From NCBI GenBank assembly GCA_002429595.1, contig DJAM01000086.1, positions 4,277 through 68,276 of the forward strand: a stretch of 64,000 nt of DNA. The letters are read 5' to 3'. Both the position numbers and the translations under genes were made by a program. Under the pieces are notes generated by a model. It made no database searches and was not told the origin of the DNA. It saw only the letters and a program-made list of their open reading frames with translations. Positions 1-64,000 of this stretch are shown one piece after another. Positions within the stretch are counted from its first letter, which is position 1, and each line of letters opens with the position of its first letter. Source of the stretch: Coxiellaceae bacterium UBA6002. Lineage in GTDB: Bacteria > Pseudomonadota > Gammaproteobacteria > UBA6002.

Positions 1-1621
1 ACAGTGTCAGCGTAGTGGCCTGGTAGATTTTGCCGAATTATTGTTACGTACCTATGAAATGCTTTCTGAAAAACCTAACTTGTTAGAACATTATCATCAG
101 CGTTTTGCGCATATTCTGGTTGATGAGTTTCAGGATACTAATGCTATTCAGTATGCATGGCTAAAATTATTAGCAGGGCCTAAAACGAAGTTAATGATGG
201 TGGGTGATGATGATCAGTCTATCTATAGTTGGCGTGGCGCATTAGCAGAAAACCTACATCGGTTCCAACAAGATTTCCCTTCAGATATAATTCGACTCGA
301 ACAAAATTATCGTTCTACTCAAAATATTTTGCATGCGGCCAATTCTATCATTGCTAATAATGCCAATCGCTTCGGAAAAAATTTATGGACGGAAGGTGCA
401 GAAGGGGATTTGCTATCTCTTTATATGGCGTTTAATGAGATCGATGAGTCACGTTATATTGTCAGTCAAATAAAATACTGGCGTGGTGAAGGTGTTGCTC
501 TTCGTGAGATAGCAATTTTGTATCGTTCCAATGCACAATCGAGAATTTTGGAGGAAGAACTTTTAGGAGCAAATTTACCCTACCGTGTTTATGGTGGCCA
601 AAAGTTTTTTGAGCGTGCTGAAATCAAAGACGCTTTAGCTTATCTGCGATTAATTAGTAACCCATATGATGATGCGGCATTTGAACGTTCAGTGAATATG
701 CCGCCGCGTGGCATAGGACATACCACGTTAGCTGACATTAGGGAGCATGCTCGGATGTGCAACCTCTCCTTATGGCAAGCTTCTGAAGATCTCATTAACC
801 AACGAAAACTCTCTGCACGCGCTGAAAATTGTGTCAGTGCCTTTATCAAATTAATTCAATATTTTGAACAAGCCCTTGCAAACTTACCTTTAGGTTCGCA
901 AACCAAAATCATTATTGAGCAAAGCGGCTTATATGAGCATTATCAGAAAGATAAGACTGATAAAACTCAATCTCGTTTGGAAAATTTAGATGAGTTAATT
1001 CAAGCCACTCATCAGTTTAAACCCGACCCTTCTTTTTCGTTGTCGCCTCTCCAAGCATTTTTAAGCTTCGTCACTTTGGAAAGTGGTGAGAACCAAGCAG
1101 ATCAGCACGAAGATAGTGTTCAGCTAATGACACTACATTCTGCCAAAGGTCTAGAGTTTCAAATTGTGTTCTTGGCGGGAATGGAGGAAGGCCTGTTTCC
1201 CCATAAAATGTCGCTTGAAGAAGAGGGGCGTTTGGAAGAAGAAAGACGGCTTTGCTACGTTGGTATGACCCGAGCAAAGCAGAAATTGTATTTTACTTAT
1301 GCAGAATCAAGACGAATCAACGGCACTCATAATTTTCGCCACCCCTCGAGATTTATTAATGAAATCCCGGCTGATTTAATTCAAGAGATCCGCCTTCGAA
1401 CTCAGGTAGCACGACCTGTTACCGTGATGAAAACCAGCCGCGTTTCCCATGACACTGGACTTGGTTTTCAGTTGGGTGATCGAGTTAGACACAGTCGTTT
1501 TGGGGAAGGTGTGGTTGTGAACTACGAAGGGCAGGGTCTCCAAGCTCAAATCATCGTTCGATTTGCAGAAGTGGGTACTAAGCACTTGGCTCTTGAGTAT
1601 GCGAAGTTGGAGAAGGTTTAG
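1..1621 (+). CDS. uvrD: DNA helicase II UvrD, C-terminal part; the 5' end lies outside the window
   Basis: UvrD/Rep family motifs (DEFQDTN, VGDDDQSIYSWRGA, helicase C-terminal motifs). The C-terminus ...EYAKLEKV resembles E. coli UvrD ...AYARLESV. The ORF runs in frame to the window edge. Confidence 0.85.
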   Translation, partial: QCQRSGLVDFAELLLRTYEMLSEKPNLLEHYHQRFAHILVDEFQDTNAIQYAWLKLLAGPKTKLMMVGDDDQSIYSWRGALAENLHRFQQDFPSDIIRLEQNYRSTQNILHAANSIIANNANRFGKNLWTEGAEGDLLSLYMAFNEIDESRYIVSQIKYWRGEGVALREIAILYRSNAQSRILEEELLGANLPYRVYGGQKFFERAEIKDALAYLRLISNPYDDAAFERSVNMPPRGIGHTTLADIREHARMCNLSLWQASEDLINQRKLSARAENCVSAFIKLIQYFEQALANLPLGSQTKIIIEQSGLYEHYQKDKTDKTQSRLENLDELIQATHQFKPDPSFSLSPLQAFLSFVTLESGENQADQHEDSVQLMTLHSAKGLEFQIVFLAGMEEGLFPHKMSLEEEGRLEEERRLCYVGMTRAKQKLYFTYAESRRINGTHNFRHPSRFINEIPADLIQEIRLRTQVARPVTVMKTSRVSHDTGLGFQLGDRVRHSRFGEGVVVNYEGQGLQAQIIVRFAEVGTKHLALEYAKLEKV

Positions 1622-1660
1622 GGTTTCACCGCTCTTTGATTTTCCCCTCCTCTTTCCTAC

Positions 1661-1731
1661 TTTTTTACTCCCTCTCCCGCAATTAGCGCGAGTATTTTCT
1701 AACCTCTTCGCGCGGGAGAGGGAGTAAAAAG
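1661..1731. terminator. Compound hairpin between convergent uvrD and dsbB: arms TTTTTTACTCCCTCTCCCGC / GCGGGAGAGGGAGTAAAAA around an inner GCGCGA..TCGCGC hairpin. Probable bidirectional terminator; copy of repeat family A
   Basis: Perfect ~20-bp inverted repeat with A/T runs on both sides, read directly. The same CCCTCTCCCGC..GCGGGAGAGGG core recurs at 23598, 53167 and 60139. Confidence 0.5.
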
Positions 1732-1791
1732 GGAGAAAGAATGGAGAGAATAGGCTCAAAGAGTCTAGAATAAAGACGAAAAAAGTATCCG

Positions 1792-2310
1792 CTAAGTGGT
1801 TTTGCTATTCCGCCACTGGTTAAACAGCCCCCTGATATAGCTCAACCCCAACAGAGCAAACACATCAAAAAATAGAAAGGTCCATCCTGGGATACTTAAT
1901 CCTAAGAAACTCCAGTCGATTTTGGCGCAATCTGCTGAGCCCATAAACATCGTCTTAAGTGCTTGGGAGAGCGGCAAGGATTTCATGAGGTAGCTAATGC
2001 CAGGTACGCAGATTTCACCTAATGCGCTCGGTCTTCCTTGGAGCCAGAGATGTCGTCCTGCGAATACCATACCTAAAATGGCAAAAAATAATAATATTGA
2101 GCCATAAACTTTCTGCCCTTGAGAGCCGGGGTTATGGATGGCGGCAAGTAAAAACAGGCTGGCTAATATGCCGAATATGCATCTTTCCAAAACACATAAA
2201 GGGCACGGCATAAGATTCAAAACAATTTCTAAATAATAAGCAAAGGCGATTAGGCCACAACAAATCAGGAAACTAGCGAAATTGATGGTACGTACCGATA
2301 TCATTTTCAT
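1792..2310 (-). CDS. dsbB: disulfide bond formation protein B
   Basis: 172-aa polytopic membrane protein with paired Cys motifs (CPLCVLERC plus a second Cys pair), about the size of DsbB. Confidence 0.65.
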   Translation of the reverse strand: MKMISVRTINFASFLICCGLIAFAYYLEIVLNLMPCPLCVLERCIFGILASLFLLAAIHNPGSQGQKVYGSILLFFAILGMVFAGRHLWLQGRPSALGEICVPGISYLMKSLPLSQALKTMFMGSADCAKIDWSFLGLSIPGWTFLFFDVFALLGLSYIRGLFNQWRNSKTT

Positions 2311-2434
2311 TGTAATGAGTGTCCTCTTTTAACTCCAAGAGAATCTTTTAGTAAGATTACTTCCTAATTATGCCAAGTATTTCTTAAATTTTAACAATCG
2401 CAAAACTTAACATAAAAATCTTATAATTGTAACT

Positions 2435-3673
2435 TTAGCCCAAATCTCGAAGCTTATCCAAAAAACTCGTACCGTGAATAAATCTGGATAAGCCAAAAAA
2501 TGCAGCCAAAGTTTGTCCTATATCCGCAAAAGTTTTCCTTTTCCCTAAGGAACCTGGTTTAAGATGGTTGTTATACACTAACAAAGGGATATGTTCTCGG
2601 GTGTGGTCAGAGCCCGGCCAAGTAGGGTCACAACCATGATCAGCGGTAATGAGGACTAAGTCATCTTCTTTGAGCAGATTATCAAGCTCTGGCAGACGCT
2701 TATCCAACTCTTCTAAGGCGGCTGCATAGCCATCTGCATCGCGCCGGTGCCCAAATGAGGAATCAAAATCAACAAAGTTAGAAAAAATTATGGTGTTATT
2801 TTCTGCTCTGGTGACTGCTTTGAGTGTTTCATCAAAAATTGCCATATTGCCATTGGCTTTAACTTCTTGAGAAATGCCGCGGTGTGCAAAGATATCCGAC
2901 GTTTTCCCGATAGCAATGACTTTGCCGTGTGCCGCGGTGAGCTTTTCCAGTAAGGTGGGAGCAGGAGGCGGCATTGAGTAATCTTTACGATTTCCAGTTC
3001 GATAAAACTGCCCTGGAATTCCTAGAAATGGACGAGCGATGACTCGACCGATACTAAGTGGATCGACTAACTTTCGAGCTAATTGGCTAATTTCATAAAG
3101 ACGCCCAAGACCAAAAGCTTCTTCATGAGCTGCAATCTGAAACACACTATCAGCCGATGTATAAACAATTGGTTTACCTGTTTTGATGTGTTCTTCACCC
3201 AGTTGTTCAATAATGACTGTACCGGACGCATGGCAGTTGCCCAAGATGCCGGGCAGCTGCGCTTGTTTGATGAACTCTTGAATTAAGGCATCCGGAAAGG
3301 TGGGAACGGTATCTGGAAAGTAACCCCAATCAAATAGAACAGGCACACCAGCAATTTCCCAATGACCACTTGGCGTGTCTTTACCGTGACTGATTTCAAC
3401 ACAGTAGCCATATTGAGAATGTTCGATGCTATTCGTATCAGAGGAGCTCAAGGCTTCGCCTCGACTTAAACGACTAGCGGCAAAAAGCCCTCGTTTCGTA
3501 AGATTCGGTAAGCGAATAGGTCCTGGCTGTTTCCGATGAACAGTCGTTTTACTTCCTTGGCAGTATTCAACAATGTGTTTAAAAGTATCTGCGCCACTAT
3601 CACCATAGAGCGCGGCATCTTCAGAGCTGCCTATTCCAAAGCTGTCGAGTAGTAAAATAATTGCCCTAGCCAT
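2435..3673 (-). CDS. deoB: phosphopentomutase
   Basis: N-terminus [20 protein letters not shown] and overall length (412 aa) match DeoB of the alkaline-phosphatase superfamily. Confidence 0.85.
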
Positions 3674-3674
3674 T

Positions 3675-4991
3675 TCATTCCTGATAGCTGGATTTGCAAT
3701 AGGTTTCCTTAACTAAGAACGAAGCGCCAAGAGCGACCAATACTCCAATGGGGAAGAGTCGCAAAGCAAATTGGAAATCATTAATCGAATAATGGCGTAT
3801 ACCGTCTACCATGACTCCGCTCCAATGGTAGTCCATCAACCAGCCAAAGAACGGCTCAAAAATAGCTCCACCACTGATTGCACAGAGTGAAACTACACTG
3901 ACGCAAGTTGCTGTGAACAGACGTTTATTACTTTCAGTTACTGTTGGATAACTTATCACTTGGGTGCTAGTAACTAAACCCAGTAAGAAAAACAGTAGTA
4001 TTAAAGTCCAGAACGATAAATTTGTTGAAACTAGAATCACCATGACTAGGATAAAAGAAAAAATAGCACCGATAATCATTGGTAATTTTCGTCTCCCAAC
4101 TTTATCAGATAGCCAGCCCATCATAGGAGAGCCTATGATCGTTCCAAGAAAGACCATGCTTGTCACATAGGTCGCATGGGTATGGGAAAGATGATGAGCG
4201 GTAGCTAAAAACATACTGCCCCATAGTCCACCGAGTAAGAACAGGGGAAGATTTAGCAAGCTGGTATAAATGCCACACAACCAGTTCTGCAAAGATAAAA
4301 ACCCTTGGCGCAAGCCTCGCCAAAAACCAAACTGCTGTAACTCTAAGCGTTCTTGCTGATAAGAGGAGGCAATATTCTTGGGATAATCTTGAACAACAGC
4401 AAAGATGAAAAGAGCGATAAAAAATCCAAGCAGTGCATCACACTCTACGGCTGAGCGCCAACCTATTGTATTGACTAATAAAGTGAGTGGCGCTTGAGCG
4501 ATCATGCCACCAATCATCGCCATGGTCACAATGAGTCCTGAGACCAACGCCATCCGCTCTGCAGGAAACCAGCGCGAAGCTAATCGAATACAGCTTAAGA
4601 AACAGAAGGCACTGCCGATCCCGGTAAGAAATCTGAAGATACTTGCTAGTAACAGTGAATGAGCACAAGCAAATAAGAAAGTTCCAGTTGCGCAAATAGT
4701 TAAGGCAATAAGTACAACTTTTTTGGTGGAAAAACGATCCAATATCGAGCCAGCTGGAAGTAAGAATAGAACGTTAGCATAAAAGTAACAGGCAGACATT
4801 TTGCCTAAGGCTGCAGCAGTTAAATGATATTCCTGCATTAATTGCGTATTAATCGCATTGAACATATTCATTTGAATAAATTCATAAAAGAAAAATAACG
4901 AACTCGCAAAGCAAACCAGCCATGGCAGGTAGCGCAAAGAGGCTTTTGGTAGAAGACCTGATTCTAAAGAAATGTCGGCCGCTAGTTTCAT
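3675..4991 (-). CDS. MFS transporter, Pht (phagosomal transporter)-like; paralogue of the upstream gene
   Basis: 12-TM MFS profile. The N-terminal block [23 protein letters not shown] is shared with its neighbour. The start is trimmed to ATG 4991 (MKLAADIS...) by alignment with the paralogue; the track ORF 3675..5033 would overlap the upstream gene. Confidence 0.7.
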
Positions 4992-4998
4992 GTTTTTC

Positions 4999-6297
4999 CT
5001 AATCGATTGATTTACAATAAGTTTCCTTGGCAAAAAAGGCTGCTAGCCATCCCAGCGCAAAGGCTACGGGAATAATTGTCATTGCGAGTAAATAATCATG
5101 TGCAGAATAAAATGGCACCTGATTCACCATCGTATGATTCCAGTGCAAGCCAAGGAGAATACCAAAGAGCGGTTGAGTCATGCCGCCTGCCATAATTAGA
5201 CTAGAAGCGATCCCTTCCGCTGTGGCCGTTAGTTTCTTCGAGTTGCTCTCTGCAATCAAGGGGTAACTGAGAATTTGACTACTTGTGAAGAATCCTAATC
5301 CCAAGAAGAGCAACAGTAACGATACCATGCCCAGGTTAGGAATCAGCATGATACTAAGAATATCTACTAGTGCTAATACGGCAAACCACAACATCGGCGC
5401 TCTGCGTAAACCAATGCGGTCGGAAAGCCAACCGATAAATGGAGAGCCCACAATCGTTCCAATGAAAATCATCGACGTTACGACAGATGCTTGGGTTCGA
5501 GATAAGTGATGATACTGGACCAAATAAAGGCTTCCCCAGACTGCACCCATTAGCATGAGCGGCACATTAAGTAAGGAAGTATAAAGTCCCCCAAGCCAAT
5601 TTTGGGCATTACCTAATGATTTTGTTAGACTTTCTTTGAAATTGCTCGGCGAATGAATCTGTGGCTCTGAAAACTCGTGAGCAGTTTCTGGCCGATCTTT
5701 AACAACAAAGAAAATGGCCATTAGCATTAAAATGCCTAATCCGGCATCCATGATTAGCATTTTGCGCCAACCAAAGTGATCGGTTAAGAGAGTCATCGGA
5801 GTCTGGGCTACCATCCCGCCTAGCATCGCGATGGTGACAATTAATCCGATTACAAACGCTAATCGTCGCGGTGAAAACCAGCGTGAGGCGAGTCGAATAC
5901 AGCTAAGTAGACAGAACGAGCCACCTATACCAGTAACGAATCGACAGATCTCTGCCATAGAGATCGAGCTTGCCATTGAAAATAGAAAGGTACAGGCAAT
6001 TGAAGATCCCATGGCAAATAAAATGATTTTACGGGTCGAAAAACGATCCAGTATGAGTCCTGCTGGGAAAACGAACAACATGGTGGCATAGAAGTAATAA
6101 GCGGAAGCTTGACCCACACGAGCGGCGCTCAAGGTAAATTCTTTCATCAACGATGGGGTGATCGCATTGAAAATATTAACCTGTAGGAATTCGAAGAAGA
6201 AGAACAGGGCCGCTGTAAAACAAACTGCCCACGGTAAATATTTATGAGTTTGACCCTTAGTCGCACTTGGAAAATGAATAATAGTTGCTGATTTCAT
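4999..6297 (-). CDS. MFS transporter, Pht (phagosomal transporter)-like
   Basis: 432-aa MFS protein. The conserved YLPWAVCF..FFFFEFLQVNIFNAI block and the GWLSD motif are shared with ORF 3675..4991. It is probably co-transcribed with deoB. Confidence 0.7.
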   Translation of the reverse strand: MKSATIIHFPSATKGQTHKYLPWAVCFTAALFFFFEFLQVNIFNAITPSLMKEFTLSAARVGQASAYYFYATMLFVFPAGLILDRFSTRKIILFAMGSSIACTFLFSMASSISMAEICRFVTGIGGSFCLLSCIRLASRWFSPRRLAFVIGLIVTIAMLGGMVAQTPMTLLTDHFGWRKMLIMDAGLGILMLMAIFFVVKDRPETAHEFSEPQIHSPSNFKESLTKSLGNAQNWLGGLYTSLLNVPLMLMGAVWGSLYLVQYHHLSRTQASVVTSMIFIGTIVGSPFIGWLSDRIGLRRAPMLWFAVLALVDILSIMLIPNLGMVSLLLLFLGLGFFTSSQILSYPLIAESNSKKLTATAEGIASSLIMAGGMTQPLFGILLGLHWNHTMVNQVPFYSAHDYLLAMTIIPVAFALGWLAAFFAKETYCKSID

Positions 6298-6436
6298 GCG
6301 TTCTCATTAATAGTAAGCTATAAAAATAAGCGAATTTTAACCTTAATTTAGCAATAATGCTAGTGTTTAGATAAATAGCACGAGACATTTAAAGTTGTTG
6401 TATACTTATTGATACCTTTTTAGAAGAATTTTCGGA

Positions 6437-7117
6437 TTGAAGGCGATGAACAAATTTCTTATCACAACAGTGATGTTACTAAATTTCTGCCTAGTTGATT
6501 CAGGGTTAGCTCAGAATAACTCCGGAATTAATTATGGCAACTCGCCCTCAGCAACGGGAGCGATGACCACAGCGCCAAGTGCCCCAACTACTACTGCCAA
6601 TGGCACCAGTACAACACCGCCCCAGACTACAGCAACGCAACCAACTCCCGCAATAACAAATGGGAGTACTACTGGTGGACAGTTAGTCAATAATCCTGAT
6701 GGTACTCAATCATTAATTCAAACATTGTATTGCCCGACACCAGATCAGTTAATTAAAAATGGTCTTTTTTGGGGTACAGCAACAGGCAATTGGAAAAGCT
6801 ATTCTGAATCCTTTGACAATTCGATTGTCACCTTTATTGGAGCGCAGTGGGTAGGAATTAATGTTGGAAAAATGGTCTGTATCTATAAAGGGAACCTAGC
6901 AATGTCATTTCCGATAACGATCCAAAATGACGCTCTATCCCAAGGACCAACAGGTGCACTTTGGGGTAATGATTTAGGCGGTTATCGCAATTGTCATTCT
7001 ACGAATGTGCTTGATTGTCCTTTTGTCGTTAAAACGCAATCTGTTAATATGCAGCAAATATATAACAGCTTAGATTTTTTTAAGGGCAAACCAAATCCGC
7101 TAACACAACCCAATTAA
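6437..7117 (+). CDS. secreted hypothetical protein with a Thr/Pro-rich linker
   Basis: Signal peptide (MNKFLITTVMLLNFCLVDSGLAQ), then a ~60-aa T/P/S-rich low-complexity linker, then a ~150-aa Cys-containing C-terminal domain. No recognisable family. Confidence 0.5.
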   Translation: MKAMNKFLITTVMLLNFCLVDSGLAQNNSGINYGNSPSATGAMTTAPSAPTTTANGTSTTPPQTTATQPTPAITNGSTTGGQLVNNPDGTQSLIQTLYCPTPDQLIKNGLFWGTATGNWKSYSESFDNSIVTFIGAQWVGINVGKMVCIYKGNLAMSFPITIQNDALSQGPTGALWGNDLGGYRNCHSTNVLDCPFVVKTQSVNMQQIYNSLDFFKGKPNPLTQPN

Positions 7118-7163
7118 AACGTAACTGTTATTTTCTTAATTTCTTTTATATGTAGATGAGGTA

Positions 7164-8066
7164 TTGATGCTTTCATTTTTACCAGGACCTTTAGTGGGTG
7201 TTATCACAGCAATTCTTTTTTTAATTAACATCCTTATTGTTGCCACTTTAATTGTTGTGCTGGGTGTTTTGAAATTAGTATTGCCGTTTAAAAGTTTAAA
7301 GCATTCTCTAGAAACGGGTCAGTATCATTTGGTTTCGCTATGGATAGATATAAATACTGCCATTGTGAAGCTGGCTTCAAATATTCATTTTGAAGTGCAT
7401 TCACAAGGGCAATTGCAACCCAATCATTGGTACTTCGTTTTTGCAAATCATCAGTCCTGGGTTGATATTTTAATCCTGCAAGAAATATTCAATCGCAAAA
7501 TTCCGATGTTGAAATTTTTTATGAAACAAGAATTGCTATGGAGTCTACCATTCGGAGGTATCGCTTGTTGGATGTTAGATTTCCCTTTTATGAAACGTCC
7601 GAGTAAAGCAGAGCTAAGAAAAAATCCAGACTTGCGCAATAAAGATATTGAAACAACGAAATTAGCTTGTGCTAAATTTAAAATAAGGCCAACGACTGTT
7701 ATTAATTTTTTAGAAGGTACACGGTTTACTAAAGAGAAGCAGCAAGATCGGTCTTCGCCATACGAAAATTTACTTCGTCCCAAGGCGGGAGGATTGGCAT
7801 TTGTAATCACTGAATTAAAAGATTACATTACTGAAGTCATCGATGTCACAATTAGATACGATTATAAAGATCCCTCTTTTTGGAACTTGCTTTGCGGTAA
7901 GATTAAAAAGGTCACAGTTTATTATGAAGTACTTCCCTTACATGAAGAGCATTACGGTGACTATTACAATAATTCAAAATACCGAAAACAATTTCAATCC
8001 TGGGTTAACGAACGCTGGCAGCAAAAAGATGGTTTGCTAGTAAAGTTAGATGAAAAACAAGCATGA
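7164..8066 (+). CDS. lysophospholipid (1-acyl-glycerol-3-phosphate-type) acyltransferase family protein
   Basis: N-terminal TM segment and the HX4D acyltransferase motif (ANHQSWVDI), with FLEGTR downstream. Confidence 0.6.
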   Translation: MMLSFLPGPLVGVITAILFLINILIVATLIVVLGVLKLVLPFKSLKHSLETGQYHLVSLWIDINTAIVKLASNIHFEVHSQGQLQPNHWYFVFANHQSWVDILILQEIFNRKIPMLKFFMKQELLWSLPFGGIACWMLDFPFMKRPSKAELRKNPDLRNKDIETTKLACAKFKIRPTTVINFLEGTRFTKEKQQDRSSPYENLLRPKAGGLAFVITELKDYITEVIDVTIRYDYKDPSFWNLLCGKIKKVTVYYEVLPLHEEHYGDYYNNSKYRKQFQSWVNERWQQKDGLLVKLDEKQA

Positions 8067-9004
8067 CAATCTCAATACGAATTGCAACTCGCAGAAGTCC
8101 ATTAGCGATGTGGCAAACAAATTACGTTCGAGACTGTATTGTTAATCAATTTCCACACGTTGAAGTTGAACTCCTTGCGCTACTAACCAAGGCAGATAAG
8201 TTGTTAGCAACACCACTCAATAAAATCGGTGGTAAAGCGCTTTTTGTAAAAGAACTTGAAAAAGCAATCTTAGAACACCAAGCCGATATCGCCGTTCACT
8301 CTATTAAAGATTTACCAGCAGAGCTACCAAATGGTTTGATTGTCACTGCAGTTTGTAAACGTGGTGATCCACGTGACGTATTGATTTGTAACAATCATAA
8401 ATCACTATCGGCATTACCATCAGGATCCATCGTTGGCACATCTAGCTTACGTCGATCGGCGCAAGTGTTAGCGTTGCGTCCCGATTTGAAAATTTTGCCA
8501 CTACGCGGCAATGTAGGAACTAGGCTTGAAAAACTGGACGAAGGCGAATTCGATGCGATAATTTTAGCAGCTGCTGGTTTGAAAAGATTAGAGCTCACTC
8601 ATAGAATCACAGAGTACTTTAGCATTGACCAAATTTTGCCGGCTGCAGGTCAAGGTGCAATTGGCATTGAAGGTCGTCATAATGACCATCAGCATTTTGC
8701 GCTGGTCAATTTTTTGGATCACTATATCACACGTCAAGAAGTTTTAGCGGAACGAGCAGTTACCGGACAACTAGGTGCTAGTTGTCAATTTCCTATCGCC
8801 GCGCATGCTCAAACTGATCAAGAACAACTCAAACTAAAAGCGTTGGTTTCAGATATTAACGGTCAAACGATTATTCGAACCGAAAAGATTGGTCCACATG
8901 AATTTGCTGAAGAAATAGGTTTTGAGGCGGCCGACGATTTAATCGCTCAAGGTGCTCTGGAATTACTTGCCAAAGTTCAGTCGGATAATTTGAGTGATAA
9001 GTGA
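8063..9004 (+). CDS. hemC: hydroxymethylbilane synthase (porphobilinogen deaminase)
   Basis: IRIATRRSPLAMWQT N-terminus, 313 aa, followed by hemD/X/Y. Confidence 0.9.
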   Translation: MTISIRIATRRSPLAMWQTNYVRDCIVNQFPHVEVELLALLTKADKLLATPLNKIGGKALFVKELEKAILEHQADIAVHSIKDLPAELPNGLIVTAVCKRGDPRDVLICNNHKSLSALPSGSIVGTSSLRRSAQVLALRPDLKILPLRGNVGTRLEKLDEGEFDAIILAAAGLKRLELTHRITEYFSIDQILPAAGQGAIGIEGRHNDHQHFALVNFLDHYITRQEVLAERAVTGQLGASCQFPIAAHAQTDQEQLKLKALVSDINGQTIIRTEKIGPHEFAEEIGFEAADDLIAQGALELLAKVQSDNLSDK

Positions 9005-9670
9005 ATGTTAACTGAATCTTTTTTTGCACGAGACCCACAGACAGTTGCAAAAGATTTGCTTGGCAAAGTACTCCGTCACTATGTTCGAGGGATTTGGTTG
9101 TCGGCGTTAATTATTGAAACAGAAGCTTACTATCTATCAGAAAAAGGTAGTCACTCATCTCTAGGGTTTACAGAAAAACGCAAAGCGCTTTTCATGGATC
9201 CTGGTACGATTTATATGTATTACGCGCACGGTGGTGATTCCTTAAATGTCTCTTGTCTAGGTGAAGGTAATGCTGTTTTGCTTAAATCAGGATACCCTTA
9301 TTTGGTCGACGTAAATGATGAGATGGTTGCTGTTATGCAAGAATTAAATCCTCATAAAAATCAAAATCCCCGGAAAATTAATCAGCTCTGTGCCGGCCAA
9401 ACTTTATTGTGCCGATCGTTAGGGTTGAAAGTTCCGGAATGGAATCAAAAAGATTTTCTACCGGATAGAGTTCGTATTGATGACACGGGTTACAGTCCAG
9501 AAAAAATAATTCAGACAACTCGATTAGGCATTCCGACAGGTAGAGATGAACATTTACCGTATCGTTTTATCGATTTTAAGTATGCTGCAAATTGTACGAG
9601 TAATCCGCTTACCAAGCGTAATTATCAGGTTGGTAGAGATTATTTTGTGATTGAGAATACTAATGTCTGA
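9005..9670 (+). CDS. DNA-3-methyladenine glycosylase (Mpg/AAG family)
   Basis: N-terminal FF.RD...AKDLLGKVL....G.....IIETEAY......SH...G.T..R..LF..PG..Y.Y...G pattern characteristic of the MPG family. It lies between hemC and hemD. Confidence 0.65.
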   Translation: MLTESFFARDPQTVAKDLLGKVLRHYVRGIWLSALIIETEAYYLSEKGSHSSLGFTEKRKALFMDPGTIYMYYAHGGDSLNVSCLGEGNAVLLKSGYPYLVDVNDEMVAVMQELNPHKNQNPRKINQLCAGQTLLCRSLGLKVPEWNQKDFLPDRVRIDDTGYSPEKIIQTTRLGIPTGRDEHLPYRFIDFKYAANCTSNPLTKRNYQVGRDYFVIENTNV

Positions 9671-10442
9671 TGTGCTTCGTCATCTAAATGTAATTATTAC
9701 TCGGCCAGAAGCCTCCTCTTCAAATCTTAAAGAAAAAATAATTTTGTCAGAAGGCCAAGCAATACTCTTTCCAACGATTAAAATTTGTCCGTTCACGATC
9801 AATGCAGATGAAGTTCGAGATCGCAAAATCAATGATTATGATCTGATTATCTTTACGAGTCGCAATGCGGTGTTGGCGATCACAAAGATCTTATCGCAGA
9901 TAAAAGGTCCCAAAGTATTGGCCATTGGTCCTAGCACTGCTGCAACGTTACTGCAACAGGGTGTTTTCGTATCAGACATCCCCATAGCAAAATTTGATAG
10001 CGAGCATTTATTAGAATTGCCAGTTTTTGCAGACGTCAAGGGTAAACAGATTTTGATTGTGACGGGAGAGGGTGGCCGAGAGCTTTTAGGCCAGACTTTA
10101 AGAGTCAAGGGTGCCAAGGTTGTTAAGTGGCGAGTATATCGCCGAGAACTGCCTGCTATAAGTCAGGAGGCGGCACAGGCATTAACTAAAATCACTAATC
10201 CAGTCATAGTGACTACCAGTGGTGAGGGATTAAGGAATTTAGTAGCCATAATGACCAACTTTAATTTTGAAATTTGGTTATTTGAGTGCAGAGTACTGGT
10301 GATTAGTCAACGTATGAAGGTATTAGCGCAAGAGCTAGGGTTCAAGTCAGAGCTATTATTGGAAGCTAATAATGCGACAGATGATGCTATTTTAGAGTGC
10401 CTAATAAAATGGTATTCTATACCCGTAGCGGGTGATTTCTAA
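9651..10442 (+). CDS. hemD: uroporphyrinogen-III synthase
   Basis: Position after hemC, ~260 aa, HemD-like N-terminus (LNVIITRPE). The last 8 codons and the stop codon lie inside the repeat element at 10417. Confidence 0.75.
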   Translation: MRILMSDVLRHLNVIITRPEASSSNLKEKIILSEGQAILFPTIKICPFTINADEVRDRKINDYDLIIFTSRNAVLAITKILSQIKGPKVLAIGPSTAATLLQQGVFVSDIPIAKFDSEHLLELPVFADVKGKQILIVTGEGGRELLGQTLRVKGAKVVKWRVYRRELPAISQEAAQALTKITNPVIVTTSGEGLRNLVAIMTNFNFEIWLFECRVLVISQRMKVLAQELGFKSELLLEANNATDDAILECLIKWYSIPVAGDF

Positions 10443-10600
10443 GCGTTGGGGTCGACATCTTACTTCGGTCTTGACTTTTTTTCATCACAAAAAATGCTCG
10501 AAAGACAGTAGGTATTCCTGTGCTTTTTTGTGATGAAAAAAAGCCAAATCTCTCGCAAGCTGTCAACCCTAACGCTTAGAAATCACCCGCTACGGGTATA
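10417..10600. mobile_element. Miniature inverted-repeat element, copy 1 (~184 bp, ~40-bp terminal inverted repeats TATACCCGTAGCGGGTGATTTCTAAGCG..., inner CATCACAAAAAA/TTTTTTGTGATG palindrome)
   Basis: ~88% identical to the segment at 57440..57621 by eye alignment. Terminal inverted repeats (TIRs) differ by about 2 mismatches. No coding capacity. Confidence 0.6.
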
Positions 10601-10631
10601 CATCTTAAAAAGACTGCTTAAGGAAAGTTAT

Positions 10632-11822
10632 ATGCAGGAACATGAGCCAGAATTAAACGTTAATAAGGATGAATCTCCAGTTAAAAGTTACAAGCGGAAT
10701 GGAACCGGGATTGTCATGCTTGCCACGCTTGCTTTATTGATCGCAGTAACTGCCTTACCCTTTCAGTTCTTCTTTTGGCAATTACACAAAAAAACCCAAG
10801 CTAACCTGCTGTCCCAAAATAAATCATTTCATCTTGAGCTTGAAAAATCTTTACAAAAACTCACTGCTCGCAGCGAGCAACAACAATCACTTATTAATAA
10901 TCTCGTGGCAACGACAGGTGAAGAAAGCAAAAGACGAAGTATTTTTCTGGCTGAAGAAGCAAAGCATTTAGTGATCAGTAGTCAATATAGCCTTTTGTTT
11001 GATCGTAATTATGAGCTAGGTTTAAAAGAGCTCATACTAGCTGACCAAAAGTTGCAAGGACTCAACGACGCTAGTCTAAATACACTTCGCCAAGAACTTA
11101 ATAATGCGATTGTCAGTTTAAATACAATGCCAAAAGTAGATGTGGCGGGTATTGCGATGAGAATTTCAGCGCTCAGCGATCAAGTTGCTGGTTTATCTGC
11201 TTTGCCGGTATTAAGTACTCAAACGAAAGTCGCTCCGACCAAACCCAAGAAAACTACCTGGCAAGAAAGATTGTGGTCTACCTTAGAAAGTTTACGAGGA
11301 ATTATTTCAATTCGACGAACTACTGAACCGTTGAAACCATTGCCGTCGGCCGAGCAACAACTTTATTTAATTGAAACGATTCGCTTGCAGTTGTCTCAAG
11401 CGCAATGGGCCGTTCTCCACCAGGAGCCAGATCTATATCAAAGTGCGCTAAGTAATGCTAAGAAAGATTTGCAGCGTTATTATGCCATGAACCCCACAGG
11501 AGCTAGCATCATTAATATGATTAATGAACTGCAGCAACAAAACATCAAACCGAATCTACCTGACGTGACAAATATTATTGCGCAATTGCAACAGTATATT
11601 GATAGCAATTCTCAAAGTATTGCGACACCGAAACCGGAAGAACAACAACAGGCTCCGAAGCCTTTGGCACCAGCAGTACCAGCGCCTACAACACAACCCT
11701 CACAAGTGCCTAGTGGTGGTCAACAAACTAATGTTCCAACTAATCCATCTATACCGGCAAGTGGTCCAGCTTTACCCTTGCCAGCAACTGGCACAGCATT
11801 TCCTAGGGCACTATCAGTATGA
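10632..11822 (+). CDS. hemX: HemX-like membrane protein (putative uroporphyrinogen-III C-methyltransferase-type, heme operon)
   Basis: Position in the hemCDXY cluster, single N-terminal TM, P/Q-rich C-terminal tail. The track ORF starts at 10530 inside the repeat element; the RBS-supported in-frame ATG at 10632 is preferred. Confidence 0.65.
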   Translation: MQEHEPELNVNKDESPVKSYKRNGTGIVMLATLALLIAVTALPFQFFFWQLHKKTQANLLSQNKSFHLELEKSLQKLTARSEQQQSLINNLVATTGEESKRRSIFLAEEAKHLVISSQYSLLFDRNYELGLKELILADQKLQGLNDASLNTLRQELNNAIVSLNTMPKVDVAGIAMRISALSDQVAGLSALPVLSTQTKVAPTKPKKTTWQERLWSTLESLRGIISIRRTTEPLKPLPSAEQQLYLIETIRLQLSQAQWAVLHQEPDLYQSALSNAKKDLQRYYAMNPTGASIINMINELQQQNIKPNLPDVTNIIAQLQQYIDSNSQSIATPKPEEQQQAPKPLAPAVPAPTTQPSQVPSGGQQTNVPTNPSIPASGPALPLPATGTAFPRALSV

Positions 11823-12994
11823 AGAAAATTATTCTTTACTTTCTAATCATTCTGGCGTCAGTTTGGTTAGGAATAAAAATTTATCAACATCCAGGTTATA
11901 TGTTGTTGGCATATCAGCACTGGTTAATTGAGTCTACTGTTTGGTTTTTTTTATTAGTATTGTTCTTACTTTTTTTCTTGTTTCATTTTTTACTCAATCT
12001 GCTCAAGCAAACTGCGATTTTACCAAAGCGCTTAGAGCGCTGGTTCAACAAGCGTAGATTAAATAAATCGATTGAGCGCTTAAACAAAGGTTATATCAAT
12101 CTGATTCTTGGAAAATGGAAGAAGGCAGAAAAAAATTTTTTAAAGGGAGCTAAAAGAAAACCCTTGGCGTTTGTTAATTATTTGCTTGCTGCAGAAGCTG
12201 CAGACTCCAACTTTGAACAGGAGAAACGAAATAGTTATCTTTTGAGAGCGCAAGGCGTTGATCCAAAAAATCGCTTTGTTGTTGATGTCCTGCAAGCCGA
12301 GTTTTTTTTGAACCACAATCAACCAGAACAAGCATTAGTGATTTTGAATAAACTTCGCGAACAAAAATCAAGTGAAAGTTACCTTCTCAAGCTTCTAACT
12401 GAGACTTATTTGTTGCTGGATGACTATTTGCATTTACAACCGTTACTTCCAGAAATAAAAAAATCAAAAATATTTCCAGAAGACGTTTACCAAGAATTAG
12501 AAAAAGTCACTTATTTACATTGCTTTCAAGATCGATTCTTTTCAGATTTTTCAGAAGTTCAGTCATTGTGGAATAAATTGCCCAGATATCTTAGACATGA
12601 TCCCGCTATCTTGATTGCCTATGCAGATCATTTGCAACGTTGGAACAGAAGCAGTGAAGCAGAAGAGTTAATACGCAAAGAGTTAAAGCATCATTACAGT
12701 AGAGAAGTGATGGCCTACTATGTCACCTTGAAGTCAAAAACTCCCGCTAAACAATTAGCTTTAGGAGAAAAGTGGTTAAAAGACCATGCAGAAGATCCTG
12801 GTTCCTTAAGTGCAATGGGCATGCTGTGTCTTCGAAATCGATTATGGGGTCAAGCAAAGGATTACTTCGAAGCGAGTCAAAAGCTTAATCCCACATCTCA
12901 AAATTATCTCGCATTAGGTTATGTTTACGAGCAGCTTGGTGAGAATGAACGAGCGTTACATTATTATCGCAAAGGATTTAAAGACTGGATTTAG
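11819..12994 (+). CDS. hemY: HemY-like protein (TPR-containing, two N-terminal TM segments)
   Basis: Overlaps the hemX stop (ATGA). 391 aa, two TM helices then TPR-like repeats, as in gammaproteobacterial HemY. Confidence 0.7.
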   Translation: MKKIILYFLIILASVWLGIKIYQHPGYMLLAYQHWLIESTVWFFLLVLFLLFFLFHFLLNLLKQTAILPKRLERWFNKRRLNKSIERLNKGYINLILGKWKKAEKNFLKGAKRKPLAFVNYLLAAEAADSNFEQEKRNSYLLRAQGVDPKNRFVVDVLQAEFFLNHNQPEQALVILNKLREQKSSESYLLKLLTETYLLLDDYLHLQPLLPEIKKSKIFPEDVYQELEKVTYLHCFQDRFFSDFSEVQSLWNKLPRYLRHDPAILIAYADHLQRWNRSSEAEELIRKELKHHYSREVMAYYVTLKSKTPAKQLALGEKWLKDHAEDPGSLSAMGMLCLRNRLWGQAKDYFEASQKLNPTSQNYLALGYVYEQLGENERALHYYRKGFKDWI

Positions 12995-13385
12995 AGAACT
13001 AGTAGTACAAAAAGTGATCGATAGAGATAAAGCTTGGAAATTTGCTCATGAGTGGTTAGATGCCTGGAATAAACATGACGTGGATCTCATCATGGAGCAT
13101 TATGATGATGCAATAGAATTTTGTTCGCCGGTTGTTCAAAAAGTTCTAGGTGATCCTAAAGGTGTAGTTTCTGGCACAGACAATCTAAGAGATTATTTTT
13201 CGCGTCAACTTCAAAAATTTTCTACCTTACATTTTCAATTACTGGATGTGTTCACTTCACCACAAAGTGTCGTGCTCTATTATAAAATTAATAGAGGTTT
13301 ATTAGCCGCAGAAGTAATGATCATGAATCCCGAAATGAAGGCTATTAAAGTTTATGCCAATTACGATAAAAACGATGTTGGCTAA
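12921..13385 (+). CDS. SnoaL/NTF2-like small protein; start uncertain (alternative GTG at 13014)
   Basis: ~120-150 aa with a W..A.N..D....HY.DD..F NTF2-like pattern. As called, it overlaps the hemY 3' end by 74 bp. Confidence 0.4.
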   Translation: MFTSSLVRMNERYIIIAKDLKTGFRELVVQKVIDRDKAWKFAHEWLDAWNKHDVDLIMEHYDDAIEFCSPVVQKVLGDPKGVVSGTDNLRDYFSRQLQKFSTLHFQLLDVFTSPQSVVLYYKINRGLLAAEVMIMNPEMKAIKVYANYDKNDVG

Positions 13386-13394
13386 CTAAAAACT

Positions 13395-13468
13395 GTCATT
13401 CCCGCGAAGGCGGAAATCCATCTCAGAAGCAGCTGAAAGAGTGGATTCTCGCCTTCGCGGGAATGACA
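13395..13468. repeat. Repeat family B hairpin (GTCATTCCCGCGAAGGCGGAAATCCATCTC ... GAGTGGATTCTCGCCTTCGCGGGAATGAC); probable terminator
   Basis: ~30-bp imperfect inverted repeat around a 14-nt loop, read directly. Its core recurs at 33789 and 36419. Confidence 0.5.
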
Positions 13469-13569
13469 AGCCCCGATTCGCTGGAAAATCATTGCCTGAT
13501 TTTCGGCGTCGGGCGTTTTATAAATTCACTATAATTAAAACTCAAGTGAGTTTATAAGTGAAATTACCA

Positions 13570-14619
13570 ATGATTACAGCAAAAGATAAAAAAGCGTTTT
13601 ATCAAGCGATGCTTGATAAAAATAGCGAATATGAAAACGTGTTTTACGTGGGCGTGAAAACAACGGGGGTGTTTTGTCGTCCAACTTGTTCCGCACGAAA
13701 GCCTAAGTTCGAGCATTGTGAATTCTTTGAAACTGCACAGCAAGCACTTCTAGCTTCATTTCGTCCTTGCAAGCGTTGCCAACCATTATCGCACCCTAGT
13801 CAAGTTTCTAAGTTAATTCAGACACTCGTCAATGCAGTTGAAGCCAATCCTGAAAAAAGATGGAAGGAGAAAGATTTTAAAGATATTGCGGCTGATGCCT
13901 CTACGGTACGCCGACAATTTAAAAAACGCTTTGGTATGACTTTTGTTGAATATGCGCGGGCACGTCGTATGGGTTTAGCAATGAAACAAATTAGAGCAGG
14001 AAAAACAGTCATTGATACTCAACTAGCAGCGGGTTATGAGTCTGGCAGTGGTTTTAGAGATGCCTTTTCAAAAATCATGGGCGCAACACCCAGCAAATCC
14101 AAACATCACAATGTGTTAAAAGCAACTTGGCTTGATACCGTACTAGGACCGATGCTTGCCATAGGCAACGATGAAGCTTTGTACCTTCTCGAGTTTGTAG
14201 ATCGTCGTGGTTTAGAGCGCGAAGTTGAACGTCTACGTTCCAGAACAAACTCTGTGATTATTCCAGGAGCTACAGCTGCGATTCATTCAATTGAGCGGGA
14301 GCTGAAATTATATTTTGAAGGCAAATTAAAAAAATTTGAAACTCCCCTCTACTTATTGGGCTCAACTTTCCAAAAAAGTGTTTGGAAAAAACTAAAAGAA
14401 ATTCCCTATGGAGAGACAAGATCATACACAGCGCTTGCTAAAGCAATCGCAAAGCCAACCGCAATTCGAGCAGTCGCATCAGCTAATGGTGCCAATTCAT
14501 TTGCTATTGTGATTCCTTGTCACCGCGTGATCGCCATTAACGGTGAGTTAGGAGGTTATGCAGGCGGTCTGACTCGAAAAAAATGGTTAATTAATCATGA
14601 GGAAAAAAGTAAAAACTAG
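13570..14619 (+). CDS. ada: bifunctional Ada: methylphosphotriester-DNA methyltransferase/AraC-type regulator fused to O6-methylguanine-DNA methyltransferase
   Basis: N-terminal Zn-Cys cluster (FCRPTCSARKP...CKRC), central AraC helix-turn-helix (HTH), C-terminal MGMT active site IPCHRVI. Confidence 0.85.
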   Translation: MITAKDKKAFYQAMLDKNSEYENVFYVGVKTTGVFCRPTCSARKPKFEHCEFFETAQQALLASFRPCKRCQPLSHPSQVSKLIQTLVNAVEANPEKRWKEKDFKDIAADASTVRRQFKKRFGMTFVEYARARRMGLAMKQIRAGKTVIDTQLAAGYESGSGFRDAFSKIMGATPSKSKHHNVLKATWLDTVLGPMLAIGNDEALYLLEFVDRRGLEREVERLRSRTNSVIIPGATAAIHSIERELKLYFEGKLKKFETPLYLLGSTFQKSVWKKLKEIPYGETRSYTALAKAIAKPTAIRAVASANGANSFAIVIPCHRVIAINGELGGYAGGLTRKKWLINHEEKSKN

Positions 14620-14971
14620 AGTTTTTTTATTGTCGTCGTTTTATGGCTTGGGTGTCTTGTCATTCTCGCTTGCGCGAATAGGCGTCAACTTAAGGACGAG
14701 TAAAACATCACCCTGCAATCAGGTGATAAAGCTATTCCAAACCTCAAAAATCGTTGTCCGTTATTATTTTTTAAGTTGACACCTATATGCCTGTTTGGGA
14801 ATAACAGAAAATACCGCAAGTTGGAGAGAACAAAAAGTGGGATTTTTACATTTATGCAACAATGCCGGACAAGTTGCGGACGACAGGTATTATCGTATCC
14901 AGAATTTTTCTGACGATTCCAAAGTGACAGCTTAAAATCGTCATATTTAGTAAATATGGCTTATTGATATT

Positions 14972-15997
14972 CTAAGCTTCACACTCAAAAGCTTCTGGAT
15001 ATTTTTCTCCTTTAGCAGCATTGAGTGGAAATAAACTGTTCAGTCGTTGAAGTTCTTCCTCAGATAATTGGATATCCAGCGCACCTAAATTTTCTTCGAG
15101 ATATTGCACTTTCTTGGTGCCCGGGATTGGCACTATATTTTCGTTTTGTGCTAATAGCCAGGCCAAAGCTAATTGCGCCATACTGCAATTTTTCTCATGG
15201 GCCATATTTTTAAATTTAATAAGAAGCTCTTGATTAGCGACGAAATTTTCTCCCAAAAATCTCGGTAAAATGTTTCGGAAGTCTTCTGCATGGAGTGCGG
15301 CAGTCGTTACAGTTCCTGTTAAAAAGCCACGACCTAATGGACTGTAAGGAACAAATCCGATTCCTAATTCCTCGCACGTAGGTAAAATTTCAGTCTCAGG
15401 ATAACGCTCCCATAATGAATATTCGGTTTGCACTGCAGTAATTGGATGTACTTTCGCCGCTCGTCGAATTGTGGCGGGTTTAACCTCGGAGATGCCGATG
15501 TAACGAATTTTGCCAGCTTTTACTAGTTGCGCCATCGCTTCAATTGACTCTTCAATAGGTGTTTTTGGGTCAACACGATGCAGATAATAAAGATCGATCA
15601 CATCTACATTTAGCCGCCTTAAGCTTGCATCGCAAGCTGTTTTGATATGGTCAGCTGAACCATCTAAATAAAAATCTAGATCTTCATCGCTTTGCGTGCC
15701 TTTAGCAAATCCCATTTTGGTTGCTAAAACTAACTTGTGCCGATGCCCCTTAATCGCTTTGCCAATCAACTCTTCATTATGTCCCCAGCCATACATACCT
15801 GCGGAATCAATCAAGGTGACGCCCAGATCAATAGCACGGTGAATGGTGTTAATAGATTCAGCATCATTACCGGGACCATAGCCTATTGACATGCCCATGC
15901 AACCTAAACCAAGCGCCGAAACGTTAGGGCCATTTTTAGATAAACGCCTTTGCTTCACTGTTACTGTTCCTTTATTTAAATTGTATTTCAATTGCAT
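14972..15997 (-). CDS. aldo/keto reductase (Tas/YajO-like NADP-dependent oxidoreductase)
   Basis: [12 protein letters not shown]-terminal AKR signature, 341 aa, conserved ...LYYLHRVD... block. Confidence 0.8.
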
Positions 15998-16021
15998 AAA
16001 TGTCAGATATAACTATTGCTT

Positions 16022-16375
16022 TCAAGCAGGAAGTTGTTTGACTAAGATTTCTAATCTATCCAATACTTTACTCGCTGCTTCAAGTAGAGCAATCAATAAT
16101 AGGTTGTCGATTTCAACGTTACCCTCATATTCAGAAGCGTTTCTCACTATATGAGCTTTATCAAGTACGCGCCATACTTCAGGACCTAGACTTGTCGTGT
16201 ACGGTAGTGCTTGAAAAACAATATATCGATTGCTTGCTCTATAACCATGCCATCTAAGTGCGGCTAGTGCCAAACAATGGACCGCATTATACGCAAGATC
16301 AAACCGACTATTAGGAAATAGTGAGGTGTTATTTGCATCTTTTAAACGAAATTGTCCTGAATTGACCAAACCCAA
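16022..16375 (-). CDS. HEPN-like small protein; candidate toxin partner of the upstream nucleotidyltransferase
   Basis: 117 aa, all-helical. Sits immediately downstream of an MNT-type nucleotidyltransferase gene. The R-x-x-x-E/H-like segment (HIVRNASEYEG) is weak, so the call rests mainly on context. Confidence 0.35.
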   Translation of the reverse strand: MGLVNSGQFRLKDANNTSLFPNSRFDLAYNAVHCLALAALRWHGYRASNRYIVFQALPYTTSLGPEVWRVLDKAHIVRNASEYEGNVEIDNLLLIALLEAASKVLDRLEILVKQLPA

Positions 16376-16427
16376 AAATTATTTTCTATCGAAAGTTTCT
16401 TCTTTTATTTGTCCTGTTTTAACTAAA

Positions 16428-17111
16428 TTAGCTAAGCTCATTTAATTGTTCTTCTGTTCCAATTAGAAAGATTTTTGGATATTCAATTACTTTTTTAATA
16501 AAGTTGTTGTCGTTTTTTCTTTTTATTTTCCATTCGGATAGCGTATAGATAGTCGGATTAATTTTTCTTTCTACCTGTTCTTCTGCTTTAGCTAAAATTT
16601 CAAAGCAATCACGGTAACTTAGATTATCGCCGATAAACATCAAGTCAATATCGCTTTTTGCAGTATCTTCGTGCTTTGCAAAAGATCCATAAATAAAAGC
16701 AACATCAATCAGGCTTTTCAATGGGACAATTGTTTCTCTAAGAATATCCGCAAGGCCAAATGTCTTTAGAACAATACTCTTTAACTCAGAATATATTGGT
16801 GAATTGGGATTTGCTCTGTATAACTTTTTATTTTTAATGATTTTAACTGTAACTATCTCAGCTTGGCTTAATTTTTCAATTTCGCGTTGCACTGCGCCTG
16901 ATCCCGACTTTGCTAAGCGTATAATTTCGTTAATGCTAAAAGATACGTTTGTTTCTCTAAATAGAATACCTAGTACTTTTTGCCGTACTTTCGAAAAAAG
17001 TGCGTCTGATAAGTTAAGTTTTTTATTACCCATATTGGGTAGATTACTACCTAATTTGGGTATAGTCAACCTCTTGTTATTAGGCTTATAGTGTCCAGGT
17101 AAGATAGCCAA
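16428..17111 (-). CDS. winged-HTH plus minimal nucleotidyltransferase (MNT) domain protein; antitoxin-like
   Basis: N-terminal wHTH-like segment. The C-terminal YGSFAKHEDTAKSDIDLMFIGD matches the GS-x9-11-DxD pol-beta-type NTase signature. Confidence 0.6.
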   Translation of the reverse strand: MAILPGHYKPNNKRLTIPKLGSNLPNMGNKKLNLSDALFSKVRQKVLGILFRETNVSFSINEIIRLAKSGSGAVQREIEKLSQAEIVTVKIIKNKKLYRANPNSPIYSELKSIVLKTFGLADILRETIVPLKSLIDVAFIYGSFAKHEDTAKSDIDLMFIGDNLSYRDCFEILAKAEEQVERKINPTIYTLSEWKIKRKNDNNFIKKVIEYPKIFLIGTEEQLNELS

Positions 17112-17954
17112 CTACTTGGTTCTAATGAAAGAATTGAAAGTTTTCTTAACTAGTGCCATGTTATCAAACCAAACAAAGTGCCCAGCATTTGGAATAGTAT
17201 TAATTTCAATATTACCCCTATGAAAACGGGGGTCCTGCTCAAACATGATACTTGGAACAATATAATCGTGACTGCCACTCATAACTAAGGTTGGAACACT
17301 TTGCGGAATCCACGTTGCATCGAAATTTATAGCGGGAGCTTTTTCAAGCCACCAAAGCATAGCTTGGTAATTAAAGGGTAATTGTTCAAACATCTTTCTT
17401 CCTGCTTCAATACTATTCGCAGGAAAATGACAATGTGCATTAGCTAATAATGCTGCTCGAAATGCTTCTAGGGTTGGATTTCCTCTAAAACGTTTTCCGG
17501 GTTCTGAAAACGTTACAATATTATGAGTTTTTAAAAGATCTTGAGCTTCACTAAGCCATAACTTTGGGGCCGCGTTTAATATGATAAAACCACTTAAAAT
17601 GTTTTCTAATTCTGGTAGCAATAAGGGCAACATGCCGCCGAAAGAATGTCCAACTAGTATTGGATTTTCAAATTGTTTGATAGCGGGAATAAGAAGATCT
17701 TGCCATGAGTTGAAATCATAAGTGGCCTCATTGCCATGAGGCATATTGTCGCCATTGCCTGGAAAGTCTATGAGCCAGAATTTTCCGGGGACATCAAGCT
17801 GCTCAATTAAATTCTGGAAGCAACTAGAGTCGGCACCCGGTCCTCCAGGTAGAAATAACCAATTGAAAGAGGAATCGTTTGAGTAACTTTTAGCAAGCCT
17901 ATACCTTACTAAATTAACATCATGAAATACTGAATTTTGTAAATTAGAAGACAT
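17112..17954 (-). CDS. alpha/beta-fold hydrolase
   Basis: GHSFGG nucleophile elbow, 280 aa, typical alpha/beta-hydrolase order. Confidence 0.65.
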   Translation of the reverse strand: MSSNLQNSVFHDVNLVRYRLAKSYSNDSSFNWLFLPGGPGADSSCFQNLIEQLDVPGKFWLIDFPGNGDNMPHGNEATYDFNSWQDLLIPAIKQFENPILVGHSFGGMLPLLLPELENILSGFIILNAAPKLWLSEAQDLLKTHNIVTFSEPGKRFRGNPTLEAFRAALLANAHCHFPANSIEAGRKMFEQLPFNYQAMLWWLEKAPAINFDATWIPQSVPTLVMSGSHDYIVPSIMFEQDPRFHRGNIEINTIPNAGHFVWFDNMALVKKTFNSFIRTK

Positions 17955-18005
17955 AAGTAATTTACCAAATTGTTTTATGATAACCGCCTATGGACGTCCA
18001 TGAAT

Positions 18006-18923
18006 TTATCTAGTACATAATAATTGAATTTTATTGCCGAGATACAGCTTTGTAGGTGTTCCCAACGGAACTGCAAAATTAGTAAAACCATGCCCGATCC
18101 CTTCTACATGGATCACTGGAATAGGGCACTGTTCTGCAAATCGTTGTATAACTGGTTTAATAAGGGGAGTACCATTAGGCTCATTGCCATTAATAAAATC
18201 ACCAAATAAAATTGCTATCGCATTCTTAAATATATTTGCTTGAGAAAAATGCTCTAACATTCGATCAATACGATAGCCGCGTTCACCAGTTTCTTCTAAA
18301 AGAATAACCTTGTCATCAGCGTTAATTTGCCAATCAGTACCCAGACTTGCTTGGATCATAGACATATTGCCACCTATAACACTGGTATCAATAACAGAAT
18401 CAATCTCGGCAAATTTATTAAGAGGTACTCCTGAAAGTTCAAACTCGGAAAATTCACCAAATAAAATAGACTTTAGTGAAGCCAGCGATTCGGCTGAAAA
18501 CTTCTCAGAAATCGCCGCACCATGAATGGTCGGCCATTGCCATTTTTGCTGTAGATAAAGTTGCAAAGGAATAGTGTCGCTCATCCCAATAAAAATCTTA
18601 GATTGTTCCGGTGGCATAATTTTTGCCAACTTAGGAATCAAGCGGATAGAGCCATAGCCACCACTCACACAAGTGATAGCTTTGACAATGGGATTTAATA
18701 AAGCATGTTGTAGATTTTTAAATCGAATATCATCAGAATTTGCACAGAGCAAATCATCACCTAGAATGTCATCTGCAATGATGTAATTTAGTTGCCAAGA
18801 ACTAAGTAATTCTTTTAACCCTTCTATTCGTGAATTCGAAAATCGTGAAGCCGGCGCAATAATTTCTACAGAATCGCCAGGTTTTAGTGTGGGTAATTTT
18901 TTCATAAAAAAGCGCCTAGCCAA
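18006..18923 (-). CDS. ldcA: LD-carboxypeptidase (peptidase S66; LdcA/MccF-like)
   Basis: 305 aa. N-terminal GD.V.IIAPAS motif and overall S66 architecture. Confidence 0.7.
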   Translation of the reverse strand: MARRFFMKKLPTLKPGDSVEIIAPASRFSNSRIEGLKELLSSWQLNYIIADDILGDDLLCANSDDIRFKNLQHALLNPIVKAITCVSGGYGSIRLIPKLAKIMPPEQSKIFIGMSDTIPLQLYLQQKWQWPTIHGAAISEKFSAESLASLKSILFGEFSEFELSGVPLNKFAEIDSVIDTSVIGGNMSMIQASLGTDWQINADDKVILLEETGERGYRIDRMLEHFSQANIFKNAIAILFGDFINGNEPNGTPLIKPVIQRFAEQCPIPVIHVEGIGHGFTNFAVPLGTPTKLYLGNKIQLLCTR

Positions 18924-19626
18924 GCATCTCTCTTACCTGCTCACGACTCAGCATATCACTAAAAAAATTAGCCACTGATAAACCGCGAGCATGCAATTTC
19001 TGCAGAGTTGCAATTGCAAGTTGTTCTGGGCCAAAAACATAAACTTGATGGTCGCGAAAGTTTTCAAAATCTTGTAACACTTTTTCTAATATTGTCGTTT
19101 TCAAACCATTTGTTTCTTGGGTCAAAATTGGAGAGAAGAAAAACTTTTCTAGTGTTTTGCTCCAGTGCTTGGGCAAATCCGAATAAAAATCAGTTGCTAA
19201 TTTTACAGACCAATATAGATGGCATTCGCGGGTGGCATCTGTTTGGATGATTTTTTCGATAATCGCTTTTGCGGGGGAAAAACCAGTGCCTGCTGCTAAT
19301 AATATTAGAGGATTTTGTTGGGGTTGATAACGACTGTCTCCGTAGGGTCCTCGAAGAAGGATAGAAGAGCCCATGTCTATTTGATCAATAAATTCTAGGG
19401 TGTTGGTATCGTTGGAAGAAAGTTTAATATGCAACTCAATAAGACCATCGACTTGTGGAGCGTTTGCAATTGAGAAAGGAAAAAAATCTCCGGACGGATA
19501 GCGCAGCTCTAAATACTGGCCCGCTTCGTACGGCATTATTGTTTCTTGTGGCGTAATGAGTAATTGCAAATGTTTTGGAGTTAAGTAGTGCTTCTTAGCA
19601 ATTTGGTAATGATAAGTGTGACTCAA
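18916..19626 (-). CDS. fre: NAD(P)H-flavin reductase (Fre-like FNR-family oxidoreductase)
   Basis: 236 aa. The AGQYLELR...PFSIAN...GLIELHIK pattern is as in E. coli Fre. It lies immediately downstream of ubiD as in E. coli. Confidence 0.65.
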   Translation of the reverse strand: MSHTYHYQIAKKHYLTPKHLQLLITPQETIMPYEAGQYLELRYPSGDFFPFSIANAPQVDGLIELHIKLSSNDTNTLEFIDQIDMGSSILLRGPYGDSRYQPQQNPLILLAAGTGFSPAKAIIEKIIQTDATRECHLYWSVKLATDFYSDLPKHWSKTLEKFFFSPILTQETNGLKTTILEKVLQDFENFRDHQVYVFGPEQLAIATLQKLHARGLSVANFFSDMLSREQVREMLG

Positions 19627-19639
19627 AATGATTACTCAA

Positions 19640-21106
19640 TTAAGGGAATAAATTTTGCCAGATAGTATCAATTTTATCGGTAACAATAGGACACATTTTA
19701 ATGGGCTGTCCCCATTCGCGATTAGTTTCTCCGGGCCATTTATTGGTTGCATCAAAGCCCATTTTTGAACCTAGTCCTGAGATGGGAGACGCAAAATCTA
19801 AATAATCTATTGGAGTGTTTTCGACCATGACAGTATCACGTGCCGGATCCATGCGAGTGGCCATGGCCCAAATGACGTCTTGCCAATTGCGCGCGTCAAC
19901 GTCTTCATCAACAACGATAATAAACTTGGTATACATAAACTGTTTTAGGAACGACCAAATTCCAAACATTACTCGTTTCGCATGTCCTAAATATTGTTTG
20001 CGTATCGCAACGACAGCAAAGCGATATGAGCATCCTTCAGGAGGTAAATAAAAATCAGTAATCTCAGGAAATTGTTTTTGTAATAATGGAATAAACAACT
20101 CGTTTAATGCCAATCCCAAGATTGCAGGTTCATCAGGTGGGCGTCCTGTATGGGTACTTTGATAAATTGGATTATCACGAAAAGTCACACATTCAACCGT
20201 AAATACTGGAAATTTTTCAACTTCATTATAATAACCGGTATGATCACCGAAAGGACCTTCGTCAGCGACTTCCTCCGGTTCAATATAGCCTTCTAAAACA
20301 ATTTCAGCTTGCGCTGGTACGAGTAAATCTTCATGCAACGTTGTTGCGACTAATTCAGATTTTGCACCTCGTAATAAACCAGCAAAACTATATTCAGATA
20401 GATTATCAGGAACCGGAGTGACAGCGGCGAGCATTGTGGCAGGATCTGCTCCAATCACGACTGCGACAGGAAATCGTTGTCCAGGATGAGTTTTTTGCCA
20501 TTGCTGAAAATCTAAGGCGCCGCCACGATGCGCTAGCCAACGCATCAATAATTTATTTTTACCGATCACTTGTTGTCGATAAATACCTAAATTTTGTCGA
20601 GCTTGGTGTGGACCTTTTGTGACTACAAGCCCCCAAGTGATGAGTGGACTTGCATCTTCTGGCCAACAAGTTTGTATCGGAAGCGCGTTCAAATCGACAT
20701 CGTTGCCTTTCAAAATATTTTGCTGACACAAACCTTTTTTCTGAATTTTAGGGTGCATCGTCAAGATTTGTTTGAATAAAGGTAGTTTTTGCAACGTATC
20801 TTTAAAGCCACGCGGAGGTTCGGGCTCTTTTAAAAATGCTAGCAATTTGCCAAGTTCGCGAAGATCTTGCGCATTGGATTGGCCCATTGCAAACGCAACA
20901 CGTTCTACGGTGCCAAAAAGATTGGTCAAAACGGGGAATTTATATCCTTTGGGATTTTCAAATAAAAGTGCAGGTCCTCCTGTGCGGAGGACGCGGTCAC
21001 TAATCTCGGTAATTTCAAGGCGAGGATCAATTTCAAGATTAATACGTTTTAAATCATCTTTTGCAGCTAATTGCGATAAGAAATCTCGTAAGTCTTGATA
21101 TGGCAT
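19640..21106 (-). CDS. ubiD: 4-hydroxy-3-polyprenylbenzoate decarboxylase
   Basis: 488 aa, [14 protein letters not shown]-terminus and conserved UbiD blocks throughout. Confidence 0.9.
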
Positions 21107-21108
21107 CA

Positions 21109-21135
21109 GTATACCCGTAGGGGATGATTTTAGGA
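21109..21135. repeat. Solo terminal inverted repeat of the MITE family (GTATACCCGTAGGGGATGATTTTAGG) between the rho stop and the ubiD start
   Basis: 26/27-nt match to the left TIR of the 57440 copy. No second arm or internal part is present. Confidence 0.5.
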
Positions 21136-22413
21136 GTTACCACCACCACCTTGACGTTTCATGTCATCAAAAAATTCTTCATTCGTTTTGCGAACTTTCA
21201 ATCTATCAATGAGGAATTCAATGGCAGCAATCTTATCCATAGAATGCAGAATCTTTCTTAAGATCCACATTTTTTGTAATTCATCTGGTTTGGTAATTAA
21301 TTCTTCACGTCTGGTGCCAGAACGATTGATATCAATAGCAGGAAATACTCGTTTCTCTGCAATTTCTCTTGAAAGATGGAGTTCCATATTACCGGTACCT
21401 TTGAACTCTTCATAAATAACGTCATCCATCTTAGAGCCGGTGTCTACTAATGCCGTTGCAATGATAGTTAAGCTACCACCACCTTCGACATTACGCGCAG
21501 CACCAAAGAAACGTTTCGGACGTTGTAAGGCGTTAGCATCAACACCACCAGTTAATACTTTACCTGATGCAGGAATAACTGTGTTGTAAGCTCTTGCTAA
21601 ACGGGTAATAGAGTCTAATAAAATGACAACATCATGTTTATGTTCAACTAAGCGCTTAGCTTTTTCGATCACCATCTCCGAAACTTGTACATGGCGCGTA
21701 GCAGGTTCGTCGAAGGTACTTGCAATAACTTCGCCTTTAACTGACCTTTCCATCTCGGTGACTTCTTCAGGGCGTTCGTCAATCAGTAAAACGATGAGAT
21801 AACATTCTGGATGATTCATCGTAATTGCTTGAGCAATATTTTGGAGCATCATCGTCTTACCCGCTTTAGGAGGAGATACGATGAGACCGCGCTGACCTTT
21901 ACCGATTGGTGAAACTAAGTCGATAACTCGGGCAGTAATATCTTCGGTGCTGCCATTGCCGCGTTGCATAACGATACGTTCATTCGGAAAGAGCGGCGTA
22001 AGATTTTCAAAGAGTATTTTATCTTTTGCTTTATCTGGGGTGTCAAAATTAATGTCTTTTACTTGTAACAAAGCAAAGTAACGTTCACCTTCTTTAGGTG
22101 GTCGAATTTTGCCAGAAACCATATCACCAGTTCGAAGTCCAAATTTACGGATTTGACTTGGAGAAACATAAATATCATCGGGGGCGGGCATGAAGGAGCT
22201 TTCGGGGGATCGTAAGAAACCATAACCATCAGTTAGGATTTCGAGTACGCCGTCGCCATAAACTTCCATATTACGTTTGGCATATTCAGTCATAATACCG
22301 ACAATCATGGCCGAATTCGTAGCTCGAGCCATATTTTCGATATTCATCTCCTTAATCATACCCATGAGTTCAGAGGCAGACTTTTTCTTTAATTCATTTA
22401 TATGCATAGACAT
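21130..22413 (-). CDS. rho: transcription termination factor Rho
   Basis: Near-complete match to the Rho architecture (N-terminal RNA-binding domain, Walker [16 protein letters not shown], RecA fold). 427 aa. Confidence 0.95.
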
Positions 22414-22565
22414 AGTAGATTCTTTTCGGTTGGATTAAATTAAGACCTTACGCAGAGGTAATTGCTCTGGAAGAAACCATAAATAACGGGAACTTATGAA
22501 AGGTAACAAACTGAAGCCAGTGCATTCTAAAACCTTTCTAACCTATTTTCAACCTGCGGTTTTTA

Positions 22566-22892
22566 TTAGAGGTGTTCATCAAGAAAAGCAGAAAGTTGCG
22601 ATTTTGTTAAAGCGCCGACTTTTGTTGCTGCGACTGTGCCTTGTTTGAAGAGGATAAGAGTTGGTATACCTAAAACATTATATTTAACAGGCGCTTCGGC
22701 ATTTTCATCAATATTGATCTTAGCGATGACTAATTGTCCCTTTCGCTCTTTTGCCACTTCTTCAAGAATCGGCCCAATCATTTTGCAGGGACCACACCAT
22801 TCAGCCCAGAAATCTACCAAGACAGGAATATCCGATTTTAAAACTTCTTTTTCAAAACTATTATCGGTAATTGCTAAGGTATTTTCTGACAT
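22566..22892 (-). CDS. trxA: thioredoxin
   Basis: 108 aa with the WAEWCGPCK active site. Confidence 0.9.
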
Positions 22893-22993
22893 TTAAATCT
22901 TCCTCTGGGTGAAATTAGTAGACATGAAAAAAGGGTGTAGTTATCAATAATATATGGGTCCTGAGTCAAATTTCAAGTGTTTACCTGAATCAA

Positions 22994-23575
22994 CTATAGA
23001 ATCATCTTTGGCGCACCAAGTAAAACCAGTGAGTAAGTGGTAAACATAGAAATGACTTTTAACCCTATCATAACAATTATAGGTGTCCAATCAAAACCTT
23101 TCCATGGCGGCAAACGTTTTCTAACGGGTCTTAAGACTGGTTCGGTCAATATATAGATAATCTGGGTTGAAGGATGGTTAGAATAAATTGGTAAAATCCA
23201 GCTAATTAAGACCCTAAACAGGATTGCAAAGAAGTAAAAATCAAGAAAGCTATTAATAATTAAGAAAATACTCCACAGCATCATTAGGAGCAGATTCGGT
23301 ACTTGCCAAGCTAAAATAAACAGCAAGATTAATTTTAGGTTTTCTAATAAAAATAATACTGCTAATAACGCGAAATCCACTTCTCGATAGTTTGGAATGA
23401 TGCGATGAATGGGGTCTAGAAGTGGTTGGGTATAACGCAGAATATATTGGCGAATGGGATGATGATGGCCAGTTCCAACAACTTCCAATAGAAATTGAAA
23501 AATAACCATATAGATGATTAAGCTGAAACTAACCGAAATAAAAAAACTCAAGATTGCTTGGATGATACTTAGCAT
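22994..23575 (-). CDS. yggT: YggT-family membrane protein
   Basis: 193 aa, four TM segments, duplicated YGGT-like half repeats. Adjacent to proC as in many gammaproteobacteria. Confidence 0.55.
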   Translation of the reverse strand: MLSIIQAILSFFISVSFSLIIYMVIFQFLLEVVGTGHHHPIRQYILRYTQPLLDPIHRIIPNYREVDFALLAVLFLLENLKLILLFILAWQVPNLLLMMLWSIFLIINSFLDFYFFAILFRVLISWILPIYSNHPSTQIIYILTEPVLRPVRKRLPPWKGFDWTPIIVMIGLKVISMFTTYSLVLLGAPKMIL

Positions 23576-23597
23576 ATTATTTTCTCTAACATTTTTA

Positions 23598-23692
23598 TTC
23601 CCTCTCCCGCTTGCGGGAGAGGGCTAGGGTGAGGGTGCTTCCCGATACCCCCTCACCCCAACTCTCTCCCCCAAGGGGGAGAGGGAGGGTTG
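23598..23692. repeat. Repeat family A cluster: three consecutive hairpins (CCCTCTCCCGC-TTGC-GCGGGAGAGGG; GGGTGAGGG..CCCTCACCC; CTCTCCCCC-AA-GGGGGAGAG)
   Basis: Read directly. The same three modules occur in a different, nested order at 53101..53220. Confidence 0.5.
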
Positions 23693-23712
23693 TTAACTGC
23701 AGAAGGTTTCGA

Positions 23713-24537
23713 TCACTTAATCGACTGTGCTAGCTGCACTGCTTTATCATGAGCTGCACTTAAGGCTTGATCAACCAGATCTGCCAACTTACCTTGTTCG
23801 AAAGCTTTTATAGCTTGCTCAGTAGTCCCTCCTGGCGAGGTAACTTGACGACGAAGCTCAGAAATTTCTTTGTCGCTTTCAAGGGCCATACGGGCAGCTC
23901 CAAGTGCGGTATTCACCGTCAAGAGTTGCGCCTGATCTTGAGTTAAGCCTTTTTTGGTCGCCCAATCATTTATGTATTCCATAAACAAGAAGAAATAGGC
24001 AGGTCCTGATCCCGACAGCGCTGTGACAATATTCAAGTCGTCCTCTTTGGAGAACCACATGGTTATACCGACCGCCCGTAAGATGGATTCTGCAATAATG
24101 CGCTGTTCTTCCGAAACAAACTGATTGGCAAATAATCCTGTTACACCACTACGAAGCAAGGCAGGAGTGTTTGGCATAGCCCGGACAATTGGTAAATCAG
24201 GACATTCTGTCCATTGCGACATCGTTTGACAGGTGATACCCGTTACAATAGAAATCACTAAAGGCTTTCTTTGCAGGAACACATCGTTGAGCTCTAAAGC
24301 TACGTTCTTTAATTCACTTGGTTTGACCGCGAACACAATCACATCAGCCTGTACCACAGCTTCTTTATTATCGGGTGTCGTTTTGATTCCAAACGTCTTC
24401 TTAAGAGATTCCAGTCGCTCTGATAAGGGATTGGTGGCCCAGATAGAATTGGCGGGATAGTTATCGGCTATGAGCCCGCCAATTAAACTTCCCGCCATGT
24501 TACCGGCGCCAATAAAGGCTATTGTGGGTTGATTCAT
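23713..24537 (-). CDS. proC: pyrroline-5-carboxylate reductase
   Basis: 274 aa, N-terminal Rossmann GAGNMA motif and the ProC C-terminal dimerisation domain. Confidence 0.85.
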   Translation of the reverse strand: MNQPTIAFIGAGNMAGSLIGGLIADNYPANSIWATNPLSERLESLKKTFGIKTTPDNKEAVVQADVIVFAVKPSELKNVALELNDVFLQRKPLVISIVTGITCQTMSQWTECPDLPIVRAMPNTPALLRSGVTGLFANQFVSEEQRIIAESILRAVGITMWFSKEDDLNIVTALSGSGPAYFFLFMEYINDWATKKGLTQDQAQLLTVNTALGAARMALESDKEISELRRQVTSPGGTTEQAIKAFEQGKLADLVDQALSAAHDKAVQLAQSIK

Positions 24538-24547
24538 TTAAAAACCA

Positions 24548-26104
24548 CTACTCTTTAGGGCCAGCGTTTACGATTTCTTCGCTAACATTAAATTTTCTGA
24601 AATTGTTAAGGAACAAATTAATTAGGATCTTATTTTCTTCATGATAACTGTTGCTATCCGCCCAAGTATTTTGTGGGTTCAACAGGTTTTGATCCACACC
24701 TGGAATTTCTTTAGGTATATGGAGCTCAAATCCAGGTAAAATCTCAGTAGCTACGCCTCTAAGACTGCCATTGAGTATTGCCCGAATAATGGCACGAGTT
24801 GTTGGAATCGAGAATCGCTTGCCACCTTTACCGTAGCCACCACCGGTCCAGCCGGTATTGACCAGATAAACCTGAGCCCCCGTTTCTTCAATACGTTTCA
24901 TTAACAAATTCGCATAAACCTGTGCCGGTCTTGGGAAAAAGGGTGCTCCAAAACAGGTGCTGAATGTCGGTGCCACAGCAGAAGTACTGCCAACTTCAGT
25001 ACTACCGACATGCGCGGTATAACCACTTAAGAAGTGGTAAGCGGCTTGTTCCTTAGTTAACAAGGAAACGGGAGGTAATACCCCGAATAAATCACAAGTT
25101 AAGAAAATCACCGCATTGGGAGTTCCTGCTTTGTTTTCTTTGATTCTCTTTTCAATGAAATCTAAAGGATAGGCTGCTCGAGTATTTTGAGTGAATTTGC
25201 TGTCTGAATAGTCTGGCTCAGCCGTTTGTGGATTCAAAACGACGTTTTCTAATACCGTACCGTAGCGAATGGCATTCCAAATAAGAGGCTCATTTTCCTG
25301 AGATAGGTTGATACATTTAGCGTAACAACCACCTTCGAAGTTAAAAATTCCCTCTTTGCTCCAACCGTGTTCGTCATCACCAATGAGAAAACGTTCTGGA
25401 TCTGCTGACAGGGTTGTTTTGCCAGTACCAGATAAACCGAAAAATAGTGCTACATCGCCGTCGGCACCGGCATTAGCGGCGCAGTGCATAGGTAATACAT
25501 CATATTCCGGTAAGATATAGTTCAACACTGAGAACATGGCTTTTTTCATTTCGCCGGCGTAAAGCGTGCCACAAATCAGAATTCGCTTATCAATCATGTT
25601 CAAAATGACAGCGGCATCGCCCTTAGTATGATCACGAGCTGGATCAGGTATGAAGCTTGGGACGCTTAAGACGGTCCATGGGGATTCGCCATGACCACTA
25701 ATTTTTTCGCGAATGAATAAATTTCTTGCAAATAGATTGTGCCAAGCCAACTCTGAAATCACTGTGACTGGAAGGGAATAGCGGGCCTCGGCGCCAACTT
25801 GCAGATGAGAGATGAAATGTTCCTTACCTTCGAGCATTGCTGAAGCCCGAGCCCAAAGACTATCAAAATGAACTTTTTCAAAAGGTTGGTTAATTTGATT
25901 CCAATCAACCGTGTCATCGGTCATGGCGTCTTTGACGATAAACCGGTCTTTTGGAGAGCGGCCGGTTCTTTTACCCGTGTTCACTGTAAGTGCTTCATCG
26001 GCACTTAAAACACCTTCACCGCGTTCTAATGCTTTATTTATTAATTCTTCGGGAGATAAATCGATACAACAGCGATCAGTGGCAACATCATTCATCATAA
26101 CCAT
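24548..26104 (-). CDS. pckA: phosphoenolpyruvate carboxykinase (ATP)
   Basis: 518 aa, kinase-1a motif [13 protein letters not shown] and PEPCK signature blocks. Confidence 0.9.
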
Positions 26105-26215
26105 ACTCCTGCGTTACATAAGGGGGAATTAAAAAGTGTAAGAATTATTACAGAAATACCTAATTCATGGTATAGACTTATACCATTAACTAGCCAAAGT
26201 GAGAAGAGCACAATA

Positions 26216-26776
26216 ATGAGTGAGATAAGCTTTAAAAATCGCTTTTTAATCGCGATGCCAACTCTCAATGATCCCTACTTTCATCAAACTGTAACCTTAT
26301 TATTTGAACATAATGATAAAGGTGCTATGGGTTTAATTATTAATAAACCGCTTGATATTTCTTTAGGCGAAATTTTACAGCATCTCAATATTCCCTTAAC
26401 AAATTCTGAGCTCGATAAAGATAAAGTTTTGCTAGGTGGTCCAGTCGCCGCTGAACAAGGTTTCATCATACATACCCATCCAGAACTTTGCCCCGGAGAT
26501 ATTGTCGATCAAAATCATAAAATTACTGTCTCTGCGTCTAAAGAAGTGTTACAGAATATTGTCGAGAAGCAGCCCGACAATATTTTGGTTTGTTTGGGTT
26601 ATTCTGCTTGGAAGGAAGGACAACTAGAACAAGAAATTGCAGATAATGCTTGGATCTTGGCTGATGTTGATCCAGGTGTCTTATTTCAGCTTCCCTTTCA
26701 GCAACGTTGGAAGGCGTCTGGTTTATTAGTAGGTGTCGATTTTGATCGTCTGTCAGGTGATGTTGGACACGGTTAG
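26216..26776 (+). CDS. yqgE: YqgE/AlgH family protein (UPF0301)
   Basis: 186 aa, FLIAMP...DP.F..TV.L..EH...GAMGLIINKP signature. Confidence 0.8.
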   Translation: MSEISFKNRFLIAMPTLNDPYFHQTVTLLFEHNDKGAMGLIINKPLDISLGEILQHLNIPLTNSELDKDKVLLGGPVAAEQGFIIHTHPELCPGDIVDQNHKITVSASKEVLQNIVEKQPDNILVCLGYSAWKEGQLEQEIADNAWILADVDPGVLFQLPFQQRWKASGLLVGVDFDRLSGDVGHG

Positions 26777-27199
26777 TTGATACACCATACCTTAATCGCT
26801 TTTGATTTTGGCACGAAGAAAATTGGTGTTGCCGTAGGCCAAATGATTACGCAAACGGCTACACCGGTGGAACATTTAAGCAATTCGCCTGCAATTTGGA
26901 ACGCGATTTCAAATTTAATGTCAAAATGGCACCCAAATGCTTTCGTCGTCGGTATCCCGCTTAATATGGATGGTAGTACTCAGCCGATTACGGCCAAGGC
27001 CAAAGCATTCGCAAAAGAGTTAGCAGCGAAGTTCTGCTTACAGGTGTATGAGGTTGATGAACGACTGACGACAGTTGAAGCTAAGCAGATGCTTTATGAG
27101 CTTGGTGGTTATAAAGCGCTGCAAAATATCTCAGTGGATAGTTTTGCGGCTAAATTAATTCTAGAATCATGGATGAGACAGCAGCAACAAGATGAGTAA
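26777..27199 (+). CDS. ruvX: Holliday-junction resolvase-like RuvX (YqgF)
   Basis: 140 aa, LIAFDFGTKKIGVAVGQ N-terminus, conserved yqgE-yqgF-pyrB order. Confidence 0.85.
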   Translation: MIHHTLIAFDFGTKKIGVAVGQMITQTATPVEHLSNSPAIWNAISNLMSKWHPNAFVVGIPLNMDGSTQPITAKAKAFAKELAAKFCLQVYEVDERLTTVEAKQMLYELGGYKALQNISVDSFAAKLILESWMRQQQQDE

Positions 27200-28127
27200 C
27201 AAAATGAGGCACTTACTAAATCTTGAATCACTCAGTAAAACTGAAATTCTAGATATTTTGAAACTTGCTAAACATTTTCATCAACATCCTACGAGCCTTG
27301 ATAATCGTCAAATTCTTTTTGGAAAGACAATCATCAATCTTTTCTTTGAGAACAGCACTCGTACCCGCAGCAGTTTTGAAATAGCTGCCAAGCGGCTAGG
27401 GGCTGATGTAATCAACTTTAATGTCGACTCTTCTTCTACAAAGAAAGGAGAAAGCCTACTCGACACTGTTGATAATTTAAGTGCGATGGAAGCTGATCTC
27501 TTTATCATTCGACATACTTCAAGTGGTGCGGCTGAATTTTTGACTAAACATCTAAAGACCCCTGCTTCTATTATTAATGCGGGTGATGGTTGTCATGAAC
27601 ATCCCTCACAAGGCTTGCTCGATTTATTCGCCATCCAACACTACAAGCAAGATTTTACTAAACTCAAAGTAGCGATTGTTGGTGATATTTTGCATTCCCG
27701 AGTCGCTAGATCTCTGATTCATGGTCTGTCTATCCTAGGAACGCAGCAGATTTGTGTTGTGGGACCCAAAACCCTCGTGCCAAAAGAATTAGTGCGATTA
27801 GGCGTTAAGATTTACCATTCTTTAGCAGATGGTATTGATCAAGCCGATGTCATAGTAATGTTGCGATTACAAAAAGAACGGATGAAGAGTGTTTACTTAC
27901 CTAGTGAAGCCGAGTTTCGATATTTATACGGAATCGATTCCCAAAAACTAAAGGCGGCTAAAAAAGATGTCATCTTAATGCACCCTGGTCCCATCAATCG
28001 TGGCGTTGAGATTTCAAGTGGTGTTGCAGATGGACCTAATTCGATCATCTTGAAGCAAGTGACTTTTGGCGTGGCAGTACGGATGGCGATTATGACTCGA
28101 TTACTTAATCCAGAGGTTTCACTATGA
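27192..28127 (+). CDS. pyrB: aspartate carbamoyltransferase catalytic subunit
   Basis: 311 aa, STRTR and HPxQ motifs. Confidence 0.9.
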   Translation: MSNKMRHLLNLESLSKTEILDILKLAKHFHQHPTSLDNRQILFGKTIINLFFENSTRTRSSFEIAAKRLGADVINFNVDSSSTKKGESLLDTVDNLSAMEADLFIIRHTSSGAAEFLTKHLKTPASIINAGDGCHEHPSQGLLDLFAIQHYKQDFTKLKVAIVGDILHSRVARSLIHGLSILGTQQICVVGPKTLVPKELVRLGVKIYHSLADGIDQADVIVMLRLQKERMKSVYLPSEAEFRYLYGIDSQKLKAAKKDVILMHPGPINRGVEISSGVADGPNSIILKQVTFGVAVRMAIMTRLLNPEVSL

Positions 28128-29410
28128 CAAAGATAGCGATACTTGGCGGTAGAATTGTAGATCCTGCAAACCAAATCGATCAAATCGGAGATTTAACGGT
28201 CGCAGCAGGTAAGGTACTTGGTATCCAAAAAAAGCTGGAGGACTTTACTCCTGACGTGACCATCGATGCCACCAACTTGATCGTTTGTCCTGGACTAGTC
28301 GATCTCAATGCAGATTTATTGATGACTCAAATGAGCTCTAGTGAGCGGTTTTGGCAGCAGCGACAACAAGCGTTGCAAGCGGGTATTACCCATATTGCTA
28401 CCAGTGCCTTCATCGATGATCGTTCCTTGCAAATTCCAGAAATTGAATATTACGCGAAGTCGCAACCACATCTTGGGAGCATGGCCGATATTAGTTTGAT
28501 CGGACCGCTGACAGAAAATCTAGAAGGAACCCGGCTATCAGAGTTACAGCTCCTTGCCAATGCTGGCTGCATAGGTTTTAGCAATGGTGAGCGCTCTATT
28601 GTAAATACATTGGTGAAACGCCGTTGCTATGATTACGCTGCCATGTTAGGTGCGAAGATCTATATCAATCCTGAAGATACTTTTCTAGGCGCTCAAGGAA
28701 TGATGCACGAAGGTGAAGTCAGCTTACGCTTAGGAATTTCTGGAATACCGGCGCTTGCTGAGACATTAGCTTTAGCTCAAGAATTATTATTGATAGAAGA
28801 AACCGAGGTACCAGCTCATTTTCGACACCTTACGAGCGCTAAATCTGTAGCATTGTTAGCGCGTGCAATGCAAGAAGGTCTGAAAGTAACTAGCGATGTG
28901 GCCATTCCTCACCTTTACTTAACTGATATGGATGTTGAACTCGATTCTGGCCTAACGAACGTCAGACCTCCACTTCGGTCAAGCGAGGATTTGCGTGTAC
29001 TTCGTGATGGCATTAAAGATGGCATGATTCAAGTCATCACATCTGACCACGTCTATCGTTCTGCTGTTAAAAAAGATCTTCCTTTCCAAGATGCGCAACC
29101 GGGAATAGCTTCTTGGCCAGTATTGTTACCACTCGTGCTTCGTTTAGTGGAAGAAGCCGATCTGTCACTCAGCGCGGCACTTGCCTGTATCACTCATCAT
29201 CCTGCCAAAATATTAGGTATCGATGCCGGTCATTTATCGGTAGGCGCGAAGGCTAATATCGTTATATTCGATCCCAAAGAAGAGTGGACCTTACAGCAAG
29301 AAGAGCTAAATATTTTTGGACACAATAATCCGTTCAAAAACTGGTTATTAAAAGGCAAGGTAAAACAGGTTATCAATCACGGTCGGCTTGTGAGTGGCGG
29401 TGTGTCGTAA
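28124..29410 (+). CDS. dihydroorotase-like protein (PyrC'-type, associated with pyrB)
   Basis: 428-aa amidohydrolase-fold protein translationally coupled to pyrB, as in Pseudomonas pyrB-pyrC'. Whether the metal ligands are intact was not verified. Confidence 0.7.
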   Translation: MTKIAILGGRIVDPANQIDQIGDLTVAAGKVLGIQKKLEDFTPDVTIDATNLIVCPGLVDLNADLLMTQMSSSERFWQQRQQALQAGITHIATSAFIDDRSLQIPEIEYYAKSQPHLGSMADISLIGPLTENLEGTRLSELQLLANAGCIGFSNGERSIVNTLVKRRCYDYAAMLGAKIYINPEDTFLGAQGMMHEGEVSLRLGISGIPALAETLALAQELLLIEETEVPAHFRHLTSAKSVALLARAMQEGLKVTSDVAIPHLYLTDMDVELDSGLTNVRPPLRSSEDLRVLRDGIKDGMIQVITSDHVYRSAVKKDLPFQDAQPGIASWPVLLPLVLRLVEEADLSLSAALACITHHPAKILGIDAGHLSVGAKANIVIFDPKEEWTLQQEELNIFGHNNPFKNWLLKGKVKQVINHGRLVSGGVS

Positions 29411-29772
29411 TTGGGTTGCGAGCTGGCTAGCTTAGGAATGCGATTTGAGATATCAATTCTCACCTTTGGACCCACACTTTAAAAAAATCATGTTTTTGGT
29501 TGGCTTCTTTCCAGCTTTGCTTAGATCTAACGGTTTGCACGATGAAAGCAACAAACCCCTGTCACTTTTTTCACTTTCTCTGGATCTGGTAGTGTACTGA
29601 CACCGACATAAGTAAGGATAATAATTAATATGTCGCAGGGAAGTGTGCGCAATGAATATTGGTTTTTATCCTTAAAACCTTGGAAGCAGTAATAGCTTGT
29701 TCAACAAATCGCAATTCTTTTGCTTTTTTATTCAAGGGATAAAATATTTATTCAGGAGGTTTACTGGATAGA

Positions 29773-30816
29773 TTAGTCTTTGGACTTAAACCCTAAAGCA
29801 GCTAATCGTCTCTTAATATTCGGGTGCGTAGAAAAAAGATCGGACAATGACTGAACCACGCTAATACCAGCTTGCTTAGGATCGTAAATATAAGCTTCGC
29901 GCCGAATCGACTCATGAGGGGTCCTATTGTATTGCGCTTGGTATTTATCGGCATTTTGAACGTGGTCATTTGAGATTTTTAGAAGCGCCGAGGCAAGCGG
30001 CTGATTATCTCGCATTAATTCAACACAACCAGCATCAGCCATATACTCTCTAGTGCGGCTCAAATAAAAAATGAGCAAAATAGTAATTATCGGTAACACT
30101 ATTCTTAAAATCATAATAATCAAAAACAGATTATTGCGACCATTTCGTTCTTCTCTGTCACGACCACCCCAAATGACACTTCGAAATAGCAAATCAATAA
30201 CAATGAGTGTAATGTTAGATAACACAGCAGCCATTAAAGTTAATTTAATGTCCATATGTCGAATGTGACTCAATTCGTGCGCCATCACTGCCTGTAATTC
30301 GGCCCGATTAAGTTTGGTCATCAATCCGCTAGTAATTGCGACCATGGACGATTTTTCACTATAGCCTGTTGCAAAAGCATTCATATAATCTGCATCAATC
30401 ACGTAGACCTTGGGCATGTAGGCTAAATTAGAGGCGATCTTCATTTCTTCGACGACATTATAAAGCTGTGTTTCTTGTGGCGTTCGTGCAGTGGTAGGAG
30501 TGATTTCATGGTATTGCGTACCGAGCAACATTAAACGATTGTGAAAAACAAATGTCACCCAAATAGCAATCAGTGCAATGCCCGCCAAAATCAAAGTCAC
30601 CGTCGGAAAAATTTTAAAATGAATCAATGCAGAAAAGATTTGTGACAGACTAGCGTGTGGATAACGTTGAGCATTCAAATACAAATCGACGACTAAACCT
30701 AAGCCCGCATAAATCAAAATAAATGAAACGATAACAAAATACGTACGATGAGTGTTGGTGCGTATTTGCTTTCGCCAGTCGCCAGTTGACTGCTGAAAAT
30801 TTTTAAGATCGCTCAT
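29773..30816 (-). CDS. M48-family zinc metallopeptidase (HtpX-like) membrane protein
   Basis: HELSHIRH (HExxH) with flanking TM segments. 347 aa. Confidence 0.7.
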   Translation of the reverse strand: MSDLKNFQQSTGDWRKQIRTNTHRTYFVIVSFILIYAGLGLVVDLYLNAQRYPHASLSQIFSALIHFKIFPTVTLILAGIALIAIWVTFVFHNRLMLLGTQYHEITPTTARTPQETQLYNVVEEMKIASNLAYMPKVYVIDADYMNAFATGYSEKSSMVAITSGLMTKLNRAELQAVMAHELSHIRHMDIKLTLMAAVLSNITLIVIDLLFRSVIWGGRDREERNGRNNLFLIIMILRIVLPIITILLIFYLSRTREYMADAGCVELMRDNQPLASALLKISNDHVQNADKYQAQYNRTPHESIRREAYIYDPKQAGISVVQSLSDLFSTHPNIKRRLAALGFKSKD

Positions 30817-30827
30817 CAGCTTAAATC

Positions 30828-31409
30828 TTATAACTTAACAGTATATGCTTCTTGCTCAGCTACTGTCTTTTGATCTAATTGCCAATATGGGAAATCAAAA
30901 TCTAATTTGTTTTTGAACAAGTTCACTACCCACGATGCAAAGAATGATTTCTTTTTCGCATTATATTGTTCAATGCTGTCATTTAAAGCTTGCTTAGCAT
31001 AAGCAAGTTTATTTTCAGTGTTTACAATTTCTTCTTGAAGTTGCAGCACGTTTTGATTGGCTTTTAAATCTGGATATTGTTCGAAAACTAAATTTAAGCC
31101 GCTCGCAATTTGAGAAATTTTATTTTCAGCCGCGATTCGTTCTTCTTCATTTCCCTGCGCATGTGCTGCTTGTGCTTGGTTACGTAGAGCTACCACATCT
31201 TTTAACGTAGTCTGCTCATAGTCCATATATTTTTTGACCACATTAATTAAGGATTCAAAAACCTTAAAGCGCCGATCTAATTGGATATCAATTTGCTTTT
31301 GGTTATTTTTTATTGCTTCGATCATCGCAATTAAGCGGTTATATGTGGCAATGGTATAGATAACAAATAAAGCAGCAAGGAATAAAATGATTGCAATAAG
31401 TCGTGACAT
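30828..31409 (-). CDS. lemA: LemA family protein
   Basis: 193 aa, N-terminal TM then YNRLI...QIDIQLDRR LemA signature. Often paired with M48/TPM proteins. Confidence 0.75.
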   Translation of the reverse strand: MSRLIAIILFLAALFVIYTIATYNRLIAMIEAIKNNQKQIDIQLDRRFKVFESLINVVKKYMDYEQTTLKDVVALRNQAQAAHAQGNEEERIAAENKISQIASGLNLVFEQYPDLKANQNVLQLQEEIVNTENKLAYAKQALNDSIEQYNAKKKSFFASWVVNLFKNKLDFDFPYWQLDQKTVAEQEAYTVKL

Positions 31410-31443
31410 TTTTAGTCTCCTGATAAATCCTATCTATATTATA

Positions 31444-32973
31444 CTAGTTTATTTTCATCCTATCCAAATCTCGAAAGCTAAAAGCTTCTTTCAAATGTTG
31501 GCACCCTATTGCAGTTGCCTGTTCTAAATCAGCAATAGTTCGTGCAACTTTAAGTATTTTATGAAAAGATCTTGCAGAAAAATTCATTTTTTTACAGGCT
31601 GTTTCGAAAAAATTTATTTCTTGTTCACTCAAGTGACAATATTGCTCGACCTCTTGACCCGTTAATAATGCGTTAACTTTTCCAGCCCGTTCTGTTTGTT
31701 GTTTGCGAGCCGTAACAACACGTTCTAAAATAGTGCGACTATCAGGGACATTTTCTTGAGATTTTCTGGTTAACACAAACGGATCGATGGTTTGTAAATT
31801 TGTCTGGATATCAATTCGATCTAGCAATGGTCCTGATATCCTAGCCTGATATCGTTTAATACTTTCTGTTGGGCAGATACAATCAACAAATCGATTTCCA
31901 AAGTGCCCACAGGGGCAAGGGTTCATTGCCGCAATCAATTGAAATTTAGCAGGATATTGTACTTGATGGCAGGCGCGTGCAATTGAAATAATTCCTGATT
32001 CTAACGGTTCGCGAAGGACTTCTAGAGCTTGGCGTTTAAATTCAGGTAATTCATCTAAAAAAAGGACACCATGATGTGCCAGCGAAATTTCACCAGGTTT
32101 GGGTGGGTTTCCGCCGCCAATTAAAGCATAACTCGAAGCGCTATGATGTGGCGCCCGAAATGGTCTTACCTTCCAAGTTTGCAACGATAGCGTCATATCC
32201 GAAATCGATTGTATGGCAGCTAATTCGACAGCTTCGTCCTCTGTCATTGGGGGTAATATTCCCGGTAAGCAGTGACTTAATAATGTTTTACCAACCCCAG
32301 GTGGCCCAATTAACAATAAACTGTGTTGACCGGCTGCAGCGATTTCGAGCGCTCTTTTGGCATGGTGTTGACCTTTAACTTCTTTTAAATCTTGATAGTT
32401 TGGTGGATGTACAATTATTTTCGTTGCGCAATAATCCAGTTTGTTTTTTCCGAGCAGATGACCACAGACCTCGAGTAGATTACGAGCAGGTATTAATTGC
32501 ACCTGACTAATAAGTCCTGCCTCTTCAATATTTTCAAGAGGTAGGATAAGTGTTTTATTGGTGTTTTTTGTTCCTAACGCAAAGGGTAAAGCTCCAGATA
32601 TAGGTCGTAATTCACCAGTCAAAGACAGTTCGCCAGCAAATTCGTAACTTACTAATTTATTTTTAGGGAGTTGATTGGATGCCGCTAAAATACCAAGCGC
32701 TATTGCCAAGTCATAACGACCTCCTTGTTTGGGAAGATCCGCCGGTCCTAAATTAACAGTAATGCGCTGATAGGGAAATTCAAAATGTGAATTTAGAATG
32801 GCACTTCTAACACGATCTTTGCTTTCTTTGACTGCAGTTTCAGGCAATCCAACAATATTAAACCGTGGCAGGCCTTTAGAGATATGGGTTTCAACCGTGA
32901 CCACTGGCGTTAAAATGCCGATATTTGCTCTGCTATACGTGATGGCAAGTGCCATGCCTAGACCTCGTTGCAT
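31444..32973 (-). CDS. yifB: YifB/ComM family Mg-chelatase-like AAA+ ATPase
   Basis: 509 aa. N-terminal Lon-protease-like domain, Walker A GPPGVGKT, C-terminal MgChl-C domain. Confidence 0.85.
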   Translation of the reverse strand: MQRGLGMALAITYSRANIGILTPVVTVETHISKGLPRFNIVGLPETAVKESKDRVRSAILNSHFEFPYQRITVNLGPADLPKQGGRYDLAIALGILAASNQLPKNKLVSYEFAGELSLTGELRPISGALPFALGTKNTNKTLILPLENIEEAGLISQVQLIPARNLLEVCGHLLGKNKLDYCATKIIVHPPNYQDLKEVKGQHHAKRALEIAAAGQHSLLLIGPPGVGKTLLSHCLPGILPPMTEDEAVELAAIQSISDMTLSLQTWKVRPFRAPHHSASSYALIGGGNPPKPGEISLAHHGVLFLDELPEFKRQALEVLREPLESGIISIARACHQVQYPAKFQLIAAMNPCPCGHFGNRFVDCICPTESIKRYQARISGPLLDRIDIQTNLQTIDPFVLTRKSQENVPDSRTILERVVTARKQQTERAGKVNALLTGQEVEQYCHLSEQEINFFETACKKMNFSARSFHKILKVARTIADLEQATAIGCQHLKEAFSFRDLDRMKIN

Positions 32974-33037
32974 TTCAAAAAATACAACCTTAAGATATTA
33001 ATTGGCATGCTACAATTCGTAAAAATTACGGTATAAA

Positions 33038-33304
33038 TTAGGTATCATCTTTCTGAATTTGGTTTTGTTGCTGTTCATAGAGTTTTATTTTCTCTTCCAG
33101 AAGCTTAATTTTTTCTCGAGCTCTTTCGAGTAGTCTTGCCTGAACATCAAACTCTTCTCGAGAAACAAGGTCTAATTTAGAGAAAATTGTTTGCAAGGTG
33201 CTACGAATGTTTTTCTCAAATTCTTCGCGCAGCACATGAATATTAGAAGGTATTAGATTCGAAAGTTGTTTGGCTAAGTTATCAAAAAATTTAGGGTCTA
33301 ACAT
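33038..33304 (-). CDS. ubiK: ubiquinone biosynthesis accessory factor UbiK (YqiC/BMFP family)
   Basis: 88 aa coiled-coil protein, MLDPKFFDNLAKQ...SREEFDVQ..LLERAREK pattern. Confidence 0.65.
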   Translation of the reverse strand: MLDPKFFDNLAKQLSNLIPSNIHVLREEFEKNIRSTLQTIFSKLDLVSREEFDVQARLLERAREKIKLLEEKIKLYEQQQNQIQKDDT

Positions 33305-33383
33305 TTTGTTCCCTTATCCAAATTAGTTTATTAAAATAGAATAAAATACCAAGTGCTATTGTACATTTATTACTGGATTAAAC

Positions 33384-33695
33384 ATGAAGCAGATTAAACC
33401 GAATTGGAGTATTGCGCAACAAATTTCCCGGCGCCACACCTTAGTTTCTTTTGGTATCTCCATACCATTTTTTTTAAGTGTAATCTTTCTTACCATTGTC
33501 GCATTGAAAATCAGTGGGGTACCAAACCCGGGACTTGTGTTACGTAATTTTGTTGAGTTGCATAAATCGAGCGTTTATACCACTGTTCTTCTTATTCATT
33601 TTATCCCAATTAATTTTTATGCAATTATTCAAGTCTTCAAAAGTAGCTACCCGAAATTTGACATAAAAATTATTTCTAAAGAACAGGTTACATGA
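33384..33695 (+). CDS. hypothetical small membrane protein
   Basis: 103-aa ORF with two predicted TM helices. No family recognised, so coding status is uncertain. Confidence 0.3.
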   Translation: MKQIKPNWSIAQQISRRHTLVSFGISIPFFLSVIFLTIVALKISGVPNPGLVLRNFVELHKSSVYTTVLLIHFIPINFYAIIQVFKSSYPKFDIKIISKEQVT

Positions 33696-33788
33696 CATTG
33701 GGTTGTAAAATCGTTACACTTTCTGTTTGAACCGATCGTAATCCTGTTGGTGACTCGTGCCCATTCCCCAGAGCTGCTACCAAGATGG

Positions 33789-33851
33789 GTTCCCGCCTTC
33801 GCGGGAATGACACAGCTGCGCGGGAATGGCACAGCTAGACGGGAATGACAG
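33789..33851. repeat. Repeat family B, partial copy, followed by three degenerate tandem units (CGGGAATG[A/G]CACAGCT) upstream of metK
   Basis: GTTCCCGCCTTCGCGGGAATGACA, then CAGCTGCGCGGGAATGGCACAGCTAGACGGGAATGACAGG, read directly. Confidence 0.45.
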
Positions 33852-33878
33852 GAATAACTTCACTAAGTTAGGAAAACC

Positions 33879-35072
33879 ATGAGCAACGAATTTTTATTTA
33901 CGTCGGAATCAGTTTCCGAAGGACATCCCGATAAAATCGCTGATCAGATATCTGATGGTGTTTTGGATGCAATCTTAGAACAGGATAAAAACAGTCGGGT
34001 TGCTTGTGAAACCATGGTTAAAACAGGCATGGTTTTAGTCGCCGGAGAAATTACCACTTCAGCATGGGTTGATATCGAACATTTATCACGGTCGATTATT
34101 AATGATATTGGCTATAACAGTGCTGATCTAGGTTTTGATGGCAATTCTTGTTCAATTTTAACCGCGATTGGCAAACAATCCGCTGATATTGCAAGAGGCG
34201 TTGATCACAGAGAGGACGCGGAATTAGGAGCAGGCGACCAAGGTATTATGTTTGGTTATGCAACTAATGAAACAGACATGTTGATGCCAGCTCCTATCTA
34301 TTATGCACATTTATTAATGGAAAAGCAGGCATCTGTTAGGAAATCCAAGCAGCTGCCATGGCTTAGACCTGATGCCAAAAGTCAGGTAACTTTTCGCTAT
34401 GTGGATGACAAACCTGTTGCTATTGAGGCTGTTGTGCTTTCAACTCAACATTCACCTGATATTGATCAAAAAACGTTAGCGCAAGCTGTGATTGAAGAAG
34501 TTATTAAACCTGTTATTCCTTCGCATTTTTTGACGAAAGACACTCAATATTTTATCAATCCAACAGGTCGGTTTGTCATCGGTGGGCCTCTTGGAGATTG
34601 TGGTTTAACAGGTCGTAAGATCATGGTAGATACTTATGGCGGAATGGCTCACCATGGAGGGGGTTGTTTTTCAGGGAAGGATCCTTCCAAAGTGGATCGT
34701 TCTGCAGCCTATGCATGTCGCTATATTGCTAAGAATATCGTTGCCGCAGGTCTTGCAGATCGTTGCGAAATCCAAATTTCATACGCGATTGGAATTCCAG
34801 ATCCAGTCTCAATCTATGTAAATACTTTCGGTACCGGTAGGATCTTGAATAAAGATATTATTCGCCTGATAAAAGAAAACTTTAATTTAAGGCCTTCTGG
34901 CATAATCACTATGCTTAATCTATTAAGACCTATTTATAAAGCAACCGCTTCTTATGGCCATTTTGGTCGAAAAAATCCTGATTTTACTTGGGAAAAACTA
35001 GATAAAGTTGATCAATTGAAAGAAGCGGCAGCTAACTGTAAACAAATTATAAAGGAATCTGAAAATGTCTAA
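33879..35072 (+). CDS. metK: S-adenosylmethionine synthetase
   Basis: 397 aa, [10 protein letters not shown] and GGGAFSGKD signature blocks. Confidence 0.95.
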
Positions 35073-36366
35073 TGTTGCTGAAGTGGTACACGATTATAAA
35101 GTTGCCAATATTGATTTAGCAGAGTGGGGCCGCAAAGAAATCGCTATTGCTGAAACAGAAATGCCGGGTCTCATGGCAATTAGAAAAGAATTCGGAAATC
35201 AAAAACCACTTACCGGTGCACGTATTGCTGGTTGTTTACATATGACAATCCAAACAGCAGTGCTAATTGAAACATTATTAATGCTAGGCGCTGAAGTAAG
35301 ATGGTCTTCTTGTAACATTTTTTCAACACAGGATCATGCTGCTGCAGCGATGGCAGCACGAGGCGTACCAGTGTTTGCCTGGAAAGGCGAAACTGAGGAA
35401 GAATATTGGTGGTGCGTAGAGCAAACCATACAAGGCCCAGATGGCTGGACACCCAATCTATTGTTAGATGATGGCGGTGATTTAACCCACATCATTCATG
35501 CTAATCACACTGATTTAGTCGGTAAGATTAAAGGCGTTTCAGAAGAAACCACCACCGGTGTCAGAATCCTTTATGATATGGACCGTAAAAAAACCTTAAA
35601 AATGCCGGCCATTAATGTCAACGACTCAGTAACGAAGTCTAAATTTGACAACTTATATGGCTGTAGAGAATCTCTAGTAGATGGTATTAAGAGAGCGACC
35701 TCCGTTATGATCGCCGGCAAAATTGCAGTTGTTTTAGGATATGGAGAAGTTGGTAAGGGCTGTGCTCAAGCACTAAAAGGTTTAGGAGCCCAAGTCTGGA
35801 TAACCGAGATCGATCCAATTTGTGCTTTACAGGCAGCGATGGAAGGTTATCGCGTTGTTACGATGGATGAAGCTGCAAGCGTTGCAGACATATTTGTGAC
35901 CGCAACAGGTAATGTCCGTGTCATTAACCACGATCATATGTTAGCAATGAAGAACGAAGCAATCGTTTGTAACATCGGTCACTTCGATTCTGAAATAGAT
36001 ATCGCTTCTTTGAAAAATTATCAGTGGGATAACATCAAGCCTCAGGTCGATCATGTCATTTTTCCAAATGGTAAACGACTGATCATCCTGGCAGAAGGCC
36101 GACTTGTAAACTTAGGGTGTGCATCAGGTCATCCAAGTTTTGTGATGTCTACTTCTTTTACGAACCAAGTGCTAGCTCAAATCGAGTTGTGGCAAAATGA
36201 ATACGCTATAGGCGTATATGTTCTACCCAAGCGATTAGATGAAAAAGTCGCCGAACTTCATCTTGGGAAGCTTGGTGCTAAGCTCACCAAGTTAACAGTC
36301 GAGCAGGCTAATTATTTGGGATTGTCAGCGGAAGGACCGTTTAAACCAGATCATTATAGGTATTAA
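35065..36366 (+). CDS. ahcY: adenosylhomocysteinase
   Basis: 433 aa, NAD-binding [10 protein letters not shown] and the SAHH signature blocks. Translationally coupled to metK. Confidence 0.95.
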
Positions 36367-36372
36367 ACTTAT

Positions 36373-36447
36373 CCTCCCTCTCCCTTTCGTGTGTAGGAGA
36401 GAGAGTAAATGTATGTAATGTCATTCCCGCGCAGGCGGGAATGACAA
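36373..36447. repeat. Two hairpins between ahcY and petA: CTCCCTCTCC..GGAGAGAGAG (family-A-like) and the perfect GTCATTCCCGC-GCAG-GCGGGAATGAC (family B)
   Basis: Read directly. The 11-bp-stem perfect palindrome is at 36420..36445. Confidence 0.5.
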
Positions 36448-36479
36448 GAAAGGATTCAGAAAGAATATTGAGGAATTTC

Positions 36480-37070
36480 ATGGAAGAAGAAGAGATTGAC
36501 GAAAAACGTCGCGCTTTCTTGATCAAAGCCTCTGCTACTGTCGGCGCTGTGGGTGTTATTGCAACTGCAGTACCTTTCGTCGCATCGATGTTGCCAAGTG
36601 AAGATGTCCTGGAAGCAGGTGCCCCAGTAAAAATCAGTATTGGTGAACTTAAGCCTGGTCAGCAATTAACTATCATGTGGCGTAGCAAGCCAATTTGGAT
36701 TATCCGTCGTACTCCCGAAGAAGTTCAAAGTTTAGCACTTGATGAAGGATTGCTAAGAGATCCTAACTCTGATGTCGATCAACAACCACCCTATGCTCGA
36801 AACCGTTATCGTTCAATTAAGCCAGAAATTTTAGTATTGGTTGGGATATGCACCCACTTAGGTTGTATTCCAACATATCGACCGGATCCAAACAGTGTCC
36901 AAAGAGGATGGCCTGGCGGTTTTTATTGCAGTTGCCATGGCTCTAAATTCGATATGGCTGGACGCGTTTTTAAAGGCGTTCCGGCTCCGATCAATTTGGA
37001 AGTCCCTTCTTATTCTTTCATTGATGATAATACCTTGTTAGTCGGCGTTGATTATCCAAAAAAAGCGTAG
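36480..37070 (+). CDS. petA: ubiquinol-cytochrome c reductase iron-sulfur (Rieske) subunit
   Basis: Tat-like N-terminus (RRAFLIKASA) and Rieske boxes CTHLGC / CSCHGS. The start is moved to ATG 36480 (RBS GAGGA); the track start 36441 lies in the repeat. Confidence 0.85.
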   Translation: MEEEEIDEKRRAFLIKASATVGAVGVIATAVPFVASMLPSEDVLEAGAPVKISIGELKPGQQLTIMWRSKPIWIIRRTPEEVQSLALDEGLLRDPNSDVDQQPPYARNRYRSIKPEILVLVGICTHLGCIPTYRPDPNSVQRGWPGGFYCSCHGSKFDMAGRVFKGVPAPINLEVPSYSFIDDNTLLVGVDYPKKA

Positions 37071-37079
37071 GGGCAAAAG

Positions 37080-38342
37080 ATGACTGTGGTAGCTTTAAAA
37101 AACTGGATTAATAAAAGATTTCCCTTGAGAAGTTTTTGGAAAAGTAATTTTACAGAATACTACGCGCCTAAAAATCTCAATTTCTGGTATTACTTCGGTG
37201 CATTTTCTTTGGTGGTATTGCTTAATCAAATCGTCACCGGGATTTGGATGGCAATGCACTATATTCCAACAGGTAACGAGGCTTTTACTTCCATCGAAAA
37301 TACTATGCGCTATGTTAACTATGGTTGGCTGCTTCGCTATCTGCATTCAACCGGCGCATCAGCTTTTTTTGTCGTAATTTATTTACATATCTATCGCTGT
37401 ATTATGTATGGCTCCTATAAAGCCCCACGCGAACTATTATGGCTACTAGGTGTTTCGCTCTATATTTTGCTAATGGCGGAAGCCTATACAGGTTATGTAC
37501 TTCCTTGGGGGCAGATGTCTTTTTGGGCAAGTCGTGTGATCAGCAATATTTTTATGGCGATTCCATTTATTGGAGAGCCTTTTGGTGCTTGGTTTATTGG
37601 AGATTTTTCGGTATCTGCTGTAACGTTACACCGATTTTTTGCATATCATGTTATCGGTATCCCTCTCATTATCATTACTTTTGTCGTCATGCATCTTCTC
37701 GCTTTAAGAAAAGTAGGATCGAATAATCCCGATGGTGTTGAAATAAAAGAAAACTTAGATGCTAATCAAAAACCCAAAGATGGCATTCCGTTTCATCCCT
37801 ATTACACAATAAAAGACTTAGTTGGTGTCATTGTGTTTTTGTTTGTTTTTTGCGTCATCGTTTTCTATTTCCCAACGTTTAATGGACTTTTCTTAGAACC
37901 AGAAAATTTCGTGCCATCAAATCCATTAAAAACACCAGTCCATATCGCACCTGCGTGGTATTTGACCGCATTTTATGCAATTTTAAGAGCAATCCCTAAT
38001 AAATTGATGGGTATTTTTGCTCTAGCCCTTTCCATTGCAATTTTATTTGTCTTGCCGTGGTTAGATCGAAGTCCAGTTAAATCAATTCGCTATAAAGGCA
38101 TACTGTCAAAAATTGCTTTGACAGTTTTTGTCATTAGTTTTATTGGCCTGTCTTATTTAGGGTTACAGCCTGTCAGTGATGTAAACGTTTGGTTGAGTCG
38201 TTTATTCGCTCTTGGCTACTTTGGATTTTTTCTGCTCATGCCATTTTATACGCGCTATGAAAAAACATTGACGCCTCCTGAAAGGTTAACACGAAAACAA
38301 TTCCGCTTATTTGGGTTTGATAAAGATGAGTCAAATAAATAG
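37080..38342 (+). CDS. petB: cytochrome b of the bc1 complex
   Basis: 420 aa, 8+ TM helices, conserved haem-ligand His pattern. Confidence 0.9.
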   Translation: MTVVALKNWINKRFPLRSFWKSNFTEYYAPKNLNFWYYFGAFSLVVLLNQIVTGIWMAMHYIPTGNEAFTSIENTMRYVNYGWLLRYLHSTGASAFFVVIYLHIYRCIMYGSYKAPRELLWLLGVSLYILLMAEAYTGYVLPWGQMSFWASRVISNIFMAIPFIGEPFGAWFIGDFSVSAVTLHRFFAYHVIGIPLIIITFVVMHLLALRKVGSNNPDGVEIKENLDANQKPKDGIPFHPYYTIKDLVGVIVFLFVFCVIVFYFPTFNGLFLEPENFVPSNPLKTPVHIAPAWYLTAFYAILRAIPNKLMGIFALALSIAILFVLPWLDRSPVKSIRYKGILSKIALTVFVISFIGLSYLGLQPVSDVNVWLSRLFALGYFGFFLLMPFYTRYEKTLTPPERLTRKQFRLFGFDKDESNK

Positions 38343-39078
38343 TTTGAGAAATAATCGCTATCAAAAGCTATTCATTTGCCTTGTAGCGATGCTCGTTTGG
38401 TTTTTTGATGGAGTATCGCAAGTAGTCTTCGCAGAAGAAGAGTCCATTGTTTTAGAACAAGCCAAAATTGACACCCATGATCCCGCGAGTATTCAACGAG
38501 GGGCACAGGCCTTTGCGAATTATTGCTTAGTTTGTCACACCTTGGATTTTATGGAGCACGATCCCTTTGCTAAGCGGGCTGGAATCACCCCCAATCGAAT
38601 GCCAGATAAAAACAAAAAATGGTGGTTCGGTGCGGTGCCGCCCAATTTGACACTCATCACTAGGATTCGCAGCGCTGATTGGCTGTATACCTACTTACAT
38701 TCGTTTTATAAAGATGCCTCTCGCCCAATCGGTAGTAATAATCTTCTGCAGCCCAACGTTAACATGCCTGACCCCTTTGTGGCATTGCAAGGGGAACAGC
38801 AGCTAGTTGTTAGAAGTCATGCGCTATATCAAGAAAATCCACTCTTCTCCACAAAAGAGCATTATTACACTATCTTAGAATTAACCCGGCAGGGTAGTCT
38901 GAATCCAGACCAATTTGACCATATGATCAACGACTTAGTGAACTTTTTGGTTTACGCAGGCGAACCAAAGAAATTTACCCGGGAAAACATGGGGATCGGG
39001 GTCCTCATCTTCTTAGCAATCCTTTTTATCCTTCTTTTCTGGCTTAAGAAGTTGTACTGGAAAAAAATCAAACCTTAA
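38311..39078 (+). CDS. petC: cytochrome c1
   Basis: Signal peptide, CLVCH haem-binding site, C-terminal TM anchor. 255 aa. Confidence 0.8.
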   Translation: MGLIKMSQINSLRNNRYQKLFICLVAMLVWFFDGVSQVVFAEEESIVLEQAKIDTHDPASIQRGAQAFANYCLVCHTLDFMEHDPFAKRAGITPNRMPDKNKKWWFGAVPPNLTLITRIRSADWLYTYLHSFYKDASRPIGSNNLLQPNVNMPDPFVALQGEQQLVVRSHALYQENPLFSTKEHYYTILELTRQGSLNPDQFDHMINDLVNFLVYAGEPKKFTRENMGIGVLIFLAILFILLFWLKKLYWKKIKP

Positions 39079-39101
39079 AGCGATGGGTTACTAGGGAGGC
39101 C

Positions 39102-39216
39102 ATGCGGCGTGAAGTAATTCACGCTCGCATTCCTTATAAGAAAGCATTCCGCAAGCGAAATGCTGGGCCAATTCTCCCCCTGGTTACAAGCGAAAAATTA
39201 TTTTTCGCGCCGCATT
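39102..39216. other. Multi-hairpin structured element downstream of petC. Outer stem ATGCGGCG/CGCCGCAT encloses hairpins GCGTGAA-GTAA-TTCACGC, AGCATT..AATGCT and GCGAAAAAT-T-ATTTTTCGC. Terminator or small RNA
   Basis: Nested inverted repeats read directly. No downstream T-run. Confidence 0.3.
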
Positions 39217-39400
39217 AAAACCAGGAAGCTATTACCTTTAAGGTAAATAGCTGGAAAAAAATCAAATAATTTTGCTATTTTCTGGTATTATTGCTTCTTT
39301 GTTTAAGCCAATCAAATCTCTTTTCTGACAGGAGACTGTAAGCTCTTTGCTCTACATTGAGTCATGCTTTGGAAAATTAAATAAAATTAAGAGACAAGAC

Positions 39401-42400
39401 ATGCAATACAAAATTATTAATCCCTCGAGGTTTAGCAATGATGATGCAAAAAAAAATGCATTGTTAGTGTTTTACGCACGTTATTTTAAAATCGATCCTG
39501 CAGAAAAACTTAATTTCTCAAGGGGTTACTGGGAAGCAATTAAAAAGCCTAACTGGGAATCAACTGATAGGCCTAAGAAGAGTCTCTTTTTTACCTTAGA
39601 TACCGTGTTAATGATTTATAACGATGGTCTCATCGAAGAAGACATGGTGACTTTTTTACAGTTACTACAAAAGAACAATTTGCTACGCGCAGCATTTCTA
39701 GAGGTACTACAAAAAGAGGAGTTAGAAAAAGATTGGGAAAGGTTGTCTAGAGATGATTTAACCGAACGCTTTTTTGATGAATCAGAGGTGGTTGCACTGC
39801 AAGATCTACTTGCCGACGAAAGAGACAAAGCTCGCAAGAGTTTTTGTAAGGTTTTTTTTGGAGAAAGTATTGGCCTGTTTCACAAGCACTGCCCGAGCTT
39901 AATAAACGAATTGAATGCTGAAAATTTAAGAAAGTTAATTCTAAGCCATACTGCTGCATTTTCATTACTCAATGATCCTAGCTTGGCGCCAAGAATTGCA
40001 GCAGTTTTGCAAGATGACGACATCGGATTTTTATTTGCTTCGAAGGTAGAAAGTGTACGGCGAAGGCAGTATACCCGTTCGTTATTAACATTTTGTAGAA
40101 CGTATAAAACAAATGTATTTATTGAATTTCTCAAGCTATATCAAAGAAGAATCCCGTCTGAGACATTAAATCAAGAATCTTATGATTATATTGAAGAGAA
40201 CTTACTTTCCTGTGAATTTTATTTTGTAGAGTGGGTTGCTCAAAACTCACGGGTTTTCTTTGCTTATTATACAACACCACAACATTTCACAAGATTGTTA
40301 AGGTTTCCGGAAGATCCTTTAAAATATTTAGCCAATATTCTGAGATCGAATATACCAATTGCTGAAATTCTGATGGATGCTGCCATTGGAGTGGTAGCAA
40401 CATTACTAAGGCTTAAAAAAATTCCGGATCAAACGCTCGTTGATTTTTTGAAGCAATCAATCGTTAAGGACGAAACTTTTGCTTCAACACTAGCAAAACA
40501 AATTCGGTCACATCTATCTGAATTTGATACTAACCTACCATTTGATGCCGGCGATATCGTGGAGATTTTATTAAATCCTGCAATGCGTGCTTTAATAAAA
40601 TTAACGCCAGAAGAGATTAAAGCTTATATACAACAACCGTCGTTACAATCATTACTTGATCGAATAATCTCAGAAGATGATGTTGTCTATACAAGATTAG
40701 AAGCTAATCTAGTAGGAAAAGTTGACTTCCCATTGACGACAGGTCTTCGTGGTATGAAAGGAAGATTGGCTGTTTATTCCAGTGTCGAAGCATTGGAGAA
40801 TAATCTCACAGCTTTTGAAGCCTTTGCTTTGGCTAATAGCAATGAATGGGATACTTTCAAAGATAGATTAATTCAGAGTAAAACGCCTCTACAGACCCTT
40901 AGTCATTTAATTTTTAGGTTACGATTGGAATATGGTACACATTCTAAGTCTAGCTTTAGTGAATTCCTATGTGATCAATTTTTATCTGATAGATATTTTG
41001 AAGAATTCAAGAGAGATAGAAGTAACCTGGAAATTTTGCTCTTCGTCGGCACTGGAGCTCAAATTGTAAATTGCGTAGCAAAAATATTTTCTGCATGTCG
41101 TAGTGCTGCGCAATTATCAGGTGCAGCGAGCCAGGCGAACATGGGTTTAAATGCTTTGCGAAGACATTTGTTAGGAAAATTAGCTCGAGGCTTTACTGAA
41201 TTAAATAAACTTCTTTGCACGGTCAGCGTTACCAATATTTTAGAACTTCTGGAGCTATTTTGCGATAATCAGTTTTTAGAACATTTAAACTGTAAATTCT
41301 TTTTCCAGGCTCTAATGGCAAAATCAGTTGCAGAACGCGTAGAAATTCTAAAGCGAAATGCAACTAGAGGATTAGTTCTTAAGATTTTAACCGAAAGTGC
41401 TTCGCATGGCTTTGATTTTTCATTAATGCGATTGTTGAATGATAGTCAAGATGTCGGTTTTTTATTCAAAGACCTTAGTGATAAAGATATATTGCAATGG
41501 TTAAATTCGGATCCATTTTCCGAAGCTATGATTACATTTATTTTCACACATTCAAGTTTTTCAGTCATTCGTCCTCGTTTAATCACTATTATCCAAAAAA
41601 ATTGGGATGAAATACGAAATCGTAATTTGTTGTATTATGTTTTCTGTAATCTAGCATTGCTATCTAAAGTGGTGGAAAAATTATCATTGGCAAGCTTGGT
41701 AAAATTTCTGATCAGTGACCTTGGTATGAAAACCATGGAATGCTTAGTGCTTCAGAGAATAGAAAGCCAACAAGCTTACTTGCCATTAATTTTTTCTTCG
41801 AACATTGTTGTGTTCGATGGTCTAGCTAAAGAATCAAATACGTTAATAGAGATCATTTGTACAAATGTTGCTTTTGGGCAATTAGTATTTATAGACTGGT
41901 GTCATTGCCCAATGTTCAATTTTACTTTTGAAGAATTGCTTTACAGGCTCCTTTCTAAAGAGTGTTCAGAAGCACTGAATGCATATTTAAAGCTGAACAA
42001 TTTTATTGCCTTGCTGCGATCGGTGGTTGAAAATTTGTCTCCGGAGCTACAAGCAAAGATTAATCAGTACTGCTTAGCGCCACCTCGAGAGTCTTCAAAC
42101 CACAGTAGAATAGTTAGAGAGGGATCAAAGGGGTCTCTTATCCGAAATAAGCTAGTTAGGTCAGATTCTGCCAGCAATCTTGTATTGCAAAGACAACATA
42201 ATAATCTATGCGAGGCTGCTAAAGAGGTTAGTTATATTCACGACAAAATAAGGCGAGGTGATTTTGGGGCGGCTGTTGCAGAGATGAAAAGTGAGATGGA
42301 TCGAGCCGATGGAAAATTAAGTCCTGCAATTTTAGTTGCAAAGTTTTTTCCTGGCATTTTCTTAATTAACAATCATTTTTATGAATTTATATTGCTGACA

Positions 42401-51656: not shown

Positions 51657-52448
51657 TTATCCTTTCGGTACTGGCGGATTTGCAATAGCCTCGTGTAATT
51701 TTTCACCAGCCTTTGCTAATTCGGGGTAGGCATGTTTTAACTCTTTAATAGCAGAATTAATCACCTGAATAAGGTCTCGATTTGCTAGATCATGCTCCTC
51801 ATAAAGTTTCTGACATGCAAAAGCAGCATCGCAGAGATGGCGCATAAAGATGATAATTAATCCACGTGGCATTGTATCGGGGCTGCCAATTTGGGAACGA
51901 ACAACCTCGATATCCTTTTTAAGGACCTTAGCAATCTCAAGCTCATTCTTAATGACTGTATAGGGTATTTGACCCTGATAGAAAGCAGAAACTCTACCTT
52001 GGGGCTTTTCAACCTCAATGAATGGATTGGGAGAAAGGTCGTTGATGAGGGCGTCAAGCAGTAAAATATAATGACTAGAATGATTTAGGGTAAATGCATC
52101 GATTGAGCCTTGAATTAGAACATGGTGCCTTCGAATATTAAAAGCAAGCTCATAGAAGTTCTCTAAATAAGAGCTAAAAAATGTCTCGATTAGATTTTTT
52201 TCTTCAAGCGATACCCGCAAATTGGATTCATTAAAAGTAATTTCAAATGCTTGCAGTACCTCTAATAAAGTAGTGATTTCATTGCCTCTTTTCGTTTGTT
52301 GCAGACCATTTAACTCATGTACAAAACTGTCCGTTTCGTTTGGGTATTTGCTTCGTAGGATCTGTGATAAAGGCGGTAGGTCTAGAGAGGATAGGATTGA
52401 GGAGACCAAAGTAATGTCAGGCTTTAAGTTGTGAATTTCTTTTGCCAT
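51657..52448 (-). CDS. hypothetical protein (no recognisable domain) inserted in the rsmA-apaG-apaH cluster
   Basis: 263-aa ORF abutting the apaG start. Helical, no TM segment or signal peptide. Confidence 0.4.
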   Translation of the reverse strand: MAKEIHNLKPDITLVSSILSSLDLPPLSQILRSKYPNETDSFVHELNGLQQTKRGNEITTLLEVLQAFEITFNESNLRVSLEEKNLIETFFSSYLENFYELAFNIRRHHVLIQGSIDAFTLNHSSHYILLLDALINDLSPNPFIEVEKPQGRVSAFYQGQIPYTVIKNELEIAKVLKKDIEVVRSQIGSPDTMPRGLIIIFMRHLCDAAFACQKLYEEHDLANRDLIQVINSAIKELKHAYPELAKAGEKLHEAIANPPVPKG

Positions 52449-52631
52449 TTCGCCGTCTCAAGGTTAGCTGTAGTCTCTAGACTATGGGTTAGCTACAAAC
52501 ACAGCGGGTACATTTAAGTTACACGTCGCGACCAGTAATCACGGTTCTCCTTAACTCTTTTGTATTAATCAGCGGGACGCCGCCAGTTTATTTATTAATT
52601 ATAGTAGGGATGAGAATAATTATACGGAAAG

Positions 52632-53075
52632 CTATTCGGATTTAATTCGAACAGCTAAGACATCACAATTGGCTGAGTGTAAAATGGCATTAGCAACAGA
52701 TCCAAGGAGAAGTTCAACACCACTGTGACCATGGCTGCCCACGATAATCAAATCAACATTCAATTGCTTAGCGAGCTCTAAAACTTCTTTTTTTACAGAA
52801 CCATGCCCCACGAATTGATTGTCCGCGCTAATACCATAACGATCACCCACTTCGGCTAACGCTTTTCTCACATTGTGACTGAGATGCTCTTCAAGATTCA
52901 TATCAAGGGGAATTGAGAACTCACCACCGCCATAAACGACGGGAGTATGTTCAATTACGTGGACTATGCTTAATTTAGCATTTGAACGCTTTGCAATCGT
53001 AAGCGCAGTGTCTGCCACAGTTGCAAAGTCATCAGATAAGTCTGTAGCAATTAAAATGTGTTTGTAACTTAGCAT
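52632..53075 (-). CDS. universal stress protein (UspA family)
   Basis: Usp fold blocks (YKHILIATDLS..., GSHGHSG...VL). The start is trimmed to ATG 53075 (RBS AAGGAAG); the track start 53111 lies in the repeat cluster. Confidence 0.75.
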   Translation of the reverse strand: MLSYKHILIATDLSDDFATVADTALTIAKRSNAKLSIVHVIEHTPVVYGGGEFSIPLDMNLEEHLSHNVRKALAEVGDRYGISADNQFVGHGSVKKEVLELAKQLNVDLIIVGSHGHSGVELLLGSVANAILHSANCDVLAVRIKSE

Positions 53076-53100
53076 AAACTCTTCCTTGTTATGATGTTTG

Positions 53101-53220
53101 AACCCCCTCACCCCAACCCTCCCCCACGAAGTGGGGGAGAGGTTGTAAAAAATTCTAAGTTCTTCGCCTCTTTTATTCCCTCTCCCGCTTGCGGGAGAGG
53201 GTTAGGGTTAGGGTGAGGGT
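53101..53220. repeat. Repeat family A cluster, nested arrangement: CCCTCACCC [CTCCCCCAC-GAA-GTGGGGGAG] ... [CCCTCTCCCGC-TTGC-GCGGGAGAGGG] ... GGGTGAGGG
   Basis: Read directly. Same modules as 23598..23692. Lies between rsmA and uspA. Confidence 0.5.
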
Positions 53221-53223
53221 CTT

Positions 53224-53997
53224 TTACAATATATTACTCATTCTAACATAATTCTCTAAAGAGATTTGTTCTGGTCTTAGCATGAGATTTATTCCTAAAT
53301 CATTCAGCTGCTCAATCGAAATTAAACCTTTTAGTGCGTTGCTGATGGTTTTTCGGCGCATGGCAAAAGCTTTTTTAACCACATGGTCCAATGCTTCGAT
53401 GCTATTCGCTTTAAGGGCGGGTGTCTTTGGAGTTAGGCGTACAAAGCTAGAATGCACTTTCGGTGCAGGTTGAAAACAATGAGGTGGCACTGACACTAGG
53501 ATTTCGACGTCACAATGATATTGTGCCATGATGGTGAGCCTTCCGTATTGTTTAGAATTTGGCGAGGCTGCTAAACGTTGGGCTACTTCTTGCTGTAGCA
53601 TAAAGTGCATATCAATAATCAGTTCTTTTTGATCAAGAAGATGAAATAACAAGGGTGTTGAAATATTGTAGGGGAGATTGCCGACGACTCGAAGTGAATT
53701 TGGTGCCTGTGTAATATTATGCAAATCAAATTTTAAAATATCTTCTTGATGTATTGTTAAGTTACCGAGATCGTTAGCTTTTTTAAACAAGATCGGAATA
53801 AGGTCTTTATCCAATTCAACTGCATCGATTTGTTTGACCAAAGGTAAGAGTGGAATGGTAATTGCTCCCATGCCTGGTCCAATTTCAACTAAATGATCTT
53901 GGGGGCTAGGAGCAATGGCGCATAGAAGTTTGTCGATAATAAAACTATCAACCAGAAAATTTTGACCAAACCTTTTTTTTGCTTTGGCTTCGCTCAC
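53224..53997 (-). CDS. rsmA: 16S rRNA (adenine1518/1519-N6)-dimethyltransferase
   Basis: 257 aa, SAM-binding VEIGPGMGAIT and the KsgA blocks. Confidence 0.9.
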   Translation of the reverse strand: MSEAKAKKRFGQNFLVDSFIIDKLLCAIAPSPQDHLVEIGPGMGAITIPLLPLVKQIDAVELDKDLIPILFKKANDLGNLTIHQEDILKFDLHNITQAPNSLRVVGNLPYNISTPLLFHLLDQKELIIDMHFMLQQEVAQRLAASPNSKQYGRLTIMAQYHCDVEILVSVPPHCFQPAPKVHSSFVRLTPKTPALKANSIEALDHVVKKAFAMRRKTISNALKGLISIEQLNDLGINLMLRPEQISLENYVRMSNIL

Positions 53998-54004
53998 AAA
54001 ACTT

Positions 54005-54961
54005 CTAATTCATTATTTTGACATAGGATTCTTGTCGTAACTTATCAGTGAATTCTTTTACACCGTCAGTCATTTTTTGTTGGAACACTAAGTTCTTAAG
54101 GTCGGCATCTGACAATTTATGATTGTCACCTTTGGCGTCAACTAATTGTAAGATATGAAAACCATTTGGTGCTTGTACTGGAGAACTTACAGACTTAACA
54201 CTCATTCCTGCAACTTTAGCTTGGAAAATAGAAGGTAATTCCCCTAACGAGCGCCAGCCAAGGTCATTATTTTGAGCGTAAGGATATTGTTTTAAAATCT
54301 CTTCAATTGATTTGCCTTTTTGAAGTGACGTAACAACTTCATTAGCTTGCTTGCGTAAACTGTCAACTTGAGTTGTCGATGCGGCTTCGGTAATTGGCAT
54401 GACGACATCAATGACATGAAATGCACTGTAACCATTCAATTTATCTTTGTTTTCGCGTACAAATTTTTTCACATCTTCTGGGGTTACTGTCACTGTTCTA
54501 GCAACTTCGTCTTGTTGTAACTTTTGCATTGCGATTTGATCTTTGAGATTCTTTTTATAGTTATCAAATGTTAAACCTTGTTGTGCAAGAGCACCTTTTA
54601 ATTGGTCTAGCCCGATATTATTCATTTTAAGAATTTTATCGATGGCTTTATTAACGTCATCATCACTAGCTGTGATGTTCCGTGATTCGCACAATTGTAG
54701 GGTTAATTTTTTAGCGATCAAGCCATCCAAAATTTTGCTACGTAATTCACCTGGAGGAGGTAAGGGTTGGTTGGATTGTTCCATGGTTTTTCGAACATGA
54801 TCAATTTCTGTATTTAACTGTGATTGCGTAATCACCTCACGATTGACAATAGCGACGATTTTATCGAGTTTAGTAAAGCCACTCGATTTCGAAGCGTTAG
54901 ACTGTGCGTTAACTCCTGCACATGCCAGGATTAAAAGCAATAGAATACTCGCTCTCTTCAT
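54005..54961 (-). CDS. surA: SurA-like periplasmic chaperone/peptidyl-prolyl isomerase (single parvulin domain)
   Basis: Signal peptide, SurA N-terminal domain, one parvulin domain. 318 aa. Conserved position next to lptD. Confidence 0.7.
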   Translation of the reverse strand: MKRASILLLLILACAGVNAQSNASKSSGFTKLDKIVAIVNREVITQSQLNTEIDHVRKTMEQSNQPLPPPGELRSKILDGLIAKKLTLQLCESRNITASDDDVNKAIDKILKMNNIGLDQLKGALAQQGLTFDNYKKNLKDQIAMQKLQQDEVARTVTVTPEDVKKFVRENKDKLNGYSAFHVIDVVMPITEAASTTQVDSLRKQANEVVTSLQKGKSIEEILKQYPYAQNNDLGWRSLGELPSIFQAKVAGMSVKSVSSPVQAPNGFHILQLVDAKGDNHKLSDADLKNLVFQQKMTDGVKEFTDKLRQESYVKIMN

Positions 54962-54965
54962 TTTG

Positions 54966-57437
54966 TTACCCCTTGAAATTATCTACATATCCAAAAATGC
55001 TACTGGTTAATAAACCACCCGGATCACTTATACCAACATTACCCAGGCCTTTAAGTTGGAGTTGTACATAAACATTAGTTTGGTAGGTGGTAAGGTCATT
55101 TATATTTTCTGCAGTGAGTATACGACTTGCCACAAACCTTACAGCCCAACAACAACTATCGTATTGGAAGCCATAGAAGTAAGCTTGGTTATGACCATGG
55201 CTTAAATTGTAATTCCAACTCGCTAAAGCTTGCCAGTGATCGTTTAATTGCCACGCAGTGGCTAAGCTAATGCGATTTAAATTACCTTTGCTGGTATTTA
55301 GCGCGTAAGTCGTGAGTGTATCGCCTTTTCGAACAAAGTCATATCCTATGTTAAAAATATGTTTGCAGTCGGGATGATAGTGGAAGCGGATCGATGCATT
55401 ATTTAGTCCTTGATCATAAGGGTTATAGGCGGCGGCTGCCACGCCATTCCATGCATCATTGAAATTGTAATTCAGCTCTGCAACCAAGGGTGAGAGTGTT
55501 TCATTAACATAAAAATCGTTGCGTTGATCCGAGGTTAGACTAACTCGTGGTGGTTGTAAATATAGGGTTTGACCGATGCTGGCGCGGAAGCGTTGAAAAC
55601 CGGTACAACTATTTAAGAATCGAGTTGTTAGGGCAAACGAAACTTGATTCGCATCACCTAAGCGGTCATAACCGACAAAACGATTGATTCGAAATAATTG
55701 CTCAAAACCAAAAGAAGGCAGCGTGGTGTCAAAGAGTGGGAAATTATTTTGATTTTGATAGGGTACGTAGAGATAAAAAACCCGGGGCTCGAGGGTCTGA
55801 GTATAGTGGGCATATTGTCTTTCAAAATAAATTCCAGTATCGATTGAGAAAATCGGTAAGACACGGGATACATGTTCTTGTTGCCAATTATGTAAATCAT
55901 AAAAAGTAGCATCAAGGAGAAGTTTTGGCGTAAAAAAACTATAAGCTGTGATGAAGGGGATGCTCAAACTGGGCTGCAGATGTAAACGTTGTCCTGTTAC
56001 GGCAATTGGTGTATTGAAAATATTGTTTGGAATCTCGAAATATTGGTACTCACCATTGATTTGATACGCTAAGCGATTGGGAAATTCAGGGAAGTCACTT
56101 CGAAAAAATAATTGAGGCAGTCGAGAATATTGGTTAAGGATAGGTTGTTGATTGATAGGATGTAAGGTTTGAAACGTTTGTAAACGGCCTAAAAACCGCC
56201 AACAATCCGATGCATAATTAACCTCAGCTTGATTAAGAAGTTGATCTGTACTGCTGTAGAATGGATTATAAGCAAAATTTTGAAGGTAGTAGTCATCTGT
56301 CACGTAACTTAAATTAACATTACCCCACCAGTGCTCATTCCAAACTGTACTATCGTTGAAAGAAATTAATCCCCGGCTATTGCTTGAATGCGCGATTCGG
56401 TCCAGAAACGGTTGCGTAGCTGGATTAACACCATAGACTTGAGCGGCTGTTCTTCTAAATTCGGCAAAAACAATATCGTAGGGTAAAAATTCTAGATTAA
56501 AGTTACCTGCGCTAGTGCAAGTAATATAGCGAAAATGTGCCTCCAATTGAGCACCACGACGATAAATAAAATTCGGACTGATCGTCGCATCAAAATTAGG
56601 CGCTAAATTGAGATAATATGGAAAATTAATGTGAAAGCCATTGGTATTAGAATAGCCAGCAGTTGGGAATAAAAAACCAGTTTTTCGTCTTTTATCAATA
56701 GGGAACGAAAAATAAGGTATCCATAGCAATGGTAAGTCATGCACCAATAAGAAGGTGTGGTATGCTTCACCCCGTCCTTGATCTCTATCAAGATGCAATC
56801 GCTTAGCAATCACTTGCCAGGTCGGTCGTATGGGAGGGCAAGTGGTATAACTCGCGTCAGTGAGCAAAATATCACTATTTGAGCGTCGTATAACGCGCTT
56901 AGCCTGTCCCCAGGAATTCAATATCTCTCGTCGAGTGGGTTTGACCAATCGATAAAGCGCCTCATCCAGTTGCACGTATTTTTCCTGCAAATCCATAAAG
57001 ACCACATCGGATACTAAATGCTTCCCTGATTCGTAATAATGGACATTACCTTGAAGCAGAATCTGGCGAATTTCTTTCGTAGTGGGATCGCGGTACAGAG
57101 TCGCCTTGTCAGCGGTCATCTTGCGGCCGGGTTGAGTCAGTACAACATTACCTTCTATTTGTGAAGTACCTTCGGCTGAATAAGAGAGAGTTCTATCCGC
57201 GGTAATCGTGGTTGGTGCTTCATCAAGATCAACGGGGTTAGCACAACTTAGTACGATCGCGGGCTCTTGATAAACCCCTCCGCAAAGGTTTTGACCGGTT
57301 GGCACCCATCCTAAAGTATTGGCGATTTCATGAGGAGGTAGTGTATTTCGAATCAAACATGGAAATGCCAATGCAGGTAGACAAAAACTACTGCCGAGTA
57401 AAACAAACAGCTTTTTAAGGGAATTATATTTCGTCAC
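54966..57437 (-). CDS. lptD: LPS-assembly outer-membrane protein LptD
   Basis: 823 aa, signal peptide, OstA-like N-terminal domain and a large beta-barrel. Adjacent to surA. GTG start at 57437, directly abutting the repeat element. Confidence 0.85.
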   Translation of the reverse strand: MTKYNSLKKLFVLLGSSFCLPALAFPCLIRNTLPPHEIANTLGWVPTGQNLCGGVYQEPAIVLSCANPVDLDEAPTTITADRTLSYSAEGTSQIEGNVVLTQPGRKMTADKATLYRDPTTKEIRQILLQGNVHYYESGKHLVSDVVFMDLQEKYVQLDEALYRLVKPTRREILNSWGQAKRVIRRSNSDILLTDASYTTCPPIRPTWQVIAKRLHLDRDQGRGEAYHTFLLVHDLPLLWIPYFSFPIDKRRKTGFLFPTAGYSNTNGFHINFPYYLNLAPNFDATISPNFIYRRGAQLEAHFRYITCTSAGNFNLEFLPYDIVFAEFRRTAAQVYGVNPATQPFLDRIAHSSNSRGLISFNDSTVWNEHWWGNVNLSYVTDDYYLQNFAYNPFYSSTDQLLNQAEVNYASDCWRFLGRLQTFQTLHPINQQPILNQYSRLPQLFFRSDFPEFPNRLAYQINGEYQYFEIPNNIFNTPIAVTGQRLHLQPSLSIPFITAYSFFTPKLLLDATFYDLHNWQQEHVSRVLPIFSIDTGIYFERQYAHYTQTLEPRVFYLYVPYQNQNNFPLFDTTLPSFGFEQLFRINRFVGYDRLGDANQVSFALTTRFLNSCTGFQRFRASIGQTLYLQPPRVSLTSDQRNDFYVNETLSPLVAELNYNFNDAWNGVAAAAYNPYDQGLNNASIRFHYHPDCKHIFNIGYDFVRKGDTLTTYALNTSKGNLNRISLATAWQLNDHWQALASWNYNLSHGHNQAYFYGFQYDSCCWAVRFVASRILTAENINDLTTYQTNVYVQLQLKGLGNVGISDPGGLLTSSIFGYVDNFKG

Positions 57438-57439
57438 TG

Positions 57440-57621
57440 TATACCCGTAGGGGATGATTTCTAGGTGTTAGGAAGGACATCTTACTTCGACCTTGGCTTT
57501 TTTTCATCACAAAAAATGCTCGAAAGACAGTGAGTATTCCTGTGCTTTTTTGTGATGAAAAAAAACCAATCTCTCGCATGCTGTCCTTCCTAACACCTAG
57601 AAATCATCCCCTACGGGTATA
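57440..57621. mobile_element. Miniature inverted-repeat element, copy 2 (182 bp, perfect 37-bp TIRs TATACCCGTAGGGGATGATTTCTAGGTGTTAGGAAGG)
   Basis: Perfect terminal inverted repeats read directly. The interior is ~88% identical to copy 1 at 10417..10600. Confidence 0.6.
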
Positions 57622-57743
57622 TTGTTCTTTATATCCGTGTGATGGCCTCAAATGGTACTCACTTAAAAGATATTTGGCTACACACCGATTCAAATCAACG
57701 AAAAAAAACAGTACAGTACAGTAAAACAAAAAGGCGAAAGACG

Positions 57744-58778
57744 ATGAACTTAGCGCAAAGAACAACAAATCTAACAGCGTGGGTTAACAAATTTATCCAA
57801 GTTAAAGATTTGTCCCCTATTCCCGGCGATGCGAGTGCTCGACGGTATTTTAGGGTTACCACGAATGAAACCTCATTAATTGCAGTTGATGCTCCACCTC
57901 AAACAGAAAAAAATCCAGCCTTTGTGGCTGTCGCCAAATCTATGGCGGCACAAGGTTTGCGAGTGCCAGACGTCATACAAGTCGATTACGAGCAAGGTTT
58001 TTTGCTGCTTAGCGACTTAGGAAATACTCAGCTTTTATCGGTACTGAACGAACGCAACGTCGAGCAACATTATGATCAGGCTTTCCAAGATCTCATTAAA
58101 TTACAAACATGTAGTCTGGATCAGGATTATCAATTACCTCATTTTGACGCTTCATTTATTTTAGAAGAATTAAATCGTTTTCAGGATTGGTATCTAGATC
58201 GTCACTTAAATCTGACGTTATCTTCAAAAGAACAACTATTGTTACAAGAAACCTATCAATTCTTAATCGATCAAGCGGTAGCACAACCACAAGTATTTGT
58301 TCATAAAGATTACCACTCGCGTAATTTAATGTTGCAAGCGGATGGCCAATTAGGAATATTGGATTTCCAAGATGCAGTGCTAGGACCGCTTAGCTATGAT
58401 CTTACTTCTTTGCTTCGAGATTCTTATGTTCAGTGGCCCTGCGAGCAAGTTTATCGATGGGTTGCAGAGTTTTGGCAACTGTTGCCAAACCAACACCGAC
58501 AAAGCCAGTCATATGAACAATTCCAACATCAATTTGACTGGATAGGTTTGCAACGTCATATTAAGAACTTAGGTATTTTTGCTCGCTTATTTCGTCGAGA
58601 TAACAAAGATAATTATTTAAAAGATATTCCAACCTTACTTGATTACGTTTTAAAAGTTAGCGATCGATATCCCGAACTTCGGGCTTTTAATAATTTTCTA
58701 ACTACAAGAGTATTGCCACATGAGAGCCATGATATTAGCGGCCGGGCGAGGAACGCGATTGCGTCCGTTGACGGATGA
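57744..58778 (+). CDS. amgK: aminoglycoside-phosphotransferase-fold sugar kinase, AmgK-like (anomeric MurNAc/GlcNAc kinase)
   Basis: PIPGDASARRYFRV N-terminal motif and the catalytic HKDYHSRNLM loop. Divergent from lptD and followed by a MurU-like gene, as in Pseudomonas. The start is moved to ATG 57744 (RBS AAGGCGAAAG); the track start lies in the repeat. Confidence 0.6.
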   Translation: MNLAQRTTNLTAWVNKFIQVKDLSPIPGDASARRYFRVTTNETSLIAVDAPPQTEKNPAFVAVAKSMAAQGLRVPDVIQVDYEQGFLLLSDLGNTQLLSVLNERNVEQHYDQAFQDLIKLQTCSLDQDYQLPHFDASFILEELNRFQDWYLDRHLNLTLSSKEQLLLQETYQFLIDQAVAQPQVFVHKDYHSRNLMLQADGQLGILDFQDAVLGPLSYDLTSLLRDSYVQWPCEQVYRWVAEFWQLLPNQHRQSQSYEQFQHQFDWIGLQRHIKNLGIFARLFRRDNKDNYLKDIPTLLDYVLKVSDRYPELRAFNNFLTTRVLPHESHDISGRARNAIASVDG

Positions 58779-59391
58779 CACACCTAAACCACTGCTTAAA
58801 GTAGGAGAATTCTCGTTAATTGAGCATCTCATACTGAATCTAAAAAAACACGGCTTCACTGAAATCGTCGTTAACGTCGCTTATTTGCGCGATAAAATCA
58901 TCAGCGCGATAGGAAATGGCGATAAATATGGCGTTGCAATCAGCTATTCGTATGAAGAAGCCGATGGCTTAGAGACTGGCGGCGGAATCGTCAATGCCAT
59001 GCCCATACTAGGCTCAAAACCATTCCTAGTCGTCAGCGGTGACATTTGGACTCAATATCCTTTTAGTAATTTGAAGTCCAAAAAGCTCGAAGCATTGGCT
59101 CATTTAGTACTTGTGGATAATTTTAAAGAACGCCAAGCGGGAGATTTTTATTTGCTAAATGGTCGACTACATGGTGATACAGGAACTCGACTGACTTTTG
59201 GGAATATCGGCGTCTATCATCCAGATTTTTTTGCAGACTGTGTGCCCGGCTTTTTTAAATTGGGACCTCTGCTAGAAAAAGCAGCTCATAGCAATCAAAT
59301 TACTGCTGAACATTTTCAAGGCGAATGGGAAAATATTGGAACGCCTGAAGCGCTAACGGCACTTCGAAAACGAATTGCTGCTACTGTATAA
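58720..59391 (+). CDS. murU: sugar-phosphate nucleotidyltransferase, MurU-like (MurNAc-1-P uridylyltransferase)
   Basis: MRAMILAAGRGTRLRPLTDDTPKPLL N-terminal nucleotidyltransferase signature. 223 aa. Overlaps the 3' end of the kinase gene. Confidence 0.65.
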   Translation: MRAMILAAGRGTRLRPLTDDTPKPLLKVGEFSLIEHLILNLKKHGFTEIVVNVAYLRDKIISAIGNGDKYGVAISYSYEEADGLETGGGIVNAMPILGSKPFLVVSGDIWTQYPFSNLKSKKLEALAHLVLVDNFKERQAGDFYLLNGRLHGDTGTRLTFGNIGVYHPDFFADCVPGFFKLGPLLEKAAHSNQITAEHFQGEWENIGTPEALTALRKRIAATV

Positions 59392-60061
59392 TGTTTTGAA
59401 TCCAGCGACTAATATCCTCAATTTCCTCAGCACAAACACTGTGACCCATTGGGTATTCTTTCCATGTGGTAGGGTAGTCAAGCTTTGTTAAAAGCTCGTA
59501 GCTGATTTTACCGAATTGATAAGGAACAATATTATCTTGTGTGCCATGGGCTAAGAAAAGAGGAAGTTTTGAATTCTCACTGTGTTTTTCAGCCGAAATA
59601 AAGTCTGCTAAGGGGACGTAAGTGGATAGACCGATCGAGCCGGCCAATTTTTGCGGGTATCGAAGGGCTAAATGAAGTGCTAATGCACCGCCCTGAGAAA
59701 ATCCACCAACGATAATCCTTTCGCTTGCAATGCCGCTTTGAATTGTTTTATCAATCAATTGATTGACTAATTGCTCTGCTCTGCGAATGCCTGCTTCATC
59801 CTGATTAGCATTTCGATCAAGTCCCAAAATATCAAACCAAGCCCGCATCGGAAAACCACCATTAATACTCACTGGTTGTACCGGGGCATGAGGAAATAAA
59901 AACTTAACGCGAAGTTTTTCTGGAAGTCGCAATTCTGACACTAGGCTCTCGAAATTGTGCCCGTCGGCGCCTAGACCGTGTAACCAGATAATGCTAGAAT
60001 CTGGGGCATTACTGGTGCTCACTTCAACAAATTCTAATGCTTGCATGTCGTTTCCAGGCAA
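59381..60061 (-). CDS. phospholipase/carboxylesterase-family alpha/beta hydrolase
   Basis: 226 aa, GFSQGG nucleophile elbow, typical esterase length. Confidence 0.7.
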   Translation of the reverse strand: MPGNDMQALEFVEVSTSNAPDSSIIWLHGLGADGHNFESLVSELRLPEKLRVKFLFPHAPVQPVSINGGFPMRAWFDILGLDRNANQDEAGIRRAEQLVNQLIDKTIQSGIASERIIVGGFSQGGALALHLALRYPQKLAGSIGLSTYVPLADFISAEKHSENSKLPLFLAHGTQDNIVPYQFGKISYELLTKLDYPTTWKEYPMGHSVCAEEIEDISRWIQNIIQ

Positions 60062-60212
60062 TTAAGATTATGTTAATACAATTTTGTTATCATCATAACA
60101 GGACTATTATAAGTCTCAAAATTTAACAATAGTTAACTACCCTCTCCCGCGAGCGGGAAAAAATTGTATTTTATTATGTAAAATTTTTGGGTAGAGTGCG
60201 GAGTTTTAGACA

Positions 60213-64000: not shown

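Follow-up and report, generated by a model that had tools for sequence, protein, structure and literature searches.

Comparison with relatives points to a recent insertion of a hairpin-forming MITE directly upstream of lptD in Coxiellaceae bacterium UBA6002

Introduction

Correia elements (CREE/NEMIS) of Neisseria give rise to promoters and are found 5' of genes (PMC2649163, PMC10969869), and the mRNAs that contain them are subject to RNase III cleavage, the symmetrical repeat ends being cleavable (PMC2649163), as also described for mtrCDE (PMC10969869). Their core ends in CCGGTACGG and TCAGGACAA and holds the IHF site CTTCAGCACCTTA (PMC2649163). In functional terms, we consider them the closest known system to the element described here, which lies directly upstream of lptD in a 64,000-nucleotide stretch of DNA (the window) from Coxiellaceae bacterium UBA6002. 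Like CREE (~100 to 160 bp), this element is small and non-coding, with terminal inverted repeats (TIRs), an apparent TA-type target duplication and ends reading TATA…, and it further shares with them the location 5' of a gene, a "Black"-type layout in which the repeat holds the -35 and the flank supplies the -10, and the occurrence of leftover end fragments (PMC2649163, PMC10969869). In contrast to these likenesses, neither the repeats nor the core resemble those of CREE in sequence, the repeats measure 40 bp versus 26 bp in CREE, and the host belongs to another lineage; neither the two CREE core ends nor the CREE IHF site was found in the element, and no IHF consensus is present in either of its two copies in the window.

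Within Coxiella, the QMITE2 repeats of C. burnetii, compared here by description, resemble the element in size (150 to 190 bp), in the energy of their hairpin (about -113 kcal/mol) and in carrying GTAG (PMC5896051). In addition, QMITE2 occupies intergenic sites and the 3' ends of genes with short C-terminal overlaps, comparable to what we observe for copy 1 of the element at hemD (PMC5896051). The two are set apart, again by description, by their direct repeats, which are variable and 7 to 11 nt long in QMITE2 and consist of TA only here.

With respect to structures in mRNA leaders, the adhE leader of E. coli is activated by RNase III, the ribosome site being unmasked after cleavage. The ERIC/IRU palindromes of enterobacteria are co-transcribed and control mRNA decay (PMC10969869). 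Unlike the element at lptD, the ERIC/IRU and adhE leader structures are native or long-resident. To our knowledge, no structure of the ERIC/IRU/adhE type has been described as a recent insertion lying 2 nt from an essential gene's start codon.

Results

The TIRs of the copy at lptD (copy 2) are perfect, with all 40 positions complementary, and make the element a near-perfect palindrome (Table 1). As the sequence-only reading had proposed, it sits between the GTG of lptD and the amgK-like gene, and NCBIfam matches confirm the neighbors, with LptD, SurA and RsmA on one side and, diverging on the + strand, the AmgK-like kinase and MurU on the other. Its immediate adjacency to the lptD start codon likewise held up, with just the two nucleotides "tg" (57438-57439) separating the GTG (57435-57437) from the element. 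The GTG and the signal peptide are kept in two relatives, and the reading frame upstream runs into an in-frame TAA 10 codons away with no start codon in between; as judged from these alignments and frames, the GTG is the true start of lptD.

Table 1. Coordinates of the element, its copies, the neighboring genes and the candidate signals in the window.
Feature	Position	Strand	Description
MITE copy 2	57440..57621	.	182 bp, counting the TA on either side; element proper ~57442-57619
Left TIR, lptD-proximal	57440..57479		outer 20 nt form the present lptD leader, …AAAUCAUCCCCUACGGGUAUACA-GUG
Right TIR	57582..57621		complementary to left TIR (40/40)
Inner stem-loop	57498..57564		19-bp stem TTTTTTTCATCACAAAAAA / TTTTTTGTGATGAAAAAAA, 29-nt loop; nearly invariant between both copies
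ORF inside and beyond copy 2	57424..57579	-	51 codons, lptD-sense; SD-like AGGAAGGA, ATG at 57579 inside the element; stop 11 nt past the lptD GTG
Candidate internal promoter toward lptD	57479..57507	-	-35 ATGAAA (57507-57502), 17-nt spacer, -10 TAAGAT (57484-57479)
lptD	54966..57437	-	823 aa, GTG start at 57435-57437, signal peptide
Native lptD-amgK spacer	57622..57743	.	displaced, intact; block 57622-57683 common to L001 and L002
Candidate native lptD promoter	57680-57652	-	TAGCCA-17-TACCAT (PWM scan)
Candidate amgK promoter	57689-57717	+	TTCAAA-17-TACAGT; native DNA, kept in L001, >65 nt from the element
amgK-like kinase	57744..58778	+	true CDS of 344 aa; homologues start at ATG 57744
MITE copy 1	10418..10600	.	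183 bp, between hemD and hemX
Solo terminal repeat	21110..21130	+	21 nt, identical to copy-2 end; whole rho-ubiD spacer, 4 nt before ubiD ATG

The repeat sequence reads TATACCCGTAGGGGATGATTTC… and the ends carry TACCCGTAG…, with GTAG at position 8 of each arm, and the inner 19-bp stem is A/T-rich. A 37-nt arm probe gave two matches versus none expected from shuffles, and the 203-nt region folds into a single hairpin of -109.8 kcal/mol on the + strand and -119.4 kcal/mol on the - strand (z = -17.6 and -19.9, respectively, relative to shuffled controls). With a longest ORF of at most 64 aa in 182 to 183 bp, the element is non-coding, and a ribosome reading inward from either end would meet stops in all three frames within 25 nt (TAG, TGA and TAA/TAG; in the left arm TAG, TGA and TAG). 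The ORF at 57530..57724, which had been described as a spurious in-frame contribution of the element, does start inside it but does not share the reading frame of the kinase (57639 - 57530 = 109). The lptD-sense frame of 51 codons is possibly a uORF coupled to lptD, or else a mere spurious frame.

The sequence-only reading had also suggested comparing this intergenic region among close relatives, and there the site is empty. In L001, the closest relative recovered (from a JGI metagenome, with 84% amino acid identity in AmgK), the lptD-amgK spacer is 123 bp long, uninterrupted and matched end to end by 57622-57743, with a single TA at the insertion site, and the more distant relative L002 has the same empty site. 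Filled sites read TA-[TACCCG…CGGGTA]-TA and empty sites a single TA (L001 for copy 2, L037 for copy 1), for which a 2-bp TA target duplication is the simplest reading, based on two sites that each show a few additional small differences on one flank. Furthermore, three other relatives, L046, L047 and L048, lack the element at all three sites that hold it or its remains in the window (copy 1, copy 2 and a solo end), and ~65 kb of DNA from relatives contained no copy of it. Both junctions, the one facing lptD and the one facing amgK, recur in independent assemblies from at least four sequencing runs (L034, L035, L036, L039 and L041). The junction contigs end exactly 30 nt into the repeat, on the lptD side in L039 and on the amgK side in L034, L035 and L041, which is expected because a k=31 assembler meets a perfect inverted repeat at this point. 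The insertion at lptD appears to be fixed in the sampled population. From the comparison of filled and empty sites, we take the element to be a true, recent insertion into a TA 2 to 4 nt upstream of the lptD GTG.

The element had been thought to replace the promoter-proximal and 5'-UTR region of lptD, and this claim has to be withdrawn, as the insertion is clean, with the entire 123-bp native spacer of L001 still there next to it, colinear and ~97% identical in the conserved block. Across three species this block reads …GTAGCCAAATATC-TTTAAGTGAGTACCATTT…GGATATAAAGAACAA, and it contains the candidate native lptD promoter (Table 1). Read in this way, the element has displaced the lptD control region by 182 bp rather than destroying it. 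A similar correction applies to the kinase, whose 35-codon N-terminal extension had been ascribed to the element: these codons, at 57639-57743, are spurious and lie wholly in the native spacer, outside the element. Most of this extension is contained in a database entry (P0001, 378 aa). We also observe that the upstream start codons of the kinase stem from a 3-nt insertion (GTG-ATG-G) by which the native spacer differs from that of L001. Since the candidate amgK promoter belongs to the native DNA, is kept in L001 and is separated from the element by more than 65 nt, amgK probably keeps its native promoter and is unaffected by the element.

Two further proteins show faint matches to eukaryote-like domains, namely, a 427-aa protein at window positions 60213-61496 with a faint Peptidase_C48 match and a protein of the relative L046 (12551-13609) with a faint F-box match; such matches hint at a host-associated lifestyle.

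With the control region displaced, the predicted accessibility of the ribosome site of lptD depends strongly on where its transcript begins. Opening positions -18 to +12 around the GUG is computed to cost 32.5 to 35.1 kcal/mol when the entire element is in the leader, 8.3 kcal/mol for a transcript starting near 57472 and 5.7 kcal/mol for the native lptD leader of L001; behind the solo repeat, the corresponding value for ubiD is 9.6 kcal/mol. By standard thermodynamic models, the penalty of ~27 kcal/mol would be incompatible with useful initiation. LptD is encoded by a gene that is essential in other Gram-negative bacteria and is assumed to be so here. As lptD is also intact in all sampled strains, the productive lptD mRNA would, with good support from these models, lack the distal arm. 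The lptD leaders of the relatives are A/U-rich and combine the absence of a Shine-Dalgarno (SD) sequence with a GUG start. The present lptD and ubiD leaders are almost identical to each other (aaatcatcccctacgggtatac(a)GTG versus aaatcatcccctacgggtatac(tg)ATG), each with GGGU as a weak SD 5 to 6 nt ahead of the start.

A consensus promoter scan of the lptD-element region, using a 9-of-12 criterion, found no promoter. Scoring with a position weight matrix (PWM) ranked the candidate ATGAAA-17-TAAGAT inside the element in the top three of the region, at 7.1 bits and the 99.6th percentile of window positions, a level at which about three sites are expected in the region by chance. The same candidate is present in copy 1. 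From copy 2, it is predicted to start transcription near 57472, and the resulting leader would hold the proximal arm alone. In addition, the repeat end shows a layout like that of the Correia "Black" promoter, with a -35 TAGAAA, a 16-nt spacer and a -10 made from the terminal TA plus flank. It scores 9/12 at the left end of copy 1 and reads TAGAAA-16-TATTGT at the amgK-side end of copy 2. Such an end-located promoter was considered for lptD as well and rejected: unlike in CREE, the geometry cannot serve the adjacent gene, with the start codon overlapping the would-be -10 and the start site falling inside lptD.

Within the 64 kb we find two full copies and one solo end. Copy 1 is 89% identical to copy 2 over an aligned 130 nt, and its own arms are 86% complementary over 77 nt. 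The repeats of the two copies differ at eight positions, and at six of these eight, pairing is kept by changes in both arms. These compensating changes point to separate source elements, to selection on the stem or to hairpin-templated repair, among which two sequences cannot separate. Copy 1 is missing at an empty site in L037 (positions 1881-1891; run SRR28285590), a contig that matches the window at 99.6% identity along 10.4 kb, and this strain still has copy 2. Where present, copy 1 gives hemD its last 7 to 8 codons and its stop (…SIPVAGDF*), the relatives having short tails of their own, and it opens an in-frame GTG/ATG (10530) that makes hemX longer by 34 codons. In L037, hemD and hemX are fused in a 660-aa ORF (666-2648), and we rejected the idea that copy 1 split an ancestral fusion of this kind, as hemD (255 aa) and hemX are distinct genes in three relatives. 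The fusion is peculiar to L037; it is due to one missing T in GCTTAAGG just before hemX, which may be a genuine variant or an error of sequencing. In positions 1-223 of a public Logan contig, L036, the sequence enters the element from the left flank of copy 1 and leaves it on the right-flank side of copy 2. The switch falls within the 35-nt core common to both copies; this contig is a k-mer chimera and calls for caution with assemblies of this genome.

The solo end lies in front of ubiD, which is co-oriented with rho and 23 nt behind it. It is fixed in four runs, and the closest relative has an unrelated rho-ubiD spacer of 29 nt. This arrangement fits an insertion at TA followed by loss of the remaining element. 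A contribution of the repeat to the C-terminal tail and stop of rho was considered and discarded, as the relative has the same tail, which is native. In a more distant relative (L047, 2710-2856; L048, 105-251), the rho-ubiD spacer is 147 nt long and another palindrome, CTTCCTGTCATCCTAGCGTTCGCTAGGATGAAGG, lies in it; small repeats seem to have landed in this spacer repeatedly.

The window contains other small repeats. Short palindromes of the form TGTCATTCCCGC-N4-GCGGGAATGACA, unrelated to the element studied here, occur at 13394-13479, 33772-33823 and 36423-36457, and presumably resemble REPs of the dRS3 / IS110-target type. A second REP-like family with CCCTCTCCCGCTTGCGGGAGAGGG and flanks of the GGGTGAGGG type occurs at 1654-1738, 23593-23679 and 53102-53215, and one copy of the CCCTCTCCCGCTTGCGGGAGAGGG family lies directly downstream of the lptD-surA-rsmA gene row.

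The search for relatives of the element beyond its own species was largely empty-handed. The 19-base arm pattern ACCCGTAGNGGNTGATTTCTA gave one chance match, in a Rufibacter coding region, among 185,579 reference genomes, a set in which the presence of a Coxiella burnetii genome is assumed. The repeat end had no match in JGI metagenomes, and the element had none in viral contigs or, by blastn, in plasmids. An inner-stem pattern did hit 30 loci, all of which were discarded as unrelated terminator-like hairpins. At gathering thresholds, Rfam returned no match for the element; below threshold it returned generic miRNA-precursor hairpins only, the best at 48 bits versus a cut-off of 195. For the open frames of the element, a database of 5.8 billion protein sequences held no protein with shared words. 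No partner transposase was found, and scans of the reference genomes, metagenomes and viral contigs with the arm pattern gave no true match that could point to an autonomous insertion sequence sharing these ends. A literature search on MITEs together with lptD found nothing relevant. Judged by its sequence features, among them a size within the ~100 to 400 bp of bacterial MITEs, the element is a non-autonomous, TA-targeting, hairpin-forming transposon (MITE). The family is new and unseen outside its own species at the stringency applied, and its kind, the MITE, is well known.

Discussion

The overall explanation that we favor, which we hold to be about evenly balanced between right and wrong, combines a MITE insertion, a displaced control region and a start of lptD transcription inside the element. 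A transcript from the native promoter would carry both 40-nt arms, paired to within 3 nt of the GUG, and the ribosome-binding window would be locked. Transcription of lptD may instead now start inside the element at the candidate ATGAAA-17-TAAGAT, giving a leader of ~34 nt with the proximal arm only, in which the arm end CUACGGGUAUACA would act as a weak initiation region of the Shine-Dalgarno type. For the internal start itself our confidence falls slightly short of even. The fate of the element at its different sites may be informative here: reduction to one arm at ubiD and preservation in full at lptD is what we would expect if the hairpin is harmful in read-through and harmless with an internal start. 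Against the internal promoter, its conservation between two copies that are 89% identical carries no weight, and in copy 1 it would face antisense into hemD.

As an alternative to the internal start, lptD could be read through from the native promoter, with RNase III cutting the 40-bp duplex and the freed downstream fragment being translated, a route that we regard as possible and still rather unlikely. The conserved native promoter block is intact and adjacent, so that read-through is expected, and in the case of no internal start the hairpin block demands processing. The perfect 40-bp stem, moreover, resembles reported substrates (PMC2649163; mtrCDE, PMC10969869), and the six differing repeat positions that are still paired within each copy fit selection on pairing. 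However, after cleavage the outer 11 to 15 bp near the GUG could remain paired in trans and cover the ribosome site, a processed 5'-monophosphate end usually shortens the life of an mRNA, and the loss of the distal arm at ubiD suggests that the hairpin is burdensome when read through.

Considerably less probable is a situation with no rescue of this kind at all, in which LptD is either made at a very low level that is tolerated, or made when the first-round, co-transcriptional ribosome on the uORF (57579-57424) melts the arm and re-initiates at the GUG. The SD-less native lptD leader and GUG start of the relatives suggest a low demand for LptD, and copy 2, unlike copy 1, has a AGGAAGGA-N4-AUG frame whose stop comes shortly after the lptD start. 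On the other hand, the penalty given above would be expected to lower initiation by several orders of magnitude; with respect to coupling, the SD of the uORF sits in the perfect stem itself, its start is absent from copy 1, and the frame is intrinsic to the element and may be meaningless.

Two further alternatives concern the nature of the element rather than its bypass. It is improbable that we are dealing with a palindrome of the REP/REPIN type that a RAYT tyrosine transposase mobilizes, or with a relative of the Coxiella QMITE2, which contains a GTAG REP. REPINs consist of short GTAG-headed palindromes in inverted pairs; here GTAG stands at position 8 of each arm, the 182 bp and the fold energy match those of full-size QMITE2 (150 to 190 bp, -113 kcal/mol; PMC5896051), and there are further REP-like palindromes in the window; however, the TA found on both sides when filled and singly when empty indicates a target duplication, which is absent from REPINs and makes a REPIN origin unlikely, while the 7- to 11-nt direct repeats of QMITE2 are missing here, as is the 19-base arm pattern from the 185,579 reference genomes, with C. 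burnetii assumed to be included. That repeat-induced mis-assembly placed the element next to lptD and amgK is scarcely credible despite the obvious k-mer chimera L036, given that independent assemblies of several runs end 30 nt into the repeat on both sides, as k=31 predicts, and that lptD and amgK are adjacent in all relatives.

Returning to the favored explanation of an internal start, a more far-reaching version of it would see the element as a cassette that is tolerated anywhere, with ends that stop all frames within 25 nt, an outer 20 nt that serves as a portable initiation region (at lptD and ubiD) and an interior, outward-directed promoter, lptD having been rewired off its ancestral promoter. 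We regard this version as speculative and on balance doubtful. If it is true, the compensating changes in the arms would reflect selection on the stem or hairpin-templated repair.

What distinguishes this case is the position at the lptD start with a hairpin that needs to be bypassed; the family itself embodies no new principle. A hairpin of about -110 kcal/mol placed 2 nt from the start of an essential gene, with an empty-site relative for comparison, is a natural experiment, and this position together with the empty-site relatives leads to a clear, testable prediction on 5' ends. Furthermore, elements of this kind break k-mer assemblies, yield chimeric contigs and mislead gene callers (the extended amgK, the hemD tail and the hemX extension). 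Whichever rescue route applies, be it an internal start, RNase III or coupling, it would show how small genomes can accommodate selfish palindromes even where regulatory space is tightest.
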